Assembly (NCBI GenBank): GCA_965287045.1 | Contig: OZ336872.1 | Span: forward strand, 137,268,001 to 137,332,000 | Reading direction: 5' to 3' | DNA length: 64,000 nt | Source: Carcharhinus amblyrhynchos | Taxonomy: Eukaryota | Part shown: one piece after another, positions 1 to 64,000 of the stretch | How the letters are laid out: the number at the start of each line of letters is the position of its first letter | Position numbering within the stretch: position 1 is the stretch's first letter | Program-made: the position numbers and the translations under genes | The notes under the pieces: generated by a model | The model's input: only the letters and a program-made list of their open reading frames with translations | Told to the model about the DNA's origin: nothing | The model's database searches: none

Positions 1-275
1 TGAGGGATCGGCCATTTTGGACTGAGATGAGGAGACATTTCTTCACTCAAAGGGGTTGTGAGTCTTTGCAACTCTCTGCTGCAAAGAATTGTGGATGCTC
101 AGCCATTGGATATATTCAAGACTGAGAGTAAAGGATTTTTGGGCACTGAGGAAATGAAGGGATACGAGGGGGGGGGAAGTGCCAAAGAGCTGAGCTCGGA
201 AATTAGCTCCAATCCGATGAATGTTGGTGGTTCAGGTTTGAGATGTTGCATGTTTGACTCCATCTCCTATTTCTA
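1..275 (+). mobile_element. CR1 LINE 3' fragment
   Basis: ...actgagatgaggagacatttcttcactcaaaggggttgtgagtc... resembles the CR1 C-terminal FFTQRVV region seen in other copies in the window. Confidence 0.7.
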
Positions 276-412
276 ACATTTTTTGGAGAGATTGAGCCTC
301 GGAATGCCGAATCTGTTTGGAGATAATCTAACCACCACCCCTTGACATTCAATGGCATTACCGAGACTGAATCCCCCACTATTGGCATCCTGGAGGTTAC
401 CATTAACCAGAA

Positions 413-745
413 TGGGCGGCACCGTAGCACAGTGGTTAGCGCTGCTGCTTCCCAGCTCCGGGGTCCTGGGTTCGATTCCCGGCTCGGGTGACTGTCTGTG
501 TGGAGTTTGCACATTCTCCTCGTGTCTGTGTGGGTTTCCTCCGGGTACTCCGGTTTCCTCCCACAGTCCAAAGATGTGCAGGTTAGGCTGATTGGCCATG
601 TTAAAATTGCCCCTTAGTGTACGAGGATGTTTAGGTTAGAGGGATTAGTGGGTGGGATATGGGGGTAGATCCTGGGTGGAACTGGGGTCGGTGCAGACTC
701 AATGGGCTGAAGGGTCTCTTTCTGCACTGTAGGGTTTTATGATTC
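413..745 (+). mobile_element. tRNA-derived V-SINE (HE1-like), tail type A, inserted into an older LINE fragment (~325-1300)
   Basis: A/B boxes (gcacagtggttagc, gggttcgattcccgg), core tgtggagtttgcacattctcc...ggtttcctcccacagtccaaaga, tail ctgcactgtaggg..tatgattc. Confidence 0.85.
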
Positions 746-1860
746 AGAAACGAACGGGACTCACCACATTCATATTGTGGCTACAAAAACAGCTCATTGT
801 TGGGAATTGTTCAGACTGTAACTCATCTCGTCCAAAGCCTGTCCGCTATCTACAAGGCTAAATTGTGGAGTGTGGTGTCCCACTCCCCTCTTGCCTGGAT
901 GTAGCTCCCACAATATTCGAAGCTTGATACCATCCAGGACAAAGCAGCTCGCTTCCTGGTTATCCCATCCACAAACACTCCGTCCCTCCACCACTGATAT
1001 ACACTGGCTGTACTTTGCTCTGTAGCAACGACTGGAACAGCGCCTTTCAAATGTACGACCTCCAACATCCTGAGGGAAAAGGATAGCAGATGTAAGGGAA
1101 CATCTCCACCTGTAACCCCCCTCCAACTCACCCGCTTTCCTGTTGGAAAACCCTGGAACTCATTCCCTAACAGCACTGTGGGTGTACCTACACCACATGG
1201 ACTGCAGAAATTTAAGAAGGCAGCTCACCGGCAGCAGCTGAGGGGCAGTTAGGGAGGGGCAGTATATACCAGCCATTGATGCCCAAGCTGAATAAATGAA
1301 AGGTCTCATCATGTGGCCTCCTGCCTCAAACCAGCCCGACCCCCAGCAGCTGCCATCTTAGGCTTGCCAACCCTCACAATGCCCCCAACCTCCGAGACCA
1401 ATTACTGAGCACAGTTTAAGCATAATCAGAGACTGTTTACCATCCAACCCCTAACCTCCTATCCCGTATTCCATTGCACACCCAATGAGATTCATCCTCT
1501 TCATCTTTTGAGCTTTAACACTAGGCACTGGCGCACTGTAGACAGTGTGGAGGAGCTGGGTTCCCATCCTGCTCACCCATCACACTGTCTCCACTGCCAA
1601 TGCTGTACCCCGCGACCTCTCACACCCCCCCCACCCCCACAATCATCCCTCCCGCACACTCCGACCTTGGTCACCTGGTGCAGCCAATCTCTGCCTTCCC
1701 ACAGCTGACTCAGTCACACTTAGACTGATTTTCACAGTCACAAATAATCTATTCAGAGTCTCGTTCATAGCACAGCAGTAGGCCTTTTGGCCCGTCAAGT
1801 CTGTGCCAGCCCTCTGCGATGCAATCCATTCCCTGTGGCCCTGTAAATATATTTTCCTGA

Positions 1861-2097
1861 TGTGGAGATGCCGGTGTTGGACTGGGGCAAGCTCAGTAAG
1901 AAGTCTCACAACACCAGATTAAAGTCCGACAGGTTAATTTGATAGCACAAGCCGCTGGCTTTCAGAGCACGGCCTCTTCAGCAGGTGAGTGGGAGCTCTG
2001 TTCTATCTGTGTTTGTGAACAGAACTCCCACAACGCTTGTGGCTTGCGTTACCAGATCAACCTGTTGGGCTTTACCTGGTGTTGTGAGACTTCTCGC
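1861..2097. mobile_element. Penelope-like element remnant in inverted (fold-back) arrangement
   Basis: agaagtctcacaacaccag... at ~1899 mirrored by ...ctggtgttgtgagacttct at ~2094; related copy at 36190-36290. Confidence 0.6.
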
Positions 2098-2954
2098 TGA
2101 ATTATTTCCCTCCATTCAATCTTTCTTTTAAACTCACCAGTCACATCTGCTTCGCCCAGCCTCAGAGGCTGTAAGTCGCAGACTGTTAGCCCCACGCTGG
2201 ATAAGAATGGTCTTCCTCTCATTCTACTGATCAGAGTGTCAAATCTGTGTCCATGTTGCTCTCGAACCGTCAGCTGATGGGAACAGCTTTACTTTCTGCT
2301 CTGCTGTACCTAACCCTGATATAATTTTGCTCCCTACATCTGATTTTTAAGGAACAAAAGTGTTCACAAGAGGGCTGGCCTGTAGCCTGATGGGGGTAAA
2401 GGGGCTTTTCCTGTCATTTGACCAGAGCCTCTGACTGTCCAGTGACCCACACCATTCCACCCCTCCAATTCCTCTCCAACCAACATGACCCGAGCTGGAT
2501 AAATCTGCTGTGTCGAATTCCAGAGATTTGAGTTGAAACAATCTCCCTCCCACCAAGCACAGGAAATGTGAAGTGCACTTGTGTGGGAGTGTCAGTGTAC
2601 AGAGTGAGAGAGATATTTATGTCCATAATAATTCCACCCCCCCCCACAGTAACCTCCCCCTAATTAGTACGTGTCACAAAACAAAGTCATTAACGGTGCT
2701 TAAAGGGAAAGTGTCTCTTCCAAAAATGTTGAGATGTTCCGGACCTGATGCCTCCCGTTGAGGGAACCACAACCTGAATTTGTGTGGTATCTGTAACATA
2801 ATCTAATGTGCATTACCAAGCAAAACCCAACAGCAAGCCACATAGAACCATAGATTACAGCACAGAAGGAGGCCATTCAGCCCACCTTGTCCAGGCCAGC
2901 CCAAGGACACCAGGTGCCCTTTCTAATCCCACCTTCTTGCATCTGGCAGGTAGA

Positions 2955-3190
2955 AGTTCCTCCTCAACTCAGTCTTAAATCTGCTCCCCCTTGTTTTGAG
3001 ACCATGCCCCCCTAGTTCTAGTTTCACCCGCCAGTGGAAACAACTTCCCTGCTTCTATCTTATCTATTCCCTTCATAATCTTATATGTTTCTATAAGATC
3101 TCTCTTCATTTTCCTAAATTCCAATGAGTATCGTCTCAGTCTCCTCTCATAAGCCAACCCTCTCAACTCCAGAATCAACCTGGTGAGTCT
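2955..3190 (-). mobile_element. CR1 LINE fragment
   Basis: ORF 2975-3178 GLAYERRL..YSLEFRKMKRDLIETYKIMKG, CR1 ORF2 C-terminus. Confidence 0.8.
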
Positions 3191-4014
3191 AATTTGGTCT
3201 ACACTTTTATCAATAGCTTTTAAAATTTATATACCCTGATCAAATCCCCTCACATCCTTTTAAACTCCAGCGAGTGCAAGCCCAAAGTTGGAATATCAAG
3301 CTATACAGCACACCCAGAGGTTTTTTTTTATACTTGACGTCAGTGGTAATATTTGGCAGGTGAAATTGGGTGAACTCCCCTCCCTGCCCCCAGCCCGGCC
3401 TCCCAAATTTCCCCCAGTCCAGGACTTTCTCTGGGACAAGATGGAGCCCTCACTGCTCCCACACAACTTCCTGATCTTCACTGAGTATCTTTCACTGAGC
3501 TTTGTCCTGCTTGCGTGATGGGTTGTCCGGGATAAGGGAGTTCTAATTGTCAAATGCTGCACTAAATCCACTAGACAGGAGTTAATCGAGTTTTTTTTGG
3601 CTTGGTTTCCGCTCATCGTGTCTGTTGTATTTCTCTTTATTCTTTAAAGCTTGTCAAAAAATATTATCCTGTTTGTTTTAAAAAAAAAAGCAAAAGCTGT
3701 TTCACTCGACTGAAGCCCTGAGTCAGACTGAACCGAAGGTGGTCACACAGGCCGAGCAACATCTGGAACAGAACCGTCTCCAGCGGGGAATTCCAAAAGT
3801 TCAAACATCAAATTCATTGACTGAGCTCTTACTTGTGAGAGGGGGAGTAGTTTAAAAAAAAAACCTTCATCTCCAGAGTGGTGAGGGGCCATCCTTTGGA
3901 GTTAGAACATAAGTGCAGGAGGGAGAGGGGGACCGTGCACACCTCCTCCTACAGGCCGACTGTGGAATGGCACCAGCAGCCACTGGGAAAGGACACCTCT
4001 CCTTGGCTGCAGCA

Positions 4015-4495
4015 TGTTACTAAACTAGAAATAGTGCAGAAAAGATTTACTAGGATGCTACTGGGACTTGATGGTTTGGGTTATAAGGATAGGCCCTGGA
4101 GTGTAAGTGGCTTAGGGATGATCTTATAGAGGTTTATAAAAAGAAAATAGAGGGGCACAGATCAGCTAGCGAGTCAATATCTTTTCCCAAAGGTAGGGGA
4201 GTCTCAAACTAGAGGGCACAGGTTTAAAGTGAGATGGGAGAGATACAAAAGTGTCCAAAGGGGCAATTGGTCACAGGGTGGTGAGTGTCTGGAACAATCT
4301 GCCAGAGGTAGTAGTAGAGGCGGGTACAATTTTATCTTTTAAAAAGCATTTAGGCAGTTACATGGGTACGTTGGGTGTTGAGGGACATGGGCCAAATGCA
4401 GGCAATTGGGATTAGTTCAGTGGTTTAAAAAAAAGGGTGGCATGGACAAGTTGGGCCGAAGGGCCTGTTTTCGTGCTGTAAACCTCTGACTCTGA
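4015..4495 (+). mobile_element. CR1 LINE 3' fragment (same family as 14570-17060)
   Basis: [19 protein letters not shown]; tail gggccgaagggcctgtttt..gctgtaaacctctgactctga. Confidence 0.85.
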
Positions 4496-5183
4496 GGTCC
4501 CAGGGATCGAGCGAGGCCACCAAAGCTTGGAAACTGGGATTTCTGGCAGAATCCACCTCAAGGCAACCCAAACAGGAGGCTCTCTTCACCTTGGCTGGCA
4601 AGATTCGCATTTGTTGCCCATCATTAATTGCCCCTCCAGAAAGTGGTGGTGAATGTAACAGAGTGCCTCGTTCAGCTATTTCACATGGGCTGTTGAGAGT
4701 CATCCACATTGTTGTGGGTTTGGAGTCAGGTGTAGGCCAGACCAGATAAGGACGGCAGATTTCCTTCCTGAAAGGACATGAGGGAACCAGATAGGTTTTT
4801 ACAACACTCATACCAAGGAGAAGCATGAGGGAGCCGTTCAGTCCTTTGAGCCTGCTCTGCCGTTCATTTTGATCATCAGAGATGGTCTCACGGTCACCGT
4901 TAATCAGACTAGCTTTATTTTCCAAATTTTCTGAATTAAAAATTCCCCTGAAGCTATGGTGAGATTAGAACTCATGTCTCTTGTTTAATAATCCAGGTTA
5001 TGATTACTGATTCAGTAACAAAAACACAATGTGACTACCCTCCAATTCAGTTTGGTTCGGGGTTCTCGAACCTTGGTGTTTCCTGTCTCTTTCTCCTCCT
5101 TTTCTGAAATCGTTCCTGTTTTCTCTTTTTTCCCTCTCTCTCTCTCGCTCTGTTTTCCCACTCTCTCTCCACAATGTCTTCAG

Positions 5184-5270
5184 GAGTACATAAGGCGACA
5201 GTTAGAGGAAGAACAGAGACAGTTAGAGATCTTGCAACAACAGCTGCTGCAGGAACAGGCCCTCCTACTG
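5184..5270 (+). CDS. TNIK: TNIK-like exon, 87 nt, phase 0-0: [29 protein letters not shown]
   Basis: Long pyrimidine tract, cttcag|GAG...CTG|gtaatc; 29 codons nearly identical to the TNIK/MAP4K4 coiled-coil cassette. Confidence 0.95.
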
Positions 5271-8200
5271 GTAATCACCAATATTATTCAAAGTGGAGCT
5301 CACCCAGAACCCTGTCCCACATCCCCACCTCCACCCTCCCGCCTGCTTCATGTTGTTCCTTTGTTGTACAGTTTGTGCTTTTTGATATTTGTCTGACAGC
5401 AGTTGGACAGCAATCACCACATACTTAAATCTCACTCGCTCCTCGGAGGAGCTTTGTAAAGGAGCGGGAAGACAAATTGATGTTTATTCTACTGGATCAC
5501 ATCCTTTCATTGTGTTGACTCTGAATTGATTTAATGCATTTAGAATTTCTGGTTAAAAGTGGCTTACGCCAGGTGATTGAATGTGACTTCTGTCTCCTCC
5601 TGTTTTTGTCCCCTCTCTCTCTCTCTCGTCCTCCTTTTGCATCTAACCCCGTACCTGTCCTGGGAGTGTTTGATGGGGACAATGCAGAGGGAGCTTTACT
5701 CTGTATATAACCCCGTGCTGTACCTGTCCTGGGAGTGTTTGATGGGGACAATGCAGAGGGAGCTTTACTCTGTATCTAATCCTGCACTGTACCTGTCCTG
5801 GGAGTGTTTGATGGGGACAGTGTAGAGGGAGCTTTACTCTGTATCTAACCCCATGCTGTCCCTGTCCTGGGAGTGTTTGATGGGGGGACAGTGTAGAGGG
5901 AGCTTTACTCTGTATCTAACCCCGTGCTGTACCTGTCCTGGGAGTGTTTGATGGGAGACAGTGCAGAGGGAGCTTTACTCTGTATCTAACCCCGTGCTGT
6001 ACCTGTCCTGGGAGTGTTTGATGGGGACAGCGTAGAGGGAGCTTTACTCTGTATCTAACCCTGTGCTGTACCTGTCCTGGGAGTGTTTGATGGGGGACAG
6101 TGTAGAGGGAGCTTTACTCTGTATCTAACCCTGTGCTGTACCTGTCCTGGGAGTGTTTGATGGCGGGACAGTGTAGAGGGAGCTTTACTCTGTATCTAAC
6201 CCTGTGCTGTACCTGTCCTGGGAGTGTTTGATGGGGGGACAGTGTAGAGGGAGCTTTACTCTGTATCTAACCCTGTGCTGTACCTGTCCTGGGAGTGTTT
6301 GATGGGGGACAGTGTAGAGGGAGCTTTACTCTGTATCTAACCCTGTGCTGTACCTGTCCTGGGAGTGTTTGATGGGGGACAGTGTAGAGGGAGCTTTACT
6401 CTGTATCTAACCCTGTGCTGTACCTGTCCTGGGAGTGTTTGATGGCGGGACAGTGTAGAGGGAGCTTTACTCTGTATCTAACCCTGTGCTGTACCTGTCC
6501 TGGGAGTGTTTGATGGGGGGACAGTGTAGAGGGAGCTTTACTCTGTATCTAACCCCATGCTGTACCTGTCCTGGGAGTGTTTGATGGGGACAGTGTAGAG
6601 GGAGCTTTACTCTGTATCTAATCCTGCACTGTACCTGTCCTGGGAGTGTTTGACAGGGGACAGAATGTAGCTGCTGGACGTTACTTCAGATTTGTTTTTA
6701 TTGCCTATGCCAACAGAAGATGATACTGATCTGTGCTACAATATCAAAATGATAGGGAGGATTGAGACAAAAGAACCAATAAGCAATATTGTGGGAAGGT
6801 TATCAAGCAATGAGCATCGTCCTGGGTGATATTTCTGTATTTAAAAGACTGTTCAGTTGCCTTTAATTCCATCAAAGATCAAACACACTCATTCCGAATC
6901 TTGGAGTGAGTCAGATGGAGGTTTATTGCCTGACCTCCTCCTGACCCCATTAAGCCTTGTCCATCTCCTCATTGGCCTTTGAAACTCTGCCATATATCAT
7001 CTCCATCGATACGCATCCTGAGCCTGTATCCTGGTCCGTGTCCCTGTCGATGTATATTGAATATCCGTCTCTCAGCCTCCAGTGTACGGAACTTAAAATC
7101 CCTACCCCCATTTACAACAGCCGTTTCCAAACCCACAACCACCGAGAAGGACAAAAGCAACGACACACGGCAACATCATCCAAATTTCCCTCCAAGTCAT
7201 TCACCAATCTAACCTGGAAATGTATTCCTTCACTGTCACTGGGTCAAAATCCTAGCACGCCCTCCCTAACAGCATCACGGGTGTACCTACACCACGTGGA
7301 CTGCAGCAGTTCGAGAAGGCAACTCACCGCCGCCTCTGGAGCAATTCAGGATGGGCAATAAATGTTGGTCTTGCCAATGATGCCCACATCCGGCGGCGCG
7401 GGCTCGTTGGGCCGAAGGGCCTGTTTCCCGTGCTGGGTTGTTCTTTGTTCTTTGTTCATCCCAAGAACGAATGGACAGAAAAAACCCTACAGCTATCTTT
7501 ACTCCTAAGTTTGTAACCTGCTTGAATAATGTACCACGGCCTATCCTCAAATACGGAAACTCCAGCTTCATCCGGTTTTGCCATCTTCAACCAATTGTTG
7601 ACCGTGGAACCATCTTGTCCCTCAATGTCTGAACTCTTCCTCAAGCTTATTCCCCATCTTTACATCTTCTCAGCCCTCCTGTAAAGCATCCTCTTTAACC
7701 ATGTCAGACTGAACCTTTTGTGGCCATTTCTGCCTCTGAGATGATCTTGGGTTTGTACGCTGTCTTGGCGAGTGAAGACTAGAACTTTGTTCCTGGACCT
7801 CTGGGCTGTCCTGTACCCGAAAACTCAACGTCCACGGGATGGGAAGTCAAGAAAACCTTCTCAACATATTGGATTAACCCTTCTATCCAATGGAAGTAGA
7901 TGGTCAAGGCTGCATCATTGATGTGATGGTCCAATGAATCCCTTCAGTGCTTACCCATGTCTTCCAATACACTGAAACCCTCCCGCTATCTACAATCAGT
8001 GAGCTGCTGCCATTTGTTTGGGTTAAGTGGGGTTTTTTTATGCCTTAGATCATTCAAATTAACAAAACTCCTGTCAAATTTGAATCAACTTTGTAAAATG
8101 TCAGTTTTGAAAGAGAGAAATTGCAATTTAATTCAGGCTGAAGTGACTGCCCCAAACCTGGTTGGACCTGTCGCTGTCAGTGGTGATGAGATTGTCGTTT

Positions 8201-8948
8201 GATCTTTGCCCAGATTATTGTGGATGAGATTCTCGCGCCTTGAGGAGATTGGAAGGTTTATTTGTCTCTGTCATTTGTAACATAGTGCCTCCCCCCTTGC
8301 CAGTAATGACCGTGGCGAAGGTTTAATGCTCTCTCTTGTGTTTGGTTTCCATCTGAAAGGAATACAAACGGAAGCAGCTGGAGGAACAGCGACAGGCAGA
8401 GCGACTACAGTGGCAGTTACAGCAGGAACGCGCTTACCTAGTCTCCCTCCAGCAGCAGCAACAGCTGGAGCCGAGGGCTGGTGAGAAGAAGGCACTTTAC
8501 CACTACAAAGACAGCTTAAACCCGACTGACAAGCCAGCCTGGGCTAAAGAGGTAGGCAGCCTGATGGACATGATCGAGCTGGGTTTGTCCTCACTCCACG
8601 AGTGTGGACTGGGAATTGGAATTGATTGCGTCGTCAATCTGGGCCATTCGGCCCCTTTCATTCCCCTTGGCCGATGAGGTCTTGGGGGAGGGGGCGAGAA
8701 CTCACCCAGTGATGGTAAAGCCACAATCAAATACCACGTGCTTCCCGGAACCCGGGGGCACCCTGTTACATTGCAGTAAAGAACCCCCAATTTTATTTGG
8801 TGAACTGAGTCAGGAATGACGGCGTTTCCTGACATTCTCAGAACTTGGAAGGTTTTTATTCAAATTGGTTCCTTTGTATTCAAAATCTTCCCATTATTCT
8901 ATATGTACCCACTCATCTCCCTCTCCTGCCTTCACCCTCCTGCCCCCA

Positions 8949-8987
<39 letters not shown>

Positions 8988-9828
8988 CCCCCCCCTTCTC
9001 CCTTCATTTCTCTTCCCTTCCACTCCCTTCCCTCTCCCTCTTTCCCCTTCCCCCTTTTCTCCTACCTTCCCCCTCCCTCTCTCCTCTTCTCCATACACAT
9101 CCACACCTCTGCACCCTCCTCCCCCTCCAAGTTTCCCTTCCCCCTTCCTCCGTCTCTCTCCCTCTTTCTCTCCCCTCCTCCCTCTATTTCTCACCCTCCC
9201 TCTCTCCTCTCTCTCTCTCCTCCCCCCCCGCCTCCCTCTCCATCTACCAGAACCACCCTAGTGACTGGGCTGAGCTCTCTCTCCCTCGTGCTCTCAGTTT
9301 GAGCTTGTGTTTACTTGCTGTCTGTAGCTCTATGAATGAAACTTCCTGAGCCAATGTGGAGAGTTTATTTAGCGTAACTCAGACGTTCAAACTCTCCTGA
9401 GCACTTTAGCTTTCGAATTGACCCAAAATGCAGCATCTGATCATCAACCAGCCATCTCCAGTGGATTGATGAGCTAGCCGTGTGTTTCATTGGCCCGTGT
9501 GGAGCTTCAGGAAAAGATGGAAGGTGAGAAAAGAAAGTAAAAGTCCTAAATGTGTTTTGACCAGAGATGCAAAGGTGTCTTTGCACTCATTGTCCCTTCA
9601 CTAGGAGGACAGTGTCAATTCTAATTGGATACGTTCCAGAAGGTTTCATCTCATGACCTTCAACTGTTTCGTACAGTCCCCACACATCTCTCACCACACT
9701 CGCCCACACACACACACACACACCCTCACATACCCCTCACCCGCCACTCACACACCCACACATACCCCTCACCTGCCACACACACACACACCCCTCACAC
9801 TCCCTCACCCCCCTCACACTCCCCCTCC

Positions 9829-9893
<65 letters not shown>

Positions 9894-10008
9894 GCCCACA
9901 CACACACACCCACACATACCCCTCACCCGCCACTCACACACCCACACATATCCCTCACCTGCCACACACACACACCCCCCTCACCCCCCTCACACTCCCC
10001 CTCCCCCC

Positions 10009-10054
<46 letters not shown>

Positions 10055-13000
10055 CACATATCCCTCACCCGCCACTCACACGCTCACACATATCCCTCAC
10101 CTGCCACACACACACCCCCCTCACACTCCCTCACCNNNNNNNNNNNNNNNNNNNNNNNNNNNNNNNNNNNNNNNNNNNNNNNNNNNNNNNNNNNNNNNNN
10201 NNNNNNNNNNNNNNNNNNNNNNNNNNNNNNNNNNNNNNNNNNNNNNNNNNNNNNNNNNNNNNNNNNNNNNNNNNNNNNNNNNNNNNNNNNNNNNNNNNNN
10301 NNNNNNNACCCCCACCACACACACAAACACACACACACACACTCCCCTCACCACACACACACACACACACACCCACACCCACACCCCCCACACTCTCACG
10401 CACACAATCGTGTTCTCCTACCATTAATCACCTTATATTTCAATCGCACTGCCACCAATCAGAAAGCAAACTGACTCTTGTTTATACCAAAAAAATGTTT
10501 AATTTTATTAATTCCCCTTTTGCCCCGGCAGTTAGTCTTCAATGTTTGGAGCTGCTGGGCTTTATCCTGGTGGGTGCGCGGAGGATGAAGTTTTATCAGT
10601 GGGTGGAGTTGTTGATCTGAATTTAGAGAATGTGTAGCCAGGGTCCGTGCCAGGCCCAGGAATCTGAGCTGGACAGGACTGGGCGAGGGGTCTGGTCCAG
10701 AGCGGCCATCATCTGATTGGATGGTAGGATAGAGTGGAGGAGCTGAATCGCTCATTGACCCTCTGTTGACCCTGATGTCACGAGCAGCAGCGAGCAGCTC
10801 CCAACCCAAACAGGCCAATATGGAGCCTCTGTGAGTGATAGTCATCCCAAATCTGTGATGGGGGCCATTTCATCGGATGAGTTGCTGGACCCACCAATTT
10901 CCAGAATGACCCTGGGGTCACCAACCTATCAGTATGGTGGCTACAATTCTTGAAAGTGTCACGACTGAGATTGATTTATAGATTTTTGTTACACAAGTGC
11001 ATTTAGAACTCTAAAACCTAAATGGAATTGAGATACAGTTGTCATGCTGTAATGGCATAGTAGAACAGGTTTAAGGGGCTGAATGGCCTCCTGTTGCTTC
11101 TATGTTAGGAGGGAAGGAATTCTTATTTACAATTTGAAACCTCTGGTTTAGCAATGTGTCCCCATCACAGGCGATGTTTTTGGTGTCAGCCATGTCTGAC
11201 CAGTGTGAAGAATGTTCTAACGTTACTCTGGGTTTTTATCCCGGGTAGGTGGAAGTTATTTTGAACAAATAATTCTGTCATCCAAACCCAGGTACAGAAG
11301 CGATCGCTCAGTAATTCTCCTCGACGCCCACCCAAACAGGGAACACATTCCACTAAGTGGCCATCGTCCAATGATATCTCCGACCAACACCCTGCTCAGC
11401 AACCAGCACGCCGCCAGCAGAAACTTCATCCCGGTTTCCTTCCCTCCGCCCCGGTCAACAGACGAGGCTCACACCAAGCTGTGGCATTGCAGGACTCCAG
11501 TGTCCACACCCAGGCAGAAGGCGGGCAGAAGACGCATGCCCCCCTGGAGGACCAGTCCAGGCAGGCACGATCACGGGGACGGTTAATGGCCAAACAGCGG
11601 CTGCCACAGGATTTGACCTTTGGGTTTGGACCTAATGGAGTGGTGAAAAAGAATGTAAAGAGCTCCGTTGCGAATCCTCCAGCGCGCTCAGATGAATACA
11701 TCTTTACCTTTAGTGAAAGTGGGGTTATTAAGAAAAGGATTAAAGCTGCAAAACCCCTAGCTAACAGATTCACAGCGAAGCCGGATGGGGTGGTAGCCAG
11801 GGTTCCAAACGCTCCCAGAATCAGAGTGGATCCTGATTTTGATCTTGAAGATAAATGGTGCAATGAGGGAGAGGCAAGATCACTTTCTGCTGATGTCTCT
11901 CTCTCTCCAACATCTCCTCGTAGCCTATCTCCAGAGTTTCCTGAGGACTATCTATCACGTTCCTCCCCAGCTTCATTTCTTTCAGGCACGCAGCAATTTC
12001 TAGCTCACAGAGTGAATTCTGCTGAGGGCAACTTCTGTCTAAAGGTCCCTGCGGCCGCGCACTTCCTGTCTTTAAAAAAGATGGCCAGCGCTCCCGATCT
12101 TTCTGACTTCGGCTCCTCCTCTTCCGTTGTTCCTGATTCTCGCAACCTCAGTCGCTCAAATTCTGCTGACCTGCATTCCGTACGCAAGCCCCTCTGTGGC
12201 TCTCCCATTCCTGGAAGCTTCCCGTATGACGATGCTTTCTTCAGTAGCTCTCCCTGCCGTTCCCTAGAGTCTTCCCATTCCTGCAGCTTTCCCAACCATT
12301 ACAACACACTCATGGCTTCTGCCGTTCACTCTTCCTTGGAGCAATTGCCCCTCACACCTCCACGTGTAATGTTGGATGGCTCCACTCTATGTCCAGCACC
12401 CAAAGAACACGCGGAAGAAATGCGGAACGTTCCAGTATTAAGATTGGAAATTGAATCAGACGATTCCTCAGAGAGGAGAAAATATAACCCATATCCCCAT
12501 AACCCAATGAATGGTGACTGCTGGACCAGGCCTCTATCTCCAGATAGCCCTGACATTTCCATTTTCTCTCAGTCTTGTCCAGTGAGTAGTTTCCATCAGT
12601 TCCCCCTTCCTGGATCTCCCAGAAGCAGCCGTTCGGCTTCTGAAAACAGTGGCGTCAAACTCCCAACTCGATGCCACCGGCAGTCTCCTGAACACAGGAG
12701 CTTTAAATAGTCTTTAACTCCATACGCCTTTTGGCTGTTTGAATAAGCAGACATTGCTGGTCCCTCACTCATATCCGTGAATGTCTCCAAAATGGTTTCA
12801 GCACCGTTCCATTGATAATGTGCCTTGTTGTGCTCAAAGGCCAATTCTTCTGAGCTTTGCCCTTATTTCATGTTTCTCCTGGTTTGACTGTTGGTACTGA
12901 CACTTACAGCTTCCTCAACAACCTCTCCCATCTGGGTGTCTGCTCTCTTTCTGATTGCTCTGATGTTAGTCCTTGGTGAGCTCCTACTTTGGCCAGAGAG

Positions 13001-16000
13001 CTCAGGAAGTTTCTCCATGATCGCTGACGTGGGAACCCTGGAGTATCCGATACTTGTCATTCGATCATGGCTGACATATTTCTCAACACCATTCTCCTGC
13101 CTTTTCCCTGTAACCCTTGATCCCCTTACCAATCAAGCTCTCTGTCTTAAGTACACTCAATGACCTGGCCTCCACTGCCTTCTATGGCAATGAATTCCAC
13201 AGATTCACCACCCTCTGGCTGAAGAAATTCCTTCTCAACTGGGTTCTGAAGGGTTGTTTCCGTATTCTGAGGCTGTGTCCTTGGATCTTAATCTCTCTGA
13301 CAAATGGAAACCATCTCCCCCACGTCCAGTCCATCCAGTCTTCCAGTATTCTGGAGTAAAAAAACCAAGTAGACCTGGTTTCCTGTTTTGTAAACTGCTA
13401 CTTGGAGGTGAAATCTTTTAGGTTCAGAGGGAAGACTCAACATAAGAGATGATTCTTTCCAAATGGGAAGAAACAAAGAGTTGAATTTTATATAGTGCCT
13501 CAGGATGCCCAAGACAACCAATTACATATTTCTCAAGTGTAGTAGCTGTTGCAATGTAGAAAACATGGCAACCAATTTGCACACAGCAAGATCCCACAAT
13601 GTGATAACAACCAGATGATCTGCTTTTGAGTGAGGAATTAATATTGGCCAGTAAGACCTCTCCTTCAAAAATTGTGTACGCTGTTCCGTCACCTGAGGGA
13701 GACGATAGGACCTCGGTCTAACATCTCACCAGGAAGACATTGGACTGGATTTCCAGTCCTGCCGGTGAGGAACTTCCGGTCCCTCCAAAGATGACCCCAG
13801 CCTTGCAGCAGGCTCCCTAGTGGTAGAACGGGCGTGCCACGTAAACGCTATAAACTTCAGGGGGACAGGAAGATTCTACCACTGGCCAATAGCAAGCTGC
13901 CTCTGCTGCCAGAAAACGTGCCACAGGAGGGCCACAAAATCCTGCCCATCTCTGCCAGCACAGCAACCCCTCAGTAATGCATTGGAGTGTCAGCCTGGAC
14001 GATGTACTCAAGGGGAGACAGGGGGGTCATGGTATCGTTGCTGGATTTGTAATCCAGGGACTCAGGTATGTATCCCACCGTGGCAGCTGGTGAAATTTGA
14101 ATTCAAAATCTGGAATTAAGAATCTACCAATAACCATGAAACCATTGTTGATTGTTGGAAAAATCCATCTGGTTCATTTAATATCCTTCAGGAAGGAAAT
14201 CTGCTGTCCTTACCCGGTCTGGCTTACATGTGACCCCAGAGCCACAGCGATGTGGTTGACTCTCAGCTGCCCTCAGGGATGGGTAACAAATGCTGGCCAG
14301 CCAGTGATGCCCACATCCCATGAATGTATAAAATAAAGAAAAAATGTTTCAGGCAAGGGTCTTGAGCCAATGATGAGAGTGTTATCTGCTGAGCTCTGGC
14401 TGACACCAAATTGTACTTTTTTGTACCTTCCACTTTCTCCTGAAACTGTCCAGCTCACAGCAGTTGGTAGACAGCCTTCAATAATGCCAGTGAAACCCTT
14501 CCCCATGGTTTCCCATGGACTATCCCAATGTGAATTCCCTGGTTCCTAAGAATAGACTGCCCCATCGTGTCAGAGAGGTTTACAGCATGGAAACAGGCAC
14601 TTCGACCCAACTTGTCCATGACCCCTCCTTCTTTTAAATCTCTAAACTAATCCCAATTGCCTGCATTTGGCCCATACTCTCTATGCCCATTTTACCCATG
14701 TAATTGTCTAAATGCTTTTTAAAGGACAAAATTGTACCCACCTCTACTACTACCTCTGTGAAAAAATTACCTCTCTGGACACTTTTACATCTCTCCCCTC
14801 TCACCTTAAACCTATACCCTCAGTTTTAGACTCCCCTACCTTTGGGAAAAGATATTGACTATCTAGCTGATCTGTGCCTCTTATTATTTTATAGACCTCT
14901 ATAAGATCACCCCTCAGCCTCCTACACGCCAGAGGAAAAAGTCCCAGTTTATCCAGCCTCCCGTTATAACTCAAACCATCAAGTCCCGGTAGCATCCTAG
15001 TAAATCTTCTCTGCACTCTTTCTCATTTAATAATATCCTTTCTATAATAGGGTGACCAGAACCGCACACAGTATTCCAAGTGTGGCCTTGCCAATGTCTT
15101 GTACAACTTCAACAAGACGTCCCAACTCCTGTATTTAATGTTCTGACCAATGAAACCAAGCATGCCGAATGCCTTCTTCACAACTCTGTCCACCTGTGAC
15201 TCCACTTTCAAGGAGCTATGGACATGTACCCCTAGATCTCTTTGTTCTGTAACTCTCCCCAATGCCCTACCATTAACTGAATAAGTCCTGCCCTGGTTCA
15301 GTCTACCAAAATGCATCATCTCGCATTTTTTTAAATTAAACTCCACCTGTCATTCATCAGCCCACTGGCCCAATTGATCAAGATCCCACTGCAATTGGAG
15401 ATAACTTTCTTCACTGTCCAGTATGATACCAATATTGGTGTCATCTGTAAACTTACTAACCATGCCCCCTATATTCTCATTCAAATCATTGATATAAATG
15501 ACAAATAACAGTGGGCCCAGCACTGATCTCTGAGGCACACCGCTGGTCACAGGCCTCCAGTTTGAAAAACAACCCTCTACAACCACCTTCTGGCTTCTGT
15601 CAAGAACCCAATTTTGCATCCCGTGAGATTAAACCTTATGCAACAACCTACCGCGCAGTACCTTGTCAAATGTCTTGCTAAAGTCCATGTAGACAACATC
15701 AACTGCACTGCCCTCATCTACCTTCTTGGTTACCCCTTCAAAAAACTCAATCAAATTTGTGAGACATGATTTTCCACTCACAAAGCCATGCTGACTGTCC
15801 CTAATCAGCCCTTCCATCTCTAAATGCTGTAGATCCTGTCTCAAAATACCGTCCAACAATTTACCCACCACAGATGTGAGGCTTACTGGCCTGTAGTTCC
15901 CAGGCTTTTCCCTGCAGCCTTTTTTGAACAAAGGCACCACATTTGCCACTCTACAATCCTCAGGCACCTCACCCGTGACTATCGATGATTCAAATATCTC

Positions 16001-19000
16001 GGCTAGGGGAACCTGCAATTTCTTCCCTAGCCTCCCACAACGTCCTGGGATACACTTCATCAGGTCCCGGGGATTTATCACCTTAATGCGCTTTGAGACT
16101 TCCAGCACCATCTCCTCTGTCACACGTACACTCCTCAAGACATCACTATCTATTTCCCCAAGTTCTCTAACATCCATGCTTTTCTCAACAGTAAACGCTG
16201 ATGGGAAATATTCATTTAAGATCTCACCCATTTCTTATGGATCCGCACATAATCCTTAAGATTATGTTGATCCTTAAGAGGCCCTAATCTCCCCATTGTT
16301 ATTCTTTTGCCCTTTATGTATTTGTAGAAACTCTTTGGATTCTCCTTTTGCCTTATCTGCCAAAATAATCTCATGTCCCTTTTTTTTGCCATCCTGATTT
16401 CTCTCTTAACTCTACTCCTACAGCCCCTATATTCTTCAGGGGATTCACTTGATCGCAGCTGCCTATGCATGTCATGTGCCTCCTTCTTCTTGACAATGGC
16501 CTCAATATCCTGAGTCACTCAGAGTACTTGACTTCTGCCACCCTTGGTTTCACTCTAAGAGGAATGTGTTTACCCTGAACCCTGGTTAACACACTTTTGA
16601 AAGCGTGCCACTTACCAGACATCCTTTTGCCTTCCCACAGACTCCCTGAATTAACTTTTGAAAGCTCCTCCCTGATACCATCAAAATTGGTGTTGGCCCA
16701 ATTTAGAATTTTAACTTTTGGGCCGGACCTATCATTCTCCATAGCTATCTTAAAACTAATAGAATTATGGCCACTGGTCCCAAAGTGATTGCTCACTAAC
16801 ATTTCTGTCACCTGATCTTCCTTATTTCCCAAGAGGAGGTCAAGTTTTGTCCCCTCTCTGGTCAGGCCATCCACAAACTGAATGAGAAATTCCTCTTGAA
16901 TACACTCAACAAATTTCTCTCCATCCAACTCTCTAATACTATGTCTGTCCCAGTTGATGCTGGGAAAGTTAAAATCCCCTACTATTACAAGGCCTATTTT
17001 TCTTGGAGCTATCAGTAATCTCCTTACATATTTGCTCCTCAATTTCCCGCTGACTATGTGGTAAAAATCGGTGTGGTATTGAGTTTATCCCAAGTTTCTG
17101 ACTGAAGCAATGAGTAATTATCTTATATTCATGGTCACTCCTTTTTGACTCTCATGCAAATGAAAATCTCTCTCTCTGTCTTCCCCATCAAACCTCTTCA
17201 TAATTTTAAAGACTTTTCATCAGGTCAGAGAAGAGGGCTCCAATCCATTTTTTTTTTCATTTATGTGTGTCTGCATCGCTGGCTGGGCCAGCGTTTGTTG
17301 CCCATCTCTAATTGACTTGAACTGAATGACTTGCTCAGCCATTTCAGAGTCAACCACATTGCTGTGGGTGCTGTGGGTCAGATGTAGGCCAGCTAAGGAC
17401 AGCAGATATCCTTTCCTGAAGGACATTTGTGATCTAGGTGGTTTTTACGACAATTGACAATGGTTTCGTGGTCATCATTTAGACTTTCAATTCCAGATTT
17501 TTATTGAATTCAGGTTTCTCTATCTGCTGCGGTGGGATTCGAACCCAGGTCTCCAGAGCATTCCCTGTGTCTCTGGATTGCTAGTCCAGTGACAATGCCA
17601 CTGCACCACCACTGGTCAGTCTTGTGAGTATAAATTTTGGATTCTGGTATCGTCCTTTCAGTCGTCGGGTTATTGTAGAACCCTAACATTAAATGTTCTG
17701 GGCATTCACGAGATCACACTTTTTTCAGCATTACTCCTGGATAAGAAACAAGTTGTCCATGGGTATGTGATATGCTGTTTCATGACTTTTCTTGCTCCCC
17801 CACAACAAAAAATGTTGATGATTTTTGGGAATGAATTACTTCCCAGGATTATTTGAGTGTTTCTTGATGCTCTCGTGGCCCATTCCCTGTATCTTTGGCC
17901 TCCCCGCGTTCACACCAGATGTAAGTGTTCACATTCCGGTCAAGCCTGATGTGAACAACTGGGATGGAACACATTTCCCTCCTGTTCCTGTGTCCCCACT
18001 TCACCGTTGATGTGTGGGGTTCCCTGGTGGTTGCAGTGCTCCAAAAATTTGAAACCGTAGCTGGAATATTGGCCACTAATGTGGCCTATTTTATTGTAGT
18101 AATTCAGATGTTAGCAAGAAACCTTGGGGCTCTACCAAAGAGAGCACATTGGAAACAAGAGCCTCGATTTAGAGTGAGATTATTCCCATCCATTTGTCAT
18201 TCCGACATGCTTCTATCTTTTGATCTTTCCTCTTTCTATTGGCTGTTCTGCTCGAGCGACATAATTCTCTTGCCGCAGTGGACTGACATAGAATCACAGA
18301 ATCCCTACAGTACCGAAGGAGGCCATTTGGCCCATTGAGTCTGTAGTGACCACAATCCCACCCAGGCCCTATTCCCATAACTACGCACATTTACCCTGCT
18401 AATCCCCGTCACAGTAAGGGGTAGTTTAGCATGGCCAATCAACCTAACCGCACATCTTTGGACTGTGGGAGGAAACTGAAGCACCCGGAGGAAACCCATG
18501 CAGACATGGGGAGAACGTGCAAACGCCATACAGACCCAAGGCTGGAATTGAACTTGGGTCTCTGGTGCTGAGAGGCAGCAGCGCTAGTCACTGTGCCACC
18601 ATCATCGCATCTGCACGCTCCTTTTTTCTGTATCACTGTGGCTCCACTCTCTGACCACCCAACTCTCCTCAAAACTCTCTAATATGGTCATGCAACAGGA
18701 TACATATTCCTAAACTTGGCATTAATCGGATTTTGACCAGCACAAATCACTCTGTCTTCAGATTTTCTTGAGGGACGAGGCACTTCCTAAGTCACAAAAG
18801 AAACCCCCATGTCCCATCAGGGGAAAACAAAGTGAGTTCCACCTATTTCATACGCAGTAGGTTGGGATTGAACAGTATTGGTGGAAATGTGCAACAACAC
18901 AAACCCTTAGATAGCCAAGAAAGGACTGACCTGAAACTCGGAGATTGCTGCAAAACATGATGTATTCAACAGAAATATGGCATCTGAAGATTAGTAGACA

Positions 19001-22000
19001 GAGGAACTGAGCAAACTGGCCTTTGAATTGGGCATTATTCTTTTGAGAATCTGGTCTAATTGCTCCCACTTTCACTTTTTCCCCTGAGTAAAAGCAGAAA
19101 GTGTTTGAGGATCACCAACAGCGGGTCCTTCTAGCCAAAGCCATTGGATGTTGATCCATTGCAGAGCGCACCCCTCACCTCTCCATCTCTAGGCCACCTG
19201 AGGCCAGTTCTATTTGGCATTTTATTGGTGGCCTTGGCCATCTTGAGCTACAATAGGGATTGAACCCGAGACATTCTTGGTCTGATTGGCCAAGTGCCAA
19301 CTGATGGTACCTCACTGACAGAACCGACTGCTTCCTTGTCTGCCGTTGTTCCTACTTAAGTGGACATTAAAGATCAAGCTTGCTCTTTTATTGTACCTTT
19401 CACAACGTCAGAAGATCCCAAAGTGCTTGGCAGCAAATGATGCACTTTATGAAGTGACAATCCCTTATGAAGTGGGGACGTACAGCAGCCAATGTGAGCA
19501 TGCTAAACTCCCCCACCTGAGGATAAAACTGTCCCAGGACATGAGCGAGAACTTCTGCTCTCCTTCGAATACAGTGAGACATCTCTTACACCCACCTGAG
19601 AGTGCAGCCTGCATCAATTTCCACCTCACTAATTCAGCAACTATCCTCGTGGCCCCTTCATTACCCATTCACTTCTTTGCCCACTGCATTCATTCTGTTA
19701 AAAACTCCATTACGAGTGATATGTACCTTCCCCAGATAGATGAGAACTGCAGCAATGTCTACTAATCTTCAGACTGTTCAGCATAAACGTATTTCTGATG
19801 GCAACTTTGTACATAAGAACATAAGATACTTTTCCTTTTTTAATTTTGCACTAATACCACTGTATTCCTGCACTGGGGGCTTCAACATTAGCAAGACTAA
19901 CTTGAGAATGATGAGCTGCTGTTAGAGCTATGAATTTCATGGCACTCCCAGCATGTTAATATAGATACAAACCTTCAATTGGACCTGGAAGTGAGTCTAG
20001 ACGCTTCATCCATTATAAACCATTTCCATTTCAATAACTATTTTCCAGTTCTTTAATGCATCTAACCTAGTAAAACATCCCAAGAAATTTCACTATCAAA
20101 ATCCGACATCTAGCCAGATGTTAAGACAAGCGTTCAGAGCTTAGTCAAAGAGATAGCTTTGCCTCATCTACAAAGGAAGGGGAGGGAAGTGGAAAGGCTA
20201 GGGAGGGAGTTCCGGAGTGGAACTGATTCAAATTGGGGAAGGGAAAGAGACCAAAGCTGGGGCCATGCCGAGGCCTTGTCAGCTTTCAGGGCTGGAGGAA
20301 GACCAGGATTAGAACCTATGGCACGGAGACAGGCCCTTCAGCCCAATGAGGTCCATGCTGACCAAAAAGCCTGTCTAAGCTAACCCCGTTTGCCTGCATT
20401 TGGCCCATATCCCCCTAAACCTTTCCCACCCATTACAGATGTAATTAAGAAATGGAAATGCATTAATTCTCAGCCATAAAACCACTTTATCCAGCTGAAG
20501 CGATCTGATTATTTCTCGGTCCAAAGAAGATCATCTTAGCCCGTGCATGAGCAGAAAGTACTGGAACTAAAACTGACTCACTTTGTAACAATTTCCCCCT
20601 TGCTGCATTTTTTGTTAATATTAAACACTAATTCTGGAGTCGGTTAAAACAGCTGAGTGAATGATCCGTCTGTGTCTAACTCTGAGTCCCTGGCATACGG
20701 ATGCCAGGCCACACCCCAAACGGTATCAGCTGGAGCCACTGGATACACAGAGGCTGTGGGCCCTGACAACATCATGGTGGTAGTACTGAAGAACCTGCCA
20801 TGGTCCAGCCAGATGTCCCAGTGCAGCTACAACACTGGCATCATCTACCCATAAAATTGGCGAGATGTGCCCTCTCCTCAAAAAGGACAAATCCAATCCA
20901 AACAATTACTGCCCCATCAGTCTCCCCTCGATCATCAGTAAAATGATGGAAGGGGTCAGCGACAGCGCTGTCAAGCAGCACCTGCTCACCAATAACCTGC
21001 TCAGTGACGCCCAGTTTGGGTTTCACCAGAGTCACTCAGCCCCTGACCTCATTCCAGCCTTGGGTCCAAACATGGACAGAAGAGCTGAATTCCAGACGTG
21101 AGGGTGAGTGCCCTTGACATCATTTCACTTATTTATTTATTAGTGTGAGGCTTACATTAACACCGCAATGAAGTTACTGCGAAAATCCCCTAGTCGCCAC
21201 ACTCCGGCGCCTGTTCAGCTACACTGAGGGAGAATTCAGCACGGCCAATGCACCCTAACCAGCGCGTCTTTTGGACTGTGGGAGGAAACCGGAGCACACG
21301 GAGGAAACCCACGCTGACACGGGGAGAATGTGCAGATTTCGCACAAACAGTGATCCAAGTTGGGAATCAAACCCGGGTCCCTGGCGTTGTGAGGCAGCAC
21401 TGCTAACCACTGTGCTACTCCAGCACGGGGCACCACAATGGCACAGTGGTTAGCACTGCTGAAGGGTTCCTTGGTGCCAAATTCGGTCAAATATTGCATT
21501 TGACTGAGTGTGGCATCAAGGTTGCCTGAGTGACACTGGAGTGAATGGGAACTGGGTTAGAGTCATACCTGGCACAAAGGAAGATGGTTGTGATGGTTGG
21601 AGGTCAACCATCTCAGCTCCAGGACATCACTGCAGGAATTCCTCAGGATAGTGTCCTAGACCCAACCATCTTCAGCTGCTTCATCAATGCCCTTCCTTCC
21701 ATCATAAGGGCAGAGGTGGGGATGTTTGCCGATGACTGCACTGTTCAGTATCATTCGCGACTCCTCAGATACTGAAACAGCCCTTGTCCAAATGCAACAA
21801 GACCTGGACACTGTCCAGCCTTGGGCTGACAAGTGGCAAATTACGTTCACGCCACACAAGGAGCAGGCAGTGACAATCTCCAACAAATCTAAACATCTTC
21901 CCTTTTCGTTCAGCTGCATTATCATGATCAAACCCTCCAACACCAATATCCTGATTTAGTATTATTGAGAATAAATTTAACAGGGCTGGTTATATAAATA

Positions 22001-25000
22001 TTCTGGTTAGAAGAACAGGTTGGTGGTGGGTATTCAGCATCGAGTGACTGATTGCTGACTCCCCAAAGCCTTTCCGTCATCTACAGTGCACCAGTCAGGA
22101 GTATAATGGAATACTACTTACTTGCCCGGATAAGTGCAACTCCAACAATACTCAAGAAGTTTGACACCACCTGGGGCAAAGCAGCCCCGCTCGATTGTAA
22201 TCCCTTCCACAAACATTCAATCCCACTGCCATCAATAGAGTGGTAGCCGTGTGTACCACCTAAAAGATGCACTGCAGGAACACACTAACGCTCCTCGGGC
22301 AACACCTTCCAAACCCATGACCACTTCCATCTAGAAGGTCAAGGGCAGCAGAAACAGGGGAATACCACCATCTGTAGGTTCCCCTCCAAGTCGCTCACCA
22401 TCCTGACTTGGAAATAAATTGCTGTTCCTTCGCTGTCGCTGGGTCAAAATCCTGGAGCTCCCTCCCTAAGTGCACCGCAGGTGTACCTACAGCACATGGA
22501 CTGCAGTGGTTCGAGATGGCCGCTCACCACCACCTTTTCGAGGGGAATCGGGGATGGACAATAAATGGCCTAACCAACTGTATCCTCGTCCCTTGAGAGA
22601 GTTTTAAAATGTCAGGTTCAGTGAAGAGAATTGAATGTAAGACTAATCGCTGGTTGGTGTAGGGCTGGGTAAAAAGGCTTGTGGTACAGGGCTTTAAGGT
22701 GATGATAGGACTTGTTTAGGTGAGGTTATGGAAAGGGAAATCTTTATTCTGCTTTTCAAGAACGAAGACACAAGGCAACTTTCTTCAGCTGTGACTTCTG
22801 GACGAAGATTTGTCTTTCCTGAGAGCAATGGGGCCATTGATTTGCTGGGAATTTGACACTGTAAACAAAAGGCTACCCAGAAAACATTCCGAGTTGAGTC
22901 TTACATCTCCCCAACGTACATGGCGAAATAACCGGACGCTTGCTGTGTTGTCCCGGAATGACTCTTGATTTGATGGACCTCCCAGCTTGGCCTGAAAGAA
23001 TCCACTCAGGAATCAACTTACGCTTTCAGAATCCAGAGCCTCAAGTTTGGAAGCATTTTCCTCTTGAATTTGGATCGATTTGTAACAGTGACAACAGTCC
23101 CTTGTGTCGCGCCTGGTGCAGCTATGATCTTTAAGCTTCCCTTTTCCTCTTCCTGTCTTCGCTCAGGCTGTTGAGGGTTGCGGATCTGATGGAATTTGCT
23201 GGTCTCTCTCTGATTGGATCTCCCAACATCTGGGAATGTTTGCCTGAAGCTATTGGGAAATTAGTAACCAACGCTGAGATGATCTCAAATTTCTAATTTG
23301 CGTTTAATATTTCCTTTTGTTCTATTCTGATTGTAATTATACCACTCGACTGTAATCTTCGATTATTATTAGCCCCTTCACGGGGGAGGTTAGCAGTGAC
23401 TCAATGGGTGAAAATGTAACTTGTTGACATGCTGTTCCTCTGGCTGTCTGATTGGAGATGTTAACGCATTTTAAATAGTAGATATCACCAATGTTGAGGT
23501 GACAGGGACTATGTCCCACAAGTGGGTCAATCATTCTCACAGTGGGTTCTTTAGTCTTGTGGTATAATGCAAGCAGCTTTTTGGTTATAGTCTGTTAATC
23601 TCCAAATACACCAGGAGGGGTGAAGCTTCAGACAAGCTGGTACCAGATATTAATCAACTTTGCCTGACCTTTTGGGTGTGCAATGTTTTGGTGTCTCATT
23701 ATTGATCTTGGAACGCGTGGAAACTTTAACCGTGTGCCGGCGACGCACATTCGTTTTAACCAGAAGCAGAATATTTCAAACCGTTACAGTGTTTGATCTG
23801 TGCTCAGACCTGAAGAATCCACAATTCCAACTGTCTTACATCCTGGAACTTTAGACTAGAGAGTCTCTCTCGAGGTTTGAGATTTTGCCGTAATTCCATG
23901 AAAGATGTCGTTAGTACGGTGTCTGACAATGCTGTACTTTTATCCGCTGATTTGATTTTATGAACCAAAATTACCTCCTCATTTCAATTCTTCTCCAACT
24001 CATCCAAATCTGCGTTGTTGGGTCATTGTGGAGAAAGTATCTAATCTGAGGGAAAGTGGATTGAATTCCACACCCTCTCTCTGCTTTCTTCACCATTGCC
24101 TGCCATTCCGATGTTGTATTCTGCTTTGGGTTGAGATGAGTGTCGAAAGAGGTTTGCTAGACAGCATTTGGAAGGTGAAACAACGAGAGAACGTTCTGGA
24201 AAAGCTCCGCAGAGTCCTGAGAAAGAGTCATGCAGATTTGAAATGTTAACTCGATCTCTCCAAAGATCTTTTCCAACATTTTCTCTTTTTGTTTCAGATT
24301 CCAGCGTCTGTTTCGAGTCTGGGATGGTTGACGTTGCTGACACTTGTTTCTTTTCTCTTGCCGCCCTTCCCCAACTCCTCCTCTTGTCTTTTTTAGGTGG
24401 AGGAACGCTCCAAGTTAAACCGTCAGAGCTCCCCAGCGATGCCGCACAAGATGGGGAACCGGATGTCTGACCCCAGCATGCCACCTCGCTCTGAATCATT
24501 CAGCAGCAATGCTGTGCAAGCTGCACGAACGCCACCAATGCATAGACCTGTCGAGCCCCAGGTAGCAGAGTCCAAGGTTCCTACACTCTCCACCTGTTGC
24601 TTGCATGGGGGCAGCTTAAAATGTTACCGATTTGACGGTGTCTCTGGAAGATGCAATGCCTGCTTCGCCTGCTTCTGTAGAACTTTAACAACACGGAAAG
24701 CGACTCGGGTCCACGCTAATGTGTCCATGCTCCACATCATACACCCTTCCACCCTCTCTCCCTCACTTGTTTGTCCAGCTTCCCCCTTTAATGTATCAAC
24801 CCTGTTCATCTTGACCGCTCTCTGTCGCAGCGAGTTCCACATTCTCACCGTTCTCTGGGTAAAAAGCTGACTTTCCAATGGGTTTATTGGTGACGATATT
24901 TCTGCCCCCCCCCCGAGTGTCAATCCCCCCCCCCACCACCGACCAACAAGTGGAAACAGCTTTTTTACTTTGAGCAAATTGAGCCCCTGTGTAATTTTAA

Positions 25001-28000
25001 AGACTTCTTCTATCAGGTTTGACTGGTCTTGCTCGATTTGTATCGAGCTCTCGGTTCCGGAACCTTCTATTTACACTTTCTCCAGTGCGCCGCTAAGCTG
25101 TTTCTAGGGCTCGTGCTAAACCGGTTGGAGGATTACAGGCAGGTACGGCCCAGGTCCAGCACAACTTCTGCTGGGAATCCTATTCCCGCCCAGCCCATCC
25201 ACTGTAGCTGGATCCTGGGGAACCCAGGAGCTCCGAGCAGGATACTGGGAGAAGTGAACGGAGAGGCCTCGGGTAAGATAGGGGTTAGGAAGGACTTTGG
25301 ATTCAAGGTCAAAGTGCAAGTCACCTTTAGAAGACCTTTCAAAGACAGGTAGGAAAGGCGCCTACTTTCCCCTCCCCACTCCACACTCACTCCATCATCA
25401 TTGCGTCCAGCTGATTTGTCAATAATTCTAGAGTTTGCGACTCCATGATGTTCATGCACAAGAGATTCCGTTCCACGTGGTGGTCACATGCTGTTTGTGA
25501 CAAACTCCTCGAGTTTGGCCTCACAGATGCCATGAGGTAATGTACAGATTTGCAGATCTGGGAGGTAACTCTAATTTCCTTCTGCGCAGGTCCAAGTAGC
25601 TCACCTGGTTCCTCTGAAACCCCACAGCACCTCCATGACGGGCTCCCAGTCCCTTCACGAGCAGCCAACTAAGAGTATGTCCAGCGCTTTCCACTCACAA
25701 GAGGGGCTAATGTCACATCGCGCCGAAATGCCACGGCAGAACTCCGACCCCACGTCAGAAACCCCGCCCCTCCCTCCCCGCATTGGGTCAAGAGAAGAAA
25801 AGTTTGGGGGCAGCGCCTGGCACAGGCAAGAGGAGGACATCCCACCCAAGGTAATCAACTGGTCATGCATCATGTCTCTTTGCAAGGCTGCATTGAGGCC
25901 AATGGAGGCAACAATAGGGCTGTCAACTCTGGATGTTATTCCAGGAGCTGTCATTACATAACCTCCAATCACACCCACCTCCTCTCCACCCTGTCATCTC
26001 CCGGTATGCCGACCATCCCACAGCCCAACAGCTAATTAGAAGGTGAACACCTTCTTCCGTACCAAAGTAGATCATTCTTGACTGTCAATCAAATGGTTCC
26101 TGCCCACCCACTCCATCTCCAACATTATTATAAAGAAAGCGTTGGAAGAATTTGAAATAAGCCATCACTTATTTTCTCCTTAACTGTTGCTTGCAACAGC
26201 GTCCAGGAGGTTAATCTTCAATCCCCGGAGATTCCTGGGAAGTTCCTCGGTTCCTAGGCTTGGTACACCAGGGTCTTAAATTCACCACACGTTACAGGTT
26301 CTATACCAGCTGTGTACTGTGATCCCACCAGGTCAGTACCATCCTCTTCCAGCACCATCCAGTGGTGGGAGGTAAGGAGGGCACCCAGACAAGCTAAAGG
26401 AGTGAGAGACCGAGAGCTAAGTTGCCTGTACAGGGGAGGAACAAGACAACATGGGTCTTGAATTTTCAGTTAACCCAGTCTCCTTCAACCTTGACAGAAT
26501 CTGGATGAGTTTTTTTTGGGGGGGCTGCTCAAGCTATACCATGCTGTCATCTCAATAGAATCATACAGCTTCCTCGGAAGGGAGGATGTGAATGCATTGG
26601 AGACAGTGCAGAAGAGCCTCACGGGAATGGTTCCAGGGAAGAGAAACTTAGATTGGAGAAATTGGGTCTGTTCTGCTTTAGAGAGAAGGCGGCTGAGAAG
26701 GAGTTTGATCGAGGTGTTCAAAATCATGAGGGGGCTGGACAGAGCAGGTAGGGAGAAACTCTTCCCATTGGTAAAAGGATCGAGACCAGAGGGCACAGAT
26801 TTTGATTTGTAAAAGAAGCAAATATGATGGGAGAAAAATGGTTAGCACACGGTGAGTGCTTTGGGGTCTGGAATGCACTGCCTGGAAGTGTAATGGGGGC
26901 AGATTCAATCAAATGGCACGAAGTCATGATCTCGTTTGGAGAGCCAGTACAAACATGATGGGCCAAATGGCCTCCTGTGCTGTAGTAAGCCGATAACTTG
27001 AAATTCAGCATCTTTTCAGAATAGAAGGAACAGCCTGTGATTCTGAACATCTCGATTAAAATTGCCCCTAAAGTCAGCCTCTGCTGAGATTCCAGAATTT
27101 CAGAAAGATGTGTTCTGTGATCTGGAAGGATCTACCAGCTGCCGTTCAAGAAAATAGGATAGGAAAAGTGGTTGTAATTGTGTAGGTTTGACCCAACAGC
27201 CAACCGTTACCTGGAAGACATTGTCTTAAGGACAATACAGGAGTTGGAATGCCTTGTTGAAGTTGTACAAGACATTGGTAAGGCCACACTTGGAATACTG
27301 TGTGCAATTGTGGTCACCCTATTATAGAAAGGATATTATTAAACTAGAATGAGTGCAGAAAAGATTTACTAGGATGCTACTGGGACTTGACAGATTGAGT
27401 TATAAGGAGAGGCTGGATAGACTGGGACTTTTTTCCTGGAGTGTAGGAGGCCTGAGGGGTGATCTTATACTGGTCTGTAAAATAATGAGGGGCATAGATC
27501 AGCTAGATAGTCAGTAGCTTTTCCCAAAGGTAGGGGAGTCTGAAACTGGAGGGCATAGGTTTAAGGTGAAAGCGGAGAGATACAATAGGGTCCACAGAGG
27601 GTGGTGAGTGTCTGGAACGAGCTGCCAGAGGTAGTAGGTAGAGGCGGGTACAATTTTATCTTTTAAAAAGCATTTTGACAGTTACATGGGGAAGATGGAT
27701 AGAGAGGGATATGGGCCAAACGTGGGCAATTGAGACTAGCTGAGTGGTTAAAAGAAAGGTGACATGGACAAGTTGGGCTGAAGGGCCTGTTTCCAATCTG
27801 TAAACGTCTATGACTCTACGAAAACAGTCCTGGTAGCTTGTCCATGGTTAATGTAGAACCTGGTTAATGTTGGCTTGGCTCCGTAGGTGGCACTATCGCC
27901 AGAGGTTGACGGTTGTGGATTCAGGGTCCACTCCAGAGGGTGAGCATATAATCTAGTCTGACACTCCACTGCCATGTGACAGGGTGCTGCACCGTCACAG

Positions 28001-31000
28001 ACTGGTGTTTAGCACTGCTGCCTCATAGCATCGGGGACCTGGGTTTGATTCCCGGCTTGGGTCACTGTTGGTGTGGAGTTTGCACATTCTCCTCGTGTCT
28101 GCGTGGGTTTCCTCCGCGTACTCTGGTTTCTTCCCACACTCCAAAAGACGTGCTGGTTAAGTGCATTGGCCATGCTAAATTCTCCCTCAGTGTGCCCAAA
28201 TAGGTGCCGGAGTGCAGCAACTAGGAGATTTTCACAGTAACTTCATTGCAGTGTTAATGTAAGCCTACTTTGTGACTAATAAATAAAGATTAGAAACTTA
28301 TAGCCGCTGTGGCGTTAATCCTCCAGGCCCTTTCTGCCTGTTCAGTTTGTGTAAATGGCATTAATATTTATTCCCTGGGATTCCCTGGAGGTCCACTACT
28401 AATGTTACAGTGAGAGGGGGAGGCCCCTTCAGCAGAAACTTCAATCCCATCCACAAACCATTAGCAAAGTTGGGGGAGTTGTGTCTTTGTCCTGAGGTCC
28501 AACATTACCCGCCCCCCCCCCCACCCTCCTGCCACACCATCAGAAAGCGGGTTAAATGAATGTTCATTCCATTGCTGCTTCTGGGATCTTGCTGTGCACC
28601 AAATGGCTGCTGCATCTGCCTGCGTAGCAACAGCTATTGTATTTCAGTGTGACTGACTGTAAATGAATGAAGCACTTTCTGAAACGGTTTAGATGCTGTA
28701 ATGTGAAGATAAATGTATGTATCATCTCATCTCAACATTGCTCAATGATTGAAGCTATAGCCTCGTGGGAAAAGTGAATCAGTCCAGGCCAAGCATGCTG
28801 CATCCCAGGATAAAATCCAACGCTAATATATTCTCGCTTGGTCCATCTGATATTGGAAAATTGTTTCCAGTCAGTTTCAGCAATAGGATAGGAACAAGAG
28901 GAGGCCATTCAGTCCCTTGGGCCTGTTCCTCCATTCAGCTAGATCACGGCCAATCTGTATCTCGACTACATCTGCCCTTTTCACCAAATCCCCCAATCTA
29001 AGGTCAACCAATCCCAGCTTTGGAAGGTCCAGTTGACCCTCAGGTTCCGAAGATTGTTTTGAGGAGAGTGAATTTCAAATTTCCTCGAGTGAGGGGAAGC
29101 TTCCTAACCTCACCCTTCCATGGCCTGGGTCAAATGTTCTGGTTGCGTTGTTTGTACTGAACTCCGCCCAACCCAGGAAATAGTTTCTATCTCTGCCGAG
29201 TTCACCCTTTAGCGTTCTAAAATCCTCAATTAGAACACCCCTCTAAAGATTGGATCCACGCGGGAGAGGCGATGGCCCTCTGGTATTATCGCTGGACCAT
29301 TCACCCTGAAACTCAATTAATGTTCTGGGGACCCGGGTTCGAATCCCGCCACGGCAGATGGTGGAATTTGAATTCAGTAAAAAAAAATCTGGAATTAAGA
29401 ACCTACTGATGACCATGAAACATTGTCAGAAAAACCCATCTGGTTCACTAATGTCCTTGAGGGAAGGAAATCTGCCATTCTTACCTGGTCCAGAACTACA
29501 GCAATGTGGTTGACTCTCAACTGCCCTCCAAGGACAACTAGGGATGGCCAATAAATGCTGGCCCAGCCAGCAACACCCATGTCCCATGAATGAATAATAA
29601 AAAAAAAAGCATTTATCTCAAAATGACCAATTTAGAAGTCACATTATTGTCTCTTCCTATTCCCACCATTACCCTGTTCCCCCATTGGCTCTCCTTTCCT
29701 CATTGTGGTGCTTATTTTCTTTACCCAGGTTCCTCAAAGGACAACATCTATCTCCCCAGCACCTGGGCGCAAGAACTCTCCAGGAAACAGCAGTGGATTG
29801 GCAAACAGACCCAGTGCCCAGCTAATACGAGCAAGGTAATGGAAAGAGGGGAGGATCTATTTGGCACATCCTTTGGGATTTGGGGGGTGCAGGGTGGCAC
29901 AGTGGTTGGCACTGCTGCCTCACAGCACCAGGAACCTGGGTTCGATTCCTGGCTCGGGTCACTGGCTGTGTGGAGTTTGCACATTCTCCCTGTGTCTGCG
30001 TGGGTTTTGTCCAGGTGCTCCGGTTTCCTCCCACAGTCTGAAAGACGTGCCGGTTAAGGTGCATTGGCCGTGCTAAATTCTCCCTCAGTGTACCCGAACA
30101 GGTGCCGGAGTGTGGCGACTGGGGGATTTTCACAGTAACTTCATTGCCGTGTTAATGTAAGCCTAATAAATAAACTTTAACTTCACTTTCTAAGCTTTTG
30201 GGAAGCAGCGTAACAAAAGCGTTACAATTGCTGCTGTCAGTCTGGGTAATGTGGGGGTACAGTAGCACAGTGATGCTGAGTGTTCTGGGGGCTTGAGATC
30301 AGTTCAGTAAATCTCATAGCTGCAGGAGTGACTCATGAAGGAATTGAAACAAAACTGTGCAAAGGGAAGGCGTTACCATCACCAATAGCTTTCATAGAAC
30401 ATCGAACACTACAGCACAAACAGGCCCTTCGGCCCACAAGTTGCACCGATCATATCCACACCTACCAGGCCTATCTATAACCCTCAATCCCATTAAATCC
30501 CATGCACTCATCCAGAAGTCTCTTAAAAGACCCCAGCGAGTTCACCTCTACCACCACCGACGGCAGCCGATTCCACTCACTCACCACCCACTGAGTGAAA
30601 AACTTACCCCTGACATCTCCTCTGTACCTGCTCCCCAGCACCTTAAACCTGTGTCCCTCTTGTAGCGACCATTTCAGCCCTGGGAAATAGCCTCTGAGAA
30701 TCCACCCTATCTATTCCTCTCAATGTTTTATAAACCTCTATCAGGTCGCCTCTCATCCTTCATCTCTCCAGGGAGAAGAGTCCCAGCTCCCTCAACCTAT
30801 CCTCATAAGGCATGCCTCCCAATCCAGGCAACATCCTTGTGAATCTCCTCTGCACCCCCTCAATAGCTTCCACTTCCTTCCTGTAGTGAGGTGACCAGAA
30901 CTGCGCACAGTACTCCAAGTGGGGTCTGACAAGGGTCTCATGGAAGGGTTCGGTGGCTAACACTCACTCACTCACACCTCTGTACCCCGAGGTTGCAGGT

Positions 31001-34000
31001 TCAAGTCTCATTGCAGAGCCTCCGCACAAAGACACAGTCCAACAACTCCAGTGCTGTACTGAGGGAGCGCTGTCCTGCCGGAGGTGCTGTCTTTTGATTG
31101 GAACAGTAAACAACGCCTTGCTTGCACCCTCCTGCCCCGCTCAGGTGGAGGTAGCAGCTCCCGATGGCTGTTTTTCACAGCAGGAAAATTCACCATGGTG
31201 TCAATCTTTTTCACCAAACAGTTAAACGAAATGAAATGAACTGAGGGACAAATTAAAAGGGGCAGCCCCCAAAAAGAAGGGAACAGTCCGAAACAAAAGG
31301 AAACAAATGGAAAGGAAACTTAAAGCGTCAAAGTGAAATGTGATTAAATGGGTTGATAATACACTGCAGCCCCTGCGGTGCCCAGCAGGCACGGAAGCCT
31401 TCAACAGTGCATGGGGACACTGCATGCTTCCTCTGCAGGGAAACTTGGCCGCCAACGTAGCCACGGTAGAGAGATAGACAGTTGGGTCAGATGACCCCCT
31501 TGGTCACCCGCTGCCTAGACCTGTTTATGGCAAGTTTAGCCAGGCCCAAGAGTAGGTTTCGCTGTGGTGTCCTGGTCAATGTTTATCCCGCAAGCAAAAT
31601 CGCTCAAACAGATTATTTGTTCGGCGTTATGCTTCTGTTTGTGGGATCTTGCTGTGCACAAACAGGCTGCTGTGTTTCCTGCATCACCATAGTGGCCGCG
31701 CTTCGACAACTGTTCCTTTGGTTGTAAAACCCTTTGCAACATCCTGGGAACAAGAAAGGTGCTACACAAATGCAATTCCTCTCTTCCTTCTGAAATGAAT
31801 TACGGTTGTATTCTGGGTCATGTGTCACATATTTGCATTAACAGTTAATAATCCACGCAGACCACCCATATTCCCAGAATATTTCCATCCTCCCAGGCTA
31901 CCCCACCTCCCCAACCTCCCTCGGTCAGTGAATACTGTCCAGCTTTGATGTATAGTTGGCATTAAGTTTGGTTATGATTGGATTTTCTGGGAATTTTCTC
32001 TGGGGTTCTGCTGGAGTCCCTGTGGCAGTTGCTGTCTGTCAGTGGAGGTGTTTCTGGAAGTTTCTTTCCCAATGAGGATGCTGAAATTACTCTTCCTTGG
32101 CTTTCACCCCAGTAATCCCGACCTGCGGAAGAACGAGAACCTGTTGGAGACGCCCCTACATCGCACCAGTAGTGGCAGTTCGTCCAGTTCCAGCACTCCC
32201 AGCTCCCAGCCCGGATCCCAGAGTGGATCCCAGAGCAGCTCCCAGCCCGGATCCCAAAGTGGATCCAACGAACGCAACCAAATCCGAGGTAAGGAGCACT
32301 GGGGAAGGGGAGGGGAGACTGGAGGGGGAGTGGGAGAGGGGATGGGGGAGTGGGGATTGGAGGGGGAGTGGGAGAGGGGATGAGGGAGTGGGGATTGGAG
32401 GGGGAGTGGGAGAGGGGATAAGGGAGTGGGGATTGGAGGGGGAGTGGGAGAGGGGATGGGGGAGTGGGAGAGGGGATGAGGGAGTGGGGATTGGAGGGGG
32501 AGTGGGAGAGGGGATAAGGGAGTGGGGATTGGAGGGGGAGTGGGGATTGGAGGGGGAGTGGGAGAGGGGATGAGGGAGTGGGGATTGGAGGGGGAGTGGG
32601 AGAGGGGATGAGGGAGTGGGGATTGGAGGGGAGAGTGAGGATTGGAGGGCGAGGGGGGAGTAGGGGAGGGGGAGAGGAGTGGGGATGAAGGAGTGGGGAA
32701 TGGGAATGGTGCTATTTGTAGGAAGGGTGGGAAAGGATGGAAAGTTTGGGGCGGTCTTTGGCAGCAAGGTGGTAAATGAGGTGTGGATGGGAGGTAAATG
32801 TGGGGAAGGGGAGGCGGTGCTGTGTGGAGCGGTGACCTGTGCGTAATGTGTAATGTCCCCAATTGCTGTGGTGATGAGGGACGGTATCGTGAGCTCGATG
32901 GCCTTGGAGATCCTGTGTTTGAAACTCTTAGAATGTTACCACACAGCAGGAGGCCATTTGGCCCATTTGTATCCATGCCAAGCGTTCTCCAGTTCTGCCC
33001 CCTCCCCACCCCCTTCATTCTGGGAGAACAGGGCAGTTGGAACGGTAAAGCTTGCTTATCGTCCCAGCTGGCCTGGGAGAAGGTATTCTGAGTGTAAAAC
33101 TGAGAGGTGTGCCACAGGAAAATCACCTCAGCCTCTGCTACTCCTTCCAGCGGTGAGACACAGGTGACCTCCTGAATGAGATTGAGCACGGCCACATCAA
33201 ACCACGGAATGAATAATCTCTTGGACAGTGAGTGCCAACATGGTAATGTTCTCCCTTGGCCTCTCTACCTCTCTCTGGCACAGTGGGTTAGCACTGCTGC
33301 CTCACAGCGCCAGGGACACGGGTTCGATTCCCGACTTGGGTCACTGTTTGTGTGGAGTCTGCACATTCTCCCAGTGTCTGCGTGGGTTTCCTCTGGGTGC
33401 TCCAGTTTCCTCCAAAAAATGTGCTGGTTGGGTTCATTGGCTGTGCTAAATTCTCCCTCCGTGTACCCGAATAGGCACCCAGAGGGGATTTTCACAGTAA
33501 CTTCATTGCAGTGTCAGTGTAAGCCTACCTGTGGCACTAATAAATAAACTTCAAAACTCTTTAAACACCTACCTCTTGACCAAAATTTTATGCACCTCTC
33601 TAAGTTGGTTTGCTGATTGCTGGGAGATTGTGTTACGTTGAAGGCGCTATACCAATGCAGGTCGCCGTTTCTGCAGCTCTCAGTGTTTGTGTTGTTGCAG
33701 GAACAGGCAAGCCTGAAGGATCACCAGTGCTTCCTCACGAGAGCTCGCGAGTCAAACCGGAAGAGGGGCGCGAACTGACCCGGCCTGGGAGACCTGCTGT
33801 AAGTATCCAACACGAGCTTATTCCAAACCTACCGCTGGAATCCACACATACAAACTCGCTAACATATCTACTCAGACATGCGTGCTGCTCGTAGAACGAC
33901 TCATTAATTATCCACCGGTATTCCTGTCTGGATCATTGATACCTACAGCACAGGAGAGCATTCGGCCCAAAGTGCCTCATTGAGAAAGAGCCCCATTGTT

Positions 34001-37000
34001 CTCCTATTCTCCTCCAAAGTGCTATACATTTTTCTTTCCAAATATAGAGTCTTTTAATGTTCCATAAGATCATAGAATGGTTACAGAAGAAGCTCGTTGT
34101 GTCTATGCAAAAGTAAATCAGGTGGTGCTGCTCCTCCACCCTTTCTCTGTCCGGCTGTTTATCCATTCCCTTTGGGATGCTGCTGTTAAATCTGCTTCCA
34201 CTGTGCTCTCGATCCAGGCCTTCCAGATCCTGACCATTCGCTGTGTTAAGAGATTGAGTCTGTTGGCTGTGTGACCACCTGAGACACAGTGCTCTCTAGT
34301 GGCTGCGTTCAGTACTGTGCTGCAATCTGTTAATTCAACCACCCCACCCACTGCCCACTTCCCACCCCCTTCCACAACAGAATGGAAACTCAGTAAAATA
34401 TCTGGAATTAAAAGTCTACCGATAACCGTGAAACCATTGTCGATGGTCGTAAAAACCCATCTGGTTCACTAATGTCCTTTAGGGAAGGAAATCTGCCGTC
34501 CTTAGCCCGGTCTGGCCTACATGTGACTCCAGACCCACGGCAATGTGGCTCTCTGTTAAAGGCCCCTCTGAAATGGCTGAGACACTCAGTTCCAGGGCAA
34601 TTAGAGATGAGTAATAAATGGCTGCTCTTACCAACGAGGTCCATAGATGAATTAGAAAAAACATTCTCCATTTTTACCTCTTTCCAGCGATTTCTTTACA
34701 GCTGATCTATCCCTTTCCACCATAATGACTGTCCCCCCGGTCTTGGAGAGGGTGTGGAGGAGATTTTCTGGAATGGTGTCGGAGACGAGAGATTTCACTG
34801 AATGTGGAGAGACCGGAGAAGCCGGGATTGTTCTCCTGAGAGCAGAGAAGGTCAGGGAGAGGTTGTTCAAGATCATGAGTAGTATTCACAGAGTCGATAG
34901 GGAGAAGCCTTTCCATTCACGGGGGGGGGGTTGGTAACAGAGTTGGCAAAGGACCAATTAGGAGTGAGCACCAGGATCTGGAACGTACTGCAAATTCAAT
35001 CCTAATGTTTAAGAAGGAGAACTGGAGAGATGTTTAAATTTGAAAACTGTGGGGAAAGAGTATGGAATGGGATTAATTGGATACTTCTTTCAAAGAGCTG
35101 GCACAGGCACGATGGGCTGAATGGCGTCCTCTGCTGTATAATCGTCACTCTGCTCCGATATTGGGTAATGAAGTGGATTATGTTCTTTTTAACTTCTTGG
35201 TTCCTCTAATTTGTTCGATGAATACATCCTGAAAACATTCAGAAAGGGGTGGGTGAAAACCCCATGTTTGAACCCCCACCCAGGCACCGAGGGCAGCCCT
35301 GAATGGAGGTGACAGGGCCCCAGGCGGCGGCAGCAGCTGGCTAGCCGGTGACTGCCCCGTGTCCCCTCTGTTCAGTGCGGCCTGTGGAGCGAGGTGTCAA
35401 TCAGACCTGTCACTGGGCAGCAACGGGCAGAAGGTCCGCCCACCTACAGCTGCTGGCCAATCAGATGCCGGCAGCCCTCATTGCCAAGAGAGGTTGATGG
35501 TTGCTACGGGTAAGGCACCCAACCGAGACCCAGGATCGCCATGGATTCATAGGTGAGTGATGATGGCGGTTGGGGTGGGGGAGGGGGTCATGAAGAGAAG
35601 AGGGTTGAGTGGGTTTGGCAGTTTGGGCAAGGGATAGCTCTTATTGGGTAACCCTCCCCACCATCTCCCCGACCCCCATTGCCGGTTCCACAGACAATCG
35701 GGGCCTTTAAAACTGCCACCACCTCAGGAGCCTATCAACATCTTCAATAGATTTAGCCGGCAAATACCAGCAGCAGGATGCAGCCCTTAAGCGAGCATAA
35801 ATTCCACCCCCCCCCCCCTTTTCTCCCCCGCCCACAACCCCGATCCCAAACCCTGGGATTGAGATAATCTCACTTCCTCCTTCCATCGGCACTGCCGGGA
35901 CCACAGAGCGGCCAGCCAACCTGATTGGCCAACAGCAGTCTCTGAGGTGGGACTTCCACCCCTCCCTCACACCGAAACCCTGTCCCTCTCCAGAGAGTTA
36001 ATGCGGGGGGCTGCTGCGGTGGAGGGATGCAAAGCTTGCTGATTCTTTAGCTGATGTGGTGAGATACCCCCACCAGCTGAAGAACCCTGCTCCAAGTCCC
36101 TGGACCGCACACTGCACGGATGCATTATCTATATTGAGCTTGTTAATGTTGAATAAATTGACTTCCTCTCTGGCTAAGGGGGCAGTTACAGGTCTCACAA
36201 CACCAGGTTAAAGTCCAACCAAATTATTTGTTAGTAAACTCACAAGCTTTTGGGATTTGCTCCTTCATCAGGTGAATGGAGAGTTCTGGCTCTGTCTGAG
36301 GCACAATTTGTTCAAGTTAATTAACATACAGAGTGTTGATGTGTAATTTTTTTTAAATTAATCCGATTCATGGCTTTGAACTAACATTTCTATTTTCTTC
36401 CTTTGTCTTTTAATCTTCTCTCTCCCTCTCTCTCTCTGTTTCTCTCTCCCTCACGGCTTCTCTTTGACTGTGACCCTGGGCTAACCTTGCCTTCCTCTCA
36501 GAGCTATAAGAAAGCAATAGATGAGGTTAGTGCCATCTATCATTTGGAAAGATAACACGGTGAAACCAGCAAACAAACCATGATGGCATTGTGAGCTTTT
36601 AATCTTATTTTTTGAAGAAAGGAGATTGAATTGTTAGCTCCCGGGCTGGAGATGTTTCTCGGGGTTTTCGGGGTTACGTGACTCCCACACTCAGTCACCC
36701 TTCCCGGTTGAATAGCTTTCCTTTCCAACTCCAATGTTTTGGACAAGGAAAGAAATATTCAACAAAATAAATGCTCAATGTTAAGTGTACCTACAGTGAT
36801 GTATCTGGTGTATCACAGCTTGGAACTGGATAGTATGTATGGCACAGAAACAGGCCATTCGGCCCAGTTGGTCCATGCTGGTTTATGTTCCAACGAGCCT
36901 CCTCCCATCCTACTTCATCTCACCCCATCAGCATATCCTTCAGTTCCCTTCTCCCCTGTGTTAATCGAGCTTCCCCTGCAATGCACCTCGACTGCCCCCT

Positions 37001-38322
37001 TTAACTGTGAGTTCCATATTCTCACTACTACTCTCTGGGCGAAGAAGTTTCTCCCAAATTCCGAACTGGATGGCTTTATATTCAGGGGACCCTAGATTTG
37101 CCCCACTCACAGGTGGGTAACGTCTTCTTGACATTTACCCAGTCAAGCCTAGGAAAAGAGAAAGGCTAAAGTCTTCTCATTATCAGCACCATCGCTGTAT
37201 TGGTTTCCCAAATCCAGCTTTAGACCTTCGGGTTACAAACCCGCCAGGAATACCCTGGAAGTTCCAGTAATTAAACTTCAACTTCCGATACATACACACA
37301 AGGTGATAAATTCCGATGGGCGCAATAAGGAGGCCACCCAGTCTTTTGGAAAATGTGGTCTTCTGTTAAGAGCAGAGATGGACAGATCGTTAGTTATTAA
37401 AGGTGTTAAGGAATATGGGTAATGACATTGAAGTAGAAGGTCAGCCATGATCCAGTTGAATGGTGAAGCAGACTCGAGGGGCCGAGTGGCCCACACTGCC
37501 TCCTATTTCCTATCAACATCTTCTCCACAAGTTTCTCTTTTCTGGAGTAGAATCCCAGTCAAAGAACAAAGAAAATTACAGCGCAGGAACAGGCCCTTCG
37601 GCCCTCCAACCGACAGCGACCCCGCTGCCCAACTGAACTAAAACCCCCTACCCTTCCGGGGCCCGTATCCCTCTATTCCCATCCTACTCATGCATTTGCC
37701 TAGATGCCCCTCACTATTGTATCTGCTTCCCCTACCTCCCCTGGCAGCGAGTTCCAGGCACCCACCACCCTCTGTGTAAAAAAAAAAAATTGCTACATTT
37801 CCTTTAAACCTTTTCCCCTCACACCTTAAACCTGTGCCCCCCCTAGTAATTGACTCTTCCACCCCGGGAAAAAGTTTCTGACCATCCAAACTTCAACCTG
37901 TTCTGATAGACAAGACTCCTGAGTAATGCAGAGAGCAGAACTGTTTGCAATACTCTGAGTGTGGTCTAAGCGATGTTCGACATGGGTTTAACATAACTTC
38001 ACCGCTTTTCAATTCTATCTCTTTGGAAATGAACGCCAGTTTGCTGTGTTTGCTTTTTCGTGACCTCATGAACATGCATCACTAATTTTAATAATTAATG
38101 CAACTGTCCATCCTCATCCCTTTACTCTCTAACCATCCCCACTCCCCCCACCTGCTAACCTCGAAGAACTACCAATGCATCAGGAAGCTGAGAGTTGGGG
38201 GCATTAATTGCAGCAGAACATTCATTGTTCTGTTACCTGCAGCCATAGAGTTGCCAGTGTGAATATTGGGGTGACCTTTTTGAAAGATCTTGTAAATGTG
38301 CTTCCTGAAGAGGGATTTTCTT

Positions 38323-38369
<47 letters not shown>

Positions 38370-41300
38370 GTGATGGGGTGGGTGGTGGAACGGACGGTGG
38401 GCAATGGAAGATGACTGGGGAGAACCAATGTTACGACGTCATGCATGAGCAACCTGGATTATGATAGAATTGACGTGTGGAGTGTATCAACCCCCTGCTC
38501 AGCCCTCTGTGCACAGTGACTACCCAGGCCTTGGCTACTGCAACTCCAACAACAGCCTCCAGGGGTTGCCCCAGAGCAGTGTCCCCCTCCTGTGCATGTG
38601 TGCACACCAGATTGCCAAAGCACAGCACATCAAAGATCCCACTAACAATGTAAGAGAACATTACTCAACCGAGCCTTGGCCTGTGTGACAGATTAAAGTG
38701 GATACTACCTGCAGGGGGGCTAGGCAGGCTGACTGACTCAACGTCCTGTGTGCGCTGTGTAGTGTTTGGCAAGGATAGTGCATGGATTAGAGGGTGTCGT
38801 GTAAGGAACAACTGTTCCTTTGGTTTGAATGTTAACTAATCATCTGCTTTGGGGAGATTCTGTAAGGAATGTGTAAATTTCCAGCAAAAGTTTGTGGGAG
38901 ATTTGTAGCTGTGTGTTAATTTGAGAGAGTTGCCGGGGGGGGGGGGGTGTCTTTCTGGGTAAGGTGACTTTGCCAGCAGCACTGGGGGGGGTGAGTTTCC
39001 CCTGTGTCTATCCTCTGCGTAGACTGCTGAGTGACCCCCAGTTATTCCATCAAAATTTCCCCTCCCCTTGATTTGTGTCACTGGCTGTTGTGTTCCTCCT
39101 AGGGGTCACCACGGATTCGGAATTAATTGATTTAGGAAGAGGAATCCAGGTCTAAATACAGGCCAGATTTAGTCCCCTTTTTTGCAGTCAGCAATTGCTG
39201 GAGTTAATACAATTTTTTTGAAAGGCAAATGGTTCAATTTTTCTCAGATCATCACTGGTTGGTTGTTTCTCTGAGAATGACTCCCGGATTTAGACATACA
39301 GTTGACACGGGGCAGGTTATATAATCTGCTTGGATTCCATTGCGGAGAGAGGGTGGTTTAACTGAGGCTGATGAAAGGATTGAACAGGGTAGATGTGGAG
39401 AAAAGTTTTCCTCTAGCCCAGAGCGTGGAGGCCGAACATTAAAATAGATTGAGGTGGCTTCAGGGCGACCTGTTCACACCATCCGGATCTGGGAACTCTC
39501 TCCCCAAAAGACGATGTTTGAGTTGGGGGGAGTCAGTTGAAATTGATGGACTTGAAACAAGGCAGAGGCTGTAATTACAGGGGAATTCTCACGCCTGCGA
39601 GCTGCTGTGGAGAGTAAAAGCAAAGTCAACCTTTCATGAGGACATTTGTGGGGAAAAGGCATTTAGGGTTTCGGAACCAGATTGACTAATGGGAGTGAGG
39701 AGCAAGTCAAGATCCAGCTGGATGATAGAATGGGCCTGCGGGGTGGACAGGGTCTCCTCCTGTTCTGATGTTGTCTGTTTTTGTCTGATTTTCCTATGTC
39801 ACAACTTGGTGTTGTGAGACTTCTCACTTTATCATTATTGAAAGGTGCAATGTCCATAAAATTCTTAAGATTTTTCTAGATTCCAGTTGGTCATTGCGTA
39901 CGAGTGTTTAATTCATCTCAGCTTTCAGAAAAACGTGGACTGAGACTGAAACTGAAACTCCCAGCACGGTTTGAGCATTTACGCCTGTAACCAGCTCCCT
40001 TTTCTCTCTTTCCCAGTGCGGTGGTGAAGAGTTTCACTCCTCATGGGGTGAGGGAGAGTCACTCAGGAGATTGAAGTGTTGGGGGGAGTGGGGGGGTGGT
40101 GTTAGGGCTGTTACAGAGGATGGAGTGTGAGGTTGGGTAGAGGGGTTTAGGTTGGGTGTGAGGGGTCCAGGGCTGGGGGTAGGGGGTCCCCGATGATAGT
40201 TCAGCCATGGAGAGATTGGATCTTGTTCACACCGTTTGGCCACTGTCCTGGGTGTTCATTTTTTGTCAGAAAAACACAAAGTCCCCGTCATGGAATAGAA
40301 TCTATTGCAGTGCAGAAGGAGGCCATTCAACCCGTCGAACCTGCATCGACACCAATCTCACCTATTCCCGTAACCCTACTAGTCCCCCTGACACTAAGGG
40401 GTAATTTAACATGGCCGATCGACCTAACCTGCACATCTTTGGAGTGTGGGAGGAACCCGGAAGACACGGGGAGAATGTGCAAACTCCACTTAGACAGTGA
40501 CCCTAGCCGGGAATTGAACCCGGATCCCTGGCGCTATGAGGCAGCAGTGCTAACTCACTGTGCCATTGCACTCCCCCGTTTGCACTTTTCAGACATGGTG
40601 GTTGAATAATGAGGGAGGAGTTACCTTGTCTCGTTAACTCCCTCTCACCCCAACCCACTTCCCCAGTTCAGAGCATTCACAGAATGATGCACTCTCAATG
40701 CTCCACACAAGATTCCTCCCACCCCTCGTAGTCTCATCCAGTCAGCACATCCTATTTGATAGGAAAGGGAACCATAATCCGTCAGACATATTGCCAGCAC
40801 TTGTGCCTAGCTGCAGCTGCGTTAGTTTGACAATGCTTCCATCCACAGTTCAATCTTTCCTTGTGGTCATATTTAGCTATCACTTCAGGTCATGCTGCAG
40901 TGATGAGGCTCCATTTTAACAAGGTTAGGATTAAAAGACGTGGGCCGCGGATAGAGAAACATTTCCAGCTAAAGACAGAATTGGACTCTACTGGGGACCC
41001 AAGTACGGGAAGCTCCAACCTACGCTGGCGATGAGCAGGGTATAGAATTACTCCTGGTTCTGTACGATATCCAACATCGCTTCACTCCCAGAATCGAGCT
41101 CCATGTGGGTCAGTCAATTGAAAGCATTGTGCCGGCCCAGTGAGCTGGAATTAGTGAGCCACTGCTGTCAGGATCCACAATAGAAAGTCTATTTTACCAC
41201 AAACAGAAATGTATTAATCGGCAGAGTCAATTTAAACAGTCTCAAAGAACAGCAGCAAACTGAACTCGTGACCAACCCACGGCAAACAGTGAGTGGAGGA

Positions 41301-44300
41301 TAGTGAAGTAATTCTAAAGTAACAGCGCAAATTTAACTCTAGCCTTTGACAGCCTCACTGACACCAGGTTTAATTAAGGGGAAAATTGATCCATCATCTC
41401 CATTCTGCCTGGGATTTGTCAGCTAATTTCACAATGTCTTTAGCCCTCCCTTTTGGGGAAGTGTTAATCAGGCAGTTTGCTTCTTAGCTGTGCCAATCCT
41501 ACTGTTCTGCTGAAGAACCCAACTTTCTGGTCATTGAGGGGGCGGAGCTGTCCCTCGTGGGTTTGAAGAAATGGCGCAGACATCTTCAAATTCAAACAAC
41601 GTTTCCATTGACTTCTGGGTAAAGCTTGGACAAGACAACAACATCACTGTGTCAACCTCTGTGACCTTCCAGTGTCTTTAGATTGGTCCAAACTGTGGGG
41701 ACAATCGTTACGGGGAGAAGGCAGGAGAATGGAGATGAGAATCATATCAGCCATGGTTGAATGGTGGAGCTGAGTCGATGGGCCAAATGGCCTAATTCTG
41801 CTCATTTATCTTATGGTCAAAGCTGACAGCCTTGTGGATTACTGTGAACTGATCAGTTCTTGGAATATGCTGCACAGAGGGCATCCTCCCTGCCTTTGAA
41901 CAGCCTGTCCATTCCAAGGGCAGCACAGTGGTTAGCACTGTTGCCTGACAGCAGCAGGGACCCGGGTTCGATTCCCGGCTTGGGTCACCGTCTGTGTGGA
42001 GTTTGCACATTCACTCCGTGTCTGCGTGGGTTTCCTCCGGGTGCTCCAGTTTCCTCCCACAATCCAAAGATGTGTGGTTAGGTGCATTGACCATGCTAAA
42101 TTCTCCTTCAGTGTACCTGAATAGGCGCCGAAGTGTGGCTACTAGGAGATTTTCACAGTAACTTCATTGCAGTGTTAATGTAAGCCTATTTATGACACTA
42201 ATAATTAAACATTAACAATTAACCCCGTACTCTATTCCCATAACCCTACAAACTTTTCCTATTGAAATATATACCATAATGTCTTTGTGAAAGTTATTAT
42301 TAAATCTGCTTCTGCCATTTTTTTCAGGCAATACATTCTAGATTATATCATGTTTGCATTTTTAAAAAACGTCTTCCCATCTCCCTTCTGATTTTTTTTC
42401 CCAATTATTTTAATTGCCCCAGTTTCTTGGGGCTGTCTCAGTTCATATATCATATAATTATTCATTGTTGGGATCTGACACTATTCAGTCGCACTGACCT
42501 GGAGACTTGGTGAATAGTCGCGGTATGATTGAGGTGTGCAGAATAAACCTGTCTGAGTTTCTTTGGGGGTTTTTCCGTTGCTATGTTTTGTGGTAGTCAT
42601 TTTGTCAACTGGTTTCTTTCTCCCTGCACCCTCTCCCCATGCTGACCCATCGGTCACTAATGTAGGCAGAAATGGTAAGACTAACGCTTTGCAAATGCTG
42701 GCTTCTAAACACCTGCATGCTTTATGTGCGAGACCGATTGGCCAATTCCGTTTGAATGAGGCTATGTCTGCTTTCATGCTTCAGGTGTGTTTGTGGAGCT
42801 GAAATTGTGCATGAATACCACCCCCAAACCACGCAACTGTTCGAAAGCCAATCGCAACACCCTCTGTTAATGATGCTGCTCAAGGGACCAGTTACAATCC
42901 GAGGCTCACCTCCCTACCCCCTGTTTGGTGTTGTGTGAATGATTCATTGACTGGTGCTGTATCGACTGCACTGGCATTAAGGCAGTGCATGCTGGGTGTG
43001 TCTGTGACGTTTACAATGAAAGATAATCAACTGGCTCTGTTTACATTGAGTTTCACAGGAAAATTGCATTAGAAACTCTTTGCGGTTTTGGAACTGACTT
43101 TGAAGTGAATCAGACCAGAAACCTGGATTTCAATTCTCGCATATTTGCCCTGGACTCATGCAGCAACAAGATTTTGCATTTATATAGCACTTTAGGGCAG
43201 TAAAGCTAAAATGCTTTATAGGAGCACTACCAAACTACACAAGGGGAAATTACGATTGGTGTCTGTTGGTGGGACATCCGGTACTGCCCAAACTTTAGAC
43301 AAGACTCACAAAGCCAGTATCTTTGTATTAAAGACGTAACTTTATTTAAACCAGTGACCACCAGAAGTTGATCAAAGCATTAAGTAGCTCTGATATAGAG
43401 CAACAAAACTGATGAATCTAATATATACAATCATAAACACACCAATTAGAGCTTTTTTTATCAATCATTCCTGCCTTTCAGTAACTTTAAATCCGTCATC
43501 TTCAGGATACACAAATCAGCAATAATACCTGTCAAATACTTTAGCCAATCGAATTCCACCCCTCAGCATAATGGTGTTTTATAAGTCGGTGAAATCCAGA
43601 AGCTGACTGCTGTCCTCGCTGACCCCGTTCCCTGGTTTCCGAGTAAACTAAGACACTCATCTCAGATCAACATTCTCACAGGTCACTGTTTAACCAGACT
43701 CACTCGTGACATCACGTCTGCTCACCAGTCCCATCCTGTCCAGACGGTGAATAAACCCTGCTGGTGAAATAAGATTAAGTGTTCTAAATGTTCCCCCATC
43801 CGAAACTTTACTGATAAAACTTGCACATTTCCAAGGCCCAAATATTCTCTTGAAATATGGTTTTGTCCTAATGACTTTTACCACGAGGCCTTGCGGGAAA
43901 ATGCTTTTGGATTAAAGTGAACAATATTCCTTAGGAGCAATAATAATACATTCAAAATATCAGCATATATGTTTTACCATCATAATCACTCATTTGAATC
44001 AATTACTGCATTTCGTATGTGCAAATTGCTTCTTGGTAGTTCATAAATATATTTTAAAAGTCACTTAACTGAGTGCTGCTAGTTCTGTCAGTACCTTAAG
44101 GTCTATTGGTTTAAAAACTTACCATCCCATTAGGGCTTCTGCTTGCAGTGTTGTAAAGCAAAGAGTTAGATTCTAGGTTACATTGTGAAGAGAGAGTGAG
44201 GTTTAGGGAAGGAATTCTGGAGCTCGGGAGACTGACTGAGTAATGAAAATTTGGAATGTGTATGAAACTCGAATCCGAGAGACGCAGGGAGCTAGCAGAG

Positions 44301-47300
44301 CTCCAGGCCTCAAGGAGGTTACAGAGGAGGAAAGGTTCAAGTCCATGGAGTATTGGAGCGTGAGGATGCTTTGTTGGTCCAAGCCCAGTGCAGGTTTGCG
44401 CACAGAGGAAATGGTTAAACAAAGCTTGTTAGGAGTTTGGACATGGGTAATAGAATCTTCAATGAGATAAAGTGTAAATTGCAGATGTTGCAACAATCTG
44501 TGGATCTTCATTAGGGAAAAGGTGAACACCAACTACCTGAGAATGGACTGCATTTGAAGTGACACCAACTCGTTGATGGCCTATGACTAGAATAATTTTT
44601 AATGTCACCCAAGGTGGGTTGTTGGGTAACTCACTCCAGTGTCCGCCAGTTGTGATCCTGTTGTCTGAATCTAAATAAATCCAGCAGCGTGAATGTTTGT
44701 AAATGTGTTTGGCAGCACATCTACAAACATTCAATCCCTCCACCACTGACACTCAGTAGCAGCAGTATGTACCATTTACAAGATACACTGCAGCAATTCA
44801 CCAAAGATCCTGAGACAGCACCTTCCAAACCCACAGCCACTTCCATCTGGAAGGTCAAGGGCAGCAGATACATGGGAACACCACCACTTGCAAGTTCCTC
44901 TCCAAACCACTCATCATCCTGACTAGGAAATATATCACCATTCCTTCGCAGTCAAAATCCTGGAATTCCCTCCCTAACGGCCTTGTGGGTGAACCCACCG
45001 AACACGGACTGCAGCGATTCAAGAGGGAGTTCACTGTCACCTTTTCAAGGGCAACCAGGGATGGGCAATAAATGCTGGCCAACCAGCAACACCCACACCC
45101 CACAAATGAATAAAAATAAAGTATGGCCTGGATTTTTAGGTGAGCCGCTGCCATCCAGAGATCCCTGGTGCCATTCGACCCTGTAACAAGCATTGATTGG
45201 CATAGGGGAAACCTCCGACATTCAGGTGCCAGGAGGTCCCACCATGGCAGCCCTCCTGTCCCTCCAGCAGCAGCACTGCAGTGGCCGGAATAGTAACTGC
45301 ACGGAGCTGCCTGAGCCCCAGGTTAGTATCAGGGGTCCAGGACAGGGAGGGTAGGGAAGGCCAAGAGGTCAATCAGGGTCTTGAGGTGTAGAAATGGGAG
45401 GGATTGCCCCTCCCTCCTGTCAGTCATCCAGTGGGCGGTGCCAGTGCTGAACCCCAGGTAACAAGGTGGCGCAAGCCTGTAAGTGTTTCCGTCTGTGTTC
45501 CAGTAAAGTTTATGACAAACCGGCTTCTGCCTCAGAATGGACACACTGGCGACGAGGGTAAACCAGACTGATGCTGCCCCCTTCACCACGATACATGATT
45601 TCAAAAAACGGCAAAGAAGATTTAAAAGTTTGAAGAGAATTCGGGAAAAGTGCAGGAAGGAAACAGAGAACAAAAAAACAGAACAAGGAATTGCCCTGAT
45701 TGTCGTGGTGTTTATTTTAAGTCAGGACACCGTTTTGAAGGTTAAACGAAGGAATGCAATGCTGCATAACTTCCGAAAAGCACACCTGCCGAGACTCCGA
45801 CAGCCCGGAAAGATCGAAGCTGACACGGGAAAGCTGACAGAATTCAACACGCACCAGACCTGCAAAAAGACAAGTGATCTCACCCTCAATGATCAGCATG
45901 GAATCTATCTCACTGAGCAAAGTGTGGGGGAAAAAACGCACAACAGGCAAACTGCACAGGAAACTTCGAAAAGGAAAACACTCTTAATGTGGTACACACA
46001 TCGACACACACACGAACACACAGACACACACGTGTACACATGAACACAGAAACACATACAGGCACAGACACACACACACACCACAGTCACACATTCAGGA
46101 TAAAATGGGAAAACTGAAAGAGGTTCACGCTACAATACACATCAATCCCCAGGCAACACCTCTCTTCGTCCAGACCAGGCCACTTTCCTTATCCCCTCAG
46201 GAAAACTGGAAGCAGAGTCGTGCGGATTGGAGGATCCGGGAATAGTTCAGTCGGTCTGGTTTTCTGGGTGAGCTGCACCCATCATTCCCAGTTCTTAAGT
46301 GAGACCGGACCGTCCCTCTGTACAGCAACTAATAACTGACTGTCAACAGAGCGGGAATGTTAGACCCTATTCCCAGATCCGTGATTTGTATTGTTCACTA
46401 AGGGAGAATTTGACAATCGTTACTCTGAGACCTTTACCCCTGCATTTATTGCCAATTGCTAATTGCCCTTGAACTGACTGATCTGCAAGGCCAATTAAGA
46501 TGGTCCAAGATGCTAGATTCAAGATTCCAGATGTAAGATCTCATTGCTGTGGATCTGGAGTCACGTGTAGGCCAGACCAGATCATGAATATTAATGAACA
46601 GCTGGGTTTTTAACTTTTAATTCCAGATTTTTATTGAATTCAAATTCCACCATCTGCTGTGGCGGGATTTGAACCCAGCCCACAGAGCCTTACCTTGGGT
46701 CTCTGGATTTAATGGTCCATTGACAATACCACCGTCCCTGTTCCATTCGAACAAGAGCCCCAGCTGAACATCCCCCTGACCACACAGGCTGCCACTGACC
46801 ACCTGACCTACTCTCCCCCCACTCCCTCCACAACTACCCTCCAATCCAACCCACTTGGCTTACAAACCTACCTCTCCCCGCTTGAAGGTGACTGGACCTT
46901 GCCTGCTTTTAGAACATAGAACCCTACAGTGCAGAAAGAGGCCTTTTGGCCCATTGCGTCTGCACCGAACACAATCCCACCCAGGCCCTACCCCTATATC
47001 CCTACATATTACACCCACAAATACCTCTAACCTACACATCCCTAGATACTAAGGGCAATTTTAGCATGGCCAATCAACCCAACCGCACATCTTTGAACTG
47101 TGGGAGGAAACTGGAGCACCCAGAAGAAACCCACACAGACACGAGGAGAATGTGCAAACTCCACACAGACAGTGACCCGAGCTGGGAATCGAACCCAGGA
47201 CCCTGGAGCTGTGAAGCAGCAGTGCTAACCACTGTGCTACCGTGCTACCCAATGGCAGGTTTAATGGCAGGTTGCGCTGCAGTACAAAAAGAAAAAGTGG

Positions 47301-50300
47301 GGGAGATGTCATGACCTCCTCACCTCTGACAGTGCAGACCTCAGTTGAAGGCCTCAGGAGTGTGCTGCCGTCTGCAGTGCTGGCTCGGACTGAGATGGGT
47401 GGTCCGGCAAGAAAGGGTTGGGTGGATTTTAAAGCAGGGGACTCGGAATGGAGTGGTAATCTAACTCTGTCCCGCTGTGGAAGGTCAGGCCCAATATGAT
47501 TGACCTTCATCCCAGAGACACTCCAACACTGATTGGGTTGTATCAGTTGGAATCAGTCAAATTAGACAGGAAAGTTTGAGTACGGGACTCGAAAGAAGAA
47601 TCACGTTGAACTCGAAACGTTAATTCTTTCTGTCTCTCCACAGATACTGCCAGACCTGCTGAGATTTTCCAGCTTTTTCTGTTTAAGTTTCAGATTTCCA
47701 GTATCCGCAGTATTTTGCTTTAGGACTGTACTCTGTGTTGAATTCTTTTCTCACCCCAGAGTACACCACTGAGCTAGAATGAAACTCACAAATCGTAGAA
47801 TGATGCCCACACCTCCTGATTGGTGACCGGTTAATTCTTTGAAACAAGCCCTATTGGCCCAGGAGATTGTCATGGCAACATCCTCTTCAAGGCCGCACTT
47901 GCTGGTGTGATTGTCCCAGTCTATGTGAAGGTTAAAGTCCATTGCCTTTCCTGAAAGCTCCAATTTTTTCTTCTTTAATTCTCCATCCAATAGTATAACT
48001 CCTCTTCGGGGCCCTGTAAACTACTCCCACCAGCTGACTCATTACTATTCGTACCATTACTAACTCTATATCGGGATCTTTGGAGGGCAAATCCTTTCTC
48101 ACCTTATATCAGCTTTCATCATCTGGGCACCCCACCTTCTTGCCATTTTAACTATTGCTCTGAAACACTGCCTACCCTGGTATATTTCATTCCCAACCCT
48201 GGTCGCTTTGTAACCAAGTGCTGCAGGTTTCCAGCGGGAGGGGAACGCATGTAAAATAGGGTGGCGCCCATTCCACCACCTTATTTTGGTGTTGAGGGTG
48301 GAGGGAGCGTGTGCGGGCGCTGAAATCTGAAGCCCACCCGGCAGGTTCAGATGAATAATTCAGGATCAGTTTTGTTCTCAAACCAATACGCTGCTTCAAG
48401 ATACTTCACAGTGTGGGAGCTGGAAGGTCCATTTTGTAACTAATGTTCGAAAGAAGGGAATGGCCTGTGTTAGGGGGCTACCCTTTGTCAATTTATACTG
48501 AAACACCACCCCCCCCCCACTTCCTTTTAAAATTTATTTATTATTGTCACAAGTAGCTTACATTAACACTGCAATGAAGTTACTCCCCTAGTGGCCATAG
48601 TCCTTGTTTGGGTACACTGAAGGAGAATTTAGCGTGGCCCATGCACCTTACCAGCACATCTTTGGACCCCCTCTCCCCACTCCTCTCCCAAAACTCACCC
48701 ACACCCTCCTGGCCTAAGGCCCCCTGGACTTCCTGGTCCATGGATCCGTGGATCTTTATCCCCCTTTCCCTTTTGTAATCCCAGCAGTGACCACTGATGC
48801 CTTTCCTGGTGTTGCTGGGACTGATGGACCTCGTTAACCCACCCCGTTAATCCACGTTGGCCCCACGCTGAAATTGCTTCGGGAGATTGAGGGGGTGTAC
48901 CATCCGCATAGGTGCAACCCCCACCCGCCCACAATATTCAGCCCGGTGACAATTAAATCTGACCCACTTAACTCTATTTATATAGCCCCTGTCCTGTGTT
49001 GAGATCGTTGATGGTAAAGATCTGAATCGTCAGCGTTGACCATTGGAAAAAAAATCCCGGATTTCTGCTGATGATTGTTATCCAGTGACCACTGCTGGAA
49101 ACTAAAGGTTGCAGAAATGGGGTGGTTTGATGATGCCCCCTGTAGTCAAATAGCTTGCCATTGTTCATTGTTTTGATTCTATCTTACACACGTGCTCAGT
49201 GCCTTTTAGATCCATCACGTAAACCAGCCTTCCACCCATTGGCTCTGTCTATACTTCCCGCTGTCTCGGAAAAGCAAACTGCAAAATTAAGGACCCCACG
49301 TAACCCGGACATTCTCTCTTTCACCTTCTTCCATCAGGAAAAAGATATAAAAGTCTGGGGTCACATACCGACTGATTCAAGAACAGCTTCTTCCCTGCTG
49401 CCATCAGACTTTTGTATGGACCTACTGCGCGTTAAGTTGATTTTTCTCTACACCCGAGCTGTGACTGTAATACTACATTCTGCACTCTCTCAATTCCTTC
49501 TCTATGAACAGTGCGCTTTGTATAGCATGCAAGAAACAACATTTTTCACTGTATACTAATACATGTGACAGTAAATCAAATCAAAGATACTGGAGGGCAG
49601 TAAGCAAGAGTAGAACCATATCCTGCAGTGATCAACAGTGAGTGTTTAATGTCCCATCAAGGCAACTTCAGGAAAGGAAAGAATAAAATGAAAGAAATAA
49701 TTAGCAGGTATGAATGTTTGGGCCATGGCTAATACTCGGGGGCACCTTCCACTTTGTATTGTAGAGTTGGCGTTCTGAATCTAACGTTGGCACTTAAACT
49801 GGTAGTGCAATGAAACTTAAACTGCAATGAAGTTACTGTGAAAATCCCCTAGTTGCCACACTCTGGCGCCTGTTCGGGTACACTGAGGGAGAATTTAACA
49901 TGGCCAGTGCACCTAACCAGTACGTCTTTTGGACTGTGGGAGAAATCAGCATGCAGAGGAAACCCACGCAGACACAGGCAGAATGTGCAGACCCTGCATA
50001 GACAGTGCAGTGGCACAGTGGTTAGCACTGCTGCCTCACAGCACCAGGGACCTGGGTTTGATTCCCGGCTTGGGTCACTATTTATGCGGAGTTTGCATGT
50101 TTCCTCCGGGTGCTCCAGTTTCCTCCCACACTCCAAAGACCTGTAGGTTAGGTGGATTGGCCATGCAAAATTGCTCCTTAGTGTCAAGGGGACTAGCTAG
50201 GGTAAATGCATGGGGTTAAGGCCTGGGTGGGATTGTGGTCGGTGCATATTCGATGGGCCAAGTGGCCTCCTTCTGCACTGTAGGGACTTAAGGTCTATAG

Positions 50301-53300
50301 TGACCCAAGCCAGGAATCGAACCCGGGTCCCTGAAGCTGTGAGGGAGCAATGCTTTTCACCGTGCCACCGAAGGAGATTGTTTGTCAAGAATTGAACATT
50401 TTTTTATCTTTTAACCTGCACGAGACACAGAATGATATAGAGAGGTTGTAGCCTGCTCCATGTTTTCTGCCCGTTTTCACTTGTCTCTCCCACTGCTCCC
50501 CTGGTTGACTGGATCTCCCGAGTAGCTGTCATGATCGCTGATCTTTTCCCAAAGAAAATGATTTCAGTTGCATCTTCATCTTCATCGCTCCCTCCCATAC
50601 ACCTGACATCCAGGATTCGAATAGCATAACTCCAGTGATAGACAGTAATGCCCCCTTAGAAATATTTCCAAAATAATACCTACCAAAATAACAGTTGGGC
50701 TTGGAAATTGGATAAAATGTTGAGGAATGCTGAAAACTTGTGGTCCTCTCTGAAGAGGGAAGGGGAAACATCTCTTTACTCTTAATTCAAGCTCACTTTC
50801 TGATATCTTGCTTTGTGTCTTTGCTGAAGAAACTCCAATTAGCAATAGTTCTTCCTCTTTGATTGCCACAGCTTTGCTTTGTCTTGTTTTGTTTCTTGCG
50901 GTTATCGGTTGTGCGTTGGGTTCCCAGCTTTTGAGGAGTTTCGTTCATGTATGTCTTTGTCCCTTATTTTCTTAGGACTTGACAGCTTTGGCCAAAGAAT
51001 TGCGGGAACTGCGTAACGAAGACTCATCCCGGCCTCCGATTAAAGTCACCGACTACTCTTCGTCCAGTGAGGAGTCGGAAAGCAGCGAGGACGAGGAGGA
51101 GGAGGAAGAGGAGGAGGAAGATGCAGAAAATGAGGCACAGGATGGGACTGTCCCAGTCAGTGATATTCCCAGGATAATGTGAGTCCTAACTACCACTTCA
51201 CCCAACTAAAGAGTCCACAAAGAGCGCTCGGTCATGGATAAGCTCCAGCTGGGATTGGTTGTGTTATCAGATTCCTAATCCGGAGACTGGGACTAATGAT
51301 CTGGTGACACGTTCAAACCCCACCAAGGCAGCTGAGGAATTTAAATTCCGTACTGCAGTGGAGGGGATTCCCTCTGGATTCCTGCCCATCCCAAATTGGG
51401 ACACGCTACTGCCATACAGCGCCAGGGACCTGGGTTCGATTCCCCGATTGGGTCACTGTCTGTGAGGAGTTACTAAGGATGTGACCACACAGGAGAGGAA
51501 ACCGAGGAGATTTATAAAGATGTTGCCAGCAATGAAAAATTCCAGAGGCTGGGGCTATTTTCATTAGAATCGAGGAAGCTGAGGGGAGTTTTAATTGAGG
51601 TGTAGAATATTCAGAGAGACTCCGATCGAGTGGGTAAGAGAGGCCGTTATCTCGGGGGCCCGAGAGTTAAAGTAACCCTCAGAAGGATTAGAGGTGAAGT
51701 GAGGAGAATTTCTTTCACCCAGAAGGCACAAAGTCTGGAACTTTCTGCCTGAAAAGGGGAAAGGGGCAGAAACCCTCATCACATTAAAATAAAACAGCTG
51801 CATTAACACCTGAGATGCTGCAACCTACAGAACTAGGCATCAAGATCGAGAAGAAAACGGGATTAGACTGTCACCCAGCACCGACACAATGGGCTGAATG
51901 GCCTCCTTCTGTGCCACGCATCTTCAATGCTTCTAATCTCTAATTCTTAGTCTTAGTGCGTATAACCCTGTGAAAATCCCCTCGCATATTCGGGAGAATG
52001 GCGAGTTCTCCGTGGCCAACATTTAACTCTTAAATCCTGGGGTAAATCTCTCAATATTGTCCGCCGCCGGAATTGTCACAGGCCGGATGGAGGTTTGACG
52101 GATCGTTGAGAGATCCATTGATGTTGGGCGGGAATTTCTGGTCCTGGGGTTGGGGGGACTGGGAAACCCCATCATCGTCACAACAATCTGGCCATTTATT
52201 ACATTGCTGTTTTTGTTTTGGATCTTGCTGTGCGTACATCGATTGTTCTGTTTCCCCATTACAACAAACGGGGATTCTTTCAAAATACCCCAACTGCTGT
52301 AAAGCACTTTGAGAAGTTGTGAAAGGCACAATCAAAGTTCCAGTCTTGTTTTCCCTCCTTCCAGCCTTTCTCTCTTTCTCTCTCTCACACTTTCTCTCCT
52401 TCCTTTCTGTCCGTTCCCACTCTTTCTCCTTTTATCACTCTCTCTCCCTTCTCTTTCTCTCCCCTTTTCACTCTCACTTTCTCTCCTTTTCTCTCTCCTT
52501 TCTGTCTCTCTCACTTTCTCTCCTTCCCTTCTCTCCTTTTCCACTCTCTTTTTCTACTCTTCTCTCTCTTTCTTTTCTCTCCCCATCTCTCTCTCCTTCC
52601 TGTTTTTCCTCTCTTTCCTTTCTCTCTTTTTTTCTCCTTCCTTTCCATCCATTCCCATGCTCTCCTTCCTCTTTTCTCTCTCTCCATTTTTCTCTCTCTC
52701 CCTCTCGTTCTTTTCTCTCCTTTCTCTTGTTGTTAATGGATAATTGGTTCAGCAGCTCCGGACTGAATTGTAAGTTAATTTCCTGCTCTTGAGTCTGGGT
52801 CCTTACTTTGCAGGCCAACCTCCACAGCGGGCAGCGGTGAGCAGTATAATGAGGAGTATGGCGTGGGACTGGTGGGCAGGCAAGAGGGAGCTTTACCATC
52901 CGATCACTACAGCAACACTTCAGGAGACGGCACCCTGATTATCCGAGAGGTATGTATCCAGTCCATAACTGCAAGGGTTGTACAGAAAAGATCATTAACA
53001 CATGACTTCATATAGTTTGAAAAGAACAAGCCAGCCATTCACTTTTTCACGTGTGTAACTAAGAAGAAATTGAGCAAGTTGGTCGAGGGGTACGGGGCCC
53101 AGAGTGCAGTGAGTTACTGAGTTAGCACGTGGATTGAGGCTGGATGGAGTTGGATGAGGTGAGATTGAATTTGAGAATGAGTCCAGTGGAGGAAGGAAGT
53201 GGGAGGTGGGTGGGAAAAACCGTTTGAGGCCAAAACTGCCTCTGCTGATTGCAATCCCCTGAACACATCCGTCACATCCATCCTGAATCCGAGTTGTTGG

Positions 53301-56300
53301 CAGTGGGAACACCATTCGTTCACCCCGGGCAATATCCATTCAGGCAGGAGGCCCTGCCTCTCTTTACAACAGGTGAAAGCATGACACTGAACCTGGCCCG
53401 ATGTGGTGGGTCAGATATAGAGGTTCCAGTGTGGTTCCATACAGTCACTGCTGTTATAGGCTTTCTTCATCAGGGCATCGTCAAAACCACCCTCATCTTA
53501 TTTTGGGCTTCAACAGCAATGATGTAAATTACAAACTTTGACCTCAGGAATGTAGATAACATCCATAACATGATGGGCTCTGTGAAAAAAGAGGCTCTTC
53601 GGTCCATTGTGTGTGTGCTGGCTCTTGAGTTACCCAATTAGTCCCACTACCCTTCCCTTTCATCATTACCTGTAAAGATTTCCTCTTTAAGATTGGATCT
53701 AATTCTCTTTGAAGGTTCCTATTGAATCTGCTTCCACCGCCTGTTCAGGCAGCACATTTCAGATCATTTCTCTCCATTGACCCTGTCCAGCCCTTCCTGG
53801 TTTTAAGCACTTCAATCAAAGCTTCAGATTGGAAATGAACAAAAGTTTCTTTTCTGACAGATGTTCAAAGGCTGAATGTTTGAGCCCCCAATCCACAGCT
53901 GGCTTGACCAATCCACAGCAGGCCACCGCACCAGGTTCTCAAATTGTCCAAAGATTTATCTTGCTGGTTGGCAGTGAGACGTTACCCTTCTGTTGGGAGG
54001 TGAGGTACAAAGAGAGGCTTTGAAATGTAGCATTGAAACTTTGCTGTCAAAATCTCAGGCATTCCTCATCTTAATTGGTTACCTTTGCGAAGGACAGGCC
54101 TTAATACCTGGCTCTAAAGCTGTCAGATTTCTTGTCCTCTGGGGTGTGAGGTGAATTCTATCACTTTTCCTTCTTCGTAGCTCCTTCCCCTTTCACTTCT
54201 TCCCTACACTTGGCCAACTCATTCTGTCAAGTGTCTTGCCTTGACCACATCAGTATGTTCAGCAGAGCGGAGTCATGAGGTACCAATGTAGAAACATTTT
54301 TAACTATCTGTTCTTGGATGTGGACATCATGAGGCTGGAAAGTATTGCCCATCTCTAATTGCCCTTGGGAAGGTGGTGGCGAGTGGTCTTTTTGAACTGC
54401 TGCAGTCCCTATGGTGTAGGTACACCCACAGTGCTGTTAGGGAGGGAGTTCCAGGATGTTGACCCAGCGACAGTGATGGTGCTGTATTTCCAACTCAGGA
54501 TGGTGAGTGACATAGAGGGGAACTTGCAGCTAGTGGTGTGGTTTTGATGGTTGGAGTGGTGGGTGTGAGAGGGGAGGGTGTTGTGGGTGGCAGGCTTTGA
54601 GGCCTACCCTACCTACCTGGTGACCCGGTTGTTAAAGGGATTGTTTAAATTTGAGAATTAAAATAGTTGGAGAGAAGACATCTCTAACTTTAGAACAAAA
54701 ACAGAAAAATGCTGGAAAGTCTCAGCAGGTCTGACAGCCCCTGTGGAGAGACTGTGTAGCCAATGTTTCAAGTCTTCGTGACCCTTCATCTGAGCTAACT
54801 TTGGACGCCCTCTCTCTTTCTTACCTGGGAAGACGGCCTGTGATTGCTCATTGGAAGGTCTTCTATTGACCCACCCTTCATTGCAAGCCCACACCCGAAT
54901 TGGCCTATCTGGGGAAAATTGATGCCATGTGACATTCCCCACACGGTGCAGCTTTGTGAATTGTGTGTGACACCAATCCCAGACAAAAAGGGTGGAACCC
55001 GACCTTCGGACTCTCTTCCCCAAACCTTTGATGGTCTCGTGCCTGGCCTTTGGTGGCCATTTTAACAAAGGACAAAACGTACGGGCAAGAGAAAAGCATC
55101 AGCTCAGCTGCCCACCATAAACATTTCCAAACCTAACCCAACATGTAACCCCCTGGGATGGACAGAGAACCCCAGAGCCAAGGAGGGAAGCACGTTCTGG
55201 AAGTTCCCTCGCTGATAACCTCAACTGATCAAAGCCAGGTGAGGAGAATGCTCGCTATAAAAATACTTATCTTTCATATGGATTTGTTCTCTGTCCCGGT
55301 TAGGAAACAATCCAGCTCCCTCCTGAAGGCTCTGACGTGTTACTAGCTGGTAACACATTCCCAGGGACTCACTAGAATCATAGAATCCTACGGCCCAGAA
55401 GGAGGTCATCTATCCCATCGAGTCTGTACGTACCACAATCCCACCCGGGCCCGATCCCCGTAACCCCATGCATTTACCCCTGACACTAAGGGGCAATTTA
55501 GCATGGCAAATCCACCTAACACACATTCCATGGGATGAAACCAGAGCACCCAGAGGAAACCCACACTGACATGTGGAGAATGTGCAAACTCCACAAGACA
55601 GTGACCCAAGGCCGGAATTGAATCCAGATCCTTGGCTCTGTGATGCAGCAGTGCTAACCACTGTGTCAGCGTGCCGCCCCATTTCCTGGGTAAGGAAAAT
55701 CTGCCCAATATATTGTCCATTCTCACTTTAACTGTCACCCCCAGCTCTTTCCCAAATGTTAAACTGCAATTGTCTATCATTATTAATGCAAATTATTTGC
55801 TGATAAACATCTACAGGTTGACCCAAGTCAAATCTGTAAATAGACCAAAAGTTCTTGGTTACACTGATCCAATTGCAACTGTTTTCAAATCCAGTCTGCC
55901 TGCTGCATCCTGCTCCTTGGTTATCTCAGGATTACCATGCTTCAGGATTGTTGTGGAGTCTCCAGGGATTAGAAGATTAATCTCGCAGGGAAATCCAGGA
56001 GAAAAAAAATCACAGAACCATTTCTAAGACAAAAAATTCTCAACACTTCCTGGTGATGTAACTAATGGTCAAGAACCATCCAGAATCATTCAGGAAGTGT
56101 AAAGGAGAATGTGCCCCTGTCTACATCAACAGGGACAAAGTTTTTAGGTGTCCAGATCACCAACAACCTGTCCTGGTCCCCCCCATGCCGACACTATAGT
56201 TAATAAAGCTCACCAACGCCTCTACTTTTTCGGAAGACTAAGGAAATTTAACATGTCCGCTACGACTCTCACCAACTTTTACAGATGCACCACAGAAAGC

Positions 56301-59300
56301 ATTCTTTCTGGTTGTATCACAACTTGGTCTGGGCCCCTGCTCTGCCCAAGACTGCGAGGAATTACAAAAGGTTGTGAATATAGCCCAATCAATCGCACAA
56401 ACCAGCTTCCCATCCATTGACTCTGTCTACAATTCCTGCTACTCCGATAAAGCAGCCAGCATAATTAAGGACCCCATGCACCCCGGACATTCTCTTTTCC
56501 ACCTTCTCCCATTGGGAAGAAGATACAAAAGTCTGAGGTCCCGTACCGACCGACTCAAGAACAGCTTCTTCCCTGCTGCTGTCAGACTTTTGAATGGACC
56601 TACCTGATTTTTCTCTACACCCTAACTATGACTGTAACACAACATCCTGCACGCTCTTGTTTTCCTTCTCTATGAACGGTATGCTCTGTCTGTACAGAGC
56701 GCAAGAAACAATACCTTTCACTGGATGTGAATACGTGTGACAATAATAAATCAAATTAAACCTTAACTCCTGGAGCTTCTGTCAAATTATCCAGCTCCCA
56801 CACTCCCATCATTGGTTGTCCAACTTACCTATTCCCATGATGCTCTGCCTTTCTTTAGCCAAATGGATTTGAAAAGATGGAAGAGAGAATGTCCGGGCTG
56901 TGTGGGGTTCTTAATTAGGCTGGCTGCTTTTCTGAGGCAGATGGAAATGTAGACAGAGTCAATGGATGAGAGGCTGATTTGCGTGATGGATTAGGCTTCA
57001 TTCGCGACCCTTTGTAGCTCCTTGCGATCTTGAGCAGAACAGGAGCCCAGACCAAACTGTGATACAACCAGAAAGAATGCTTTCTATGGCGCACCTGTAA
57101 AAGTTAGTGAGAGTCATAGAGATCGGCTATGGCTCAGTGGGCGGCAGTCTCACCTCTGAGACTGTCGGGTCAGGTCTCACTGCAGGACTTGAGCACAAAA
57201 GATCGAAGCTGACACTCCCAGGACAGTGTAGAAACATAGAATCATAGAAACCCTACAGTGCAGAAGGAGGCCATTCAGCCCCTCAAGTCTGCACCGTCCA
57301 CAATCCCACACAGGCCCTAACCCCATATCCCTACAGATTTACTTGCTAATCCCTCTAACCGACGCATCTCAGGACTCTAAGGGGCAATTGTTTTTAGCAT
57401 GGCCGATCAGCCTAACCCGCACGTCTCGGGACTGTGGGAGCAAACCGGAGCACCCGGAGGAAACCCACGCGGATACCAGGAGAATGTGCAAACTCCACAC
57501 AGACAGTGACCCGAGCCGGGAATCGAACCCAGGTCCCTGGGGCTGTGAAGCAGCAGTGCTAATTCAGCGGGGCGGGGGGAGTGTTGCACGGTGTCTTTCC
57601 GATGAGTTGTCAAACTCAGGTCCTTTCAGGCTGGTGCAAAAGGCTCCATGGTCTTTATTTTGAAGGACAGTCGGGGAGTTCTCCTCGCCATCTTGAGTCA
57701 ATATTTATCTCGTAAACAGAGGAACAGATTGTTGCCTGATTGTCACATTGCTGTTTGTGGGAGTGTGCTGTGTGGAAAGTGGATGCAGTGGCTACAGCTC
57801 AAAGCTGTAAAGTACTTTTGGATTTTCCCGTGGCTGTGGAAAGCGCTATACAAATTCAAGTCTTTCTTTCTTTCATCTGGCCAGGGTTGGCAGTCCTGCT
57901 ATAATCCCAGCCTGTTACATGTTATTCTCACCTCCATCTTCCCTTGTTTTGCTGGATAGGGGAGTGGGAGCAGATTCTGGGCTTTATTTAAGCCGGCTGA
58001 TGTGGGGTGGTGGAAGCTGGCAGTTTGTGCTTCTCCTGTCTGTGTCTGTCTATCCATCTGTCCTGTCGATCTATCCATCTATCTATCTATCTGTCTCTCT
58101 GTGTCTCTGCAGACTTCTGGTGACAAAAGGCGGACTGGTCATGTTGACAGTAATGGTTTTGCCAGCCACACCAATCTGCCCGATCTGGTGCAGCAAAGCC
58201 AGTCTCCTGCCACTACACCAACCGAGGCAATTGGCCGAACCGCATCTCAACTCGCCTTGGAAACGGATTCAGCAGCTGGGGTAGGTGGGACGATAGAGTG
58301 GGGAGGGCAACGTCCTCTCGCACAGCTCACCACTGGCAGACAAACAATTCAGCCGAAGCACTTAAAACACTTAAGCAATGGGACTAAGTGGATAGCTTCC
58401 CAAAGAGCTAGCACGTGTACAGTGGGCCGAATGGCCTTCTTTTCCGCTGTGCTTCCTTTGAACAGAGAACAAAGAAAATTACAGCACAAGAACAGGCCCT
58501 CCAAGCCTCCATGTTACCCAACTGAACTAAAACTCCCTACCCTTCCGGGGACCATATCCCTCTATTCCCATCCTATTCATAGATTTGTCAAGTCGCCCCT
58601 TAAAAGTCACTATCGTATCCGCTTCCACTACCTCCCCTGGCAGCGAGTTCCGGGCACCCATTACCCTCTGTGTATAAAAACTTGCCTCGTACATCTCCTT
58701 TAAACCTTGCCCCTCGCACCTTAAACCTGTTCCCCCGAGTAATTGATTCTTCCACCCTGGGAAAAAGCTTCTGACTATCCACTCTGCCCATACCCCTCAT
58801 AATCTTGCAGACTTCTATCAGGTCACCCATCAACCTGCATTGTTCCAGTGAGAACAAAGCAAGTTTCTCCAACCTCCCCTCATAGCTAATGCCCTCCATA
58901 CCAGGCAACATCCTGGTAAATCTTTTCTGTACCCTCTCCAAAGCCTTTCTGATGGAGCTACAGTAATAATTCCATTCATTAGTTTGAAATTGAACATAGA
59001 ATTGAACCTGGTCCAAACCAACTGGAAACTGCTTGAAATTGACTCCTTGCCTAGAAAACATGGTGTCCCTTTTAAGTTACCCCCCCCCCCCGCCGACTTT
59101 CTCACTCGCTGCCAGCTGGTAGCCTGGTTATGAACTAACTGTGGTCCCTGTCTCCTGGTGGAACCTGGGGAGGGTGAATTCTGACTTTTGAGTTTGTCAG
59201 TTGCCCTCACGGTTTTGAACGTGGTGAGTCCTGTGGCAAGCTCGTGGTTGGGAGAATGTCCTGAGACATTCATTCGTCCTTGCGAGTGTTGACAAGAGTG

Positions 59301-62300
59301 CGGGAAAGCAGCAGATTACACCTTCCAACCTTCCTGGTACCAACAGAGGAATCCATTGTTGATTGGGATTGGATGGGTGTCACACTGGTTAGCACTGCAC
59401 TCGCGGCTCCAGGGTCCCGGGTTCGATTCGAGCGTTGAGTGACTGTTTGTGTGGAGTTTGCATGTTCTCCCCGTGTCTGCATGGCTTTCCTCCAGATGCT
59501 CCAGTTTCCTCCCACACTCCAAAGATGTGCAAGTTAAGTGGATTGGTTGTGCTAAGTTGCCCCTTCGTGTCCAAAGATGTGTAGGTTAGGTGGGTTAGCC
59601 TTGGTACGTGTGTGGGGTTACAGGGATAGGGCAGGGAAAAGGGGACAGATCAGGCACTCAGAGAGAGTCAGTGTGGACTGGATGGGCTGAATGGCCTCCT
59701 GCACTGTAGGGATTCTATGATTGAGATCAGAGTTGCAGCACAAGGACCTGGACTGAAATGCAAGAGTTGAAAGATTTAGTATTAATTTGTCGCACCTTTC
59801 CCAGTAGCTGAGATGGTGAGTGGGTCACCAATCAGAGACTGAGCCGCGCAGAATTTACACTCTTTGTAGACGCTGGTAACTTAAAAAAAAACCCAAACTT
59901 TCTGTTCCAAGTTGAAGAAAGCTAACATGAAATGGGGCAGGATTTTCCATGTGTCTCTCCCACCTCCAGAGAGTATTCCAGTGGCACAAACACCTCGTCA
60001 ATGGCATCATCTGATCCCACCAAAGTCTACAGCATCTTGTGTGAGTGATACTGGGGAATCCGCTCCAAGAGATGCCCTTTGGAGGGAAAGGAAGGTTCCG
60101 CTGGTGAGGGAGGGGCCAGACTATCCCAATATGAGTTCCTATTTTCAAACTGTTACTGAAACAAGTGACTAAGAAAAGCAAAAATACCCCTCGTACACTT
60201 AGCCAGACTTTGAACTCTGTGGGGAATTTACTGTTCTTTTATCAAATGGCCCACAGATGCTCCCCGCTTCCAATGGGTTCTGGTTTCCCATTTTTACTGG
60301 ATAGTAACTTTGAGTCACCACCTTCAGGCACTTGTCCTGATTTTGGAAAAGTTTCTTACATCCCTGACCAGAAATAAAGCCTGTCTCCATGAGTCAGGGT
60401 GAGGAACACGGTCTCTCCTGCAGTGTCCGGTCTAGACCTCGGCAATGTCCCTCACTGAGTTCAACATTTCAACCTCGAGCCCAGAATATATTCCCACATT
60501 CTCAATGCAGCATTAAGGGAGTGCCGCACTGTCAGAGGGTCGGTGCTGAGGGAGTGCCGCACTGTCAGAGGGTCAGTGCTGAGGGAGTGCCGCACTGTCA
60601 GAGGGTCAGTGCTGAGGGAGTGCCGCACTGTCAGAGGGTCAGTACTGAGGGAGTGCCGCACTGTCAGAGGGTCAGTACTGAGGGAGTGCCGCATTGTCAG
60701 AGGGTCAGTGCTGAGGGAGTGCCGCACTGTCAGAGGGTCAGTGCTGAGGGAGTGCCGCACTGTCAGAGGGTCAGTGCTGAGGGAGTGCCGCACTGTCAGA
60801 GGGTCGGTGCTGAGGGAGTGCCGCACTGTCAGAGGGTCGGTGCTGAGGGAGTGCCGCACTGTCAGAGGGTCAGTACTGAGGGAGTGCCGCACTGTCAGAG
60901 GGTCAGTGCTGAGGGAGTGCCGCACTGTCAGAGGGTCAGTGCTGAGGGAGCGCCGCACTGTCAGAGGGTCAGTGCTGAGGGAGCGCCGCACTGTCAGAGG
61001 GTCAGTGCTGAGGGAGCGCCGCACTGTCAGAGGGTCAGTGCTGAGGGAGCGCCGCACTGTCAGAGGGTCAGTACTAAGGGAGTGCCGCACTGTCAGAGGG
61101 TCAGTGCTGAGGGAGTGTTCCCGATTGTCTGCTGCCGTTAATTTAATTAATTGGATGTATCACAAACTATAATCTGGTTTAATTGTTCTGATTTGCCCAT
61201 GGTGCTGGGTGACTCATCCAACGAGCAAACTCCTTCACAAAACTCTTGGTCCCTGAAGTCAAAGTAAAGTTTATTTATTAATCACAAGTAATGCTTACAT
61301 TAACACGGTAATGAAGTTACTGTGAAATTCCCTTTCTTTCACATTCCTCTGTTGCCTCACCCTTCCCTCTCTCTGTAACCTCTTCCTGCCCTCAAACTGC
61401 GGAGACCCCAATACTTCTCCAATTCGGGCTGGTTGCAGTCTGTGATTTCTATCTCTCTGCCGTTGGCCGGTGTACCTTCAGCTTCCTGAGTCCTCAGCTC
61501 CAGAATCCTCCCCCTAAGTCTCTCTGTCCGTCTCTCAATGTTCCTTCTAAACTGTGTGGGTTTGTGGCTGTACAACAGTTGAGAATGATCTGGCCCAGTG
61601 TTGTGCGCAAGCAATGTTCTCTTAAGGTCTCAGCAGGGTGGCACGGTGACACAGTGGTCAGCACTGCTGCCTCACAGCACCAGGTACCTGAGTTCGATTC
61701 CCGGCTTGGGTCATTGTCTGTGTGAGGTCGGCACGTTCTCCCCGTGTCTGCGTGGGTTTCTCTCTGGTGCTCCAGTTTCCTTCCACAGTCTGAAAGACGT
61801 GCTGGTTAGGTGGATTAGCCGTGCTAAATGGGGTTATGGGATAGGGTAGGGGAAAGGACCTGGGTGAGATGTTCTTTTGGAGAGTCAGTGCAGACATGAT
61901 AGGCTGAATGACCTCCTTTTGCACTATAGGGATTCCATGTGTGATCATGTGTCAATCTTAAAGAGACTATACATTGCAAAAGACAACAAAAATTTGAAAG
62001 CTTTGCTCTCTCTCTCTCTCTTGCTCTCTCCCCCTCCTCCTCCTACCCCCTCTGGCCAAAAGTTGGGTCACCTGTCCATATGTCTCCCGATGCCACTCAG
62101 TGTCTGATTGTGGTTAAAACCCTTCTGCCAAATGCCTAGGGGTACTTTATTCTTTTGAGGACGTTACATAAATGTAAGTTGTTACTGTTGTTGTTGTTGT
62201 AAGCCGCCATTCCTGCTGCCTCAGGATGTGAGTGAATTGGGGCATTTGTGTGTTGCAGTATGGTCGGAGTACGGGCACAAAGTCATCGTTCACCCCCTTT

Positions 62301-62361
62301 GTGGACCCCAGAGTATTCCAGACATCTCCGAGTGGCAGTGAAGAAGAGTCATCAGCAGCGG
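5184..62361 (+). CDS. TNIK: Partial multi-exon gene (span incl. introns): TNIK-like MSN/GCK-IV Ste20 kinase, intermediate region; kinase and CNH exons outside window
   Basis: 12 exons with AG/GT boundaries and matching phases join into one frame colinear with TNIK ([20 protein letters not shown] ... [12 protein letters not shown] ... [10 protein letters not shown] ... [10 protein letters not shown] ... SNPDL ... [20 protein letters not shown] ... [10 protein letters not shown]). Orthology versus MINK1/NRK not proven. Confidence 0.85.
5641..6662. repeat. Minisatellite, 69-71 bp unit, about 15 copies
   Basis: Unit ctgtacctgtcctgggagtgtttgat(g)nacagtgtagagggagctttactctgtatctaacc(c/t)gtg; directly tandem, no spacers. 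Confidence 0.97.
8360..8551 (+). CDS. TNIK: TNIK-like exon, 192 nt, phase 0-0: [31 protein letters not shown]...DKPAWAKE
   Basis: ctgaaag|GAATAC...AAAGAG|gtaggc; manual translation (absent from ORF track) matches TNIK/MINK1. Confidence 0.95.
8930..9245. repeat. (CT)n microsatellite and polypyrimidine low-complexity tract
   Basis: Almost pure C/T; explains spurious Pro/Ser/Leu ORFs. Confidence 0.9.
9680..10405. repeat. Compound (CA)n / C-rich repeat with higher-order duplication
   Basis: (CA)n runs plus the repeated block catacccctcacccgccactcacacacccacacata. Confidence 0.9.
10136..10307. other. Assembly gap (172 N)
   Basis: Run of N inside the CA-rich repeat. Confidence 1.
11292..12710 (+). 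CDS. Candidate giant alternative exon of the kinase gene (Ser/Pro-rich, 472 aa to stop; or 430-aa cassette ending 12581)
   Basis: Track ORF 11481-12710 extends stop-free to acccag|GTACAG at 11292, in phase 0; non-repetitive sequence; in-frame donor CCA|gtgagt at 12581/12582. Confidence 0.65.
   Translation, partial: VQKRSLSNSPRRPPKQGTHSTKWPSSNDISDQHPAQQPARRQQKLHPGFLPSAPVNRRGSHQAVALQDSSVHTQAEGGQKTHAPLEDQSRQARSRGRLMAKQRLPQDLTFGFGPNGVVKKNVKSSVANPPARSDEYIFTFSESGVIKKRIKAAKPLANRFTAKPDGVVARVPNAPRIRVDPDFDLEDKWCNEGEARSLSADVSLSPTSPRSLSPEFPEDYLSRSSPASFLSGTQQFLAHRVNSAEGNFCLKVPAAAHFLSLKKMASAPDLSDFGSSSSVVPDSRNLSRSNSADLHSVRKPLCGSPIPGSFPYDDAFFSSSPCRSLESSHSCSFPNHYNTLMASAVHSSLEQLPLTPPRVMLDGSTLCPAPKEHAEEMRNVPVLRLEIESDDSSERRKYNPYPHNPMNGDCWTRPLSPDSPDISIFSQSCPVSSFHQFPLPGSPRSSRSASENSGVKLPTRCHRQSPEHRSFK
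13470..13740 (-). mobile_element. Deu-domain SINE (SacSINE1/AmnSINE-like) fragment
   Basis: Reverse complement of gtgggatcttgctgtgtgcaaattggttgcc core; further copies near 19375-19600(-), 28560-28720(+), 31560-31790(+), 52180-52350(+). Confidence 0.6.
14030..14345 (+). mobile_element. tRNA-derived SINE with LINE-derived tail (second family)
   Basis: Core gaatttgaattcaaaatctggaattaag...ggaaggaaatctgctgtccttacc, tail aaatgctggccagccagtgatgcccacatcccatgaa; copies at 4590-4800(-), 17250-17610(-), 29268-29608(+), 34395-34660(+), 46440-46735(-). Confidence 0.7.
14570..17060 (-). mobile_element. CR1-clade LINE, about 2.5 kb, 5'-truncated, ORF2 (endonuclease end + RT) broken by frameshifts
   Basis: ORF pieces [91 protein letters not shown]. 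Confidence 0.95.
18287..18601 (-). mobile_element. HE1-like V-SINE, tail type A
   Basis: Reverse complement of SINE head, core and gattctatg tail. Confidence 0.85.
20740..22595 (+). mobile_element. Decayed CR1/L2-group LINE (RT region to 3' end) interrupted by a SINE
   Basis: [32 protein letters not shown]; [23 protein letters not shown]; 3' tail ggatggacaataaatggcc. Confidence 0.88.
21128..21418 (-). mobile_element. HE1-like V-SINE, tail type B
   Basis: Reverse complement of head/core plus tail cagtaacttcattgcggtgttaatgtaagcc..actaataaataaataa. Confidence 0.85.
24397..24561 (+). CDS. TNIK: TNIK-like exon, 165 nt, phase 0-0: [18 protein letters not shown]...[11 protein letters not shown]
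   Basis: ttttag|GTG...CAG|gtagca; matches [22 protein letters not shown]. Confidence 0.95.
25590..25850 (+). CDS. TNIK: TNIK-like exon, 261 nt, phase 0-0: [12 protein letters not shown]...[11 protein letters not shown]...RQEEDIPPK
   Basis: Branch-like ctaat, gcgcag|GTC...AAG|gtaatc; conserved [11 protein letters not shown] and RQEEDIPPK. Confidence 0.93.
26580..26990 (+). mobile_element. CR1 LINE 3' fragment
   Basis: [40 protein letters not shown]. Confidence 0.8.
27245..27820 (+). mobile_element. CR1 LINE 3' fragment (same family as 14570-17060)
   Basis: gttgaagttgtacaagacattggtaaggccacacttggaatactgtgtgc closely matches the reverse complement of 15060-15120. Confidence 0.88.
28003..28288 (+). 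mobile_element. HE1-like V-SINE, tail type B
   Basis: Head, core and tail ...gtaagcctactttgtgactaataaataa. Confidence 0.85.
29729..29835 (+). CDS. TNIK: TNIK-like exon, 107 nt, phase 0-2: [20 protein letters not shown]...LIRA(S)
   Basis: acccag|GTT...GCAAG|gtaatg; manual translation matches [24 protein letters not shown]. Confidence 0.94.
29892..30180 (+). mobile_element. HE1-like V-SINE, tail type B
   Basis: ggtggcacagtggttggcactgctgcctcacagc...gtaagcctaataaataaac. Confidence 0.87.
30393..30945 (-). mobile_element. CR1 LINE 3' fragment
   Basis: [39 protein letters not shown]. Confidence 0.85.
32113..32288 (+). CDS. TNIK: TNIK-like exon, 176 nt, phase 2-1: [34 protein letters not shown]...NERNQIR
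   Basis: ccccag|TAATCCC...CGAG|gtaagg; matches TNIK SNPDL...[17 protein letters not shown]. Confidence 0.94.
32300..32705. repeat. G-rich minisatellite, about 38-bp unit
   Basis: Unit ggggattggagggggagtgggagaggggatgagggagt, about 9-10 partly truncated copies. Confidence 0.92.
33276..33552 (+). mobile_element. HE1-like V-SINE, tail type B
   Basis: Head, core and tail gtaagcctacctgtggcactaataaataaac. Confidence 0.85.
33701..33798 (+). CDS. TNIK: TNIK-like exon, 98 nt, phase 1-0: [32 protein letters not shown]
   Basis: ttgcag|GA...GCT|gtaagt; matches [14 protein letters not shown]...VKPEE...RPSRPA. Confidence 0.94.
34720..35140 (+). mobile_element. Old CR1 LINE 3' fragment
   Basis: [11 protein letters not shown]..; tail gatgggctgaatggcgtcctctgctgta. 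Confidence 0.65.
36502..36525 (+). CDS. TNIK: 24-nt microexon SYKKAIDE, phase 0-0
   Basis: ctaaccttgccttcctctcag|AGCTATAAGAAAGCAATAGATGAG|gttagt; identical to the alternative 8-aa insert of TNIK. Confidence 0.92.
37560..37890 (-). mobile_element. CR1 LINE 3' fragment
   Basis: [14 protein letters not shown]; same family as 58465-58950. Confidence 0.8.
38324..38367. repeat. (GT)n microsatellite
   Basis: About 20 GT units. Confidence 0.95.
40293..40566 (-). mobile_element. HE1-like V-SINE, tail type A
   Basis: Reverse complement of head/core/tail with an internal deletion. Confidence 0.8.
41918..42212 (+). mobile_element. HE1-like V-SINE, tail type B
   Basis: gggcagcacagtggttagcac...gtaagcctatttatgacactaataa. 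Confidence 0.87.
42666..42674 (+). CDS. Candidate 9-nt microexon AEM, phase 0-0
   Basis: tgtag|GCAGAAATG|gtaaga, upstream pyrimidine tract, flanking ACTAAY and three downstream TGCATG; same position as the GEV insert before DLTALAKE in MAP4K4 (recalled). Confidence 0.7.
43264..44147 (-). mobile_element. Probable solo LTR (884 bp) inserted in an older retroelement
   Basis: TG...CA termini; flanks GTGTC (43259-63) and GTGTT (44148-52); minus-strand TATAAAA (43577-83) upstream of AATAAA (43341-46). Confidence 0.6.
44715..45120 (+). mobile_element. LINE 3' fragment (family of 20740-22595)
   Basis: [13 protein letters not shown]..; tail caagggcaaccagggatgggcaataaatgctggcc. Confidence 0.75.
45478..45850 (+). 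mobile_element. Possible Gypsy-type LTR end + PBS + leader remnant
   Basis: agtaaa, then ...gacaca-c-TGGCGACGAG (45547-45556) followed by an A-rich leader; no pol motifs seen. Confidence 0.4.
46911..47243 (-). mobile_element. HE1-like V-SINE, tail type A
   Basis: Full-length reverse complement, close to the 413-745 copy. Confidence 0.87.
47590..47722 (+). mobile_element. Penelope-like terminal-repeat remnant
   Basis: ctcgaaacgttaa..ctctccacagatactgccagacctgctgag..tttcagatttccag; related copies 24215-24315(+) and 54692-54797(-). Confidence 0.55.
49270..49585 (+). mobile_element. Rex1/Babar-type LINE 3' fragment
   Basis: Closely matches 56460-56755 (caagaacagcttcttccctgctg; tail taaatcaaatcaaa). 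Confidence 0.75.
49818..50369 (-). mobile_element. Type B V-SINE (-) split by a nested type A V-SINE (+, 50008-50298)
   Basis: Host reads ...gacagtg | agtgacccaagccaggaatcgaacc across the insert; agtg duplicated at 50004-07 and 50299-302. Confidence 0.85.
50976..51178 (+). CDS. TNIK: TNIK-like exon, 203 nt, phase 0-2: [13 protein letters not shown]...[15 protein letters not shown]...[12 protein letters not shown]
   Basis: tcttag|GAC...ATAAT|gtgagt; strong TNIK match with acidic tract. Confidence 0.95.
52345..52730. repeat. CT-rich low-complexity tract
   Basis: About 380 nt of almost pure pyrimidine ending ~85 nt before exon 52814. Confidence 0.9.
52814..52949 (+). CDS. TNIK: TNIK-like exon, 136 nt, phase 2-0: [21 protein letters not shown]...GTLIIRE
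   Basis: ttgcag|GCCA...GAG|gtatgt; resembles TNIK PTGAPGSNEQYNVGMVG...GTLMIRE. Confidence 0.9.
55373..55672 (-). mobile_element. HE1-like V-SINE, tail type A
   Basis: tagaatcatagaatcc tail to cagtgctaaccactgtg head. Confidence 0.85.
56095..56757 (+). mobile_element. Rex1/Babar-clade LINE 3' fragment
   Basis: [41 protein letters not shown] and [32 protein letters not shown]. Confidence 0.85.
57229..57562 (-). mobile_element. HE1-like V-SINE (type A) inserted into a Deu-domain SINE (+, about 57125-57870)
   Basis: Host head ggctcagtgggcggcagtctcacctctgag before the insert, core/tail ttgctgtttgtgggag..aaagcgctatacaaattcaagtc after it. Confidence 0.82.
58113..58280 (+). CDS. TNIK: TNIK-like exon, 168 nt, phase 0-0: [32 protein letters not shown]...DSAAG
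   Basis: ctgcag|ACT...GGG|gtaggt; matches [36 protein letters not shown]. Confidence 0.94.
58465..58950 (-). mobile_element. CR1 LINE 3' fragment
   Basis: [46 protein letters not shown]. Confidence 0.88.
59380..59722 (+). mobile_element. HE1-like V-SINE, tail type A
   Basis: B box ccgggttcgattcg, V core, tail gcactgtagggattctatga. Confidence 0.83.
60509..61117. repeat. Minisatellite, 33-bp unit, about 18 copies
   Basis: Unit cagtgctgagggagtgccgcactgtcagagggt; produces spurious 11-aa repeat ORFs. Confidence 0.97.
61636..61938 (+). mobile_element. HE1-like V-SINE, tail type A
   Basis: gggtggcacggtgacacagtggtcagcactgc...gcactatagggattccatg. Confidence 0.83.
62259..62361 (+). CDS. TNIK: TNIK-like exon, 103 nt, phase 0-1: [34 protein letters not shown]
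   Basis: ttgcag|TAT...GCGG|gtaagc; matches [22 protein letters not shown]. Confidence 0.93.
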
Positions 62362-62539
62362 GTAAGCGGCAATGATGATCCCTGACCTTGGGGGTTATAA
62401 GTTTGTCAGGAAAGATTCACAGATTTCCACTTCCCAGAACAATGATGAGGTGTCGGTCTCGAGCGTTGACACGTTCACCTCTGTCAGAACATCTGGGGCT
62501 GAAGCCATACCCCTAAGCCATGGAGAATTTGACCAGTAA

Positions 62540-64000
62540 GAACCAGGTGGATGTGGTCTGTTTAGACTTTCAGAAGACTTTGATAAAGTCTCACACAGCT
62601 GATTGCTATGGAAAGTTAAAGCACATGGGATTGCAAGTAATGCCTTGAGATGGGTAGAAAGCTGGTTAGCACATTGGAAGAAGCAAAGTGTAGGCATAAA
62701 TGGGTCTTTTTCTGATTGGCAGTCAGTGACTAGTGGGGTTCGGCAGGGATCTGTGCTGGAACCCCAACAGTTCACATTCTCTATTAATGATTTGGAAGAG
62801 GGAGCTAAATATATCTCCAAATTTGAAGATGATACAAAGTTAGGTGGGAGAGTGAGCTGTGAGGAGGATGCAGAGATGATTTGAACAGGCCGAATGACTG
62901 GGCAAATGCGTGGCAGATGCAGCATAACGTGGATAAATGTGAGATTGTCCACTTTGGTCGCAAAAATAGATTATTATTTGAATGGATGTAAATCGGGGGA
63001 GGTCGATACTCAACGAGACCTTGGCATCGCTGTGCATCAGTTACTGAAAGTAAGTGTGCAGATACAGCAGGCAATAAAAGAAGGCAAACGGTATGTTGGT
63101 CCCCATAGCGAGATGATTTGAGTATGAGAACATAAGAAATAGGAGCAGGAGTAGGCCATCTAGCCCTTCGAGCCTGCCCCGCCATTCAGTAAGATCATGG
63201 CTGATCTGAAGTGGATCAGTTCCACTTTCCCGCTTTCTCCCCATAACCCTTCATTCCCCTGTCTATCAGAAACCTATCTACCCGTGACTTAAATATATTT
63301 AGCGAGGTAGCCTCCACCACTTCAACGGGCAGAGAATTCCAGAGATTCACCACCCTTTGAGTGAAGAAGTTCCTCCTCAACTCTGATCTAAACTGCCCCC
63401 CATAGAGTATAGGGATAGAGATGTTTTGCTTCGATTGTATAGGGCGTTGGTGAGGCCACACTTGGAGTATTGCGCACAATTTTAGTGTCCTTATCTGTTG
63501 AAGGATGCCCTTGCTATAGGGGATGTATATCAGAAGTTTACCAGGCTGATTCCTGGGATGGCAGGTCTGTCATATGAGGAGAGACTAAGTCGGTTAGGAT
63601 TATATTCACTGAAGTTTAGAAGAGTGAGGGAGAATCTCGTAGAAACTTACAGAATTCTAACAGGATTCGACAGAGTAAATTCCAACAGAATGTTCCTGAC
63701 GGTGGGGGAATCCAGAACGAGGGGTCATAGTTTAAGGATAAGTTTAAGGATAGTTTTAGGACTGAGGTGAGAAGAAATTATTTTCACCCAGAGAATGGTG
63801 AATGTGTGGAATTCACTACCACCGAATGTAGTTGAGGCTAAAATGTTGTGTGATTTCAAGAAGGAATTAGATATAGCTCCCGGGGCTAAAGGGATCAAGG
63901 GATATATGGGGGGAAGGGGGGATCAGGATATTGAATTTGATGATCACCCATGATCAAAATGAATGGTGGAGCAGGCTCGATGGGCTGAATGGCCTACTCC
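62540..64000 (+). mobile_element. Decayed CR1 LINE (RT to 3' end) with a nested antisense CR1 3' fragment (about 63128-63403)
   Basis: LWKVKAHGI..SDWQSVTSGVRQGSVL..SKFEDDTKLGG; GLSYEERLSRLGLYSL; insert encodes [17 protein letters not shown] on the - strand. Confidence 0.88.

Follow-up and report, generated by a model that had tools for sequence, protein, structure and literature searches.

A candidate 9-nt microexon in Carcharhinus amblyrhynchos TNIK, the counterpart by position, phase and sequence of the GEM/EEL microexon of other vertebrates, in tandem with the known 24-nt microexon

Position, phase and sequence mark the nine bases at 42666-42674 of the window (the whole 64,000-nt stretch of Carcharhinus amblyrhynchos DNA that was analysed) as what corresponds in the shark to the GEM/EEL microexon of TNIK; they are very probably spliced in this species. 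The best joint explanation, which we hold to be likely, is a TNIK GEM/EEL counterpart included in neural cells under SRRM3/4 with help from RBFOX proteins and belonging to an ancient tandem pair. The exon reads tag/GCAGAAATG/gtaaga on the + strand in phase 0-0, encodes Ala-Glu-Met (AEM), preserves the frame and lies inside the 3-27 nt size range of SRRM3/4-dependent neural microexons. An earlier note on this DNA had placed a 9-nt AG/GT candidate in phase 0-0 at these positions, with ACTAAT at 42656, ACTAAC at 42680 and TGCATG at 42714, 42808 and 42986, and the sequence bore out all of them exactly. The features concerned are the following.

33701-33798, + strand: upstream TNIK exon ending ...RPGRPA, with phase 0 donor GTAAGT
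36502-36525, + strand: 24-nt microexon SYKKAIDE, bordered by CAG and GTTAGT, UGC at -14
42613-42638, + strand: displaced pyrimidine tract (-53 to -28); 80% pyrimidine at -60 to -25, 57% at -24 to -3
42640-42646, + strand: TGCTGAC, a putative SRRM3/4-type UGC at -26 that overlaps the likely branch point CTGAC
42656-42661, + strand: ACTAAT, candidate QKI-type hexamer at -10 to -5, the same in 2/2 other organisms
42666-42674, + strand: 9-nt microexon GCAGAAATG (AEM), TAG acceptor, GTAAGA donor, orthologs GEM/EEL
42680-42685, + strand: ACTAAC, candidate QKI-type hexamer from donor +6
42714-42719, + strand: TGCATG (RBFOX type) at +40; the paralogous 9-nt exon of MAP4K4 has one at +48
42808-42813, + strand: second downstream TGCATG motif, +134
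42986-42991, + strand: third downstream TGCATG motif, +312
50976-51178, + strand: downstream TNIK exon, beginning with the DLTALAKE motif, phase 0 junction

The 17.2-kb intron contains five short candidates that keep the frame, and of these only 42666-42674 has the 9-nt YAG/GTRAG arrangement. The bare arrangement (YAG, 9 nt, GTRAG) occurred 15 times on the two strands of the window, and one of the 15 had three downstream TGCATG and two adjoining ACTAAY motifs. The Poisson chance of at least three TGCATG per 350 nt is 1e-4 per site; because a second TGCATG trio (38442, 38593 and 38779) shares the intron, the cluster is weaker than this figure and no proof alone, and orthology, rather than motifs, is the decisive evidence for the exon. 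The second trio surrounds a 24-nt AG/GTAAG candidate at 38626-38649 (HIKDPTNN), which resembles shark repeats elsewhere in the window and probably arose by chance. At the 9-nt exon itself, an inner acceptor CAG (42667-42669) would yield a 5-nt frameshifting exon. The branch point is presumably CTGAC, with its A at -21; ACTAAT (-10 to -5) was ruled out for this role because it lies too close to the AG for a branch point. The exon had also been described as lying in an island free of transposable elements, and comparison with about 447 kb of own-genome DNA agreed, with no repeat cover at 42225-44000. Repeat-derived contigs aligned at 42303-42413 and 43018-43150, with a clean island at about 42416-43017, and 42500-43050, with one genomic match, is single-copy.

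The window gene is TNIK, a GCK-IV kinase. Matches to the downstream exon were named TNIK, the closest being from sharks (99% to Mustelus), and in a CNH tree (341 columns, 28 rows) the window gene grouped with chimaera TNIK (99/97) within the TNIK clade (100/99). Four paralogs were found in the genome, three of them besides the window gene, on contigs C128, C10 and C4. The C10 copy grouped with MAP4K4 and the C4 copy with rows that we label NRK-type; the C128 copy was sister to TNIK with modest support (90/81 in a careful run, 64 in a quick run) and was called MINK1-like from its SYKRAIGE exon. SLC2A-type sugar-transporter exons (L016 1362-9704) lie about 40 kb beyond the last TNIK exon on the same strand, which we take to be the expected TNIK-SLC2A2 gene order. 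Within a TNIK intron, at 11265-12707 (+), about 480 codons run on without a stop. Roughly the first 124 of them match an exon of shark and ray TNIK models (52 collected proteins match, up to 185 codons in Hemiscyllium); about 350 further codons remain open, and a donor-like GTGAGT lies near 12582. The frame may represent an alternative or terminal exon of unusual length.

Orthologous proteins were compared at the junction that follows the 24-nt exon. In the first set, 6/259 proteins carried a tripeptide there, GEM in the chimaera (Callorhinchus XP_042194900.1, a TNIK model) and in Tinamus, and EEL in the eel. When the chimaera junction was used as the query, 119 of the 120 top matches had both exons (51 GEM, 68 EEL), a figure that is biased because the query itself contained both. 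GEM models came from cat, pig, turtles, gecko and birds, and EEL models from teleost tnika and tnikb. The RefSeq GEM insert (Callorhinchus, Tinamus XP_010215294.1, birds, turtles, gecko, cat and pig) reads x-E-M after SYKKAIDE, as does shark AEM; it has Gly where the shark exon has Ala, and it is known from predicted models only. Of the 585 proteins collected, all predicted models, 383 had a parseable junction: 173 lacked any insert, 86 carried the 24-nt exon alone, 123 carried the two exons together, and one was an odd prediction.

At the DNA level, a lack of AG/GT conservation would have refuted the earlier note, and this outcome did not occur: AG and GT were both unchanged in the genomic contigs of 2/2 other organisms. 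So were the exon itself, its whole donor and every motif, the nearest differences being at 42662 and 42688. The evidence is weak because the two organisms are closely similar (97-99%), so that all 49 motif bases would escape change in both with a chance of about 0.14. Over a pre-set span, the exon +/-100 nt, conservation did not significantly exceed that of the flanks (p 0.23 and 0.13); a span chosen post hoc gave p 0.01 for conservation, in one organism only.

A counterpart is already catalogued in zebrafish tnikb (DreEX0080180), and as an exon the shark sequence is therefore no new biology. The two agree in gene, intron, phase and length, and the zebrafish exon also lies between the 24-nt and DLTALAKE exons. 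According to the supplement of PMC12626424, this 9-nt event is classed as MIC_Neural, with a neural PSI of 25.92 and a PSI of 0 in each of the ten remaining tissue groups that had data, muscle included; its inclusion climbs from 48 hpf, its dPSI in srrm3/4 (eMIC) mutants is -35.59, and it is given no event ortholog in human. The supplement of PMC7821500 lists a 9-nt exon of zebrafish brain, GAGGAGCTG, which encodes EEL, and the two records describe one exon because, from one assembly to the other, four coordinates are shifted by the same amount, 145,041. The zebrafish exon differs from the shark exon in encoding EEL instead of AEM, and inclusion and srrm3/4 dependence have been measured in zebrafish only. 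The earlier description of the exon as unannotated therefore fits sharks and rays, where 0/123 models have it, and fails elsewhere, since RefSeq models of many other vertebrates include it and VastDB lists it in zebrafish. The 24-nt microexons of TNIK and MINK1 (HsaEX0066242 and HsaEX0039306; mouse Tnik exon 21 in PMC10721184) are well known, and 36502-36525 is the direct ortholog of the TNIK one, which is SRRM4-responsive in human cells.

As to control, SRRM3/4 would act at the upstream UGC and the 9-nt exon would be included mainly in neurons, RBFOX proteins would help from the downstream UGCAUG sites, and QKI might repress the exon in glia or muscle via the two bracketing ACUAAY sites. Neural SRRM3/4 control of the shark exon is probable. 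In the arrangement that PMC13174390 describes for SRRM4, a weak 3' splice site is separated from the pyrimidine tract by a UGC, and the 5' splice site is strong; the 9-nt exon, judged by eye, matches it, with UGC at -26, a pyrimidine tract set back and the strong donor ATG/GTAAGA. UGC sits between the pyrimidine tract and the acceptor in 4/4 own-genome microexons. In human cells, SRRM4 overexpression raised inclusion of the MAP4K4 9-nt, MINK1 24-nt and TNIK 24-nt exons by 42.8, 58.0 and 51.6 PSI, respectively, and the MAP4K4 exon already had a PSI of 50.7 in control cells (event data of PMC7935315). To judge from a figure legend in PMC13174390, Map4k4 seems to serve there as an SRRM4-independent example, and from this and the control PSI, SRRM4 is not the sole input for the MAP4K4 paralog. 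For the shark exon, RBFOX help is rather likely from its motifs, and QKI repression is a tentative guess, made because two ACUAAY sites bracket both splice sites. The RBFOX/QKI code proposed in the earlier note is thus incomplete; its RBFOX part is plausible, and the best-supported regulator, SRRM3/4, was missing from it.

That the exon is real but chiefly run by RBFOX and QKI, and included in brain, muscle and heart alike, is unlikely. The three TGCATG and two ACTAAY motifs are all unchanged in 2/2 other organisms, and the paired ACTAAY motifs, 20 nt apart, fit the spacer and consensus of bipartite QKI elements. Position maps for QKI and RBFOX have been described, with upstream QKI binding repressing and downstream binding activating (PMC9984406), and published tables assign the 9-nt exon of mouse Map4k4 and the 24-nt exon of mouse Tnik to a 'Neuro-Muscular' cluster. 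Set against these points, the zebrafish ortholog has a PSI of 0 in muscle and loses 36 PSI when srrm3/4 is missing, the MAP4K4 9-nt exon has no ACTAAY in the 200 nt before it or the 350 nt after it, and the Qki5 target given for Map4k4 in PMC11406248 is exon 16, not the microexon.

The paralogs bear on the age of the exon. The MAP4K4-like intron on C10 contains TGTAG/GGGGATGTG/GTAAG, encoding GDV (L007 8857-8865), which shares 15/20 letters and a downstream TGCATG with the TNIK exon; unlike TNIK, this intron has no 24-nt match and no ACTAAY. The excerpt of PMC8203206 gives rat MAP4K4 GEV as a cloned 9-bp exon, exon 21. This exon (HsaEX0037668 in human) is paralogous to the TNIK one, lies at the same junction and is SRRM4-responsive, but its human form has substantial basal inclusion in non-neural cells. 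Homology with MAP4K4 GEV, which the earlier note had suggested, is supported by intron, phase, length and sequence frame. Two further in-frame candidates were seen on L007, a 6-nt one (cag/ATTGCA/gtaagt, 8680-8685) upstream of the GDV exon and a 33-nt one at 5084-5116, bordered by CAG and GTAAGT and picked out by eye. The 24-nt exon is present in the MINK1-like intron (29/32 letters), which, unlike TNIK, gave no 9-nt match (best 12/20). Neither exon was recognisable in the NRK-like gene, which says little because the linker is remodelled and the location of the upstream exon is missing. There (L031 1216-1363, C4) KVTDYSSSS is kept and DLTALAKEL at the exon start is gone, with both microexons.

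A clade of TNIK and MAP4K4 was rejected (p-AU 0.021; 17/28 rows kept, long-branch and redundant rows removed), which makes it likely that a homologous 9-nt exon is older than the separation of these two genes and later disappeared from MINK1. A hagfish TNIK-like gene, for which neither placement was rejected (p-AU 0.14 either way), has the 24-nt exon in RPGRPA-SYKKAIDR, with DLTALAKEL missing after it (P0440 / P0581); the 24-nt exon is thus common to TNIK, MINK1 and the hagfish gene. The 9-nt exon was seen in 0/3 hagfish models that span the junction, and a GIR difference between hagfish isoforms was ruled out as a homologous exon, since some 19 residues separate it from the junction, on the upstream side. 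The 9-nt exon is likely older than the vertebrate duplications that made TNIK, MINK1, MAP4K4 and NRK, and the tandem pair was likely present at least in the TNIK/MINK1 ancestor, MINK1 then losing the 9-nt exon; for the whole family, an ancestral pair is possible. The paralog pattern and the tree therefore support as likely the idea, already voiced in the earlier note, of an ancestral state. About evenly balanced, in our judgement, is the fuller reading that an SRRM3/4-controlled 24 + 9 nt pair preceded the duplications and was later partitioned, TNIK keeping both exons, MAP4K4 the 9-nt exon, MINK1 the 24-nt exon and NRK neither, with the TNIK 9-nt exon lost or silenced toward mouse and human and kept in cats, pigs, birds and fishes.

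Nine bases hold little information, and the 9-nt exon was not seen in the hagfish models (0/3), in MINK1 or in the NRK-like gene; the TNIK and MAP4K4 exons could then be independent or gene-converted, and the tandem state TNIK-specific and not ancestral. We regard this as improbable, slightly more so than chiefly RBFOX/QKI-run splicing, given the shared intron, phase, length and TGTAG/G..GA..TG/GTAAG frame, the shared G/A-E/D-M/V chemistry and the TGCATG at +40/+48.

It is very unlikely that the 9-nt exon is a vestige of an ancestral exon no longer spliced in sharks and rays, as perhaps in mouse and human TNIK. This would agree with its absence from all 123 elasmobranch models (the 24-nt exon is spliced in 33 of them), with its first residue (A instead of G) and with the mammalian records: the MicroExonator tables searched list the 24-nt exon in the mouse Tnik intron and have no 9-nt row, and the zebrafish record states 'no event ortholog' for human. 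No AEM-bearing fragment occurred among 62 short proteins searched. On the other side, splice sites, frame and motifs are intact here and in 2/2 other organisms, the chimaera model has the exon, and annotation pipelines often overlook 9-nt exons. The presence of the exon in cat and pig models, set beside the mouse table and the human event list, suggests loss in some lineages.

The coexistence of 9-nt and 24-nt exons in one gene, which the earlier note had claimed, was borne out (36502-36525 and 42666-42674), whereas mutual exclusion, which it had allowed, is contradicted by the 123/383 parseable models with both exons in tandem. Mutual exclusion can practically be dismissed: in zebrafish brain each exon was found as a single insert at one shared parent junction (the 9-nt exon with coverage 75, the 24-nt exon with 11; supplement of PMC7821500), but models with the tandem exist, VastDB entries give the 24-nt donor as an upstream donor of the 9-nt exon, and there is no steric block between exons 6.1 kb apart. 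The two microexons would yield four in-frame forms, with 0, 3, 8 or 11 added residues. No protein model with the 9-nt exon alone was found among the 383; the single-insert records, read with the method description in PMC7821500, point to 9-nt-only transcripts, and all four combinations are likely in zebrafish. The inserts would enter directly before the DLTALAKE motif and lengthen or re-phase a probable amphipathic helix, suggested by the leucine spacing of the motif, and in this way, tentatively, they would tune partner binding. A counterpart of the motif, RPE/DLDxLAxEL, is present in invertebrate Misshapen proteins (nematode, beetle and others). A PDB search with the start of the DLTALAKE exon gave 0 matches at E up to 10, and the sections of PMC10272126 and PMC7109135 at hand map no binding partner to the motif.

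No paper discussing the TNIK 9-nt exon or the paralog partition was found, though subscription journals, VastDB and supplements may hold more. The available supplement text of PMC12868881 and PMC12064062 gave no match, and in PMC13281805 and PMC4387716 the string 'tnik' occurred solely inside the names of authors.

With this exon, which can be read from raw sequence, the annotation of shark and ray TNIK is corrected. At one junction, the three drug-target kinases TNIK, MAP4K4 and MINK1 each have a microexon that responds to SRRM4; seen from the shark genome, these microexons are pieces of one likely ancestral pair. The finding points to an unstudied, neuron-tuned DLTALAKE motif and offers a natural four-state test of insert effects. 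If the partition reading is true, the family would offer a clean example of a neural splicing switch shared out among ohnologs.
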